From Podarcis pityusensis (lineage: Eukaryota): a stretch of DNA of 64,000 bases. The notes under the pieces are model-generated. The model saw nothing but the letters and a program-made list of their open reading frames with translations, searched no databases and was not told the origin of the DNA. Below, in pieces: positions 1 through 64,000 of this stretch. The first letter of the stretch is position 1. Each line of letters begins with the position of its first letter. Location: assembly GCA_964106645.2 (NCBI GenBank), contig OZ067039.1; one strand, given 5' to 3'. The translations under genes were made by a program, and so were the position numbers.

Positions 1-3000
1 TTTGTGGGTTTATGATAGATCAAAAGCTGCAATGGAAATGTGCCAGGAGTTGAAAAATCTGCACCTGATCTGCATAAAACACAGCAGATTGCAGATGCTC
101 TGGTTGTTAATACAGAGAATACAGCCTAGAGACTACCAGTCCCATCGAGCAATTATCCATCTTCATCAGAGAAGCCGCCTCAGTATGATCAAGAGAGAAT
201 CTAGGATTTTCAGGCATGTAGCCTCTGAATGCTCCAGCGTTGAAATCTGACATTAGAGACTCTTTAAAGGCTTTGTTGTAAAACATCGAGATAAACAGGC
301 CGTAATGTATATGCAACTCACAAAACCTTCATGCCTATGTTACATTGGGGTGCATTCTGAAAAAAACCTAATGCAACACTATTTTAGTTTGCTGTTTCAT
401 TTGCTTTGTATCTGCAGAAAGTTGTACCCTCCCACCACACACTTAGTTGCAAGCTTATATCCGCTTACTTGGGAGTAAGTGTCATTTAACTCAACACAGC
501 TTACCTCTGTGAGTAGACATACAGTGCTGGACATCACTGGTACATAAGATCAAAACAGTAATCTGTAGTTTTATCCCAGATATATTTGCTAAGGCTGATT
601 GGGATAGGAAGCTTCCATGGAATTAATTGCCAGACTTTATGTACATCGATGTGAGTACCACCACTCTTAAAATGCTACCTATTTCTGGGTCTAAATTATT
701 TATGCATTTGTTATATATTACATGAGCTGTTAAACCTGGGGCATTTTTGCCGCGTCAGGCCATTCTCAAGAAGCACATTACATACAATGAATCTCTTCCA
801 CTACATTAAAGAATGGGCAAATACAACTGCATGTGATACCATTCATTAATATTACATAATTACTACATCTGAAATAGTTCTTTGGGCACTGATGTCTTTA
901 AAAGAGAGGGGGGGAGGGAGGAAGGGAGAGAAAGAGACTGAAGGCTGCAAGGCAGTGAATTCTATTAAACGCTTGTTTAACATATGAGGGTATATAAATA
1001 CATAGTACCTTAATGCAATCATAGAAAAATAGCAAAGATGGCTTTATTAAATGATGCTATTAGCACATATAATGTGCTCTATGCAGAATTTAAATGGTTT
1101 ACTGAGCTTATAGAACAAGTCTTTGCTGTTGCAGTGCATGATCAGGGACACAACATAATGCAGGAATCCAGATCTGCAATTCCAGTTTGCCTAAGACAAA
1201 AGGCTGTGAGTGTTTAAGAGAGATCACTTATAGCGTTGCTGTGGTCTAAGGCGGCAATCCTACACACCCATTCATAAACACCCACAGACACGTCGCTAGG
1301 AGGTAGATCACCATGAACAAAATGGGATGGCCCCCACCGACCAGCAAGTAAAACATGCATAGGACTGCACTGGAAAATATGCAATTTGGAAACAAAAGAT
1401 TTTTCTTAAATTTGGTCTATTCTATATTAGCTACTGCTTGGTTGCCTGGAGATAACTCAATCAGAGATAGCTGAGGGAGGAGAAAGTGAATGATGCTGAG
1501 TCTTTTCTTCTGTCAGATGTCCTTTCTACCATTGTACACAAAGACTACTTGTCATACGTGGCATATTAGAGATGCCACTCAGAAATATGAATGATGAACA
1601 TAGTGGCCTCCCAGCCCAAGCTGCACTTGACCAACCCAAAAAATGGCTACTGAGTTCCAGCCACCAAATAATTACTACTTCAAGCATTGGAAACTTCAAA
1701 TATAGAAAACTGATTTGGTCTACAAAAGAAATGGATGCTTAGTTTATACAAACAGATGCCCTCGCTCCAATATGGCACTCCTTTATTTCTAGGCTAAGAA
1801 GATTGGATCCTTTCATATTTGTAGAATAGGAGTCTGTATTTTAAAACAAATAAAATGATAAAATCAGCAAAACAAAACACAGTTAAAGAAGCATATGTGG
1901 CCACTATCAGCAACTGAGAAGTCATGTGGTTGTTTTAGCTGCACTATGCTGACTGACAAGGCCAAGGGCTCGGCTTTCCTCAAGCCAGATGATACTCTGA
2001 CAGTTGTAATCCACAAAGGTAACTCAAGTCGCCTTCCCCCTGGCTTGAAAGGAAAGGTGCCTTTTGAGAGACCATCTTTATTCAAAGAGTCTCCATCTTG
2101 AAGGGAGATGATATTAGAAGTTTATGATGGAAGTGGTATGGCTGTTAACAGAACACTAGCAGTCATGGATATTGTAACAGAGATCTGAGAAAGGCCTAAG
2201 TAGCAAATATATCTGCAAGGTAGATTTTTGAGGACATACTTTATAATTTATTTTGTTTTCAACCTTCTGAAGCAACATAGTGATGGCTGTGTTTGCAAGG
2301 AAAAAACCCTTGTCTTGCATTGACACCAGGTGGCTCCTGGCAGTAACCATGTGTCCTAGCACCTGAGCCCAAGTCTAGTTTGTCAGGTCAGGGGGTTAAG
2401 GTGCTGGGCATTTTTCTGGGGAAATACATTGAATGGAGCGTGCTATGTGACTTCAGTAAGGAAGGTAGTTGGTGCAGCATAACATAGGATTCTTACAAAA
2501 CCTGCTGTTGTGCAACATTCCAAAGAGAACCAAAAAAAGGATTTTACTCTAAGAAAACCTGCCTGATGGCATGTTAGGCCCAGTCGTGAGGCAACTTCAC
2601 TGGGCATTTTTGCACTGCAAACAGGTAAGTGTAGACACAGTCCTGAAGTGTCTTCCTGTGAAGATATCCTGATATGTGGGAGGTTACCACAGCATGTGCA
2701 CACCGTGAACTATGCACATTTGTTAACGGCAAGGGATGGTTATAGCATTTCCTACGTAGAAGTGAATCCCATATAAGAATTTAGTTATATATTATATGAA
2801 CCTGAGAGTTCTAAGGCAGGATTCTGGCAGGAAAGAGGAACTCGGGTGGCTGAAACCAGTCCCAAACTTGACCCAGGAGCATAGGGAGCAGCCTTATACT
2901 AAGACAGAAAATTGCTCCATCTAACCTAGTATCACTATGTTAACAAGCCATGCGTCTTCATGGTCTTAGGTGGAGGTCTTTCATATTTCCTGCTACCTGG

Positions 3001-3886
3001 TCAGGTTTTGCAACAATCTCAACCATAGAGATTTCAGCAGAAATTGATAAATGGACCCTTATTGGCATTCTTCCCAACCCTGAAATGGAGAACAAGGTGG
3101 AAAACTGTAAAGATCTATCTCAACTCCAAAGTTCTCTCTAGCCCTTTCTCTCTGTTACTGCCTTGTGTCTGCACAAAACCTCATTGGACAGGTGTGGATA
3201 CATCCACTCCCATTCTCAATAACGCCTACATCTGTTTTCAAACAGAGACATGTGGAGCAATGCAGAATCAATCGGCAATGAGCTTTTATTTTCAGAATGA
3301 AACCACTTGGTCAAGAAGTGATTTTCAGGGGAGAAAGATACATCTAGAGAACATTGGATGAACACGGCTGCAACAGTGAACATGGAGCATGTGCACAATT
3401 CCCTACAAGAAACCGATAGCTATGTATGAAATTTGTCATGTATAAAAATGGCACTCAAAGTTTTGCTTGGAGGTTTGCATCAGAGGGGAGAAAATACAAA
3501 TACAGAAAAGATGTTAACACTGTTAAATGAATATTGAATTACTGAATATTCATAGTGGACACTGCATTTCCCCAGGTACATGATCCATCTTTTTCACTGC
3601 CGTGCTTTAAAAAACATGGAATGTCTGGTTTGAATAAACATTCCAGAATTGGCTCTAGCATTCCTGGCAAGAAAATGGTGTGTGTGTGCAAGGAATGCAT
3701 GAACATCTACATGCACACTTTATTTGTGTGATTTTTCTAACAGAATTTTTACAGAATATTTGTGGAATAGTTTGAGGGATTTTGTGATATGTACACAGGT
3801 GTTGGTGGGAACAGAGAATAAAAGAAGGGAAGTTGAAGTGGGCAGGAGCAGATAGGAATGACGAGAAGTGGAACAGGGTAGTACGT

Positions 3887-4321
3887 TGTCAGAGAACTGC
3901 CATCAGTGCCGGAGGGAGAGAGCAAAATCCAGAGGGATTCCAGAGAGCGTCCCGGGATTGGGAGAGGCAGCCCATCTTCTGGGGAAGAGAATCAGCGTAG
4001 CACCAGTGGAGAAGGGGGGCAGATGGGGGAAGCGGCGAGGCGGTCCCATGACTCCTTGCTGGGGACCAGCGGGGAGAGTAGGGGTCCTCCGCTGCCTACG
4101 CCCTCCTTGTGCAGAAGGCTTTTGCGCAGAGAGAGTAGGAGGAGACTAGGCGTCAAAGAGCTTCTTTGCTGGAAGAAGTTTAAGAAACGCCCACTGACGG
4201 ATTCTGCCAGCGATTGAGACAGCCACGGGTGAATGGCTGTCCGGACAGAAAAGGTTCACTCAGGCAACCCAGCCAGGTGTTTGCACCGGCTTACGCACAA
4301 GCAACCCCTAGAACCATTACA
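3887..4321. mobile_element. Solo LTR (435 bp)
   Basis: Begins TGTCA and ends TTACA. Flanked by the 5-bp direct repeat TACGT (3882-3886 and 4322-4326). GC/CpG-rich with sharp borders in AT-rich DNA. Confidence 0.75.
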
Positions 4322-6939
4322 TACGTCATGGGGGATAAAGATGCATCTGGCACAGTGTCAAGGTACAAAGGTTTGCTCCAGCTTTGCAAAGTCACTTTGC
4401 ATAATAGAACTCTGGTTTACTAATCTTCCTGGCATATTGCAATATGCATCTACACTTGCAAGCTCTTTGGGATGGGCTGAGAAAAGGCTTTAAGGATTAT
4501 TGGTTGTGGTTGTGGATTTTTTTCCCTTTTGCAGTTGTCATGCAAACAGCTTCTCCTCCTCGTCTTCCTCTCAGTAGTATTCAAGGGCTACTGATTTCTG
4601 CGCTAAGCACATGAACACATCAGCAACCGAATCTGAAAACAGAAAATCCAAATGCCCATGTTTTGTGTTACTAAATTTAGTCTAGTTACAATATCTGGGG
4701 ATTTGCACAGTACTGCTCTATATTCTTCCCCAAATGATGAGTGGTTTCAGGGGCAATGCTACAAGGTTTAGCTTCCATTGGAAGTTTCCACTGGAAACTT
4801 ATGGCACAGTTGTAATATCTGCCTTGTTTATCCAGTAGATGTACAAGCACAGTATAAGTGGAGGTGAGCAGGCTAAGATGGTGTAACAGAAGTTATGAAA
4901 TGAGCAAAGGAGTTGTGAACTTTCCATTTGGATTGGCATGTGAAGGAGGATGGAGAATTGTAGGAGATACAGGTGGCCTCGGGGAGACTAAACACACACT
5001 GAGATTCACACCTATCCAATATTGCACTTCCCTGCTGTCACTTGTGACTTATCTTCTGAAAATATGGTGAAAAAGAGACGTAAAAGCCAAATCAAAATAT
5101 GATTTACTACTTATGCGGTGGTATTTAGTAAGGGCACTTCCAGTTTGTCAATTATTTTCGGGTGGGATTTAATCACATACCAGCAAATTCAGGTTGTACT
5201 AATATAGCAGTGTGCAATAACGAAAGTGATGGGAAAATGCACTGGATGTGGATTACATCTGCTTTTACATCACTGTAAGCAAATCAGAATGAATGCTCAT
5301 CAAATAGCCAATGTCACCCAATCTTTCCACAAACAAATCAAGCTGAATGCTCAACAAACGGGTCATCTGGAAGCACCCTAACTGTACCAAGTCAGGTAAG
5401 AACCTTTGAAAATTGAACAGTAATAAATTGCATATTGTTGGTGAAGCAGGGGGGTGCAGGAGCAGGTCAAGGATTTTAGGGTAAGCAAGTGCTACTGCTA
5501 GTGCAAAATGGCTGCTTGTAAAACATGCTATAGATGTGGAATGCTATGAGTGATCGGTATGATTCCTTATATTTTGTTTTATCTGATGCTTTTAAAGAAC
5601 CTTTGGAGTTGCTTTTGCTGGACAACAGCGGGCGGGTCCTGCCATTGATGGCAACAATGTACAGCCTAAGCCAGCAAATGTTTTCTTGAAAGTCTCGATG
5701 AGGTCAATGGGATTTACTCTGAAGTAATTGTGTATAGGATAGCAGTGCAAGGATCCTTGTTGTAGGAAAAGCAAGAGTGTGCTGCAGTCTGGTTTTACCA
5801 TTTTTAGAAACCAGAACATATGAGAATTACTTTCTTACACAAAACTCCTACACAACATACTGCTTGGAACTTGACTTTCTGCTGCAACAAGAGGATGAAA
5901 ACTCCATTGTATATTTGTTAATTTTTGTGTGCAAGCCTTGCTCCTTTATGTAAGAACTGTTATTTAAATAAATCTGAATGTATTGCCACTTTTTGAATGT
6001 GGGAATTATTTCTGGGCGAAAAATAGCAGGTCACAAAATGCAGCAGGATGAATAAATTTGGTACCAGAATATTCGGTTTTTGAATCTCCAAAAATGGAAG
6101 ACTTTTTCAGAATTGCTTGAAGATCATGTGTTTAATTTTATCTTTTGCATATACACAACGTTTAAATTTGCAATTTATGGGGGGGGGGGGGGAATCCACT
6201 GCTCTACTTATTCAATGCAGCTTACATCCAAATAACAGCATAGGAAGCTGTAGGTCAGACTATTTGGCCCAGTATTGGCAAGTATTAGCTTTGTAGGTAT
6301 GATTGCAGGCAGAACTCTGGACCATCATCGGCTGTTTGGTCCTTTGGAGATAAGAGATTGAACTTGGAACCTACAGCATGCAAAACATAAACTATACCAC
6401 TTAAAGTCCCTGCTGCCCTTAGAACTGCAACCTTAAATGCTCCACTTGGTTTATGCAGTGCAAAGAGATCCCTGCTCTCAACGTTTTTATTTTTGTCATT
6501 ATAATCAGTGTGACAGCACTGACATAGCATAGCCAGGATTTATGGGGGGAGGGAGGATCAATGTTTTGGGGGCAGAACTGAACTATCTTAGATGTTTTTG
6601 GTCAGTTAGTTAAGCATTTTTATTTATTTACTTTATGGGGGGGGGTGCTGCCCACCTTGCCCACCCTTCACAACGCCCATGGGTGGCAGCTTCCTTGTGG
6701 CCTACTAAATGCTCATCATTGAAGACTCTTCTAATTTCTCTTAAGGCTAGGATTACTGTCCATGCAGTCAGAGGTAGCGTGTAAAGTCACATTTCTTTGC
6801 ACTCAACCTCCCTTGAGTGACAACGACATACTTCGTCCTTGTGATCGGGTCAGGGGGATCCATCCATGCACCTCACTCAACAGAAGCACTAGCTAGCGAT
6901 GCCTTAGTCAAATGTGTTTCTGCCCCCTTTACATTCCCC

Positions 6940-7790
6940 GGATGGCTTCCCTTGTTGAGCCACCCTCGCCCTCCTGCACCTTAGCTGTCTGCACTAGGAG
7001 GGGTCCCTACTCTCTTCTTCCGAGCAGATGGTGCCTTGGCTGAGATCGGCCCCTCACTCCCTGCCCCGAGGGCTGCCAGGAGCCGGCTCCTCCTCTCTCT
7101 GGGCTAGCAGGTGTGTCTCCCGGCAGCCCTCGGAGGGGCTTGCCACGGAGGCCATGCTCCCCCGCCACCCCCTCGGTCCCACTGGTCTCTTTCGCAAGAG
7201 CCAGTAGGTAAGGCACGAACTGCCCTTTCAAGGGTCTCTTCCCTCCCCCTCCCCCCTCCTTTCCACTTTCGTGCTGCCGTTCCTGCTTCCTCCTTTCTTT
7301 CGGGTCAGAAGGAGTGTTTCTCCCGCTAGCTCTCCTAACGACAAGGTGGCATTGCCCTCCAATGGAGCAGAGGCAAGGCTTGTACCCCCAAACAGACGGC
7401 CCTCGTCTCCTCTTCTTGCCCCCTTCAGGCTGCCTCCCCCCCTCCCCATCTTGCAACCCCAGCCTAGTGGCGGGCGCTCTCTCCCGGCTCCCTTTTGCGG
7501 ATCCCAGCCCCGCCGCCTTCCTGCTTGCATCCGGGGTTGCCGGCGCTGCAGATGCGCTCAGGGGCAGAAGCAGCCTGGGTTTTCTGCCAGATCCGGCGAG
7601 GAGGGCGCAGCCCGGCCCTGCGGTTGGCAAAAGCCACGTATAAGTTTGAAAGTCATGCCGCCCGTCGCCATGGCTAATCTTTGATCACCCTAACGCACCG
7701 ACAAAGGCGTGCTGGCATTTAAAGGAACCCTGGCCCTCGCAAGTTTCAAGCCGTCTGTTCAGGGACAGCACAGAGAGGCGTTAACCCTGG
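6940..7790. promoter_or_regulatory. Second, distal CpG-rich segment
   Basis: GC-rich with many CpGs, about 1.3-2 kb upstream of the main island. ORFs here are low-complexity GC artefacts. Confidence 0.6.
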
Positions 7791-8639
7791 ATAGGATTCA
7801 TAAGTAAATTGTTAAGCTGCCAACGGCGATTTCCGTCTTTGGTACGTATGTGTAAACATGTGCCTTTTCGTGTTGCGGAAATAGAGACATGCGGGGGGCA
7901 TGAGAGGTCGGTCCATAAGGTTATCACCAAGTGGGACCAAACACACCCACACAGCAAAGGAGGTGCCCTTTGGTTTTCTGTTGATGCAACATCCATAAGG
8001 ACGTAGTTGGGTCTGGCCTGTTCTGTGGGTTCACGGAGCGCTCGCTGGTGCTTAGCCAAATCCTTTCTGTCTCATTTGGTTTGCACCTTCTTGCAGTAAA
8101 AATTGGCACCTGGAAGAGATCGACAGTCTCTCCCCGCAACGAGTCTTTTCTTTTTCACCCTTTCTGCACTCTCCCCAAAGTCGCCGCAGGAGAGGAAGCT
8201 TAGTATTTCCAGCAAAATGGTTTTTATCGAGGTATTCTCAAGATCCTTGCAGTTTAAACTTCCTCATTGCCTCGAGCAGAGGCCGAAGGAGGAGAAACAT
8301 GAACTGTCATGGAAGGCGAAACGTACAACATGCTCCTGTGGGGTGACCTGAAATGAAAACTGTTCTTTAAAAAAGCATTTAAAAAAAGCATTTTCTACCT
8401 GTCTCACGACTTAAACTAGGGTCAACCTCTCTCTTAACTTCGATGCAGAGTTCTTCTTCGAATACGTGGTCGCCTATATATGTTTAAGCGACCTATTCGA
8501 ATGAAAACTCTGCATCTATATGTGCTGGTAAGTAAACCTGCACCTGTCTCTTTCTCTCTCACACACATACTTAATACATATATAAATATATATATATAAA
8601 TGCATATATGTGTGTGTGTGATGCAGCTTTAATTTCCAG

Positions 8640-9030
8640 CACATAAAACAAGCCAATCTTCAGTGAGCCCTTTAACCAATGATAAAACCTTAACATCTGC
8701 CATATTCAAAAATGGCTGTTTAAGCGAGGCCAACTATAATTTCACCTGTCACGGGAGTTTCCCCGACCTAAACCAACATGTCCGCCTTGGTTCGCTCTGA
8801 GGAAAAGAAAACTGCCCAAAGCAAAGATGGCCACCGCGCCGAACAATTTCTGCCCTCATCCAAAAGGGCTGCCGACTCCCGCAGTCCCTCTTTTGGCTTA
8901 GGGAGAGGCGGCCTAGCGGCTGAGGAGGAGAGGGAGGGGCGTGGCCGCTGCCAGAGAAGGGAGAGAGAGGGAGAGACGGGGGGGGGGGAAAGAGGCGTGG
9001 CTTCTCTGAACCGGAAGTGCCGCGCTGCCT
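8640..9030 (+). promoter_or_regulatory. CPEB4: Proximal TATA-less CPEB4 promoter
   Basis: CCAAT at 8653 and 8676; YY1-like AAAATGGC (~8709) and AAGATGGC (~8824); GC/KLF boxes GGGGCGTGGC (~8936) and GAGGCGTGGC (~8992); ETS/GABP CCGGAAGTG at 9011-9019, at the 5' edge of the CpG island. Motif calls are by eye only. Confidence 0.7.
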
Positions 9031-9630
9031 GTCTCCAGCTGGTTGTCATTTCGATCGGAGGCTCGGTCCTGTGGAGACGACGGCGGCGGCGGCGGCGGCT
9101 GAGGCGGCCGGGCCGGAGTGGCGAACCGGCGGATCGACAGAGTAGCCCAGCGCCTCGTGACTAAACAGGAGCCCCCCCCCGGTCCTCCCGCCCGAGAAAC
9201 AGTTGTGTTACATGAGGGGAAAAGAACGACGCCGGGAGGAGCCGAGGCGGAGGAGAAGCAGCCGCAGCCTCAGCAGCAGCCGCCGCAGCCCCGGAGCATC
9301 AGCAGCGGGAGGAAAGGCAGGACCCCTGGGAGCCGCCACCGCCACCGCCGCCTCCCTCGCCGCCTCCTCCTCCTCCTCCAACCTCCGGAGCCAGGCTTGA
9401 TATCGCCCCTCCCTGCTCTTTCGCCACCCAGCGATCCTCGTGACCCTCCCTCCCTTGAGAAACCGGCTCCCATGGGGGAGAGAGGAGCCCGGCCCCCCGC
9501 CAGCGCCATCCCCTCCCCGCCGGAGACTGCGCCCCTCCTGAGGTAAAAGTCCTTCTGCGGGGGTGGGGGTGAAATCCCTGCTCCGTTTCATTCTCCCCCC
9601 CCCCCTTCCGAGGGAGCAGGGGCGGCATCA
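8770..9630. promoter_or_regulatory. CpG island spanning the promoter and start of the 5' UTR
   Basis: Visibly GC-rich with dense CpG in an otherwise AT-rich, CpG-depleted window. Includes (CGG)6 at about 9081-9098. Confidence 0.85.
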
Positions 9631-10840
9631 GCCCTATATTTCCCTCCTCACCTTCCCCCACCTTCGAAAGAGGTTCGTCTCTCTTCTCTCCAACCCTCCC
9701 CACCCCACCCCCCGCTTTCTAAATATTCTCAGTCCAAGGATCTGAGCCCGATCTCTCCCCCCCCCCCTCGCTGTCGCACAATAAATTATTCTGCTGATGG
9801 CTTTAAAATGCCTAAACTCTGCTCGCCAGATATACTTATTTCAATCCCCCCCGTCCCCCCTCCAAACACTTGACTGCTGATTTTTCTGAGGTGAAAATTT
9901 TCCTCTGCAGGCAGCCAGGATTCATCTGAAGGACACACAAATATCGGATCATAATAGGAAGCGAGCTCGGAAAAGCAGCAACCAGGAACCCACCCAACCA
10001 GCGGCAGCAACAACAAGAATCCACCCTCCTCCTGCACAACTCAGTCCGTACACATACACACAACACGCAGTGAATGCAGATATCTAGAGATTAAAACAGG
10101 AACAAATCCTCGCACCCTCCCCTGCTTTATATGGAAAGGACTTGTCAGAAGGGCATCCGCATAGAGCATATTATACATATAGTCCTACAAGGCAAAGGCA
10201 GTAGCAGCACAGGTTGGGGGGGTGGGGAAAGCTCTCCTGTACAACTTGCTCCACCATTGAAATCTTGAGGTAAAAATTTCAGATTTTTAGCAGCAAAGAC
10301 TGTTAGAATAGAACACAGATATATATTAGATTATATAGAATTTATTAAATTATTCCAGATTTAAATATATTTTTGGAGCTGTGAAGGAGTGAGGAGCACC
10401 AGATGTCATGGTATTGTTTCCATTAACGTGTACATGGGCAGGTTGAAGCGGCTGTTAAGGCAAAAAAGTTTTTTAAAAATCTTTTTAAAAAAGAATTCCC
10501 AGGAGCTTTCTTTCATCCCCACTTCATTCTTGTGCATTTCCTTTTAGAAAAAAAGGAAACCTCTTATTTTGTTAACCAAAGATTTACTTTCTATTCCTTC
10601 TGGATATTTGAAGGAAGTGAACACAAGTCTATCCATGTTAATATTTTAAGTGATCTCATTAATAAGATTCCAGGAATAATATCCAAATCAGATATCTCAA
10701 GTGGGTAGGTGGGAAAGAAGGGGGAGGTGAAAGATCTGTAGTAATTTTCAATTATCTTGCTTTAGTAGAAGAACAAAAACATTTTAAAGTTTTGTTTTGT
10801 TTTTTCTTTCCAGGCGGAATTAAAATCCTAAATAAAATAA
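9020..10840 (+). other. CPEB4: Long 5' leader with 10 upstream ATGs/uORFs
   Basis: ATGs counted at 9212, 9472, 9797, 9808, 10074, 10131, 10403, 10408, 10434 and 10635; all close before the main ATG. uORF control of mammalian CPEB4 translation under ER stress is established. Confidence 0.65.
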
Positions 10841-11965
10841 ATGGGGGATTACGGGTTTGGCGTGTTAGTGCAAAACAACACCGGGAATAAGTCAGCTTTT
10901 CCAGTCAGATTTCATCCACATCTGCAGCCTCCGCACCACCATCAAAATGCAACCCCCAGCCCCGCTGCTTTTATAAATAACACAGCTGCCAATGGCAGTA
11001 GTGCTGGGTCAGCTTGGCTCTTTCCTGCTCCAGCTGCCCATAACATTCAGGATGAGATTCTGGGGTCCGAAAAATCTAAAACTCAGCAACAGGAAAAGCA
11101 AGACTCCCTAGAAAAACAGCAGCTTTCCCCTAGTCAAAGTCAGGAAGCAGGCATGCTGCCTGAATCAGAGAAATCTAAATCTGAAGAAAACCAGGGGGAT
11201 AATTCTTCCGAGAACGGCAATGGGAAGGAGAAAATAAGAATAGAATCGCCAGTGTTAACAGGATTTGATTATCAAGAGGCTACAGGGCTGGGTACTTCAA
11301 GCCAGCCCTTGACATCTACAGCATCTTCTCTGACTGGTTTCAGTAACTGGTCAGCAGCTATAGCTCCTTCTTCCTCAACAATAATCAATGAAGATGCGAG
11401 TTTCTTCCATCAGGGAGGGGTTCCTCCTGCTTCAGCTAATAATGGTGCTCTGCTGTTTCAGAATTTTCCACATCATGTCAGTCCTGGCTTTGGGGGTAGT
11501 TTTTCCCCTCAGATTGGACCCCTCTCTCAGCACCACCCTCATCACCCCCATTTTCAGCATCATCACAATCAGCATCAACAACAGAGAAGGTCTCCTGCAA
11601 GCCCTCATCCACCTCCATTTACGCATAGAAATGCTGCTTTTAATCAACTGCCTCATCTTGCTAATAATCTTAACAAACCACCTTCTCCATGGAGCAGCTA
11701 CCAAAGCCCATCACCTACACCGTCTTCTTCATGGAGTCCCGGTGGCGGTGGTGGATATGGTGGGTGGGGAGGGTCCCAAGGGCGAGACCACCGCAGGGGA
11801 CTGAATGGAGGAATCACACCCCTGAACTCCATCTCACCCCTGAAGAAGAATTTCCCAAGTAATCATATCCAGTTGCAGAAGTATGCACGGCCCAGCTCCG
11901 CTTTTGCTCCAAAATCTTGGATGGAAGACAGTTTGAACAGAGCTGACAATATCTTTCCTTTTCAG
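10841..11965 (+). CDS. CPEB4: CPEB4 coding exon 1 (1125 nt, 375 codons; intrinsically disordered N-terminal domain with His cluster)
   Basis: ORF MGDYGFGVLVQNNTGNKSAFPVRFHPHLQPPHHHQ...DNIFPFQ is recognisable as the CPEB4 N-terminus. Donor CAG|GTGAGA at 11965/11966, phase 0. Confidence 0.98.
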
Positions 11966-14900
11966 GTGAGATTATTCTACTAATACTAAATAGAATATTC
12001 ATAAATGTGTTAAATGGTTGCAGAAATAGCAAGACTCTGTTGTTTTTGCATGGTTTCTATTATTAGAGCTGAGGACTTAATTTTAAAAATACACCTCTTG
12101 TATATAGTTTATCCTTTGACATTTCAGGCTTCATGATTGCTCATCTCTGAATCATGAATGTTCCGTATAGTGTTTGTCAGAGAAGTAACTATAGCCTAAG
12201 AGTGCATCTGTTATATAGGTAGTTTGCTGTCAAGTTAATGCACCTGATCAATAAAACCGTTGCAAGAGTGATTATTGAAATAATTCTTTTGTGGGGTGGA
12301 TAAGTCCTAAAAAAACTGAGCAGCTGAAATGGAATCCCACCCTTTTTTTTACCATATGGCAATAGCATTATGTTTTCAGTACACAAGTACTGGAGCCTAA
12401 AACTGGACTATTGGAAAATATGCCTATGGCTTTGTGAAATTTCTCCGTTCAATAGGAATGCATCTGTTAAAAAAAAAATAGTCCACTGGGATTTACAGTT
12501 TTCTTACAAAATGTTGAGCTGATCTCCTCCAGCAAGGGCAATAGATTTTGGTAGATTATAAGTCATTACTAAAAATAGATATAGACTCGCTTCAGACATT
12601 GGCCTATGCTGTTCAAATGAGGCCATATGTTATCAGGAAAGAGGCTGTGTGCTTAAAATGTATTGGGAATTTGTTTCCAGTTTCTGAAGGTTAATTACTA
12701 TTAAAAACAGCCAGCCATGTAATCAGTGAAAATCTGGACAATGGCAATTTTATTTTTTATTTTGGAATTTGTGATTAAGCTTGGTGGGTTTAATTTTTTT
12801 TATAAAGAGGATTTTGAAACCTAAGGATTCATGGGTAGTATGTGAAAAAGCAAAGATTGCAAAATTTTTGTTGCATTTCTAGGCATGGTATAAGCAAAAA
12901 ACATGGTGTGACCTAGTTTTGTTGTAATTTGGGATAGGAAAACCGGTAGATCAGAAGAAACCTATACTTGACTTAAATACAGTCTTAAAGATCTAAATAT
13001 ATTTTATAATCTAGTTATACTGCACAGAGAAGTGGAAGTTCTTGTATTATCTTGCATGCAGTTCTCTGGTAAAAGTACTATCATTAATGAGACTTTTTAG
13101 TTCATGCTGTATAGCCAGAAGTCTTGAAATAATTTTTCAGACTGGAAGTGTATTTTTCAGACTGGAAGGCTCGTGTAGAAGACCAAATTTAACCTTGGAA
13201 ACCATTAGCACTAGCACTGTCACTGCAGCAAGCTCTGACTTCCTGTTTAATTCATTCTGTACTGTGACAACGTAGCTACACTGTGACAGAATAAGACCGT
13301 GTCCTTACTCCTGTAGTTAAGGCCTCAAATCTATGAATGTCAGAGATGGAAATTTTCTGTTGGTGTACTGGCACACCATTTTTGGGTTGCTACTCTTGGG
13401 GCTATGGTCTGTATCTTGACACATGCTTTTCTTATATTGTATTGTGGTCAAAAATAATTTGTGGCAGTAAGTTGTTATCTGTTTACTTAAGCAGTAAGCA
13501 GAAGGCCATGGCAAGACCAAGTCTGATGTTTTCTTGTGCCTAGCAAAAGAAAGGTATTTTAATGAAATGGTTTCCAGTTTGTCACTGCTTGAATTCTGTG
13601 ATGAGCAAGACAAGAGCAGGACTTCAAAAGAAGAACCTAGCACTCAAGCAAATCCTCTTATGAATTTTAAAATAATCTTGGACATTTGCCTTCTCTAGTA
13701 TAAAATCCGTAATGCTTTTTTTCTTTGCACAAATAACTAAAAAATAAATGAGTTGGCCCACATTGTTCAAGTAAGCATGCAAGGTATATGCAATTCAAAA
13801 CAAAATGTGCAATATGAAGTGTGTTTGCAAAGGCCCTAAATACATCAAATCAGGGCTGTCTCTGGACCTATAATTGCCAGAATCTTCTTGGGCCCATGTT
13901 TAGTATCACTACACACAAACTATCTTGGCAGCTATAACAAAATGGCTTAAATAGATGGCAGTGTTACTTGATCGTGACTAACCCATTCACTGGGTGACCT
14001 CTTGCTATTTTAACATATCCATACACAAGTAGCTTCCTAATATAAGTCGGCTCTTCTATAAAGAGGGGGTTTGCAGTGTTTATATAAATATAATAAGTGC
14101 AGAATCTCTTTTTAGTCTCATCTGAATGCCTTTTGAAATACAAAATCCATATCCTTGAGGGATTTTCTCTTATAGCGAAAGATCCTCTGTTAGAAGTACA
14201 GAGCTGGCTTTCTTTCTGAAGGATGTTGGCTTTAATGTTTATGTAGATATTTTACAGGAACGTAGTTTAATTATATATATTCACCTATGCTGCAGTTCAT
14301 CATGACATTATGTATAAATCTAGGGTACTGTAAACAGGAGGATGGTAACTGGCTGTTAACATGCACTCTGGATAATAGTCCAGTGGCCAGAGTGTTAGAG
14401 TCGGGTCTCTTAATTATAAGCACATAGGCCTAAATTCTTCTGTCACAAATTAGGAATAAGGATTTGAGGCTTTAAGGGCACTTGAGAACAAATCAAATTC
14501 TACCCACCTTGAACAGTATAGCAGTACATAAGGACCAAGTGCTTGGCTGTTGATATTAATGTGATGCCAAAATGTATGTCCGGTGACATAATCCTGTCCT
14601 GCCCCTAGTAACAGCTGTTGGCACTGCTGCATCACTGTTTTCCTGGATGGGATGCTGCATTGCTGTATGAGAGTTCCCGTACTGTGCTGCTGGGGAGGAG
14701 ATCAGAACACAACCAGTTCCACAATGCAGCATTTTTGAACTTAGGAGGGATTCCTGGAAGTGTGAAAGCTCATACAATGTATGCAACTAATTATGATTCT
14801 TGGGATATCCCTGGTTGGATATCGAGGATATCCCTAGTGCCATCTTATTAGGGTAGGACGCCATTATGTCTGCAGCAGTGTAAAGCAACATTTGGTCTGC

Positions 14901-17900
14901 TTCAACTGAAGCAGACCTATAGACCCGGGTTGCAAATAAATGTGCCCAGACACTTTAAAGCAGATATGCAGGTTATTTCTCAGCTGTAGCCAGTACCAAT
15001 TCTGCCCTAATGAATAGATATGCAGGCCGGGGGGCGGGGGGGCGGGTAGCAGCTGGACATGGATGGGCTGGCTTTCCTGCTTGTCTGTCTGCCCACATGG
15101 TGGTGGTTAAAGGTCTGTAAAATAGTGTGAATTGTCCTTCTGTGGTTTCTCAACCAAAAAATACAACACAGAGCAATATGAGCTGTGCTTGTGGCTCACT
15201 GTTATCTTAGTTCTGGTCTCTAAAGACACAAAGGGAGAAGAAAGCTGCACACAGAGCCAGTGTAACCTGCAGTGCAGTTTGAATCCAGAAATGCAGCACG
15301 GAGCAATAGAGTGAGTGCATGTGGCTCACTCTCCCTTTTGCCAGTAGTCTTTTAAACTATAAAGGGTATGCATGCATTTGACATGCCAGTGCATAGTATT
15401 TATGGCCTGGTAGAATGGGAGATTACTTGTGGCAATGGGAGATTACTTACGTTGTTAGGCCTGCTTCAAATGCTGGAGCTTGGTCTTGCAAAAACACAGT
15501 GGTGGATAATAGACAGAAAGGTAAGTGATCGCTCTGTATTTGTTTGTAAGCATGCTGTAAAAGCAAAAACATCATTATGGTTGTAGAAATAATGTCCTGG
15601 CTAGAATAATGTTGACTAGATTCTGTAATATGACCTGCTTGTAATTCTCAAAATACAATGCAGCTGTCAATGCCATATACTTTTACTGAGAAAATGTATG
15701 CAAAGCACTTTGAACATTTGAAAATGCTAGATAAACTATGTGAGAAAGCAGGATATTATTAATAATATAATACTACATGCCATCTCTTTGCAATATTTCC
15801 TTTTTTAAGAAAGGCACACAAGATCATACCATTTAGCAGAAAATGGAGGCTGAGTGATTCAACTAAAGATTAATTTAATTTTCACATTGATTTAAAAACT
15901 TTTTAAAATCCTGTGAGTGTAGTGTTAGCTTATTATTCATTGAAGAATAATAAGTTATTTTTAAATAGAACTTTATCTTGCACAATAAGGCAACTATTTG
16001 GACATCTGAGGAGAAAGTTGGCAATGATGCGTTATTTTTGTGGCTGTTCCACTGAACTAAGTGGAGCTTATTTCTGAGTATAAGATTGCACTCCTGGTGT
16101 CTTATTGTCTTTTAAAGATCTCATTGTCTTATTTTCCATTGTGTCACTGTTTGAAGTCAGCAGTATAATAGACTTGGTCATAGCAACTGCTTTTTGCTGA
16201 TGCTCTGCCCTCATGTTTACAAAGATTTTCTTCTGTGTACTCCTTCATAAAAGTGGGACACCTTGCCTGTTTAGCAATAAAGAAAGTTAAGGTTGAGATA
16301 GGAAGATATATTATTGATGATAAAAAGAATGCAATTCTATATACTTAGCTTACATTAGAGCAGATTATTGAAAATCTTGAATCTATTAACTGAAAATACA
16401 TCTGTTAAACATACTCACAGACTTCTTGCTGTTAAGACATTTCAAACAAAAGTTCAGATTCTGATCTTTTCCCTGGGTAACTCCACTAAAATCTGTAGGG
16501 CTGCTTTCACACAAGTGGTTTCTCAACAGCTAGCAAAGTGTTGATGGTTTTCTCCTGCTGTGGCTATATGATAAAATCTCATAATTTGAATCAAGAGTTG
16601 TGAAAACAGATTTAGAATTTTTATCTCATTTGTTCTTAATTTTCCTATCCTTGAATCACTTCCTGGCATCAGGGTTTTCAAGTGGCCTTTATAAGGAAGT
16701 TTTGGAATGATTCTCATATTCATTACATACTCTGATGGACAGCAAGGAGCTAGGAGGACAACAGGGGACAGCATTTGTTTTCTGCACTTCCCAAACAGGC
16801 CCAAATTGGATTCAGTGCATTAAAAAACAAAAAAACAAAAAAAGAAACCACAACTGGCTATACATGTGCAAGATTTACCTAGAACCAGTCTGGGAGAACA
16901 TGTACAAGTCACTCCAACTCATAAAACTCAAAAGTTGTTCAGCAAGAGTTAGACGGTTTTTGCTTAAGCAATAAAGGCTTTTGCAATATTTTCCCTCCCT
17001 CTTCTTTAATATAGCCAAAACTTCAGTGCATTTAAGAACCTCTATTTAAAATCATGTCATTGAAAGAGCTGTAGAAGGAAGGTAGAACATAATGGTAAAG
17101 ACAATGTACCAACCATGGCGAGAGGGGCTGAAGCAGTCTTTCCGCTCTGTAAAACGAAATATTTATATTCCTTTTGCTCCTCTCCTTTTCCTGCATTTTT
17201 CAGAGTGGTAGACATGAGTGAGGAAGAACCACTTATCTAGGATCCCTCTTAGGTGATAAGGATTATTTAAATAATAGTTTTTAGATAAGTTTCAGAAACC
17301 CAAGACTTGTTTTTAAATTCAGGTGTGTTTATATGTACAGGAGCAGTGCATAAAATATGATGAGTTAACATATGCTTATTCTTTAAACAATGCTTCAATT
17401 AAATTGCTTACATCATCAGCAAACATTGTTACTGAAGCCTTAATCTTCAAAGAACTCTCACTTTAAAAGACACACCACAGCCTTTGCTACAAGCAAGTTT
17501 GTCACACCCAGACAGGCTTTTGATTCTACAGTGTTTGGCATTCATGTTGGCAATTTATGGATTAGATTGCCTCACCCTGGGAAACACAATATAGAAACAT
17601 TCAGCAGTAACTATCAGGCGATATGGGTGCAAACTGTGACACATCGTGACCCTTAGTCTGTGTGTATGCATGTTCTACCTAGTAAGAGTAGAATGAAATC
17701 ATACAAGCATAGGTGCAAGGGGTTACACAAAAAGTAGATGTCATAATTTCATGTTCTTCTTGCACCACTGAATTTTTATACAACTGCAGAACCTAGTGCC
17801 ACTGCTTGAATTACAGGGGTCCAGAATCCTTACCATATGTGACATCTTAATAGTGACTATTTTAAAAAACTTTTGGAGATGTTATTTGTCTATTTGTCTA

Positions 17901-20900
17901 AAAGTGGAGAGATTCAGAGAGTAGAGCCTGTGGATTTCATTAAGGGCTGCCCAACCCTCCCATCAAATGAGCATTTTAAGTATCGCTGTGCTTGTGGAAC
18001 ACAGATGATGACAGGTTTAGTTTTGAAAGTGCAAGCACTCTGCCTGAATCCAGAATAAGATTTCACTGCCTGCTGCAGGAAAAAATTGCTGAAGTTCTAA
18101 AGTTGTGTTTGCACCAAAGCTTCTTGAAAGCAGAGATGTGCCATAATTATTTGTGACTCTTATTTCTAATATGTTCAAGAGTATCACAATGCATGCTCTG
18201 TATGCGGCAAACCTCAGGAGTATGCAGTCTTTAATAGTGCTTTCAGGTTTTTTCTCTTTTAAAGAGAGCCTTTCTGTCATCTGAAGTATGATTCAAGCTG
18301 GTGTGTGTGTGTGTGTGTATGCACATGCGTGCGCACATCCACAGAATTTTAAAATGGAAATTATGGATTGGTACCAGTGTGTGGAGCAAGAACTCCTGCA
18401 AATTTGGCTCAGTTGTGCAATCTCTGCATTAAAATATGTCCCCTTGTCCTTTTGGAGGCTGATAAGCAATGGCACATGTTTCAAAATGATTTCAACCTTG
18501 AGGAAAGACACCAACCATTTTTTTCTCTTTCAAATGAAGTTATAGCACAGTGCAGAATATTAACTGACATCCTTTAGTGTATATTAAGCAAATATCTGAT
18601 GATTACTACCATCAGTGTTTAGTTTTACAAAAATCTTTTTTAAACCGTGAGGTTTAATTAATTAATTAGAAGTGTCTTGCATCTTGACTAAATGTACAAA
18701 ATGCATGATGATACTGGTATGTCTCTGAGAAACAGCTGCTATTTCCTTATCGGTTGACAGCCTTCTATTCTTTAGTGGTAGAAAGCAGTTATTTAGTAAT
18801 GTAATCTTTATTAGTCAGGCTCTTATTAGCACAATTACTTGCTTGTTCTTTGTAGACTTTCCAATTCAGTATCCTTTGAACCACCTGTTAAAGTAAAACT
18901 ACAGATACATTATAGCAAACTGCGGTAAATAAACACAAGTGCTCATGCTTTATTGTGCTGCTGGTCATCTGTTTACTTATTTATTATGCCCATATAGTCA
19001 TCAGACTTGATTAATTCATTCATATAGGTATTTTGAGGTTAGCACAGTGACTTGATGTGGTGTCCAATGGGATATTGGCAGAGGGCAATGGCCATTGTTT
19101 TCATTCCCCCCAATAGAGCCAATTTGTGTTTATTTTAAAGGGAAGCTATGCAACCACTCCTCATATTTGACAAACATTGCATCTGTTTTTGTACTTCCCC
19201 ATCCACACCAGAATACAAACAACCCCAGAAGAAATTGTCCTTTGGCTGGAGAAAACTGGCTCAATTTCCAGGGGACCTGGGCAAGAGCACACTGTTCCTA
19301 TTATATAGAAAAAGAAGTAAGAGCCATGTTGTATGGTAGTCCTCTTGTACTGCACCACTTCAGAATGAACACGCGAAGCTCTGCATTGGCATATTAAGCC
19401 CTATCTACTCCAGCTAGCAGCAGCTCTCCTAGGGTTAAAAAAATTGGTGCCCTACCCCTGAGCACCCCTCCCGCAATGAAGCAAACATTTGCTTCACAGA
19501 GATAAATGGATTTTGTTTTTGAGTGTTAAAACGTGAGACAGGAAGTAGAATTGCAACTGACTTGCACATCTCCTTTTAACTGCATGTTGCAGTGGGGGAA
19601 ACCACTCCCAAAATGAAAACCTACTTCTGTTTAAGAGTTGGGGTTGATTCTTTGTTTCTTCTTTGTACCCTTAGTGGTTGATTTTATTATTATTATTATT
19701 CCTTACTTGTACCTCTAGTGAAACTGCTTGATAGCCTGTTAACATGATTAAGCATGGTTTTGCCAAAGCACAAATCTTTTTCTGAGCTAGGCATGGGACA
19801 AGTGGAAGTGTGGACAAGGCTTTAGGCTCCTAGTTGCATGCTTATCAGATGTCTTCAGACATACTCCTTCTTAACTAGCAGAAAGCATGACCACCCACTC
19901 TGCATATGGATGGACCCATCCTTTGCAAGTGTGAAGCAACTTTTCTTGAATTGGGTAGCAGGGACATACTGTATTCTATTTCTTCTTGGCCATAATGCAT
20001 GTTTTATTTCAGAACTGTGCATATAGCAGCTTAATACATTTTTCCTATAAAGCTATCTTGGCTTAAATTTCAAGATATTGATTAAATATGAAGAATCCTC
20101 CTGGAAAGATGTGAAGTGATCTGTCTATACAGAATGTTAAGAAACTGTTATGGAAGAATACCAGTAACTATAGACATGTCAGCCTCCCTTTGACAAGAAA
20201 AGAAAATAGGTTGAGATCTTCTTAGAGGTGGGAGGTGGCAGAATAGTTCAGAATATGATGAGATTATGTGCTTTAAATTAAATAAGAAGGAACAGTGTGA
20301 AGTCAAAAGTCTGTAAAAATAGACATTAGTTCCTGTAAGTCATGTAGAGGGAACCTGCACAGCACCTATCTTCTTGGTGAAAGGCTGCTGAGTTCATCTC
20401 ATAGGATTTTCTTGTATCTCCTAAGAATGGTCAGACTCTTATTGGTTTTTAAGTATATATCTGCTGAAACAGGATGTAAGAAATGCTCACTTGTCAAAGC
20501 TATGCTTTCCTGGATCTCCCTGTGTTTTTTACACAGTGACTTGAATGTCTTCATAACTTTTCTTGATACATGAATGCAGATACTGTTGCAAGATGTGGCA
20601 GGTCTAAAACTGGCATCACACCTACTTGATGCTCACAACTCATTAATTATGACAACTGGATGACTAATTCCAAAGAGCTTCAAACCTTTCCTTAATGTTC
20701 TGTTCTAATGTTTGATGTTCAAAATTAAATAGGTATTTTTTTGCTCAATCACGTGAGTTTTGGCTGGTGCAGAAACTTGCAAGTGCTGTCAGTTTGAATA
20801 GTATTGTCAGTACCCTGCTTATATTAAATGGGAGGATAATGTCTGTCTCAGCCATGAGCTCTGCTGACCCATAGCTCCACCGTACTTAGCATATATGATA

Positions 20901-23900
20901 AGAGTACGGTAAGTAGCGTTCTAACTAAAATGGAAAATGAGCATTTAAAAAATGTTCTTAAAAATTATGCATTGCCTTGGAACGTGGACCATTCTTTTAT
21001 AGTCTCTCTTTGTTGTTTTGTGAGATAACTTGTTGCCTTTTTTTTTTTTTTTTTACCATGGGTGAACTAAGGTTATCTTTCCTGGTTGAGAAGATGGAAC
21101 CGGTGTAGGCTCCTCCATTTGAGTGACAGGTATTAGGGACCAATAGAGCTCTCCTCTGTTTTTCACAAGTTTTTTACTTCTTTCTGTTCCTTCTTTCTGA
21201 CTTTAGAACATGCTGATCACAATCTAGTCAAAGTCCAAAATTGTACACTAAGCCACATTACCTTCTCTAATGGGAATATAAGCGTTGATGTTCCATAGGC
21301 TTGCTTTCCAGCTATGAATTCACTTTTAAGTATGAACATATCTAAAGGAAATGACCTCCTTCTAGGTCTGTTAGGATCCTGTAATGCTAAAAATATGTTT
21401 AGCTCTATTCACCATTGGACTTTCCCAAAACTTTCCTTATATGCAATTGCAGTATATTGTCCCTTGTGCATGTTTCTTCTATGGCTTTTAAAAAAAACTT
21501 TGGCATCATTGAACTTGCCCATAAAGGGCCCAGTGATTAACTTGCAAAACACAAGTTAATCTCTCTAGATAACCTGAAATATTGTATTACTTCTGGAAGT
21601 TGTTTCGATGAGATGAGAGCAAAAGAATGTGTGTATAAAATAAGATAAATTCTTATTACTTTAAGGTAAGCTATTTCAATCTGGGGTTTCAGCCTGCTTT
21701 GGGACTGGAAACAGCCATTATCACTTTTGTGGATTATTTACATCAGAAGGTGGAAGGTGGACTGTGTTCCTGTTGGTTCCTCTGGACTTTTCAGTCACAA
21801 TCAGTACCATTGACCAAGGGGGTAGGGCTTGGGTGCACTGTTAAGTAGGCTCTGCTTATTCCTTCTGAGGCAGGGCTCAGAAAATGATGCTGGGGCAGCT
21901 ACTGTTCCTCCCTGTGGCGAGTTGCCTGCAGGGTTCTTTCCTTGTTCTGCTTAAGCATCTACATAAAAGCTCTGGGTGAATGGACACAGTTGAAGCTGAA
22001 GCTTGAAATCTCCAATTTTGAGATCTGGGCTATATAGTCATCAGTGTGCAGATACATAAACCTTTTTCATTTTCATCTGCTCCTAGGGAGACAGTAAGGA
22101 AATAAGGTGGTAAAAAATTGAGAAGGATATACATTTTAAACTCAAAAACTGTGTATACCAGCAAAGCTCAGCATCAACAAGGTCTGTTGCTTCAAGCATT
22201 GACTTAACAATTTACTTTTCACCTTTTCCCTTGTTGGGGAGTAAAGCAAATTCTGATGGAGAATTATATTTTAAAAATATAATTCTACTATTGGATTGCC
22301 ATGCTTTTATTACTTACCTGGCCTCTTGAAAATGGGTGTAAGAGATGAGCTGGTATTTAACTTGGCATGTCTCTACTGACTTTGGAAAATTACAGCTTGA
22401 CCTCAAGGTTAGGTAGCAAAGAACTGCAAGCAGGGCTCGTGTGCATAGTTAAACAAAGCCTTGTTGCTAATCCCATGTCCAGAGTAAGTTCACAATACTT
22501 TCCTATAGGGCAGAAACATTTTTTATTTTATTTTTTTAGGTAGGTGAGTTTAAGTAGACTACCTGGGACTAATGTTATACCCATTAAAACAACAATGAGA
22601 AATTTGAAATATAAAACAGTGGGCACATCTTAGCAGGCATGCCAACTCGGGGGGGGGGTGTCTTCACCCCTCTGAATATTTGTTGGATATTGTTGAGGGG
22701 GCCTGGTGCATGTCGCATGCATGTGACGTATGTCATGTATGCTGCACTTTGCAGCATCAGCGGCTGGCTCCTCCAGAGCGCTCTACCTCTTCCAGATGAC
22801 ACAACGTTGAACTTTCTGTTTAGTTGGGTATCTGTTGTTTCGGTCAAGAGTGAACTATGAAAGTACGTGCTAAGTGATGGTTTTGGCTATTGTATGTGAG
22901 AAATACTTGGGAGGTGTGTTACAGATGACAACATGGTAATGCCTTCACTGCAAGTCATTGTGCCTCAGTTAAATATCTATGTACCGTAAATTCCAATGTT
23001 GGTCTCACTACACTGAATGGAATTTCAATGTATGCAGTGTACTCTTGTTATCTGTAACACTGGGTAATGTGGAATACCAATATTTGAATTCCAAGACTTG
23101 CAGTTTTTATTGAACTACTGATAACTGTATAGCACAGAGCAAATGACATGTACTGCACTGCTGCATTTCAAGTAAACAGATGAGCTCTTTGGGCTTTAAA
23201 TGCTAAGAGGATGGTTTTGAGATTATGGTCATAAAAGGTTGTTTGTCATATTTAAAGATGCTTCAGATTTAAAAAGAATTATTTATACCTTTGTATAACA
23301 CGGGGGTGGGAATACAAGCCTCAATATATCCTATCAGTGGAGTAAAAAAATAAAAGAAAAAGATAAGAATGTAGGAGAGTAAAAATTCAGCTCAGTAAGG
23401 ATGTTTCCCACTTGGACTATTTCACCACTTCGTTTATATCAATATGAGTGTTTGGAAATGTATATCTAGTTATGTTTTACTCTAATTGCATAAAGAACTA
23501 AATATAATTGTTTTAAGAAACTACTTTTACTGAGGCTTGAAGTCTGTGGTTTTAAATCAGCATTTGACGTGTCAAGCTGATGAAATTTGGCAAACATGGC
23601 CTTGCATCAGACAGGGTTATATTTTTAATATTTTGTTTATTATTCACATATTGTGATTCTACTTTCCAAACAGGACTGGTGGTAGCTCTTGACTGTCTTA
23701 AATTTGCTTCAATATATTTTGGATATTTAAACTGCATTTCCATCCTGAATGTGCTTAAGGTAGTTTACAACAACCTAACAAAACACACAGCAAAAAATCA
23801 ATGCAAAATATCAATATAATTACATACAGTGACAGCAAAACTATCCATGTTGAGACTTGAGAACTAAAATATATTCTAAAATAAGTAAGTGTTCAGTTGA

Positions 23901-24769
23901 CAGCTAACACCATATGATGTAGCCTTGGAGGCCTCCCAAAAAAAGTATTCCAGAGCTGCCATGCTACACTGGAAAATCCCCATTTTGAGTACACGTATCT
24001 AATTATCCATGGAAAGGTAGCCTATTGGAGATCCCTAAAAGTAGTGGGATTTTATATGAGAGAAAGTGTTGTCTAAAACACACAACATATTTAAGGTCAT
24101 CATTTAGTGACAGTGAATTCTGAAATGCTTTTCACTAGGTCTTGATTTGCCTTAAATACTGAAAAAAAATCTTTTTGGATTTTTTAAAAATATGAGGTTG
24201 TTTTGAACTGCATTATTTGTAGAACTGATTTTGCCTTACTTATTGTGTATTTGATATGATTGTATTGATCAAAATGCTGTTCACTTGTTTTTAATGCTTC
24301 TTTATTGTGAGCCATTTTGAGCTCAACTTTGTTGCAAAAGTGGCATGCAAATATTAAATCAAACTAAATTGCGTTAAAGCAATTTTTATGCCACATAAGA
24401 AAAATATTTACTCAAATGATGCAGACATTATATATTCTGTACAGTATCTCGTTTCTTGGTAGGAGTACCTCTGAATTAGGTTCAGATAACCTTGACTTCC
24501 TAACTTGAAGTAACAGTACTTTTGTTTCAAAATTATTGTGCTCCAAGGGACTGATCCGGTGTATACCCACTTAACTTCAGTAAATGCTGCAGCCTCCAGT
24601 GCTTACAAACTGTTCTCCAAACCATTAATAGTTTGCTTTACTCTAATCAATATAAGCTGATTCGGAGTATTTTATTAAATTGCTGCTTAAAAAAAATCTG
24701 ATTTGAAAAGGTTTCTGGGTAGTTCTTAGTAGCATTCTCTTTAAACTGGTATTTGTGTTTTACTTGCAG

Positions 24770-24851
24770 GATCGCACGAGAACTTTTGACATGCATTCAC
24801 TGGAGAACTCGCTAATTGACATAATGAGAGCTGAAAGTGATTCACTGAAAG
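24770..24851 (+). CDS. CPEB4: CPEB4 coding exon 2 (82 nt; DRTRTFDMHSLENSLIDIMRAESDSLK-G)
   Basis: Acceptor gtgttttacttgcAG|GAT and donor AAAG|GTAAAC. Hand translation matches the CPEB2-4 MHSLENSLIDIMRAE motif. Phase 0-1. Confidence 0.96.
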
Positions 24852-27063
24852 GTAAACTTGGATTACTCTTTTCCTGCAATAAATAATTAGGCTGACATAC
24901 TTGCACAAAGTATGAAGCTCAAGTATTTATAGAATAGCTAAAGCAGTTACTTCCCCCTCCTATTTGTTAGTTTGTCCAGACTCTGGACCTCCTTTTTCTT
25001 TTGCTTCAAGTGGAAGCCGTCAGTAAAACATTTGTGTGTGGTTAATGGCCTCCTTGGCATAAAACCTCTTAAAAACACAGGCCATGTTTTCCAACATTGC
25101 TTTCTGAAGTGGATTCAGATTAGTAACACTTTTAAAATGTGATTTAAAATTGAAGGCTTATCTGAAGATATGTAAAATGCACCTACCCTGTTGGCCTATT
25201 TTCCTCAGTATGATATTTTACAGTCTTGGGCAATCCTGTTATACCATAGATATAATGTACAAGAGTCCTTTGAATATTAAGGGTTTTGTTGGAGTACAAG
25301 GTAACCAACTGACCTAGCCCTAGAGCTGTGTATGTACTGTCTGTCTGGTAAGCTGGTGGAAAAAGTGAGCTAAGCATATAAGTTACAGAAGTGATGAATT
25401 TTGGTTTGGATGAAGATGCCACTCAGTGTTGTTTCATTGTGGTTCCTCTATATTGTGATACACCTACAAAACAAGATGGTGCATAATTTGCCCCTGAATT
25501 GAAGTTTAAGGTCCATTTAACTTGGGACAGGCCAAATGCACTGGTTCCACTCCATAATTAATTTCTTTTCAATGACTCTTGGAATTATGGGAAAGGTAGT
25601 TCCCATGTTCCATCTCTGCTCCTAGGCCTGGTGATATGGTAGCCTCTTTGACCGTGGTAGCTATATTTCCCATTACATGGATTGGCTCAAGTGTTCCTAG
25701 GAACAACCCAGGCCCAAGAGCAGGCTGAGGTCTCAACAATGGGGAACTATACTACTAGTAATTAGGGATATAGAAGTGCCCTGACTCCCCATTGTTCAGA
25801 CTTGGAGCTGATTCAAAATCTTTTAAACTCTGGCATATGTGATGACAAAATTATCTGTTGTCATTGAGCATTTTGTGTTCCTGCAGACTCCAGTTAATCT
25901 GTGCATTATGCAGAATGGATGATACTCCTAGTCCAAATTTACTGCTGAAATCTTGTAAATTCTGACAATGACACTTTGACATTGAAAACTTTGTCAGAAA
26001 CATCTTAGTGGGTACACATACTGCCTACTCTGGATGTAGAGAATAAATTAATAAATGTCTGCTGCCTGACAAAATGAACAATGCTTTTATCAGCTGAAAA
26101 TGGTACAGCTTGAGGAATTGAGGAGGTCACATAAATAACCATTCTTCTGTTCTGAAAATGGTTTGAATCAAAACATACCTGAAATATGTTAACGTACAAC
26201 CTCCTAGAAGCAGCATGTTAAGCAATACATTTGTCTTGTTTAGGGTCAGTGCTTAAGCAATAATCTTAACTTACATGTCTCGGGGTTTTATGTGTCAGAC
26301 TCCCTTATTTATCTACTTTGTCCAAGGCTTTTGCTTTAGTTCATCACTGGCCTTGGCATGGCTAGAGCAGATTTACGGCCTTCCTGGAAAGTAAATTTCT
26401 TCTATTGTCTAGGTTTCTGGTAGTAATGGAATTAACTTACCCTTTAATAGTTCTTGTCACAAAGAATCCCAAAATGCTTGACACAGTGGCTACCCAGAGT
26501 TGCTTCTACCCACTTCTGGGGTGAAAGCAGTAGCTACCACTGTCACCAAACATAAATAGCTATTCAGGGTGGAGAATAAATTATCCAGGTGAAACATATG
26601 GGGGACCTGAGCAGCAGGTATGGTCTTTCCTCAAAGAGAAGAGAGCCAAATCCAGTTTCATTTAGCTTCCTGCGCCATGGCCTTAAACTATGTGAAATAG
26701 AATCTTAATATATAACCATGTTGCCTCATGTGCAAGTACAAAAATGTCCTATCTTTGTAATTAATTACCTTGCAGGCTTATACTGATATCAAGTATATAA
26801 CTTACATTATGCTGCATGGAACCAGCTTATAGAAAACGCAATTTAGCAAGTGGTGTGGTGTAACTAGGCAAGTCCCATGCCTTGAACAGTAGCAATGAAC
26901 ATGCATTATTGTTTGATTTCAGTTACATAATACTGTTGTTGGGTTTCAGAGCCTTTCCAAGGACTGTATCTTCTGTACCTTGCTTCTTGGGAGGAGTACC
27001 TCTGAATTTGGTTCAGATAACTTTCACTTCCTCATTTGAGTATCCACAGCTGGCTAATGGCCT

Positions 27064-27836
27064 GGTTTGCAAATAACACTAAGCCAAACCATGGCTAAAC
27101 ATGAATGTGTGATCCTGTGACTACTTGTAGCAAAAATTGCAGCTGCTTCATACCTCCCCTGGTCCTCCTGCTTCCAGGGGCAGCCCAAAGCATTTTGGTG
27201 ATTGAGACTAAATGCCCTGCTGCTGCCCCCTTGGTGGGATGTAGGAAGGGATTTCCCCCCTTGCTGAGACTCCCTGCCCTGCAGTGAACTTTTCCGCGGG
27301 CCTCCTTCTGCCCCCAGGGGCAGAGCAAGACCAGCAGCAAAGCAGAGTGGTGGAACTCCCCACTCTCGCCGAAACTAGGTGAGAGTGGGGCGTTCCAGTG
27401 GTGGCAGAAGCAGTGGGGCAGGCTGGGTGCTGCCTCTTGCATTTCTGCCGCCTGAGGCAGCTGCTTCACCCTGCCTCATTTGTGTGCCTGCTTTGCCTGC
27501 TGCCACACTGCCTGGAGCTTAACCATGGTTTGGCTTAGCATTACATCTGAACCTGGGCTTGTGATTTGTCTTGCTCCAGACAAACCATAAGCTGTAGCTA
27601 ATGGTTTGTTTGGGTGCGGGGGGGGATGGGACTTACAGCTCATGGTTTGTCTGGGGAACGCAAACCACCATGAGCCTTGATTTGGATGTGATGCCATGCC
27701 AGACCATGGCTTTGCTCCAGGAAGCATGGCAGTAGGATGACCAGAGGAGTGAAGTTGCTGCCATCTTTGCTGTGAATACATATATGCTTACACATTCGTC
27801 TTTAGCCATGGGTTGGCTTAGCATTACATGCAAACT
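27064..27836. mobile_element. Non-autonomous DNA transposon-like element with ~45-bp imperfect TIRs
   Basis: GGTTTGCAAATAACACTAAGCCAAACCATGGCTAAACATGAATGTG pairs imperfectly with CACATTCGTCTTTAGCCATGGGTTGGCTTAGCATTACATGCAAACT. Extra internal copy of the AACCATGGTTTGGCTTAGC motif at about 27521. Confidence 0.7.
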
Positions 27837-29400
27837 GTGTCAGTGTCTTACTTAACTGAGTCTGTGGTCACCTTATCATAGCAATCAGAACTGCTTGGTC
27901 TGGGAAATATTCTGTGTACTTTTAGGTGCTTCATCCTGATAAGAACTGCAGAAAAGGGACATGGTTTCCTTTCATAAATAAGTAATCTAGGTTAATTGGC
28001 TTCCAAATAGACATAATCTAAAATAGAATTGCTGTCAAGGTACTTAACTTTCCATGTATGCATTTTAGCTATTTAATGTGAAATATTTATTATAGTTCAG
28101 TTGTGCTATTTTGTCATTGCACGCTTTTAAGAGGCTATTTACTGTAACTCTTCATAGGTTGTTTTTTTTTAATAAGCATCCCAAAAAGATGTAAGATGTG
28201 ACTCTGTAAAGCTATTCATCATCTCATTACTGGGTAAATGGGGATATAAATATTTCTGTATACTACAAGTTATTTTTCAAGGTGGCATTTCCTTTCAAAT
28301 GTGAGATAATTGGCAGAAGCCTTTGTTGCTTGTGAAGTTTTAAAAATAGGCTCACACTATAACTCTAGAAAACATTCTGAATCCCATGAAATTGGATTGG
28401 CACACCGGATAATGGTAGCACAGATAGCTCAATTAATATCTGACTGAGTGCTTGGCTGCATGTTACATTCATCACATAAGAAGTAATCATGCATAATGTC
28501 AGACTTTGACCACTGAAAAATTTGAAGTACTCCTTGAAACAAGCAAAGAAAGCTAGAGTTGATTGTAGGCAGGCTGGAGACACGATAATCATTCTTTTCC
28601 TCAGTGGCTATTGCCTTAAGGTCAGGGATAGAGAATCCCAGGCCCTAATAGTGGACTGTGGGACTCTCCCAAGCCACAGCCCCTCTTTGGGTGATTCTGG
28701 TTAGCAGGAATATGTCATTGAACTGTGATCATGCCTCTTCCTGGCTAACTGGAATGTAGAAGCCTCTGACTTTTGTGTGGCTGGAATGCAGCCCACCATA
28801 CTCAGGTCACATCCATTGTTCTTCCCACCATTGCCTCTGGATCCAAGCACCACTGACTTGCAGGAGCTGAAAGCCTGTAAACGTTGAGAGGGAAATGGTT
28901 ACTAACGAACTAGCAAATAAAGAAGAACTTTTTTAAAAAAATCTTTAATGTATTTTTGTCACATATACTACCCAATTAATCATGTCCCTTAGGCAGTTCA
29001 CAGATTTCAGATAAATAAAATATGAATACAGTCAACCAAATCAATTAATATAAAAGTTGCACCAGGAGAAAAATTAGCATAAAACCATATAATAACATGG
29101 AATAAATGGTTGGTGGATGAATTAAGTTGGCCAGTAGTTCCTGGGAATGGGCCACAGACTTGTGAGCTGCCTTCTCTCTCGTGAGAATTCTCTCTTTTCC
29201 TGCCTCTATCATTATGGTTAATAACTACATCGGCACTGACCTTAACACTGTTTCATGTTAACCAAGGTTCCCATTGTGCCTATGGTTTGCAGAACTGCTT
29301 CAAAATGTTGATTGTGGTAGAAACACTGGTTAGGTTGATGCAATTTAATACCTAGCCATGATAATGGGTTATGAGAAAGGGTTGGAGAAATTACTGTATG

Positions 29401-29508
29401 ACAGGGATGGGGAACTGCTAACCCTCCAGATGTCAGCCCCACCCATGGTTGGGATGATGGGAGTTGTAATCCAACAACCACTTGAAGGCTGCCGATTTCT
29501 CATCCTTG
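29401..29508. mobile_element. Degraded copy of the hAT-type MITE family (another remnant at ~38158-38260)
   Basis: Shares CCCTCCAGATG and GGGATGATGGGAGTTGTA with the 34228 element. Confidence 0.6.
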
Positions 29509-29925
29509 CTGTATGAAATGTAGATCTTGGAAAAGAGTGTGTGATTCTGTGACCTGTTCAAATCTCTTGGCTAAGATTAGAAATCAGGATTGTTACCCAA
29601 AGTTCTCGCGAGCTCTCATACATACACTCCTGTTCTCTCAAATGTGTTTGCCTAGCAAGAAGAGACAGTAGCCTACGTTCAGCTTTTAAAATGTATACCC
29701 AATTGAATAATTAAAAGCTGAAGAAAACAAAACATGTGTGTAGGAAGCTGTGGTATCGGTTCACCTTGGGGTAAGTCACTATTAAGTGATAGCTGCAAAA
29801 GGGTATGCTTTTCTGGTTATCGTAGGTGAATTTTGAAGAGCAATGAGACTGCTTCTCTCTTAATTTTTTTGAGACATTGTAAGCACAATAACCCCAGAAG
29901 ACTGCAGACTTTTTTTTGTCTGTAT

Positions 29926-30104
29926 AGGGAAGGACCATAGCTTTGAGGTTGAGAATGTTTTGTGTGTAGAAGGTCCAGATTCAATTCATAGCAGGTAGGG
30001 AGTACTCCCTGTCTCTTAAACCCTGGAGAGGTGCTGCCAGTTGGTGTAGACAGCACTGAGTTAGATGGATCAATAGTATGTTTTGGTATAGGGCAGCTTC
30101 CTGT
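29926..30104 (+). mobile_element. tRNA-derived squamate SINE (related minus-strand copies at ~2878-3010, ~6240-6420, ~35728-35920, ~40640-40815)
   Basis: tRNA-like head (GGACCATAGCT...GGTCCAGATTCAATTC) and a shared tail (...CTGAGTTAGATGGATCA...GGCAGCTTCCT) recur several times in the window. Confidence 0.6.
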
Positions 30105-30645
30105 ATATAGAGGGGATTTTTGTTTGGGGGTAAATGTGTATCAATAGCCTCCTAAAGAAGCATATTTGCTTGGTTTTTCTTCCTGGAATGTTTTTTTTTT
30201 TTTTTTTTAAAGTACTGCACTTTTGTATTTTAGCAGAGACAGTGAGTTATACTACCCAAACAATTGTCCTCTAAACTATTGTCAAATGTTAGGGAACTTT
30301 GTTTTTGTTGACCACCTTCCTGAATCCTCCATTATTTGCCTGCCTTGAGCAGCTGTCATTTTCAGTATGATATTTATATCCACAAGAGTGTCTGCAGAAG
30401 TCTTTCTCTAGAGACTTAATTGCATTTCCTTTATGAGAGATTTGACTTTCATGGACTGAACTTGACACAGAGAGACATGCTTCTCCTCCTCCTCACTACA
30501 GTTATTTGAGATGGCAATAATAATGAATCAGACTATACTTTCTTCCCTATAATAAAATATACTGCGTAGTCTCAAATGGTCATCAGTTGCCTGGAAGTAG
30601 GGCAGGAAGAAGCTGATTAACTGAAGGAGGATAGTGGTATAATAA

Positions 30646-31510
30646 AAACATAAGAAGAGCCCTGCTGGATCAGATCAAGCCTTCATTTAGTTTAGCATCC
30701 TGTTTTCCAGAGTGATCAACCAGATGCCTCCAGCAAGTCATCAAACAAGGCGTGGATGCAATAGGCCTCCCATGTGTCCATCCCTCTTAATGGGTATTCA
30801 GTGGAATATTGTTTACGAAAATGAATCTTCCACTTAGCCACCCTGGCTGATAGCTACTGATAGATCTATCCTGAATGATTTTACAAAATCCTCATTTAAA
30901 GTAATCTAAAGCTAGTGTTGGTAACCACATCTTGTGGTAGTGAATCCATCAGTTATGCATTGTGTAAAGATGTGCTTTATCTTGTCTGTCCTGAATCTAC
31001 TGCCAGTTTCATTGGGTGACTCCCAATTTCTAGCATTATGAGAGTGGGAGGACACGTTTTCAATATACACCACCTTCATGCCATAGACTCATTGAATTGT
31101 GGAGTAGGGAAGGAACCACAAGTGTCATCTAGTGCAACACCCTGTAATGCAGGAATCTTTTGCCAAACATGGGGCTTGATTCCATGACCCTGAGATTAAA
31201 GGTCTAATGTTTATAAACCTGTTTCAAAAAAAAACCCCAAACCCTTTAGGTGTTACTAAACTGAAAAGTCCCAAGTGTGTTAGTCATTCCTTGTAGGGAA
31301 AGTGCCTTAACCCACTTGATCACTTTGGTTGCCCATTTTGCATTGAATCCATTTCTGTACTATGGGGTACTATGGATTTCAAATCCAGCCACACCAGAGA
31401 TTTTATAGAATGACATTATGATACTGATAGTCGTCTTGTCAATGCTTTGCCTGGAATTTTCCTCTTTTTTAACACTACACACTGAGTTAATGTTTTTGTC
31501 GAGCTATCCA
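30646..31510 (-). mobile_element. Degraded CR1 LINE 3' fragment with a nested SINE
   Basis: Starts AACATAAGAAGAGCCCTGCTGGATCAG..., resembling reptilian CR1 3' ends, and continues into decayed ORF2-like sequence. Recognised from memory of the family, not by search. Confidence 0.6.
31082..31210 (-). mobile_element. tRNA-Lys-derived SINE fragment with CR1-type tail, nested in CR1 (related tail fragment at ~41897-41970)
   Basis: GCCAAACATGGGGCTTGATTCCATGACCCTGAGATTAAAGGTCTAATG aligns with mismatches to the reverse complement of tRNA-Lys(CTT). It is preceded by a CATAGA(A/C)TCAT-type CR1 tail. Confidence 0.65.
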
Positions 31511-31883
31511 TAATAATCTTTTTTATCTACCATAACCCTATTTTATTTTATTAAACTCTTTTAAATATTGTACTGTATTTTATATTGTTGTACCCTGCCC
31601 TGAGACCTTAGGGTGACGTATGAGTAATAAATCAAACTGTTATTAACATTAATAATGAATAATAATAACCCCACAATCTTTCCAAGTTACTAACCGTCAG
31701 TTGATTAATATACCTGTGAATTTGGGATTAAGTATTCAGCTCTGCTAAGCTTTCACACTGTTGTGTGAGGTTAGTTAAAAGTAACCAAAGCAAAGTCATG
31801 AAGTGCTCTTAAAATGGTGAAATACTTAGGTTAATGATGTTGAGGAAGAATAAAAAATTATCTCCCTTTTAGATGAAGTCATT

Positions 31884-31886
<3 letters not shown>

Positions 31887-31914
<28 letters not shown>
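31887..31914. repeat. (AT)n microsatellite
   Basis: Directly visible. Confidence 0.9.
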
Positions 31915-31918
<4 letters not shown>

Positions 31919-34227
31919 TTCCTGTTCCATTCTTAAAATCTATGAAAATAAAGTGGTGATAGTATTAATGAGAGCAGATTAGGTTATTGTAGGAGGTACA
32001 TTAAATGTATCAAGCCCAGCTGGTTGCATCATATTAAACTGCTAAGACAACTACTGTACAGTGTTTTTATGTATGTTGATCATTGAGGATAAGATTTCTA
32101 TAACACCTCACTTTTTTCTTCCAGTGTTAAAATAAAATGGTGCCACTTACAACTAGAATGGGGAAGTACTGGCAAACTATGGGAAAGCCCCAATATAATA
32201 TGTTAAATAATAGTGGAAGCTTTCTTGAAGCAGCAAGCAAAATCTAGAAATAGGAGGATGCAGAAACATTCTGCTTGTGTTTTCTTAGTCCACCTCTTAT
32301 ATGCAAGAAAAAGAAATTTTGGTGACAAGAAGACTGTGTCACAAAGAAGTTCAGAGCTTCAACGTGCCTTCTTAGTCTGTCTTTTTCAAGTTGCAAAATG
32401 CTGACTCAAAAGCTAGTTGGGTGACATTAAGTGCTGTGTGCAGCAAGCTACAGCACATTACTTTCTGCATTAATTAGAGAGCCTGTTGCATGTATTGCAA
32501 CACAGCTGCCTTGTAATAATTCTGTAATATGAAGAAATTCTAGTTTTTTATGCAAACCCCATGGTTTTCTAATGTATGGAACATTGCTTTATCTGAATGT
32601 TGATAGAGTATAGTCTGTATAGTCTGGGGCAAAACCAAATTGAACAGTTTTGATGCAGCCTAGTGTCCATTTTTATATTATCTAAATCGGGAGCACCGTA
32701 TAAGTACCCCTCCCATGACTCACTCCTTGATGTGGTTGGTTGATATAGACTCAGCTTCAAGTCTTGGTTATATGTAACTGCACCTCTGTTTTTATACTGA
32801 ATCTGCTCCATGTATGGTTTCATTATTGCTTGTATGGTTATGCATTAATTTGCCCATATGTTTTTGATAAATCAATACAAATTTTCAAAAGGAAAAAAAA
32901 ACCCCTGTTTAGATAGAATATGAGGAGGGAAGTAAAGGAATGATTTAAACTCTCACTTCATTTATTTCTATGATGGGCCCATTATTTTTTCTGTAGATTT
33001 GCTGATTTTTCTGAAGTGCCTATTATGCTTGGAACACTTTCTGTGTGAAGGTTTTGTGGTTTGAGGACTTCTCTTGAGGTTGCAGTCACATGTGTCCATT
33101 TGCAGTAAAACGGCAACCACTGACTTGTTGAACATCCTTTGACGGAGCTTTCAGAAAGCCACAGCCACTAGTGTGCAAGATCAAAGGCAAATGAGTGACT
33201 TATTCAGTATTTTGGACAACTAATAAACAGCTCACTGAAACTATGCTTAAAATACAGCCTTATTCAAGGAAGTTATTCTAAAGTAAGCTGCCTCCTTCAA
33301 ATAAGACATAATGCTAACTAATCACTATTTGAGCTTGTTTTTAGAGAGATGAGTAGAGCCAAGTGACCCCTTGGCTTGAAGAGGCTGTAAACCTCCCAGT
33401 GGCTTGCTTAAGGTGGTAATGCCTAATAAGAAGCCAAGTTTTTAAAGTTCAAAACATAACCAGACTGGTTACCAGCTTTGTACATTCTCAGGAGATAGGG
33501 GAGTGTCAAAATCATTATATTGGTGCTTTCTCCCCCTTCATTGATGATACTTGAAGGATCTGTATGGAACTCGAACCCTCTTAAGGCATATTTTATACAA
33601 GTTAAGTAAACATGCGGGGGGGGGGGGGGCATGGAAGCAGGCATACTAGCTCCACCACCACCAAACCTGCCATTCTTCTGATTTCCCTCCACAAATTGGA
33701 AAGTCAGGGTTATAAAATGTGTGGGAGCCTCAGTGAGTGCAGGAGATTTCCAGCTTCAGAAGACTGCCTCCAACCCAGAAGAACTGGTGGGGATGGGCAC
33801 ATGTGCTTCTCCCCATGGCCCCCTCTTGTATGTTTACTTAACATGTATAGAGAACACCTGAAGAAGGCTTTTGTGTCCTCTGTCATTGTTGTTCATTTTC
33901 ATTCGTTTCAGTAGTAGGTGGGTTCTCTTGGAAAACAAAAAGAAAGTGGGGCACTTGTGTAAAAATGCATGTAGGAGGTGCTTGTGTGGTATTGGATAAG
34001 ATGAGTGCTGGACTTTCAGCAGAACAAGCTTCTGCAAAGTATGAGTAGAGAAACAAGAAAATGACTTTGGCATGTTAAGTATGTTAACTTAATATGTTAA
34101 GTGTAGAAGGTGGGGTGGACTGGACTGGGAAGGGAGGGGAGCCTAGAACATGTGTTTGATGGGGTTAACTTTCAAAAGATTTAGGAGAATGAAGAAGTCA
34201 TCTGATTGGGAAGTTGATACTTTTGAT

Positions 34228-34363
34228 CAGGCATAGGCAAACTCAGCCCTCCAGATGTTTAGGGACTACAGCTCCCATCATCCCTGACCACTGGTCCTGT
34301 TAGCTAGGGATGATGGGAGTTGTAGTCCCAAAACATCTGGAGGGCCGAGTTTGCCTGTGCCTG
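34228..34363. mobile_element. Palindromic hAT-type MITE (136 bp)
   Basis: TIRs CAGGCATAGGCAAACTC...GAGTTTGCCTGTGCCTG, near-palindromic throughout. 8-bp TSD CTTTTGAT at 34220-34227 and 34364-34371. Confidence 0.9.
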
Positions 34364-37300
34364 CTTTTGATTCTAGCTGAAAGTAGAGGTGTAACATTTC
34401 TGGAATTTTTGAAGCCATTTAGCCTGCCTTCTAAGGGGAAAGAGAAATATATGCATTATGTTCTTCTCATACCTAAACTTAGATTGCCACCTTGAGATCG
34501 TGACATGTATTGTGCGTAATTTAGCAAATAATACTACATTGTTTGCTATGAATGTCTTTAAAGTTTTATTCAAACAACAATTATATACTGTAGTCAGTGC
34601 TTAAGAGGGACCTGCAAGTTGCTGGACCTAAAAGTGAAAAAATGTATTTTGGATTTTGCTAGTTGGCAAAATAATAATAAAATAAAAATTGACAATGGGA
34701 ATGCTTGACACTGTAGTATACAAAAGGGAGGCTTTATTATCTGGACTTAGTGAGGGTGGCTTGTATCCAGAGAACTGTGCGATTAGCTTTGCATACCAAG
34801 GAAGCTTTGGAATTGTTTTTCTCAAATAGCAGTTCCCCTTTCTCATTTATGGCAAACCTCTTTTGAACCAGAAGAATTTTATAAGCCGTCTGTGCTATGG
34901 AGTGCAATTTCCAACTTTAAAGGAAAAGGGCCTAAGATCCCCCACCCTTGAGGTTGCAGAAGGCTGGTCTGAGGCAAAGTGCTCATTCAGCCCTTTCAAT
35001 GAATCCTATGTCTTCTAGGCGAGGCATCACTTTTAACTCTTAAGGTAGCATTTATGAAATGGCAGTTGGCTTTTATAATGCATTTGCTACCTGACATACC
35101 CCTCAGTATTTTGGACAACTTCTTAACGAATGTTGCTATTGAATTGTCATTTGGCTCCAATCTACTTTGTGGGAGTTCAGTTAAATGTGCCTTACTTAGA
35201 GACCTCTGCATGAGAGGACATTGGAGGTGCTCTCCTTCACTTCAGTGAAACCAACAAATGTAAGCCTCATTTTTGAAAAATGACACATCAAAAGAATGAA
35301 TAGACCCAAAATAGCAGCAAGAATCCGCCAAGGTCATTGAGCAATAACCACGGTACAATAGCTTGTGAAGAAAGAAACTGCTTCTATGATGAAACCTACT
35401 TTTCTCTTCTGGTGTCTGAAGAATTTCAAAGTCTGTGCCAGAGGATGCCACTGTCACAAAGAAGAGAATTGACTGTGTAACAAACTTCATTTTGAGGTCA
35501 TTAGAAATGACATAGTTAATAGATCCTTTTTTCTTAGTGTCTCTTTTTCAAAATTAATTTCTTTCATGTTTTCATGCTGGTCTGATTTACCTTTTTGGAT
35601 TGTATGAAAACTAACGGGAAAAAATACACTGATTGTGTTTCTGGTGCTGGTTTCCTTATTTGGCTTGATGTCCATGTGGTGGTTGCAAGCTCCGGACTGC
35701 TCCTTTCTTATAAAACAGCTTATAAAGAAACATAGGAGGCCAACTTGTACTGAGTCATACACTGATCCACCTAGCTCAGTATTGCCTAGACTAACTGGCA
35801 GAAGCTTTCCATGGTTTCAGGCATAGGGCATTCACAGCTGTACCTGGAGATGCTGAGGATAAAGCCTGAGACCTTTTGCATGCAAGGCAGATACTTTACC
35901 AGTTAGCCATTTCACTTCCCAAAGGTCTGCTGAAAAGTTCCAAAAAGGGGGCAAGGGAGTTCTAAGTTGAAACTGAGTGAATTAGACAAAGTCATCTCTA
36001 TGAGAAATGCAACTTACAGAGAGCTCACAAACCTCCCTTTATCTCAAGCTAATTCTTTCTTCCCCAGTGCTGGATATAGGCAGAAACAGGACTCTTGAGG
36101 GCCTCCCTTCATGTGAAGTTATTAGAGCAATGATTGTGCAGTTCTTATCTATTTGTTGCTCAATAGCTGCAATACTTTCTTCATGGAAAGACTTCTGTTT
36201 CAGAAGTTGTTTCCTTTTCTCGGAACGTACTCTCAATGTGATATATCAGCCTTCATCAATCACACCACAGAACTGCAATTGCAATGGCCAAATGTTGCTA
36301 TTGCAATGGCTGTTGCTAGTGACATCATAAGTGACAAAGCAATAAAGGCCTACTTACATGCCAATGCCATTTTGTGGGCATTTATTTTTACAGTTTCTTA
36401 TGGCTGCCGGCTGCACTGCTGTGCAACATCAGTGCTTGATTGCTTATACAGCAGTATTTGAAGCTATTTGGTGGTTCCGTCTTTCCACAGAGTCATTTGA
36501 GGAACTATTAAAGTTTCTATCCCACCTAACCTGGTATTTAGTTAGCATTCAGCTGGACAGGGCAAATTTCAGCTGCTGTATTTAATTCTGTGATTACACT
36601 CTTCAATCTTTGGGGTCTGCCCTCCTGGGAGCGTTTGTAGATCTGTTCTAATTAAGCTGATAACTTGTAGATAAAGACACAATCTCTCTCATTTTCTTAC
36701 AATGGAATTATCAGTGTCACTTCATTTTACAGCGAACCAAGTTCAAACTTGGAAACTCAAGAATTTTTATTTCTGAGTTGTAAGCTTACCTCCCCACCCT
36801 CCTTTAAGCCAAGTGTTGGATGACTATTGACATTCAAAGCTTTAAATAAATTTCAGTTCCTGCTACAAAGTTGTCTGGGTTTTTTTAATTAAATAGGTAT
36901 TAAGTAAAATAAAAAATATTAAATAAGCATTAGTTTATTGCACAATCATAGTATAAGCTGATTACTTGTAAAGCTGTATATTGAACATTCCATCTGAAGT
37001 TTAGTTTTGCATATAGTGAGGCTTGTTATTTAAATAAGCAAAGGATGAAGCGATTCTGGAGAGACTTGTTTGGAATATGTTCTGGGATGTATAGACATAC
37101 AGGTACATTCAGAACAGACCCATGATGGAGCTGTGACAGTGTTGGGTGAGCACAGGGCCAGTAGTGGCAACTGCACCAGAGTGAGCAAAAAGATGGAGAT
37201 GACAGGTAGGGAACTGCCGAAGTTCTGAAGCAGAGAACTTGTGAGATAAGAGCCTCCCATCCCCTTAGCCTACTGTGGTTGTCCTTTGGATTTGCTGCCA

Positions 37301-40300
37301 CTCACCTTGTGACTCCACCTTGGTTCTCACCTGCCACATTATGCCCAGGAATTAGTGTAGGTTTGGTTGTGTACAGTGGTGACAGCGGGAACTGAAGTAG
37401 GAACAGGGAGAACTAACCTGAGGAGGGGATGAGAGCACCAACCTCTTTCATGGCCAGTGCCTTGGCCTGCTTTGTGAGGAAAAGACAAAGTGTTCAACAT
37501 GTTTTTAAAGAGTTCACGTTACTATACACCCTTGCATCATTATTTCTCTTTTAGCACTATACAATACACCACATGATGCAGTATTTCAGACAGTAGGAGT
37601 TTACAGGAACACTGCCTAAGGTGTTGGAACTTAGTGCTGAAGTACTGGATTATCCTGCAAACACCCACCAAAGAAACAATATATGCAACAAAGCTCACTG
37701 GCAGCTCTGTCCATCTGTTTATTATGGCAACACTATTGCTGGACAGTCATGTTGACTATTCTACCATATCTAGTGCCATAGTATATCCTCTTCCATCATT
37801 GCCCTGCAGTGGTCTTTTAGGTTGTGGTGGGGTGGGGATGAGCAAAGAAAACTGTAAATGAAACATTAATTAATATATATTTCAGTTCTTCTAGATGCCC
37901 TATTTCTGGCCAGTGTTTCAATATTCACAGCTCCTAATTCAGAAATAACATTTTAAAGAGTTTGGGGGTGTTTCTTCTGCTCAGGCAGTGGACAAATGAC
38001 CACCCCCCCTTTTGTTAAGCAGCCCTTAAACATGTTGCTCACTGCATCACTGTAATGCGCAGTTAACCTTTGTTTCACCTTAAGCTCAGTTTCCAACCTG
38101 TGTTTATATATATATACCTCAGCTCTTCAAAACTTAGCTCATCTTTATTGGAATAGGACAGCCTTCCCCAGTGTGGTACCCTCCAAATATTTCTGAGTAC
38201 AAACCACATTATCACAGGTCACTGGTTGGAGCTGATAGGAATTGGAATCCAAACTGGAGTTGTTTCCTTTGAAAGGAGATACTCTCTTAATTTGAGAGCC
38301 ATAAGAAAAGGGTTGACCAATTTGCAGCTAAAGTCTAATGAATTTGAGTTATTGTATCATGATGGGAAACCATATTAAAAAAAGAGCATGCACCTGTCTA
38401 ATTCAAAGACAAAGAGCTAAAATTTCTAGATACCTTAAATGACAGTGCTGTAGAATAGTTGGTTATGGCAGCAACTCTAGACCTGTTATTGAGTGGCTCC
38501 CAGGACCTGGTATAAGAGATAAAATTAAATTTAAAATACCCTACATGTTTTTATTTATAATTTTAACGATAATTACATTTATAATCTGCCCTATCCTGTT
38601 GATTTAGTGTTCCATATACAGTATACACATTTAATCTGGTTGTTAAATGTCAGCCCAAAGAAGAGAATTCTACAATTGTTTTGCAAGTATTTTATTTTGC
38701 CATTCAACATTTCTTGGCTCATTTAATTTTTTTTTTTTTTAAAAAAGTGACTTTTCTTATTTTTATTTCCTGAGAATCGGCCATCTTAGAAATAAACCAT
38801 TCCATAATGTCTGTCTGATATTGTGAAAACCTATGCAAGTTTGTATGGTGCATATGCATATAAGACTTAATATTTTTGGTAATCTGAACATTGTGTTTAC
38901 AGCCACCCTGAATAAAGTTACTGATTTTATAAGTAAAGTTCCCTAATCAGACTGCTACCCAGAGAAATTACAAACAGGTTGTTACTTAAAGGTTGTAACT
39001 GTGGCTGGATTTATTGTTTTTTTTTCTTTTATAAATAATTTGGGTTCTGTTTTGTAATATACCTCAAACTTCAGGTATTTTACAATCTAGCCCTTCCAAC
39101 TGCTTTGTCATTGCTATTTCTTACATTAACTTCATGTGAGCTAATCTCATTCACATTACCTGCACATGAGCCACTTTCTCACATTAGTGTCCCATGCATG
39201 AATTGATCTTTCTCTTCTGATGCTGTAAATGTAAGAAGGGTTTTGGACAATTTGTCATGAATTAATTTGAGGGATCGGAACTTTATTTGCTGTTCTTAAA
39301 TGCTGGACCAGGTTAAGCAAAATTTGTGTTGGATATTTTATGTTGTAGCATGTAGGTTTCTTTCACTCAGATCAGAGCAATGCAGTGATGCTAGCAAATT
39401 CCTTACTGCTTGAGTTATTCTTTGTTCTCTCTAATTGTAGCTGCCCCAGGAACAATTTTGCCTACAATTGACTACAAAGTACAGACGCTAATTCAATACC
39501 ATCAAGATTCTCAGTATTTATGGTTGATAGTGTAATTTGTAACTGGGTGATTTTCGAGTACTGTACTCAAAATTTAGAGTATAGAAGCACATTGAAAATC
39601 TTAGGTCAATATGCAACATCAGCCACCAGGAACACACACCAATTTGAACCACCTGTTGGATCCCAGTAGTTTCCTGAGCTTTAGTAAAGTGCTAATGACC
39701 TTTAGAGGCTTGGCTTTTGATACCTCTCTGCACCTGGCCTGGGGCGGGGCCTGACAGGCCTCATAAGGACTGCTCCTGTGACTGCTGCCCAGCAAGCACT
39801 GGGGTATTTCAGCTGAAGTTTGGAAGAAAAAGTTTGCTGGTAGGTTCAGAGAAACTGTTTCTTAGCACACATTTCAGCTTAGAGCATTCATTGTTTCAAT
39901 ATGTGATGAAGGCTCCTAGCTTAGATGGTTCTCTTGCTCTCTCTCTCTTTTAAAGGTCTAGACAAGTTAATGGAGATTAGATACATCAATGACTATTAGC
40001 AGTAGTAACTAATGAAAAATGGGTATTCTATCTGCTTAACAAATATGGGGTGGTTGTCGTCTTCATGATCTGCTTGTGAACTTTCCTATGGCATCTGACC
40101 AGTTGCAAAGTGCTGGATTAGATGGATCATTGTTGCTGTGATCCACTTAGGCCATTCTTTTCTTGCATTCTAGTAGATCAGGTTAAGCATTTTAGCTTAT
40201 GTTCCCTAGTTTACAAAATTTATGAAAGTAATTACAGAATAAACTGTACAGGAATTTTTGGTTTAACAACAAATGTGTTGCCACTTTGGTATGTAAATAG

Positions 40301-41969
40301 TGTTGAAAAATGGAAGCTTAATGGGAATCAGTAAACTGTTAGCAGGTAAATATGAGATCCTATAGATTTTTGCTTGATTGAATGGTTCTTGGTGGTTTTA
40401 TAGTTTCTTTTGTCAGTTTAATCATCATTCCCTTGACCTCAAAAACTTCAAATCACAAGCAGCTCCACACTTTACAGAGTAATCATCTTTCCTTGGGATA
40501 CACAATTGTTTCCCATAGGCATCTGGTTGGCCTTCTTGAGAACAGAATGTCAGAGTACATAAGCTTTTGATTTGACCTGGCAAGGCTCTTCTTTTGTTCT
40601 TACAGTGTGACCAGCACACACCCTTAACAGTTTGTGAACAAATGAAGCTGCCTTACGGAAGCAGACCATTGGTCAACCTCATTTGTATTTGTCACTCCAG
40701 CAGCACTGGCTTACTGATGTCTGAGGCAGGCAGTTTCCCCACCTCTTGATATCTGGAATTCTTTTGAATTGTGTATGGTAGGGATCAAACTTGGGGACTT
40801 ATGCAAGCAGAACACTTCCTCCAAATATATTGGGGAGATGTGGCCCAGTTGGGGCTCCCTGGCATGTTTAGGCAGGTGTTGTATGCCACACGTATTTCCT
40901 TTTACACTTTGTTTGAAGCAGGAAATATTGGTGTAACAGCATTGATGGGTGTAGTATTACCTAATGTTTCAGGTAACGTTTTGGGGAAGTGAGCTCCAAC
41001 TGCCTATGACAGTCATCCTTTCCTTCTATCAAAGTTCTCCTTTCCGCAGAAGCTGCTTCTCCTGCAAAGCAGGACCATCCTACTCTCATGTTTTCCTGTA
41101 CTGTGTCTGCTGCCACAACTTTATCTCCCCCCACCCCCCATGTGTTGGTCAAACTATTATCATCTTTCATCTCTCGCCTGTCTGTTGTATCCAGAGCCAG
41201 CCCTACAAACAGGGATCGTGTCAGTTCTTCCTTCCATACAGGCCTTTAATTGTTGGTCCTAGATAAATGAAGAGTAGAAGCTGGAATGGGAGTTATCACT
41301 ACTTTTGGAATGGTTAGCAGAAACATCAGTTTCTCAAATTCTATTCTAGAACTCTGTACCCATTACAGTTAATACCTGGATGCAGTGATAATGACTTTCT
41401 TTTGGAAAGGCAGCTACCTTCAGATACTAACAAATATATGTCTATAAATATTCTTATAATGGTTCTGCTTCCACAGTGGGCAGATAATAAAGTGTTCTTC
41501 ATTACAGAGATTCAGAGAGGTAAATGAATTTTTTAACAATAAGTATAACAGGATTGCAGTTTTCTGGCACAGTGAATGGGGTTGGGGATGAAGTTACAGA
41601 CTATTTCCCCAGCTGTGAGCCATTCGTGTAGTTTCAAATTAGGATTGAGGGAAATCTAGCAATGAAAGTTAGGTTTGTCAACAAAGGAAGCTGTGTAAAT
41701 TGGCACTAAAATCACTTGATTTTCATCCAGACAAAATTTTTCTATAAAGGTTTTAGAAGCAATCTTTCTCTGCTTTTTGGCTCCTTTGATGAAAGGCATA
41801 TTTTATGTGAAGTGAACTGGGGCACTTATAAAGTAGTAGACTTCTCTCAAGTATGTAACAAAAATACTGGAAAATGCTTCAGAAAATAGGGTGGCTATAG
41901 AATCATAGAACTGTAGAGTTGGAAGGGACCACAAGGATCATCCAGCGCAACAGTGCGGGAATCTTTTGC

Positions 41970-42533
41970 TAGGCTAGATCCAGAAGTGGCCCACCCACTG
42001 CTTATTACTTTTGACAGATAGGTGGGACCACCCGTGACACTTAGATGACATTGGGTGATATCAGGTGTGTGATATCACTTTCAAAGGAAGAATTTGGCAA
42101 ATACTTTTAAGTGCCCTCTTAATTCTTCCTTTGGAGCCACGGCTTGAATTTCAAGGCACATTTAGTTTAAATTCAGTGCTGAATACAAGTCCCACTTTCA
42201 GCAGGGATCTGCTCTGCTCAGGGACTCTGATATGGAGCTCCTGAGTGGAGCTGATTAAAGCAGGGCTTGTTTTCAGTGCTGAGTTTAAATTCAGTGCTCA
42301 ATGCAAGCCCCACTTTAAGCAGGGATGGCTCCACTCAGGAGCTTCCAAATGGAACTAATCCCATTAGGGCTTTCCTTTGGCATCAAATTTAAAGGCACTG
42401 AATGCAAACCCCTTTTACAGAAGAACAATTGGGAGCACATTATGCGCCACAGCCCATTCAAATGGGTCTTGTGGGCCGAATTAGGACCACAGCAGGCCTA
42501 ATTTGCCCTGCAGCCTGAGCTTTCCCACCCCTG
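41970..42533. mobile_element. hAT-like element remnant with internal ~110-120 bp degenerate tandem and inverted repeats
   Basis: TTTAAATTCAGTGCT(G/C)AAT(A/G)CAAG.CCCACTTT.AGCAGGGAT at ~42166 and ~42284, with a weaker third copy at ~42388. Ends ...TTTCCCACCCCTG, a hAT-like terminus. Confidence 0.5.
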
Positions 42534-44552
42534 TCTTAATCTGTCAAACATTAGCACCCTGTGAAGATTACCACTGGGGCAATGCACTTGAGCTCTGCCT
42601 CTAGCTGAAACTTCAGTCTGTACTTGAGTCAGAAACATCTAAAACTTTTTGAAATATATGATACAGGGATAACATCATCTTCATCTCAGGAATGTTTTGA
42701 GAATCACTATAGCGTTGTCTAGATAATATAAATGTGGATGACACAAATGTCACTGTATTTCAATACATACATGAATAGGTCTACATATATTTAAAGGAGT
42801 TTTTAAAGTTGTAGTGTTTGGCTGTGGTTTCTGTGAGAAATCTGTGTTAGAGACAGCTTGGAAATCTGCAGCAGGAAAACCTACTGCAAGTCTGTATTAT
42901 TTTCTTGGTACCATTTATGTCAAAACCAGACTCCTTGTGACACATAAGTGACAGAACAGGGAGTCTGCCAATTCAGCATCACTCTCATGGGCCTCACTAG
43001 GAATTGCAGCTATGTTGACCAGCTCGTCAGTGTACCAAACAAGGAAAGTTGTGTTGTATATTTGGTTTTGTTAGCCAGTTATAGACCACAAGCAGAATTT
43101 TATAGCTTTTTAGGCAGGGAATGCTCTGAAAACACTTGAGGCTCTGTCAGGCAAACACAAGGCAGAGTAGTGTAGCTAGATTTTTTACTTCAGTAATTAC
43201 AGAAACACCCTAGGCCTTTCTGGTTTTATAAACAATGAAATACTTGATGTTTAGCAGGAATTATTGTCAAGACCTTCCTTTCCAGTATGTTGATACTGAG
43301 TGTTGAATTCTCCTGTCCACTGTACAGTTATTACCCCTTTCTAGCTCCAGCCCCTCTGAACATGCTGCCAGTTTTGCCTCATCAGACCCTGTGTGACTGA
43401 GGGGTATTTTAATTTGTTTGAAAGGAGTGAAGAGAGGATACAGGCGAGAAGAGCCACTGGCAAAAGCTCTGTTCTGTGGAGAGAGTTGGTCAAGTAAACG
43501 TGTTGGGAGTGGAGATATCGGGAACAAAAGTAACAAATCTTTTAGGAAAACAAAAACAAATGTTTTGCAGGGTTCATATTTTCTATTTTTTATTGATGAA
43601 ATGCCTGAACCCTCAGAGTCAATACAAGTGGTTCTTAAATAGTGGGTTGTAAGCTTTGCTGTATGTTCCTAATACTAAGTGTTGAATACGATATAATGTG
43701 ACATATGATGCTCTCTGCCTAATGGACTATCCCTTGTTCTGGAAATTAGGGGGATGTAATCTTGTTTCTGGGTTTAATAGGTAAAAAAGAACGTTGCTGG
43801 TTGCTGCTCTGTGCATGAGGTGCTTGTTGATGTGTGAAGCTTTTTAACTCGAAAAGCTATAGCATAGCTGTATTTTTCTTCTTCACTGGCAGCATTGAGA
43901 AGCTAGAGTATTGGAGCGATTTATTCTCGATGGCCAAAGCTGACAAATAACAGAGGGAGTGCAATAGATGTAGGTAGAAAGCAACCAGTTTTGATGCCTC
44001 ATACCTAATTTACAGAGTCCTGCATTGGTTTATCCCAATTGATCATGTGCTTAGAAGTGACTTGCTAGATGTGGGGCTAAACTGGGAGTTGTAGGCCCTT
44101 AGACATTGACCTTCCTGTCTTTGATGTCATGGTGTTTGTATGGTCCTGTCAGTTTTTCCTGTGTAAATTTTTCACTGGGGAGGGTGGTACCTTGTAACCA
44201 AATGTCATGATATTGAGGAAACACACAGAATGCTAGAACTGAAGTCGAAAGATGCAGTGTCCTAGCAACATGAGAGAAACAGTCACTACTAATAAAGTTG
44301 CAGATCTGCAGGGTGCCCTTGTGAGCACAAAGCAGCTAAAGAGTGAGTTTTCAAAATGAGATCTCTTTGCTAGCTTCTGTCATGTTGTTGTGTACCCAGT
44401 GACAAAAGATGTGGGTATGGGTGGAAGGTTTCTTATGTGGTCTGCAGCGCATTAAAGCCTAAGAACCACTGAGCAATCATAAGGGAGGTGAAACAATATA
44501 TATATATTTAACAATGTTTGAAAGGCTGTTTTTCTTCTCATTTGACATGCAG

Positions 44553-44576
44553 CAAGGACATATGGGAGAAGGCGAG
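44553..44576 (+). CDS. CPEB4: CPEB4 24-nt neuronal microexon (mammalian exon 4; ARTYGRRR)
   Basis: ttttcttctcatttgacatgcAG|CAAGGACATATGGGAGAAGGCGAG|GTAAC. Phase 1-1, encodes (A)RTYGRRR(G), the known CPEB4 8-aa microexon peptide. Confidence 0.95.
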
Positions 44577-44702
44577 GTAACAACATTCCTCTTTAATTTT
44601 CTGATGTTTAAAATGTCTCATGGCACAGCTAATGCACAATCTGCTTCTGTAAGGAGGACTGGAAGCAGTTTTTTTTTTAAAAAAAGCCAGGCTTCCTCAA
44701 TT

Positions 44703-44708
44703 TGCATG
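44703..44708 (+). promoter_or_regulatory. RBFOX element TGCATG downstream of the microexon
   Basis: Exact TGCATG about 126 nt 3' of the microexon donor, a position where RBFOX proteins typically enhance inclusion. Confidence 0.6.
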
Positions 44709-45131
44709 CTGTGGTAACCTTTAGGAACTTAATGTAGTGGCTCCCAAAATTAAGACTACCTAGGCAGAATTAGGATAGTTACACTGAGTCATGGGGATGA
44801 GGAGGCGTCAATCAGTGTTACTACAGTGTAGGTCTGACCTTATGTGTGGGTGTGGGTGGTTGTTGCTTGGAAAAGCACCTAAGTGACTTGGGCTCCAGGT
44901 CTATTTTTCAAAGGTGACTTTGGCCATGATGCACTGTAATAGGAAAAAGACAATGGTTATCATATGTACTCTGACATGGGTGATTTAATACTGCCTCTTA
45001 AATAGTGTGCCCTTGTGGAATCAGATTGCTTTTCTGGTTCTCTCCTGTGAACAAGCTAAAAATCTCTGTGTCTGAGAGGTGCCTGGAGCCTTACAACTGT
45101 AATTGTGTGTTTTGAAGAGCTCCTCAGCTGC

Positions 45132-45133
<2 letters not shown>

Positions 45134-45170
<37 letters not shown>

Positions 45171-45262
45171 TGCCATCCATCTGACTGGATTGCCCCAGCC
45201 ACTCTGGGCAGCTCCCAACAAAAAATAGTAAAAGCACAATACATCACACACTAAAAACTTCC
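45134..45262 (-). repeat. (AAT)12 microsatellite tail plus a short retroposon 3' fragment
   Basis: AATAATAAT run followed by CCATCTGACTGGATTGCCCCAGCCACTCTGGGCAGCTCCCAACA, recalled as a common lizard retroposon end. Confidence 0.55.
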
Positions 45263-48157
45263 CTAGCTTGGGTTGGGGGCACTAGCAATCATAATTTGAA
45301 GTTGGGGGGGAGTTTCATGTCATTTGTGAAAATGGATCCTGGCAATTAAGTCACTTAGGTGCTTTGTGGAATGAGGGAACTGCATTGCTCGGACTTCATC
45401 CTCTGAACTTGCATGTTGAGTAAATAACCATGAATACATGCCACTTTGCTTAGCTTCTTCAATACTTTCTTGCTTGGGGTGAGGGAAGCATTTCTGCAAT
45501 AAGAATAGAGTAGTAAGGAGAGTTAATACTAAAGAAAAGGAAGAGTGGCTATATGTAGTCCAGGAAAAGGGTCTGCAAATTTAGTTTTCAAAGAGAATTC
45601 ATCCCTTTCAGTGGTTTCAGATCATTACATTAGAAAGCAAATGTTCTAGAATGCTGGTAATGATAATGGGATTAATATTGTTGTGCTCATCTTCTAAACA
45701 GGAGTTGTATTTTTTTGATAGGTTGTGGTAAACTGGTTCACTGTTTCTTAGTGACTCAGATTTTATTGACATGTTTGACTTCTGGGGGCACCCCTTGATC
45801 ATAGAGGTGAGGCGTTTGAGAGGAGGAGACAGATCTTCTTACACTGATCTGCCCTTTAGCCCTTCAGCCAAGAACCTTAGAGTTGCCACTTCCCATGTCA
45901 AAAGGAACCTATGACATTCCTGTTGCTGCCCTTGTTGAATGATCACATAGAGGAAAGCATGACAGTGCCATTGACAATATGTGTAGCTTGCTATATTCAG
46001 TATATAAGGAACAATGTTTTCAACCATCTTGGTGTACTCTAAATAAAACTGCACTGTGATGTTTCATCAAAAAGGGATTGTAACACATTTTTTTCCTTCC
46101 GTGTGAATGTTAATTTAAAAGAAACTAGAACACTAGCCAGAAACACAAGTTTCCAGCTTGTCTTGAAATGATACAGGAAGTCAGGTGCTAAAGTGATCAG
46201 TTTTGTCTATATGAATGTTAAGCGGTATGAAACAAAGTACCACTTTCGCAGTAACATATACAGTAAGTACCATAGCAAGGAGACCCCTACATAATTAATA
46301 GCAGAATGATTCTTGAAACATGGCTTTCCTAGATAATCCATTAATCTTGTATAACATCAAGGTACTGGTTACTATTAGGAAACAAAACCACCTAGAGTCT
46401 ACATCTGTCTGTGGTGATACACCTGTACCTGGACTATATCACTTCAGTCTGAAAGAGTGAAGAGTCACAGAACCAAATGCTTCCTCTGCAAAAAACATCA
46501 TTGTACATTGAAAGCTGGCATATTAGGGGTAAGGCTAGGCTATAACCTTTCCCCCTGACATGCTAATCTTATATGTGTGGGAACTTTTCTTATATGGAAA
46601 AACACACAATTGCATAAGTTCTTACTTCTCTTATGTAGTGGCACAGCCAAGACTGATGAATGAGCCTCAACTTGTTTCAAGTTGGCTAGGAAATAAGCTG
46701 AGAAGTAACCAGTTTATTTCTAAGCCAACTACCCTTTGTTTCCTGGATTTTACTCATCTACTAGTGGTGTTCTGGCTCAGGCAGTAGTGGTAGCAAGCTG
46801 CAGCGGAAAGCAAAGGAGGGGCGTCTCACTCTTCCTTTCCCTCCTTCTCATACCAAAATCAGTTCAGGGAAATGTAGTTTTCCCAACAACAATGTTGGTA
46901 GGCACTGGAAAAAATGATTTTCCAGGGTTAATTGTGGTACCTACGAAGGTAGAAGAAGGAAACCCATTGGGGATGAAGGGAAGGTCCCCAATAATTTTTG
47001 AGGTCAATATTCATTTTGGTGGTGTATTTCTATACTTTTGTGATGACCAGTGGTTTTTGCAAATAAATTTGGCTGGCTGCTCACTGGAGGAAGTTTGGGA
47101 ATAGGCTAGTGGGTAAGAAGGGAATGAGTGCGTAGAAGTTTGGGAGTCTGATTGGATGGAAGAGGTATTATTCTATAGATCAGAATAAAACCTGAGCTGA
47201 AGAAGAGTTCAGGGGTGACAGTAATACTTGCTTCAAGGTTGAGGGGCAAGTATTAAGTTTATATTCTGCCTTTCCTCCTGAAGTTCAATGAGGCATGCAT
47301 TGTTATTCCTTCCCCATTTTATCCTCAAAGCAGCCTTGTGAGGTAGGTTAGGCTAAGAGAGAGAGACTGCTCCAAGGTCTTCCCAGCACTAGTCTAATAA
47401 CCTAACAATTATGTGATGCCGTATGCCAAGCATTATGAGACCTATGAAACTCATACTTCCAGGAAGAGTTACAGCATTAGTTGGTTTACTGTGTCAGTAA
47501 AAACTAGGGCTAAAGAATTTCAAATTTGGGGAGGGGAGTATTTGTTTGGTAGGATATTTTACTACTGCTGTCACATTGTGACTGTTCATGATTTCAAGTC
47601 TCTGAGATTAAAGTGTAAATTAGATGTGGGATATTTCACTTCATCTGAACTATGCAGTTATATGGGGGTAGCTGAAATCTTGCAACTTGCAATTCCACAG
47701 CATTCTTCATACGATATTGGGGAAAGGCACCAAAATTATTCTTAATATATTTGATAAAGCATTTATTTGCAGCATATGTTTGAAAAATATTCAATTTGGT
47801 GTGTGTTGAGAAGAGAATTGGGGGATTGTGCTTGTATTATATTATGGTGCATTACCTTGAGCTGCCTGCATAGCAGTTGACAGAAAAAAAAATTGAATTA
47901 ATAAATAATACTAAAATGAAGTTTTCCTATTTTGTTTCATAGATAGTATTAATAGGGCATCTTCGTATACCCAAGAGGTCAGGCTGTAGGAGTAAGAAAG
48001 ACATGTAGTTAATGTTACTCTTAATTATGTACGCAGAAGGGAAAATGCTCTGACATGTCTGATGTAGCAGTTAATATTAATGAAATAATTGTATCTATCC
48101 AAATAGAATTTTCTTCTGTTAGTATGTTTTGCATTTCCCCCCTCTTTTCCATTGTAG

Positions 48158-48331
48158 GTCAGTCTTCACTGTTCCCAATGGAAGATGGGTTTTTGGATGA
48201 TGGACGTGGGGATCAGACGCTCCATAGTGGCTTGGGATCACCACACTGCTTTTCCCACCAGAATGGCGAGCGAGTGGAACGGTACTCCCGCAAGGTGTTT
48301 GTAGGTGGTTTGCCACCTGATATTGATGAAG
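48158..48331 (+). CDS. CPEB4: CPEB4 exon (174 nt; GQSSLFPMEDG...RKVFVGGLPPDIDE, start of RRM1)
   Basis: Acceptor cctcttttccattgtAG|GTC and donor GAAG|GTATAC. Contained in ORF 48055..48372. Includes the RNP2-like VFVGGL. Confidence 0.97.
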
Positions 48332-50226
48332 GTATACTTGGACATCAGTATAGCCAAGAATACCCACATTAACCATAAGGGCCAAGGCTTAATTGTGACA
48401 CGTGGGAGGGGTGGACCCTCATGTCTTCGCTATGTGCAATTTTTGGGGGGCTGTGAAAATAATTACCTAAGCTATGGGCTGCCAAATATGCAAGCTGCTG
48501 GGTTATGAACTGTGAGGATAAGGAGTTATGAGCTGGACAGCTCATGCGATAGGTTTTCTTTCCATCTAGTTCCGTTAGTTGCATATTGTGTTGAATGACA
48601 TCATAAAACTCTTTATGAAGGTCTTTTATTTTGGAGATGGCTGTGCTTAAGACTTTATGTTAAAGCCATTAATACAGACACAAATTTAGATCAGTGTCTG
48701 ACTTAGAAGTGGAGTGCAGTGCTTCGATTGTTTTAGGGAGCAATACACAAGGCACTGCCTTTTTGTAACCACTGTATATTTCACAGGGGGAATGAATTAT
48801 TCCTACACCTCAAATCTGTTTTAAGCATAATGAACACTGTTGGGGGTGTGCCTAATAGGGTGAGAGTTATTGCAGTATAGGCTTTCATTTGAAAACAGGG
48901 TTTAAGTAGATGGACAACCATGGATGAGTTTCTTTAGCTGAATGGGTCTCTGCCATGGGTATCTATTTTGTATTGTTCATGGTTGGTTTTGGTTTTTAAA
49001 ATATATATGTTGTTTTTAAATGCTTTTTGCTATTATTGTGCATTGCCTTGAAATGTTTGTGTAGAAGGCAGTTAGTTGATAATAAATAAATAATAGATCC
49101 CTCTAGGTAATTAGTTATAAGAACAAAATAATGCCTCATTTTTAACAATAATAATTTACATGACTTTATTTGGGATATCTAACCCTAAAATACTATTTTC
49201 AAATTCTGTTAATTTGGAAAAACAGTTCTTAGTAAGTTGCAAGCAATGTCCCAATATCTCTTTAGCACCTCTGTTGCTTGCATGCACATGAAAGTATCTG
49301 GGAGGCTTGTGACTGGGTCAGATATCATTTGCTTTTGGGAAAAGAAATCCTGACACATGTTGAAATCCAGAGGATAGTTTGAGAGGGATTTAAGGAAAAT
49401 AATAAATGAATGGAAGTGGGTAGAGCACATATATTTTATTTATTCAGATACTGTGTTATAGAGAAACACGAAATTTTCTTCCTTTAAATAGCTGTAATTA
49501 TGAGTTTGTTTTAAAATTACACTGACTTTAAGAATTCTCTATCTGCTGTTGTTAGCATGAGTTGTACAGTAGTTAGATTTGTGTAATATTAGCCAGTATG
49601 TAAGTCACCTGATCTGAATTTTGAAATGGAAGGAGGCTTTGAAATGGCTGCAGCAATTGCTTTCTGTTAATGTGTTCTGTGCATACCGTCTGCATCCTCG
49701 TCTCTATGGCTATTACATAACTGCTTTCTAGAAGCCCTGCCGAAGTTAGTCGGAGGTCAAGCTCAGATAATGTGCACAGATGTGGCATAAGCATGTGATG
49801 TGAGCAGGCATGACTAGACCGTGTGATATTCTTTTCTCTTTCTCCCAGCCTTTTGCAAAGCAGCTTGCAGAGCAGACTGCTCAGCACTCTGATTCAGACT
49901 CTGCACGCTAGCAGTGGGAGAATGCCTGAAGCTAGGATCTGGTAGCTGTTTAGGTTCAGTGATTTCGCTCCTTTGAGTGGCTTGCTGCAAATCTTTATTT
50001 GTAATCTAAAACACACAGCTTCAGTATCTGAACTGTTTTCTTCATTATTAGACATATGTTTTGACTTGTCAAACCTTCCCTTTAAACAATAAAAATATCA
50101 TCAGCTCTCTGTCTGTTAGCATTACAGAAAATACTTGTAGGTTAGACCAAAGTGTTATTACCAACTTAACCTGAAATCACTGTATGATGTGGTGTTTTAA
50201 TACTTGCTTTTCCCTCTGACCTACAG

Positions 50227-50316
50227 ATGAGATCACCGCTAGCTTTCGCCGCTTTGGCCCTTTGATTGTGGATTGGCCTCACAAGGCTGAAAGCAAGTCC
50301 TATTTTCCTCCTAAAG
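50227..50316 (+). CDS. CPEB4: CPEB4 exon (90 nt; DEITASFRRFGPLIVDWPHKAESKSYFPPK, RRM1)
   Basis: Acceptor ttccctctgacctacAG|ATG and donor AAAG|GTAACA. Hand translation, phase 1-1. Confidence 0.97.
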
Positions 50317-50652
50317 GTAACACTTAGTATTTTATAAGTTACATTTTGTGTCCCGTCCTTCCTCAGAAGAGCGCAGGTTAACTGTGATCTGGTGACATCT
50401 TGTTTCACCTATTGAACTTCACAACTGAGCTATGATTTGAACCTGGCTCTCTTGGTTCAAGCCCAACACAATCCACTAAGATACACAATATTTTCCTATT
50501 ATGTGGACACAGTAAAGTTGCAGATTATGGATTTTTTTATTTTTTTTTTTAGTATTCTTCTCTGTATCTTTTGTTTGTTTGAAATTGTTCTTCATTGCTG
50601 CTATTGCTCTAAGACCCTGTTGTACTTTGAATACTTTAGTTGGGCTGTAGAT

Positions 50653-50975
50653 TTGTTGTTGTTTAGTCATTTAGTCGTGTCCGACTCTTCGTGACCCCAT
50701 GGACCAGAGCACACCAGGCACTCCTGTCTTCCACTGCCTCCTGCAGTTTGGTCAGACTCATGTTTGTAGCTTTGAGAACACTGTCCAACCATCTCGTTCT
50801 CTGTCGTCCCCTTCTCCTTGTACCCTCCATCTTTCCCAACATCAGGGTCTTCTCCAGGGAGTCTTCTCTTCTCATGAGGTGGCCAAAGTATTGGAGCCTC
50901 AGCTTCACGATCTGTCCTTCCAGTGAACACTCAGCGCTAATTTCCTTAAGAATGGATGCATTTGATCTTCTTGCA
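50653..50975 (-). mobile_element. 5'-truncated RTE-BovB LINE (3' end)
   Basis: Minus-strand ORF KLRLQYFGHLMRREDSLEKTLMLGKMEGTRRRGRQRTRWLD is the typical BovB RT C-terminus. (CAA)n tail. Perfect 12-bp TSD TGGGCTGTAGAT at 50641-50652 and 50976-50987. Confidence 0.93.
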
Positions 50976-51071
50976 TGGGCTGTAGATAAGAGTGCTCTAT
51001 TTAGTCATAGTTTAAGATTATTTTTATTTCTGCTCCCATTCAGTAAATTACTTGGTTTATTTAATCGAGAA

Positions 51072-51330
51072 ACAGGGAATCTGTGGCCCTCCAAATGCTA
51101 CTGGACTCCAACTGTCATTAGCCCCCCGTTAGCATAGCCAGTGGTCAGGGATAATAGGAGCTGTAGCCCAACATCTGGGGGGGGGGGTGTTCAGCTACAT
51201 TTTACTCAGAGTAGATTCACTGAAATTAATCAACTTGACTAAGTTATGCCCATTTATTTTAGCAAGCCCAGTTTGAATTAAACTTAGTTGAATACCATTC
51301 CTAGAGAGCCATAGGTTCTCCATCTTTGCT
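51072..51330. mobile_element. Degraded hAT-type MITE interrupted by a second palindromic MITE (~51186-51297)
   Basis: Outer element resembles the 34228 MITE (GGCCCTCCAAATG...GGAGCTGTAGCCCAACATCTGG). Inner element is bounded by GGTGTTCAGCTA...TAGTTGAATACC (10/12 inverted match). Confidence 0.6.
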
Positions 51331-51679
51331 TTAACTTCTCTCCCCTCACGTCCTGTTCCTTGTTCCACTTAAATCTTTCACTTTGAATGACAAAAGCTTA
51401 TGTGTTACAACATACAACTGTATAGGGAGTTTGCCATTGAAGTTGTGGCCAAGAAATGTAGGAAGCTTTGGCTCTTGAAGCCTGCTCCCACTCTTATTAA
51501 TAAAAGCAATTTGTTTAGATCAGAGCTTTTCCAACTGCTTCTCCAAAAATCTTCATATTCCCCAAATATGGGCTAAGGATTCGCTCATCTTGGTTATGTG
51601 GAGCCTAAGTAGATAACTTCAACGCTCAGAATCTCGCAGAATTTTTGCAACGCTTGCCTCTGTTTCTTTATCTACATAG

Positions 51680-51798
51680 GATATGCATTTTTGCTGTTCC
51701 AAGATGAAAGCTCTGTGCAGGCTTTGATTGATGCATGTATTGAAGAGGATGGAAAACTCTATCTGTGTGTTTCCAGTCCCACAATTAAAGACAAACCG
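51680..51798 (+). CDS. CPEB4: CPEB4 exon (119 nt; GYAFLLFQDESSVQALIDACIEEDGKLYLCVSSPTIKDKP, RRM1)
   Basis: Acceptor tttctttatctacatAG|GAT and donor CCG|GTAAGT. RNP1-like KGYAFLLF spans the junction. Confidence 0.97.
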
Positions 51799-52412
51799 GT
51801 AAGTGGAATTGTCAGGTATGTGTAATTTGGAAGAAGATGTACACAGAAATTGGGTGCATAAGTGCTACATTTTCACAAGGCATAGGTTGGCAATACATGC
51901 TTTCTTTCTACGTGAGCACATACTACCATTATTTTTCAATAAATGTGCACTTTTCTTTGGGTTGGTGTCGAGATAATTATTCCAGAATATAGAATAGCAG
52001 GCATTAGGCCAAACTTGGCTAGTCTTTACTAACCTGATTTGGGGCCAAATCCCACATGTTTCATATCTGATCTCCAGCATAGCCCCATCCCCAAAGAGAC
52101 CCTCCTATACTATGACCCACTTAATCTATTTTCTCACAAGCGGAGATCTAACTCCCACTTCAGTATGAATCCAAACATGTCTGCAAATAGACTTCAATGG
52201 GCCTTGCTATAACTATCAACCAGCTGACTGGAGGTTACAGCAAGATGCTTTACAGTTGCCATATTATGTCAGGTGATTGATGGGTGGGCACCCCCACCCA
52301 CCTATAATCGTTGGTCTGCATGGCAGGAGTAGGGGCCACTGGCTGGAAGTGGCTCTTTATCTGTTCTAGGGAAACGCTGAGGACTAGCCCATTTGTCACA
52401 AGTAATGCACTT

Positions 52413-52448
52413 GTGTGTGTGCGCGCGCACGCACACGCACACACACAC
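52413..52448. repeat. Alternating purine-pyrimidine tract (GT/GC/CA), Z-DNA prone
   Basis: GTGTGTGTGCGCGCGCACGCACACGCACACACACAC. Confidence 0.8.
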
Positions 52449-52858
52449 TGTGCATCTCCCTCCCCTCAGTCCTTAACATCTGAATAATTTAATGTGTGGA
52501 CAGAGGTTTGTTGTGATGACTGAGCCATATCTGAGTAAAGGACATGGTGGTTCATCTTTCTTAGACAGATGTGTGGACTGTGCAAGCTGCTTCCTTGAGG
52601 AGTGCCCTCTCTCCACCCTGGTAGCCTATTGCGCTCCTGCTTCAGAAATTCCATATGTGAAACCTGGCTTTGTTATTGCTTGACTAGATAAGAATGATTG
52701 CTAGGAAAGTAGCCTCTAAAATCCCATGGATGTGACATGCAGGAAACACTGTTGTTGTAGCATCTTAATGATGTGCATGCTGCAGGGCAGGGTGGTGGTG
52801 GGATAATTCGACTGTCAACTTGAATTGTGAGTGGTAAAGTCTTATCTTCTGCTTGTAG

Positions 52859-52973
52859 GTTCAAATCCGGCCTTGGAATCTTAGTGATAGTGACTTTGTG
52901 ATGGATGGCTCACAGCCTCTAGACCCGCGGAAAACCATTTTTGTAGGAGGAGTTCCACGACCCTTACGGGCAG
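52859..52973 (+). CDS. CPEB4: CPEB4 exon (115 nt; VQIRPWNLSDSDFVMDGSQPLDPRKTIFVGGVPRPLRA, linker and RRM2 start)
   Basis: Acceptor tcttctgcttgtAG|GTT and donor GCAG|GTATGG. Overlaps ORF 52898..53104. Confidence 0.97.
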
Positions 52974-53222
52974 GTATGGTATGCAAAAACAAGTGCAGTG
53001 GCTCGTTGATTCTATCCAAGCTGCCTTACTGCTGTGAGAGAACATTGTGTCCTTATTTCTATTGTAGAAGTATGCCAGTGCTTGCTAAATTTAACTTTTG
53101 CTGACACTCCAATTATTTCCAGATAGAAGAGTACAAATAAACATGCTTTTGCCCAGGGTCTAGAAAGAGAAGTTATGTATATAAAATATCTGGGTAAATC
53201 GTTTGTTACTACTTTATTTTAG

Positions 53223-53404
53223 TGGAGCTTGCAATGATAATGGACCGGCTGTATGGAGGAGTTTGCTATGCTGGAATTGACACAGATCCTGAGCTGAAGT
53301 ACCCAAAAGGAGCTGGGCGTGTTGCATTTTCTAATCAACAGAGTTACATAGCTGCTATCAGTGCCCGCTTTGTTCAGCTGCAACATGGAGAGATAGATAA
53401 ACGG
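53223..53404 (+). CDS. CPEB4: CPEB4 exon (182 nt; VELAMIMDRLYGGVCYAGIDTDPELKYPKGAGRVAF...HGEIDKR, RRM2)
   Basis: Acceptor actttattttAG|TGG and donor CGG|GTAAGG. ORF 53222..53467. Confidence 0.97.
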
Positions 53405-54046
53405 GTAAGGGCTAGAGCACATTGTGTGTATTACTCAGCATTATTTCATGGGTTTATTTCCATATAAGTGCCCGTGTGTGGCAGGAGAAAATGTTGTATT
53501 AAATGGAAAATATTATCTTCCCTGTATTCCTAGCATACATGCATAAAAAAGCCATACCACACACAAAAAAGCTATACCACAAAGCCCCTCCATCATCCCA
53601 GATATCCGGAGGTGGGGGGATCTAGTTTAACATTGGCTTTTTAATGCCTTCTGGCACCTTCTAAAACTGTTGTTCCCTTCAGAGAAATTTCCTGTAGCAC
53701 AGCATAAGCCTGTCTTCCTAATGTTATCCTGTTACCTCTGCATGACTTGCTTTGCTGTTGGCCTCTTTTTCACCCCTGCCTATGTGCTGGAAGTAGAATG
53801 GTCAATTGGTTTATGACAGTAGAATGCAAACTGCTGCACTATTTGCATTCATTTCTACAGAATTTGTGTGAGTCTCTCTGAGTCCTGTTTTAATTCAGTG
53901 CAGGTTACACAGCAACAATATGCAATCATCATTTTATGTTGATGTTAGTGCTGGCTTCTTAATAACATATGTTCACAGCACATGCCAACAAAAGCAAAAA
54001 TAGCTTTGCCACAAATGTCCATATTTCCCTGTATGTAGCTCATTGT

Positions 54047-54295
54047 CATCCTTCCTTCATTCGCCAAACCTTTATTAGGCATTACAAATATAGGCCATCA
54101 TAACATCCACATATAAAATTTTAAAATATATACAAATAAACAGCCATGTAAAAATATGTAATAATAAGAATTTTTGTTGGAGTTTCTTCCTGCTAAATAG
54201 TGCTATTCACCACCCTGAGAGATACTATTGATAAAAACTCAGCCACCCTTGCGGTTACTTCCGGGTTAATGTCGGACAGGTATTTTCTGATATTT
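54047..54295 (-). mobile_element. Short 3' fragment of a non-LTR retrotransposon (family uncertain)
   Basis: Minus strand reads RKYLSDINPEVTARVAEFLSIVSLRVVNSTI*, then an AT-rich UTR, AATAAA and a short simple-repeat tail. Possible TSD TCATTGT on both sides. Confidence 0.45.
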
Positions 54296-56449
54296 TCATT
54301 GTGCTGTGTCATTCACATGGTGAGGAAGAAAGAGTTAGGATTAAGGAACAGGCAGTATTTTGTTGTGGTGTAAGATCTTGTGAGCCAGCTCTGTCACTGT
54401 TGTATTGTTTTACTGTTTCTTAGCCATTTTACATGTTTTCTTCCGGGGTTTTGTAACTCAGCAATTTGAAAACCATGATTTACTTGATTGGATTTTTAGG
54501 GAGAAAAAGCAAATTGTGCATATTGTGCATATTGATTTGTGGTGGCTGGTCCTTCTCCGAGTTTAGAAGAGCTGTCATGTTTCAATTTCTCATACACAGT
54601 AATGGCATACAGGTTAGATTTACTGTTGCTAGCAAAAGGTACCTGAAATCTGAGCAGGAAATGAAAACATTCCTGTCCATGTCCTCCAGCAGATTTAGGC
54701 ATATGCAGATCCTTTCTAGACTGAGTCCCCTTTGCAGAAAAGCCGTCCCCCTTGCTGGATTTCCATGTCCAGAATCTGCATCTGTGTGTGCACTTCCCCC
54801 TTGGGGGATGGAGCCACAGATACAAGTCAAACTCGCCACTTTTGCACAATCAGATCCCAGTTTAATAAACTAGGATATGTCCTTTGCTGTCACTTTGTTC
54901 TACTCTTCACATGAGTGGCAAAAACAGACCATGGTTTCCTGTTACATGTGAAGCAGGGACTATGACTAATGACTTCCAAACAAGCCAGATTTGCAAGACA
55001 GCTTCCGATGCAGCCACTGTCAGTTTTAACAGCACCAGTCATCTAAGAGGAGTCCCCCCGCCGAGGGAGGAAATCTAAATTTAGACCCCTTCAGTAGGGG
55101 CTACCACAGTTGGTGATAGCAGTGACACCCATTTGTTTGGCAAATCCAGACAATCAGTGTGTACTGTAGTCAGTGAAGATATCTGGATCATGATGTGCCT
55201 CTCTTTTTGTGTGAAAATCTAGACTTTGACATTTGTAAGCATTTAATGCTCTCTCAACCTCACACACACACACGTTTTTATAAAACTCAATTTAAAGCAA
55301 ATGTCACTACAGCCTCTGAAATATATTTCTGTCTAAAACATATTCAATGAAATAAGGAGTTGTTTATTCACACTTCTTAACATTGGTTAGGAAACAGTGC
55401 TGTTCAACATTCAAATATTTTTTAAATCCTTGAAACGGTGCAAAAAGACAAGATGACACAAGATCCATGATTGGACTGACCCCCCTTTTAATAGTAAATT
55501 TAGTTGGTGGAAGGAACTGAATCAGGCAGTGGAGGGAACATTGGTTTTTTTAAGCATCTCTTCCCCTCCCTATTTGCATGAGTGGACTGGCGGACATTTC
55601 TTAACTAGAGGGATTATCCTGTTAACCGAATGTCTGCCAGTCCACTCTTCAAACAGAAATTCATGGTAAGACCAATTTCCTTCCTTTTCCCACTTCAGAT
55701 TGTCCCCCTAATACTACCATCAGCCTGACATATGGTTACTGTATGTTTTGCTCTGCATGGCAAATAATCCAAATTGCCCCCCCACTCCACCCCATAGCTA
55801 TTAAGAAAGTGGGGGTGGGGGGAGAATTAAAGCCTTTTTCCCCTGTGCTGTATTTCAGATCCAAATCAGGCCTTTTAAAATAAAACCAACAATCCTGGAG
55901 AGATCCAATCACAGATATCCCTTCTTGTGTTGTTTCCATGGTCTCTTCCCAGTAGTGAGGCTTAAGCAAATATTAAATGGTTTTATTTCAGCAAAACTCC
56001 TCAATCACTTGTTCTTATGGGGCACCTCAGTATCTTTAATTAAAAAATACTTTCACATGTTCAAAATTGACTTGACATGCTGCCAGTTAGGAACAAATAC
56101 TTTTTTAACCAGCAACACAGAACTCCCCCAATATGATACTTCGATCAAACATTTCAGCACAATCAAAATCCCCTTTCCTTTCTCCCTTGCCAAATTATTG
56201 CCTTACACATCACTTACATAATGGTGTGTCTTGTATAAAACGAAACAAATTCTTCACATGTGCAAGCATCCTAAGAATTACTGGGGGGGAAACTTCTGTA
56301 GGTTTGCATGGTGTCTCTTAGCATGCTGCCAAAGATATGGTGATGACCACTAGCCTGGATTGCTTTAAAAGAGGGTTCGGCAAATTGATAGATAACTTTA
56401 AGCATCAATTAGTAAAATATTTTTTATTAATAATAATAATAGCAGTAGC

Positions 56450-56672
56450 AGTTGTATTTTCATCCTGCTCTTCCTCCAAGGATCTCAGGGCAGCATATAT
56501 GCTTCCTCTCTCGCACCCTCAATTTTATCCTCACAGCATCCCTGTGAGCTAGGTTAGACTCAAAGAAGATGACTTGTGCACAATTACTCAGTAAGCTTTA
56601 TGCCTCAGTGGAAATTTGAAACCATCTCTCTGAGGATCTAGTCTAGAACTCTGACCACTGTGTCACACTCCA
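56450..56672 (-). mobile_element. CORE/MIR-like SINE inserted within a CR1 3' fragment (CR1 pieces ~56335-56410 and ~56780-56910)
   Basis: TTTTATCCTCACAGCATCCCTGTGAGCTAGGTTAGACT core, with a similar copy at ~47255-47400. Flanking ORF VMTTSLDCFKRGFGKLID resembles the CR1 ORF2 C-terminus. Confidence 0.55.
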
Positions 56673-57018
56673 CATTCAGAGACCTACAGGTATAGGACAG
56701 TATACAAATTTTAATAATAGTAATAAAATAACCTTCATAATTAATAAACAACTTATGAAAACCAAATTACTGGTGGACATATAACAAGGGAAAGCTATAG
56801 CTTTCCTGTCCTGTTTGTAGGTTTCTTGGAGGTATCTGGTTATCCATTGCTGGCAACAGGATGCCCGGCTAGTTGGATCCTTGCTCTGCTCCAATTGAGG
56901 TTTTCTTAAGGCACAGTGGAATATTCATTGAGGCATCTGTATTAACAGTTAGATTGCAGTAATCTACACAGAAGACACTCTAGCAGTGTAAACTTTCTCT
57001 CTCCTTCTTTTAACACAG

Positions 57019-57246
57019 GTGGAAGTTAAGCCATATGTCTTGGATGATCAGCTGTGTGATGAATGTCAGGGGGCCCGTTGTGGTGGAAAATTCGCTCCAT
57101 TTTTCTGTGCTAACGTTACCTGTCTGCAGTATTACTGTGAATATTGCTGGGCTGCTATCCATTCACGTGCTGGCAGGGAATTCCACAAGCCCCTGGTGAA
57201 AGAGGGAGGAGATCGCCCGAGACATATTTCATTCCGCTGGAATTAA
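57019..57246 (+). CDS. CPEB4: CPEB4 last coding exon (228 nt including TAA; ZZ-type zinc finger)
   Basis: Acceptor cttcttttaacacAG|GTG. Encodes VEVKPYVLDDQLCDECQGARCGGKFAPFFCANVTCLQYYCEYCWAAIHSRAGREFHKP...FRWN*. Confidence 0.98.
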   Translation: MEVKPYVLDDQLCDECQGARCGGKFAPFFCANVTCLQYYCEYCWAAIHSRAGREFHKPLVKEGGDRPRHISFRWN

Positions 57247-58083
57247 GTGATTCCTGCAGCGTCTTCATATGCAGGCCTCAAAATAAGTGCACTCTTCTGT
57301 TATCCTGATTCCCATGCCCTCCCTTCCTCTTCTCTCTTATTCAAGATAGCATGTCCTACTGTTGTAGTCTGTAACTTAACAATAGTGTAACAAAAGAATG
57401 ACCTATAATCATATAGGTATTTTGTAGAATCTTGTCATTAAACTGTATTGGGAACTGCTATTCATATGGATAACACAGTGCATGGAAACCAGGTTCTCTT
57501 ACCTTTAGTTACCCAGGGGGACACTGCTTTCCTGCTATCTTTTCTTGAAGGAAGAGAGAACAATATTAAGAGAAGAGAAATGAAACAATAGAGTATTTTG
57601 TTTTTTAATTAAATTATTGCTAATAACAAAATCAATAGAATACTTTTATGAAAAGTAATCATGAGATAGGAACACTATGAATCTATTCTGACACTTTGTC
57701 CAACCCACCCTTCCTTCTCCCCTTCCCTGCCCAAACCTCTGGGAAGCCTGTTTTCTTGCCGCCTATGATTTTATAGCAATGGAAACAGTTAGCCGTTAAC
57801 CTAGTAACAGGAAAGAGCATGTTTAAAGCAACAAAAATGCATGAGCAAGGTTTAAAGCAGCATTAAGTTAAATGTTTTATTTAAGGGTTCCGAAGCTATT
57901 TTTTTAGCACAGTACGTGTTTCTCACCGTGCCTCCGACTTCCCACCACATTCAAACTTTTACTAATTGAGTAGGCAGAGCTTAGATCTGTGTTCTTCATC
58001 CAAGCAATCACATTTTAAAAGTTCCTGAATGTAAATCCTGGGTCAATTTACTACTGGGGGTGGGTGGGGAGTGCACTTATTCT

Positions 58084-58125
58084 TTGTTGTTGTTGTTGTT
58101 GTTGTTATATTATTATTATTATTAT
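58084..58125 (+). repeat. Compound (TTG)n(TTA)n microsatellite in the 3' UTR
   Basis: Directly visible. Confidence 0.9.
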
Positions 58126-59360
58126 TTTTAAAGAAGAAACTTCATTATCAGAATACAGCCCTAGAAATCCTACCAAAGCTAAAGTAATGACAACTAGTGA
58201 ACTGGCATGTCCTCTCCTGAAGAACAAATGTATAGATTTTATTTTTGATGGTTATATAGAACTCTATATCCTAATTTACTAATGTTAATCAGGGGCCAGC
58301 CTTTGCTCTCCATTTTGACGTGAAATACAAGAACCTAAAGATATACCTCAAGATTATGATTTTGATTCCCACCTCCCCCACCCGCCTCTAAGACACTAGT
58401 AATTCATTCTAACCACACAGATCAAAATTTGGCTACTTACTGGGCTTACTCTGGGATGTAAATGTGTTTTAATCTCCGAATGAAATTGGATCATCAAAAG
58501 CATAAGAGGGACAAAGTGAAGTTTGTTTCCAGGGATGTTATGCACTGTTAGTTGAATGAATATGCATTGCATATTGGCAAAGAAGAATATGCTTGTCTTT
58601 CAGCAGAGAGCAAGTAAGAAAATCTCAATAAATAATTCTTTTTGGAACTTAGCACAGAAAATAAAGAATTCCAGGGCTCTAATGTACCAACTTGCTGAGA
58701 AATGCATGGGTTGTTTGAACCATATAAGTGAGAACACAGTAGATGTTAAAGCTAAAGCACAGGGTGGTGTTGGTTAGTTTGATATAGTCACTTGAGCTCT
58801 GTAAAGCTGAGAAAATTGATAGGAGTGAATGAGTTCAGTTCTTAAGAAATGATTTTGTAGCAGTGTGCAAAACAACCCAGTCCATTGGCAATCTGAACTG
58901 GCATGGTACCACCATAGACTCTTAAACCAAAGACTTGCCTTAGCACAGCTACAGACAAAAAAAAGCAAATCTCTTCTGTAAGCCCTCTCCCTCCCCTTTC
59001 CTTCCCCCTCCCCAATTATCTTTGAGAAGCAGTTTTGATTTTCAACACATAAAACATACCTTGTTATTTTCCAAAGGTCAAAATGGAGACATTTGCTGTC
59101 TACTCGTCAAGTAGAGAAAGGGAGCTGCTTTTAATGAAATCCCTGCAAATATTGACAACAGTAAATGCAAATGGAGAGTGCTCTTTTGTAGACTGTCAGG
59201 GACCTTTTTCTCTGAAGTACATAATTATAGTTGGAATATTCGTTTTAATTTTTTTAAATGCTTGTAGGTGGCTTGGGGTGTCTTATTGTGCCGATCCTAC
59301 CCAGTGAACAGGTGAGATGGGTTACCATTACAAGAAATAACACTGTTTGAGAAGTAGCTT

Positions 59361-59708
59361 NNNNNNNNNNNNNNNNNNNNNNNNNNNNNNNNNNNNNNNN
59401 NNNNNNNNNNNNNNNNNNNNNNNNNNNNNNNNNNNNNNNNNNNNNNNNNNNNNNNNNNNNNNNNNNNNNNNNNNNNNNNNNNNNNNNNNNNNNNNNNNNN
59501 NNNNNNNNNNNNNNNNNNNNNNNNNNNNNNNNNNNNNNNNNNNNNNNNNNNNNNNNNNNNNNNNNNNNNNNNNNNNNNNNNNNNNNNNNNNNNNNNNNNN
59601 NNNNNNNNNNNNNNNNNNNNNNNNNNNNNNNNNNNNNNNNNNNNNNNNNNNNNNNNNNNNNNNNNNNNNNNNNNNNNNNNNNNNNNNNNNNNNNNNNNNN
59701 NNNNNNNN
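59361..59708. other. N run (348 nt)
   Basis: Directly visible. Confidence 1.
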
Positions 59709-60693
59709 GTGCACTGGCAATGCTATTTTAGAATTTGCAGAGAAAAGAAAGCATGTTGCTTAAACATCTTTAGCCCAGCACCAGGTATTTGGTGTACATA
59801 TAATTTAAAGAAAAAATACTTATATGTAAAGTTGAGACTTAAAAAGAAATTTTTAAAAAGCATGAAAGTGACAAATGAGAGAGTTTGTCTTTAGACCCTT
59901 GAAATTTAATGCATAAGCATAGAGTAGAAGTTTAAAAGTAACATCCCAAATTGTCTACCGCTTCTTAATAGGTTTTTAAAAGTAATACACAAATGCAGAT
60001 GTTTTTTGGTGAATGTTTAGCCATTTTTAATCTTAACAAATTGATGTTAGGTGTTTGCAGAGATGTGTCTGCTCTTTTAAATCATATGTAAGGAAATAAA
60101 CCCAAGCCTGCCCAGTGGTGGGCATGTAATGTTAGTATGCATGACTAATATTAAAAGAAAAATGTTATTCTACTAATATTCACTTGTGGTGATTGTGTGA
60201 AAAGCGTGTTTACAGATTATTTGGTTACACTTCAATTTACAGGGCATAAATGATTATCTATATTACTCTGTACTCTAGATAGTGCTAATATAATATGTCC
60301 TTCTGATTACATGGGAGGGTGGAGTTGCCATGTCACTCCAAGCATAACTAACATGTAATTAGTTTTAAAATCTTAGGGTATCACTTTATTTAAAGGGGTG
60401 TAAACAAGCATGTCATTTTCTCTCACAAGCATGGCACTGGCCATGTACTTACAATGTAGTTACAGAGTAATTACATGGTTATTTTTGCAATGTAAAATAA
60501 AGTGTTTCTGATTATTTTATATGTAAAGGAACCCCCCACTGCCCCGTGCTTTTTTGGTATATAGTATCTACTTCTCCATACACAGACCTCTGCAGAAAGC
60601 AAATCTAAAACTTGCAGTGAATGACTTTAGTGTTTTATAAGGATGCTGTTGGAAAGACTTGATAATTCACCCCTTTTTTGTTTCTTGAAGAGT

Positions 60694-61373
60694 NNNNNNN
60701 NNNNNNNNNNNNNNNNNNNNNNNNNNNNNNNNNNNNNNNNNNNNNNNNNNNNNNNNNNNNNNNNNNNNNNNNNNNNNNNNNNNNNNNNNNNNNNNNNNNN
60801 NNNNNNNNNNNNNNNNNNNNNNNNNNNNNNNNNNNNNNNNNNNNNNNNNNNNNNNNNNNNNNNNNNNNNNNNNNNNNNNNNNNNNNNNNNNNNNNNNNNN
60901 NNNNNNNNNNNNNNNNNNNNNNNNNNNNNNNNNNNNNNNNNNNNNNNNNNNNNNNNNNNNNNNNNNNNNNNNNNNNNNNNNNNNNNNNNNNNNNNNNNNN
61001 NNNNNNNNNNNNNNNNNNNNNNNNNNNNNNNNNNNNNNNNNNNNNNNNNNNNNNNNNNNNNNNNNNNNNNNNNNNNNNNNNNNNNNNNNNNNNNNNNNNN
61101 NNNNNNNNNNNNNNNNNNNNNNNNNNNNNNNNNNNNNNNNNNNNNNNNNNNNNNNNNNNNNNNNNNNNNNNNNNNNNNNNNNNNNNNNNNNNNNNNNNNN
61201 NNNNNNNNNNNNNNNNNNNNNNNNNNNNNNNNNNNNNNNNNNNNNNNNNNNNNNNNNNNNNNNNNNNNNNNNNNNNNNNNNNNNNNNNNNNNNNNNNNNN
61301 NNNNNNNNNNNNNNNNNNNNNNNNNNNNNNNNNNNNNNNNNNNNNNNNNNNNNNNNNNNNNNNNNNNNNNNNN
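60694..61373. other. N run (680 nt)
   Basis: Directly visible. Confidence 1.
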
Positions 61374-61431
61374 TTTGTATGTTCTACTCTAAGTTATAAC
61401 ACAAGTTTCTTTTTTAAGAGAGTTCATTTGT

Positions 61432-61563
61432 NNNNNNNNNNNNNNNNNNNNNNNNNNNNNNNNNNNNNNNNNNNNNNNNNNNNNNNNNNNNNNNNNNNNN
61501 NNNNNNNNNNNNNNNNNNNNNNNNNNNNNNNNNNNNNNNNNNNNNNNNNNNNNNNNNNNNNNN
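61432..61563. other. N run (132 nt)
   Basis: Directly visible. Confidence 1.
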
Positions 61564-64000
61564 AGCTGTTATTTTGAGCTCTTCAGCATTGTGACATAAC
61601 CACTATTTCTTTTTGACTTCATTATTTTATGAAGGAACAGTGTGGCAGAGTGGAAATCATTTTGCTACATGAGTCTCTAATTCAAATCACTGGCCAGCCA
61701 TGAAATGCAGTTGTTGACCTGAAGGACAGTCATATCCCAATATTGCTCAGATTTATGTGATTGCTGTTAGTGATAACAGTTGTAAACCACTATGTTCTAG
61801 AAACAGCTAACATCTGACCTGCAGTAGTGTTTTATTCTCTGCTTCAAAAGAAGTACTAAAAATTAGACAATGATTCTTTTATTCTTTCTACTTTGGACCT
61901 TGTGAATTGAAGAGCCAGTGTAAGGACAGAGTTTTGGACTTTGACCAAGGTGGCTAAGATCTAAATAGCTGCTCAAGGAAGGAAAGGAGGGAGAAACAAG
62001 AAGAGAGGAGACTTGAAAGGTGCACTGGTTTTTCTTCAGCCCAATGAGTTTCACATCTTATGACTCCTGTAATGTTCTCTGTATAATCATAAGCCAGGAA
62101 ATAGTTTTAGTGAAGAACTATCTACAACAGATCTTCTCTCCTTTTGCTACTTTCTCTCTCTGGCATCTAGCCCTGCTTCTTGCTTGGGTCAAACCTGCAA
62201 AATAAGAAATAAGGAGAATGCTCACATTTATTCTTACAGCTCCTGAAGGAGCCCTAGTTAACCAGAACAGTCTTCTGTACTACCTTAGATTAATGTGCTT
62301 AACATGTGATTATTATTATTATGATCATCTGTGAATTTTCTGAGTCATTCTTGAATTCCATAATACAATTGGCCATTTTCCTTGGATACTTGAGATGCAG
62401 CTTCCATGGCGTTGATATTGATATATTTAATAAGCAAATCTGCCATCTTCAGTCAGATCAGAACCCTTCTAGTATTTTGTCATGTTGTTCTGAGATGGTT
62501 TTGAGAGTTCGGCCTCCCAGTGGTGTCAGCTTCGATGTCTCAGTCCTAGGCATAATAAAGCCCAACAATAGGGGATAGTCCTAAAGAACTTTGTTTTCAG
62601 ACATCACTAATCACAGAGAGTGTGCTGTTAGGATAAGCCTTCAGCTGCTGCTCAAATGTCACCCTGGGGGTAGAGCCAAATACTGACTATTTATATTTTG
62701 TAAATTTGGTACTTGGGGAAGATCTGCTGTCTCTGGCAGGAGTCTCATGTGACTTTGGCATGAATCTTCAGCAAACTCAGCATCTTAGCATCTATTTTTA
62801 AACAGCCAGCCTTCGGTATGTCAGCTAGGCCAAAAACAAACAGCCAAGTGTTCAGTCACCTGCTTCCACTTACTGGTCTTCTGCTACTTAATCATCAGGA
62901 CAAAGGGAAGCCCAGTGTGTGATGCTGAAATAATGGAATGTTGGATGAGCGGTGAGACAATTGGGGTGGCAACGTGTCGGAGGAGAAGAATGCAAAGCAT
63001 CAGAAACTGGAGTGACTTGGCAGGCGGGGCAGAAAAAAGCTTGGCCAGCTTTGCCAAGTCTGGGTGAGGCCGGCCTGGGTTCTTGTGGTTTTCTCCTTCA
63101 TCCCCCAAGCACACTTGGAAGCTGCTCTAGGGAGAAAGTGGAAAGCTTTTATGGAATGTACACAGCTGAGGCTTTGAGCTACGTGGTATTCTATATTACA
63201 ATGCCAAGCCATCTGTGTTTTTATAGCCAGTGCCCCTTTACAATCTAAATCCCATACGTGATACATGTAAACAAAGCTACCCAAAATTTCAAAATTCAGA
63301 TCACTAAAGCTAATGTTGCAAATGTCACTTGTTTGCCAAGGCGTTGAAAACCAAATCAATCACTGTTTTGAATTAGAAAGATGGCTCCCAATTTTCTTGC
63401 TTCTTCTTAATAGAGCTACCCTTACAGGTAATCAGCATGTTTACAACAACATATTTAGTTCTAAAATAATCTGATTTACCTTCTAGGAAACTAAAAAGGA
63501 AAACAAAAACCCTATCCCTATGTTTTGTTATGTGAGTTACAGAAATAGCAATACAAAATACAGTGATATCGTCAACCTGGTGTGCATACACAAAGATTAT
63601 TCTTCGCCTGTTTTTTTTTTTTTAAAAAAAGGCCAGTCAGATATTATTTGGCCATTGTTTGAAATGTGAAGTGAGTACATCCCCCCCCCCCCCCGCAATT
63701 TCTTTTCATTTATGAAACATCCCAAAGCAAAATATAAAAACCATTTCAAATCCAGTATGGATACAGACTAAGATAATAATCTCCCCTTAAAAGACTTGTT
63801 TAAAAAGGAAAGCCTTGAATGTATTCCAAAAAGACAACTGAGATGGTGCTTGCCTAATACAGAAAGTTGCAAAGGGTAGGTGTCATTACAATAAGTGCCT
63901 GACTTTTACATCATGTGGAAGATGCCTCCTGATGGTATCTGCAAGAGGCATATGAAACTGCAGACTTTGAATTCTTCATGTATTCACAATCTATTTGGGC

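Follow-up and report, generated by a model that had tools for sequence, protein, structure and literature searches.

CPEB4 exon 3 is absent from the gene in the lizard Podarcis pityusensis, as it is from all the CPEB4 proteins of reptiles, birds and frogs that we examined, and was very probably lost once on the reptile-bird stem and separately in frogs. The window, a 64,000-nucleotide stretch of contig OZ067039.1, contains nine CPEB4 exons (Table 1) that join into an open frame of 2139 nt, equivalent to 712 amino acids plus a stop and with zero internal stops; every exon carries a GT donor, and an AG acceptor precedes each of the eight internal exons. The locus is the CPEB4 ortholog. Among the matches listed the best proteins are named CPEB4, with identity up to 97%, and the product has the CPEB4-type N-terminal region, RRM region and C-terminal end, at a locus separate from CPEB2 and CPEB3. 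When the protein was aligned with full-length echidna, lemur and newt CPEB4 the sole large gap was 17 amino acids long and followed residue 402, in agreement with the original prediction, which had counted 712 amino acids and found them 17 short.

Table 1. CPEB4 features in the Podarcis pityusensis window
Feature	Position	Strand	Remarks
Coding exon 1	10841..11965	+	375 aa disordered N-terminal region; histidine cluster starts at residue 231
Exon 2	24770..24851	+	82 nt, phase 1 at end
Intron, exon 2 to microexon	24852..44552	+	19.7 kb; expected exon-3 location; several interspersed repeats inside
Intron start	24852..24895	+	conserved with birds; shifted frame FPAINN against FPAVNN in bird read-through; faint, non-significant exon-3 likeness
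Microexon (neuronal exon 4 of mammals)	44553..44576	+	intact, 24 nt, AG/GT ends; TGC 5 bases upstream
TGCATG	44703..44708	+	127 nt downstream of microexon; presumably an RBFOX-type element
Exon 5	48158..48331	+	174 nt
Exons 6-10	50227-50316, 51680-51798, 52859-52973, 53223-53404, 57019-57246	+	RRM and ZZ region; stop in last exon

Autism and schizophrenia have both been linked to the CPEB4 microexon. According to PMC12628316, human CPEB4 has four isoforms and exon 3 measures 51 nt, although the length is given as 57 nt in bioRxiv 2022.09.22.508890, where full-length CPEB4 is reported to predominate in control human brain. The lizard has the same gene as human and mouse and the same microexon, here with intact splice sites, and 687 of its residues are identical to the 729-aa lemur protein; unlike human and mouse, which make four isoforms, it has no 51-nt phase 1-1 exon 3 to include. 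We therefore predict only two of the four mammalian isoforms, 712 aa long when the microexon is included and 704 aa when it is skipped, which match the mammalian exon-3-skipped forms (Q17RY0-2 being the human one with the microexon).

Several searches of the intron for exon 3 gave results at chance level. With two exon-3 peptide profiles the best intron scores were 17.8 and 21.1 (null means 18.3 and 20.1), and of 200 introns shuffled by a Markov model 103 and 62, respectively, did at least as well; held-out true exon-3 peptides score 51-72 on such profiles, against a chance level of about 18-20. A 21-peptide profile reached 17.0 in the intron and 17.6 (+) and 20.1 (-) in the whole window, and as positive controls it recovered the CPEB2 exon (51.4) and the CPEB3 exon (38.4) of the same genome. 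None of the 51-nt phase-1 open stretches in the intron flanked by AG and GT or GC resembled exon 3. A gapped DNA-level model of the exon peaked at 16-19 bits in the intron, where simulated exons with 20% of sites mutated had medians of about 25-27 and those with 35% mutated about 15-18. An intact or lightly decayed copy of exon 3 in the intron is thus unlikely, while a remnant decayed by at least 35% would fall below detection, so that deletion and decay look alike. The lizard CPEB2 exon, aligned as DNA to the CPEB4 intron, scored 33.5 against 33.2 for shuffles, while the CPEB3 exon scored 50.5. Across the genome, the acceptor-plus-5' pattern of exon 3 had a single match, the CPEB2 exon, and the reversed control pattern also had one; when a 44-aa peptide covering the exon-3 region was searched against the genome, zero candidates came back, but known exons were missed too and the result is uninformative. 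A search of the intron with exon-3 peptides had been proposed in advance as the check on the claim that exon 3 is missing beside an intact microexon, and that claim held, the microexon having kept its AG and GT.

The best exon-3 peptide look-alike, at 32688..32738 (+), was rejected: it has a correctly placed GT but lacks the AG, and its score lies inside the null. Most of its mismatches need two base changes each, 994 of 19,648 positions need equally few base changes, and zero RNA reads of run X24 fall in its bin.

We also considered whether exon 3 exists but is missing from the assembly, too diverged to recognise or too rarely spliced. The intron is free of N, as had been stated earlier, and DNA-contig depth is present in all 30 bins; the listed contigs tile about 27450-34321 and 39745-41923 of the window with few differences from the assembly, although they leave parts of the intron uncovered and some bins are shallow. 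RNA reads, taken from 4 of 24 listed runs of related organisms over 24700-44400 (with the microexon and exon 5 outside this stretch), could not reveal the exon 2 junction. Few reads lie on exon 2, its junction was unseen, and read joints and loose ends were mostly repeats. In run X24 the mean depth was 1.59 in the exon 2 bin; the expected gain from a 51-nt exon is about 1.0 in one bin, close to a background that reaches up to 0.87. An assembly fault cannot account for the same absence in 118 sauropsid protein rows (see below), and divergence is an unlikely fit for an exon that can still be recognised all the way from sharks to mammals and between paralogs, so we consider a hidden exon 3 very unlikely.

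The distribution of the exon across vertebrates points to an old change. Counting protein rows that hold exon 2, and always among the matches listed, the exon-3 segment occurs in 0/118 sauropsids (turtles 0/8, crocodilian 0/1, squamates 0/14, birds 0/95) and 0/12 frogs, and is carried by salamanders (5/5), caecilians (4/4), coelacanth (3/3), cartilaginous fish (15/15), ray-finned fish (23/31) and mammals (37/52). These counts refer to protein models rather than to genomic DNA of the other species, and a rarely included exon could escape such models. The sample comprises 120 of 332 protein matches and up to 15 members per cluster, with a repeat look-up giving the same members for large clusters; it holds one crocodilian row (an X2 isoform) and Pelodytes as a T2 isoform alone, and tuatara and a usable Ascaphus row are absent. 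A search targeting the exon-3 region gave 18 matches, in which the only sauropsids were three bird models, the peptide being absent from them. In birds, 67 of 95 rows fill the exon-3 gap with intron sequence, and this read-through masks the absence by yielding spurious proteins about 730 aa long. Two owl models (P0016 and P0017) carry an unexplained 17-aa insert with YPGS, whose profile score of 17.6 is at chance level.

Outgroups flanking both sides, namely mammals, salamanders, caecilians, coelacanth, fish and sharks, keep exon 3. With salamanders and caecilians among them, two separate events are required to explain its absence in frogs and in sauropsids. The exon is thus ancestral, as originally proposed, and homologs persist in lizard CPEB2 and CPEB3. 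The accompanying idea of a loss specific to this lineage was not supported: judged from the protein models, the loss is likely an old shared change, not peculiar to this lizard, and probably happened twice. Several independent recent losses within reptiles, one of them specific to this lizard, are also very unlikely; the frog loss does indicate that exon 3 can vanish more than once, but the exon is found in none of the sauropsid rows listed, and the lightly decayed remnant expected after a recent splice-site mutation was not seen. In database models from turtles, a crocodilian, snakes, lizards, birds and Xenopus (703/704 and 711/712 aa), exon 2 is followed directly by either the microexon or exon 5. 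In this lizard, too, the microexon would join straight to exon 2, as originally predicted and as reptile and bird models of 711/712 aa have it. The green turtle 712-aa model shares 700 identical residues with lizard CPEB4. We found no difference from the reptile, bird and Xenopus models; the lizard is typical, and databases hold the pattern unremarked.

Among CPEB2, CPEB3 and CPEB4 the loss appears confined to CPEB4. CPEB2 and CPEB3 lie elsewhere in the lizard genome, at two loci (on C9 and C5) that we name from their sequence features. For CPEB3 the naming also rests on a primer in PMC2807433. Both genes keep an exon-3 homolog followed by a 24-nt microexon, corresponding to the B and C regions of PMC4767366: CPEB2 has retained the 51-nt exon, and CPEB3 has a 57-nt homolog and a separate 69-nt alternative-donor extension.

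The start of the intron raised the question of whether exon 3 had instead become intronic. The sauropsid ancestor may have lost the intron before exon 3, fusing it to exon 2; the former junction would then have been taken over as a donor site, leaving exon 3 to decay into what is now the intron start. Exon 3 starts with GT, both in the mouse primer given in PMC11711090 and in the lizard CPEB2 exon, and CPEB3 has its 69-nt extension at the corresponding place (PMC4767366). The intron start is conserved between lizard and birds, ranks second within the intron with a 7-peptide profile and fourth with a 14-peptide profile, and just 41 of 19,648 positions fit exon 3 with equally few base changes. 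The gapped DNA model, however, gives it 12-13 bits, matched by 21-28 of 261 tiles, and the fit was spotted post hoc and requires a frameshift. A short-ORF search for read-through of the intron start returned 10 short matches, 7 bird-type and 3 fish-type ORFs, with none from a mammal or an amphibian. We regard such an origin as improbable, and give equally little weight to its fuller form, in which exon 3 was lost twice and, in sauropsids, escaped deletion: loss of the intron before it joined it to exon 2, it became intronic, and it lives on as the conserved first 45 bases of the present intron, now possibly a splicing element.

For the simple loss of exon 3, once in the reptile-bird stem and once in frogs, a plausible route exists. 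Exon 3 is in frame and skipped in outgroups, being absent from 15 mammal and 8 ray-finned rows among the matches listed, with skipped forms in mammals, paddlefish, arowana and gar. The ancestral exon would already have been an in-frame, phase 1-1 alternative cassette, so that loss of a splice signal, or deletion, would merely fix an isoform that CPEB4 already produced. Any remnant would be decayed past recognition over roughly 280-320 million years. Loss of in-frame alternative cassette exons is a known general class of change, with which CPEB4 exon 3 shares its symmetric phase, length divisible by three and outgroup skipping. It differs from the usual case in its broad retention, from sharks through to mammals and in both paralogs, combined with an apparent double loss.

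Because birds, reptiles and probably frogs live without it, exon 3 is dispensable for vertebrate CPEB4. The covered passages of the CPEB4 literature describe no function for the exon, PMC9465852 mentions neither exons nor isoforms, and its loss from CPEB4 is unreported where we searched, a coverage outside which lie paper supplements and a comparative in-silico paper on Cpeb1-4. The suggestion that the lizard offers a natural experiment on CPEB4 condensation is weakened, since according to PMC11711090 the in-vitro N-terminal domain was Q17RY0-2, already exon-3-less and with the microexon at residues 403-410; cell work there used Q17RY0-1. Since that human isoform formed condensates in vitro and was buffered by its microexon, exon-3-less CPEB4 probably retains both properties. 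The value of the finding is modest, as cassette-exon loss is known and the exon-3-less isoform has been studied in vitro. Chicken, lizard and Xenopus would serve as natural two-isoform models, with nothing but inclusion of the microexon varying, and the bird CPEB4 models with intron read-through can be flagged as an annotation error.

From its sequence, the gene in the window is squamate CPEB4. Nine exons with GT donors and AG acceptors join into a protein of 712 residues with zero internal stops, exon 1 is 98.9% identical to that of an alligator-lizard model (P0179), and exon 2 has the same ending as in snake models. Aligned to full-length echidna, lemur and newt proteins, lizard CPEB4 has a single large gap, of 17 residues after residue 402. 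The histidine cluster is kept. The microexon has intact splice sites, with TGC just upstream and TGCATG 127 nt downstream, putative SRRM4 and RBFOX elements on a reading that draws in part on PMC12628316.

Coding exons of lizard CPEB4 (window coordinates)
Feature	Position	Name
CPEB4 coding exon	10841-11965	exon 1
CPEB4 coding exon	24770-24851	exon 2
CPEB4 coding exon	44553-44576	microexon
CPEB4 coding exon	48158-48331	
CPEB4 coding exon	50227-50316	
CPEB4 coding exon	51680-51798	
CPEB4 coding exon	52859-52973	
CPEB4 coding exon	53223-53404	
CPEB4 coding exon	57019-57246	

The original prediction was that the 51-nt exon 3 of mammals is apparently absent from the intron at 24852-44552, and our searches bear this out. 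Query peptides were drawn from retrieved proteins, that of echidna (P0056) being identical to the peptide given in the prediction. Among 1045 candidates, none of the 51-nt stretches that are open in phase 1 and flanked by AG and GT or GC resembles exon 3. The top intron scores under the peptide profiles, 17.8 and 21.1, were equalled in 103 and 62 of 200 Markov-shuffled introns, and held-out true exons score 51-72. With a gapped DNA-level model the intron maximum was 16-19 bits; simulated exons gave ~38-45 bits undecayed, falling to ~25-27 with 20% decay and to ~15-18 with 35%. On these scores, an intact or recently inactivated exon 3 is unlikely here; an old remnant may persist. The best peptide look-alike, at 32688-32738, was rejected as a remnant.

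The intron contains no N. Four sequencing runs were mapped over 24700-44400, with no listed run on record as RNA, and no junction leading from exon 2 to the microexon or exon 5 was seen in them. A DNA run containing all sampled words, which may be the assembly's own sample, gave depth in 30/30 bins, and among the rows listed its pieces closely cover parts of the intron. Most of the reads, RNA and DNA alike, fall on high-copy interspersed repeats at ~31130-31170, 34225-34365, 41897-41950, 29410-29510 and 39750.

The first ~45 bases of the intron (24852-24895) are conserved in birds (in shifted frames the lizard reads FPAINN and birds FPAVNN), rank high in the peptide scan and are among the 41 of 19,648 positions closest to exon 3 by minimal base changes. 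Such features could be the leftover of an exon 3 that fused to exon 2 and was then intronised. Under the gapped model, however, this stretch is ordinary, its score being reached by 21-28 of 261 tiles, and we give intronisation a low probability. The conserved start may be what is left of an exon, or may act in splicing.

Elsewhere in the lizard genome, two paralog loci were matched by both CPEB4 exon 2 and an RRM exon. CPEB2 carries an AG/GT-flanked 51-nt homolog of exon 3 (G000:C9:4222455-4222505) and CPEB3 one of 57 nt (G000:C5:63070195-63070251, minus strand), each with the microexon next, which upholds the proposal that exon 3 is ancestral. Under one common profile the CPEB2 exon scores 51.4, the CPEB3 exon 38.4, the CPEB4 intron 17.0 and the window maximum is 20.1; the scan thus recognises the exon even between paralogs. 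A genome-wide pattern of an acceptor plus the 5' part of exon 3 matched once, at the CPEB2 exon, and its reversed control also matched once. At CPEB3 (L004, G000:C5 near 63082260-63082330, minus strand; L005) a 69-nt alternative-donor extension and the separate 57-nt exon are both kept. Since the latter is the sequence homolog of exon 3, the C region of CPEB3 described in PMC4767366 would not be. A weak fourth RRM-exon match (G000:C14:44005251-44005367, 46% identity) is probably CPEB1.

The loss had been proposed as lineage-specific, against which stand the other sauropsids. We assigned 270 proteins to clades by hand from their names, setting aside 22 unnamed rows and leaving out rows lacking exon 2 (three each from squamates and ray-finned fish, one each from frogs and mammals); the rows are isoforms, not species, from a partial sample (120 of 332 matches, at most 15 members per cluster). 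Among rows with exon 2, exon 3 occurs in 0/8 turtle, 0/1 crocodilian, 0/14 squamate, 0/95 bird, 23/31 ray-finned fish and 37/52 mammal rows. All salamander (5/5), caecilian (4/4), coelacanth (3/3) and cartilaginous fish (15/15) rows examined have it. Frogs gave 0/12 (among P0087 and P0177-P0190), with no usable Ascaphus row and one Pelodytes isoform only. None of 18 proteins matched by an exon-3-region search was a sauropsid or frog protein with the peptide. The absence is real, old and common to reptiles and birds; because salamanders and caecilians keep the exon, the frog loss would be separate, and a second, independent loss there is likely.

Bird models near 730 residues obscure this. Directly after exon 2, 67/95 bird rows read GK[F/S/V/L] (P0007, P0012, many of P0018-P0069 and P0139-P0147, P0208-P0221). 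The same residues appear in genomic ORFs that continue past exon 2, so the inserts are intron read-through and, on this comparison, the ~730-residue proteins are false, an annotation artefact that likely arose where a mammalian protein was forced onto a gene without exon 3. Scored against exon 3, 73 such inserts reached at most 20.8. Owl (P0016, P0017) and dipper (P0044) models seem to have a few exon-3-like residues beyond the read-through, at chance-level score, and a loon model (P0023) an apparently unrelated insert ahead of the microexon.

We found no published report of CPEB4 exon 3 loss in the open literature, including that on reptiles and sauropsids, and the loss seems to be an instance, so far not commented on, of a known process, moderately useful for CPEB4 research and gene annotation. 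As some isoforms of mammals and fish already skip exon 3, a symmetric in-frame exon (protein rows; PMC12628316), its loss would fix an isoform already made, whether the exon went by splice-site mutation and decay or by deletion. PMC11711090 used Q17RY0-2 for its in-vitro domain, where residues 403-410 are the microexon, and Q17RY0-1 for its cell constructs, where the microexon spans nucleotides 1258-1281; by this numbering, the work examined the effect of the microexon in protein lacking exon 3 and in protein containing it. CPEB4 of Xenopus, whose models lack exon 3, is reported to form droplets (PMC5089860). On this evidence, exon 3 is likely dispensable for condensation and for buffering by the microexon.
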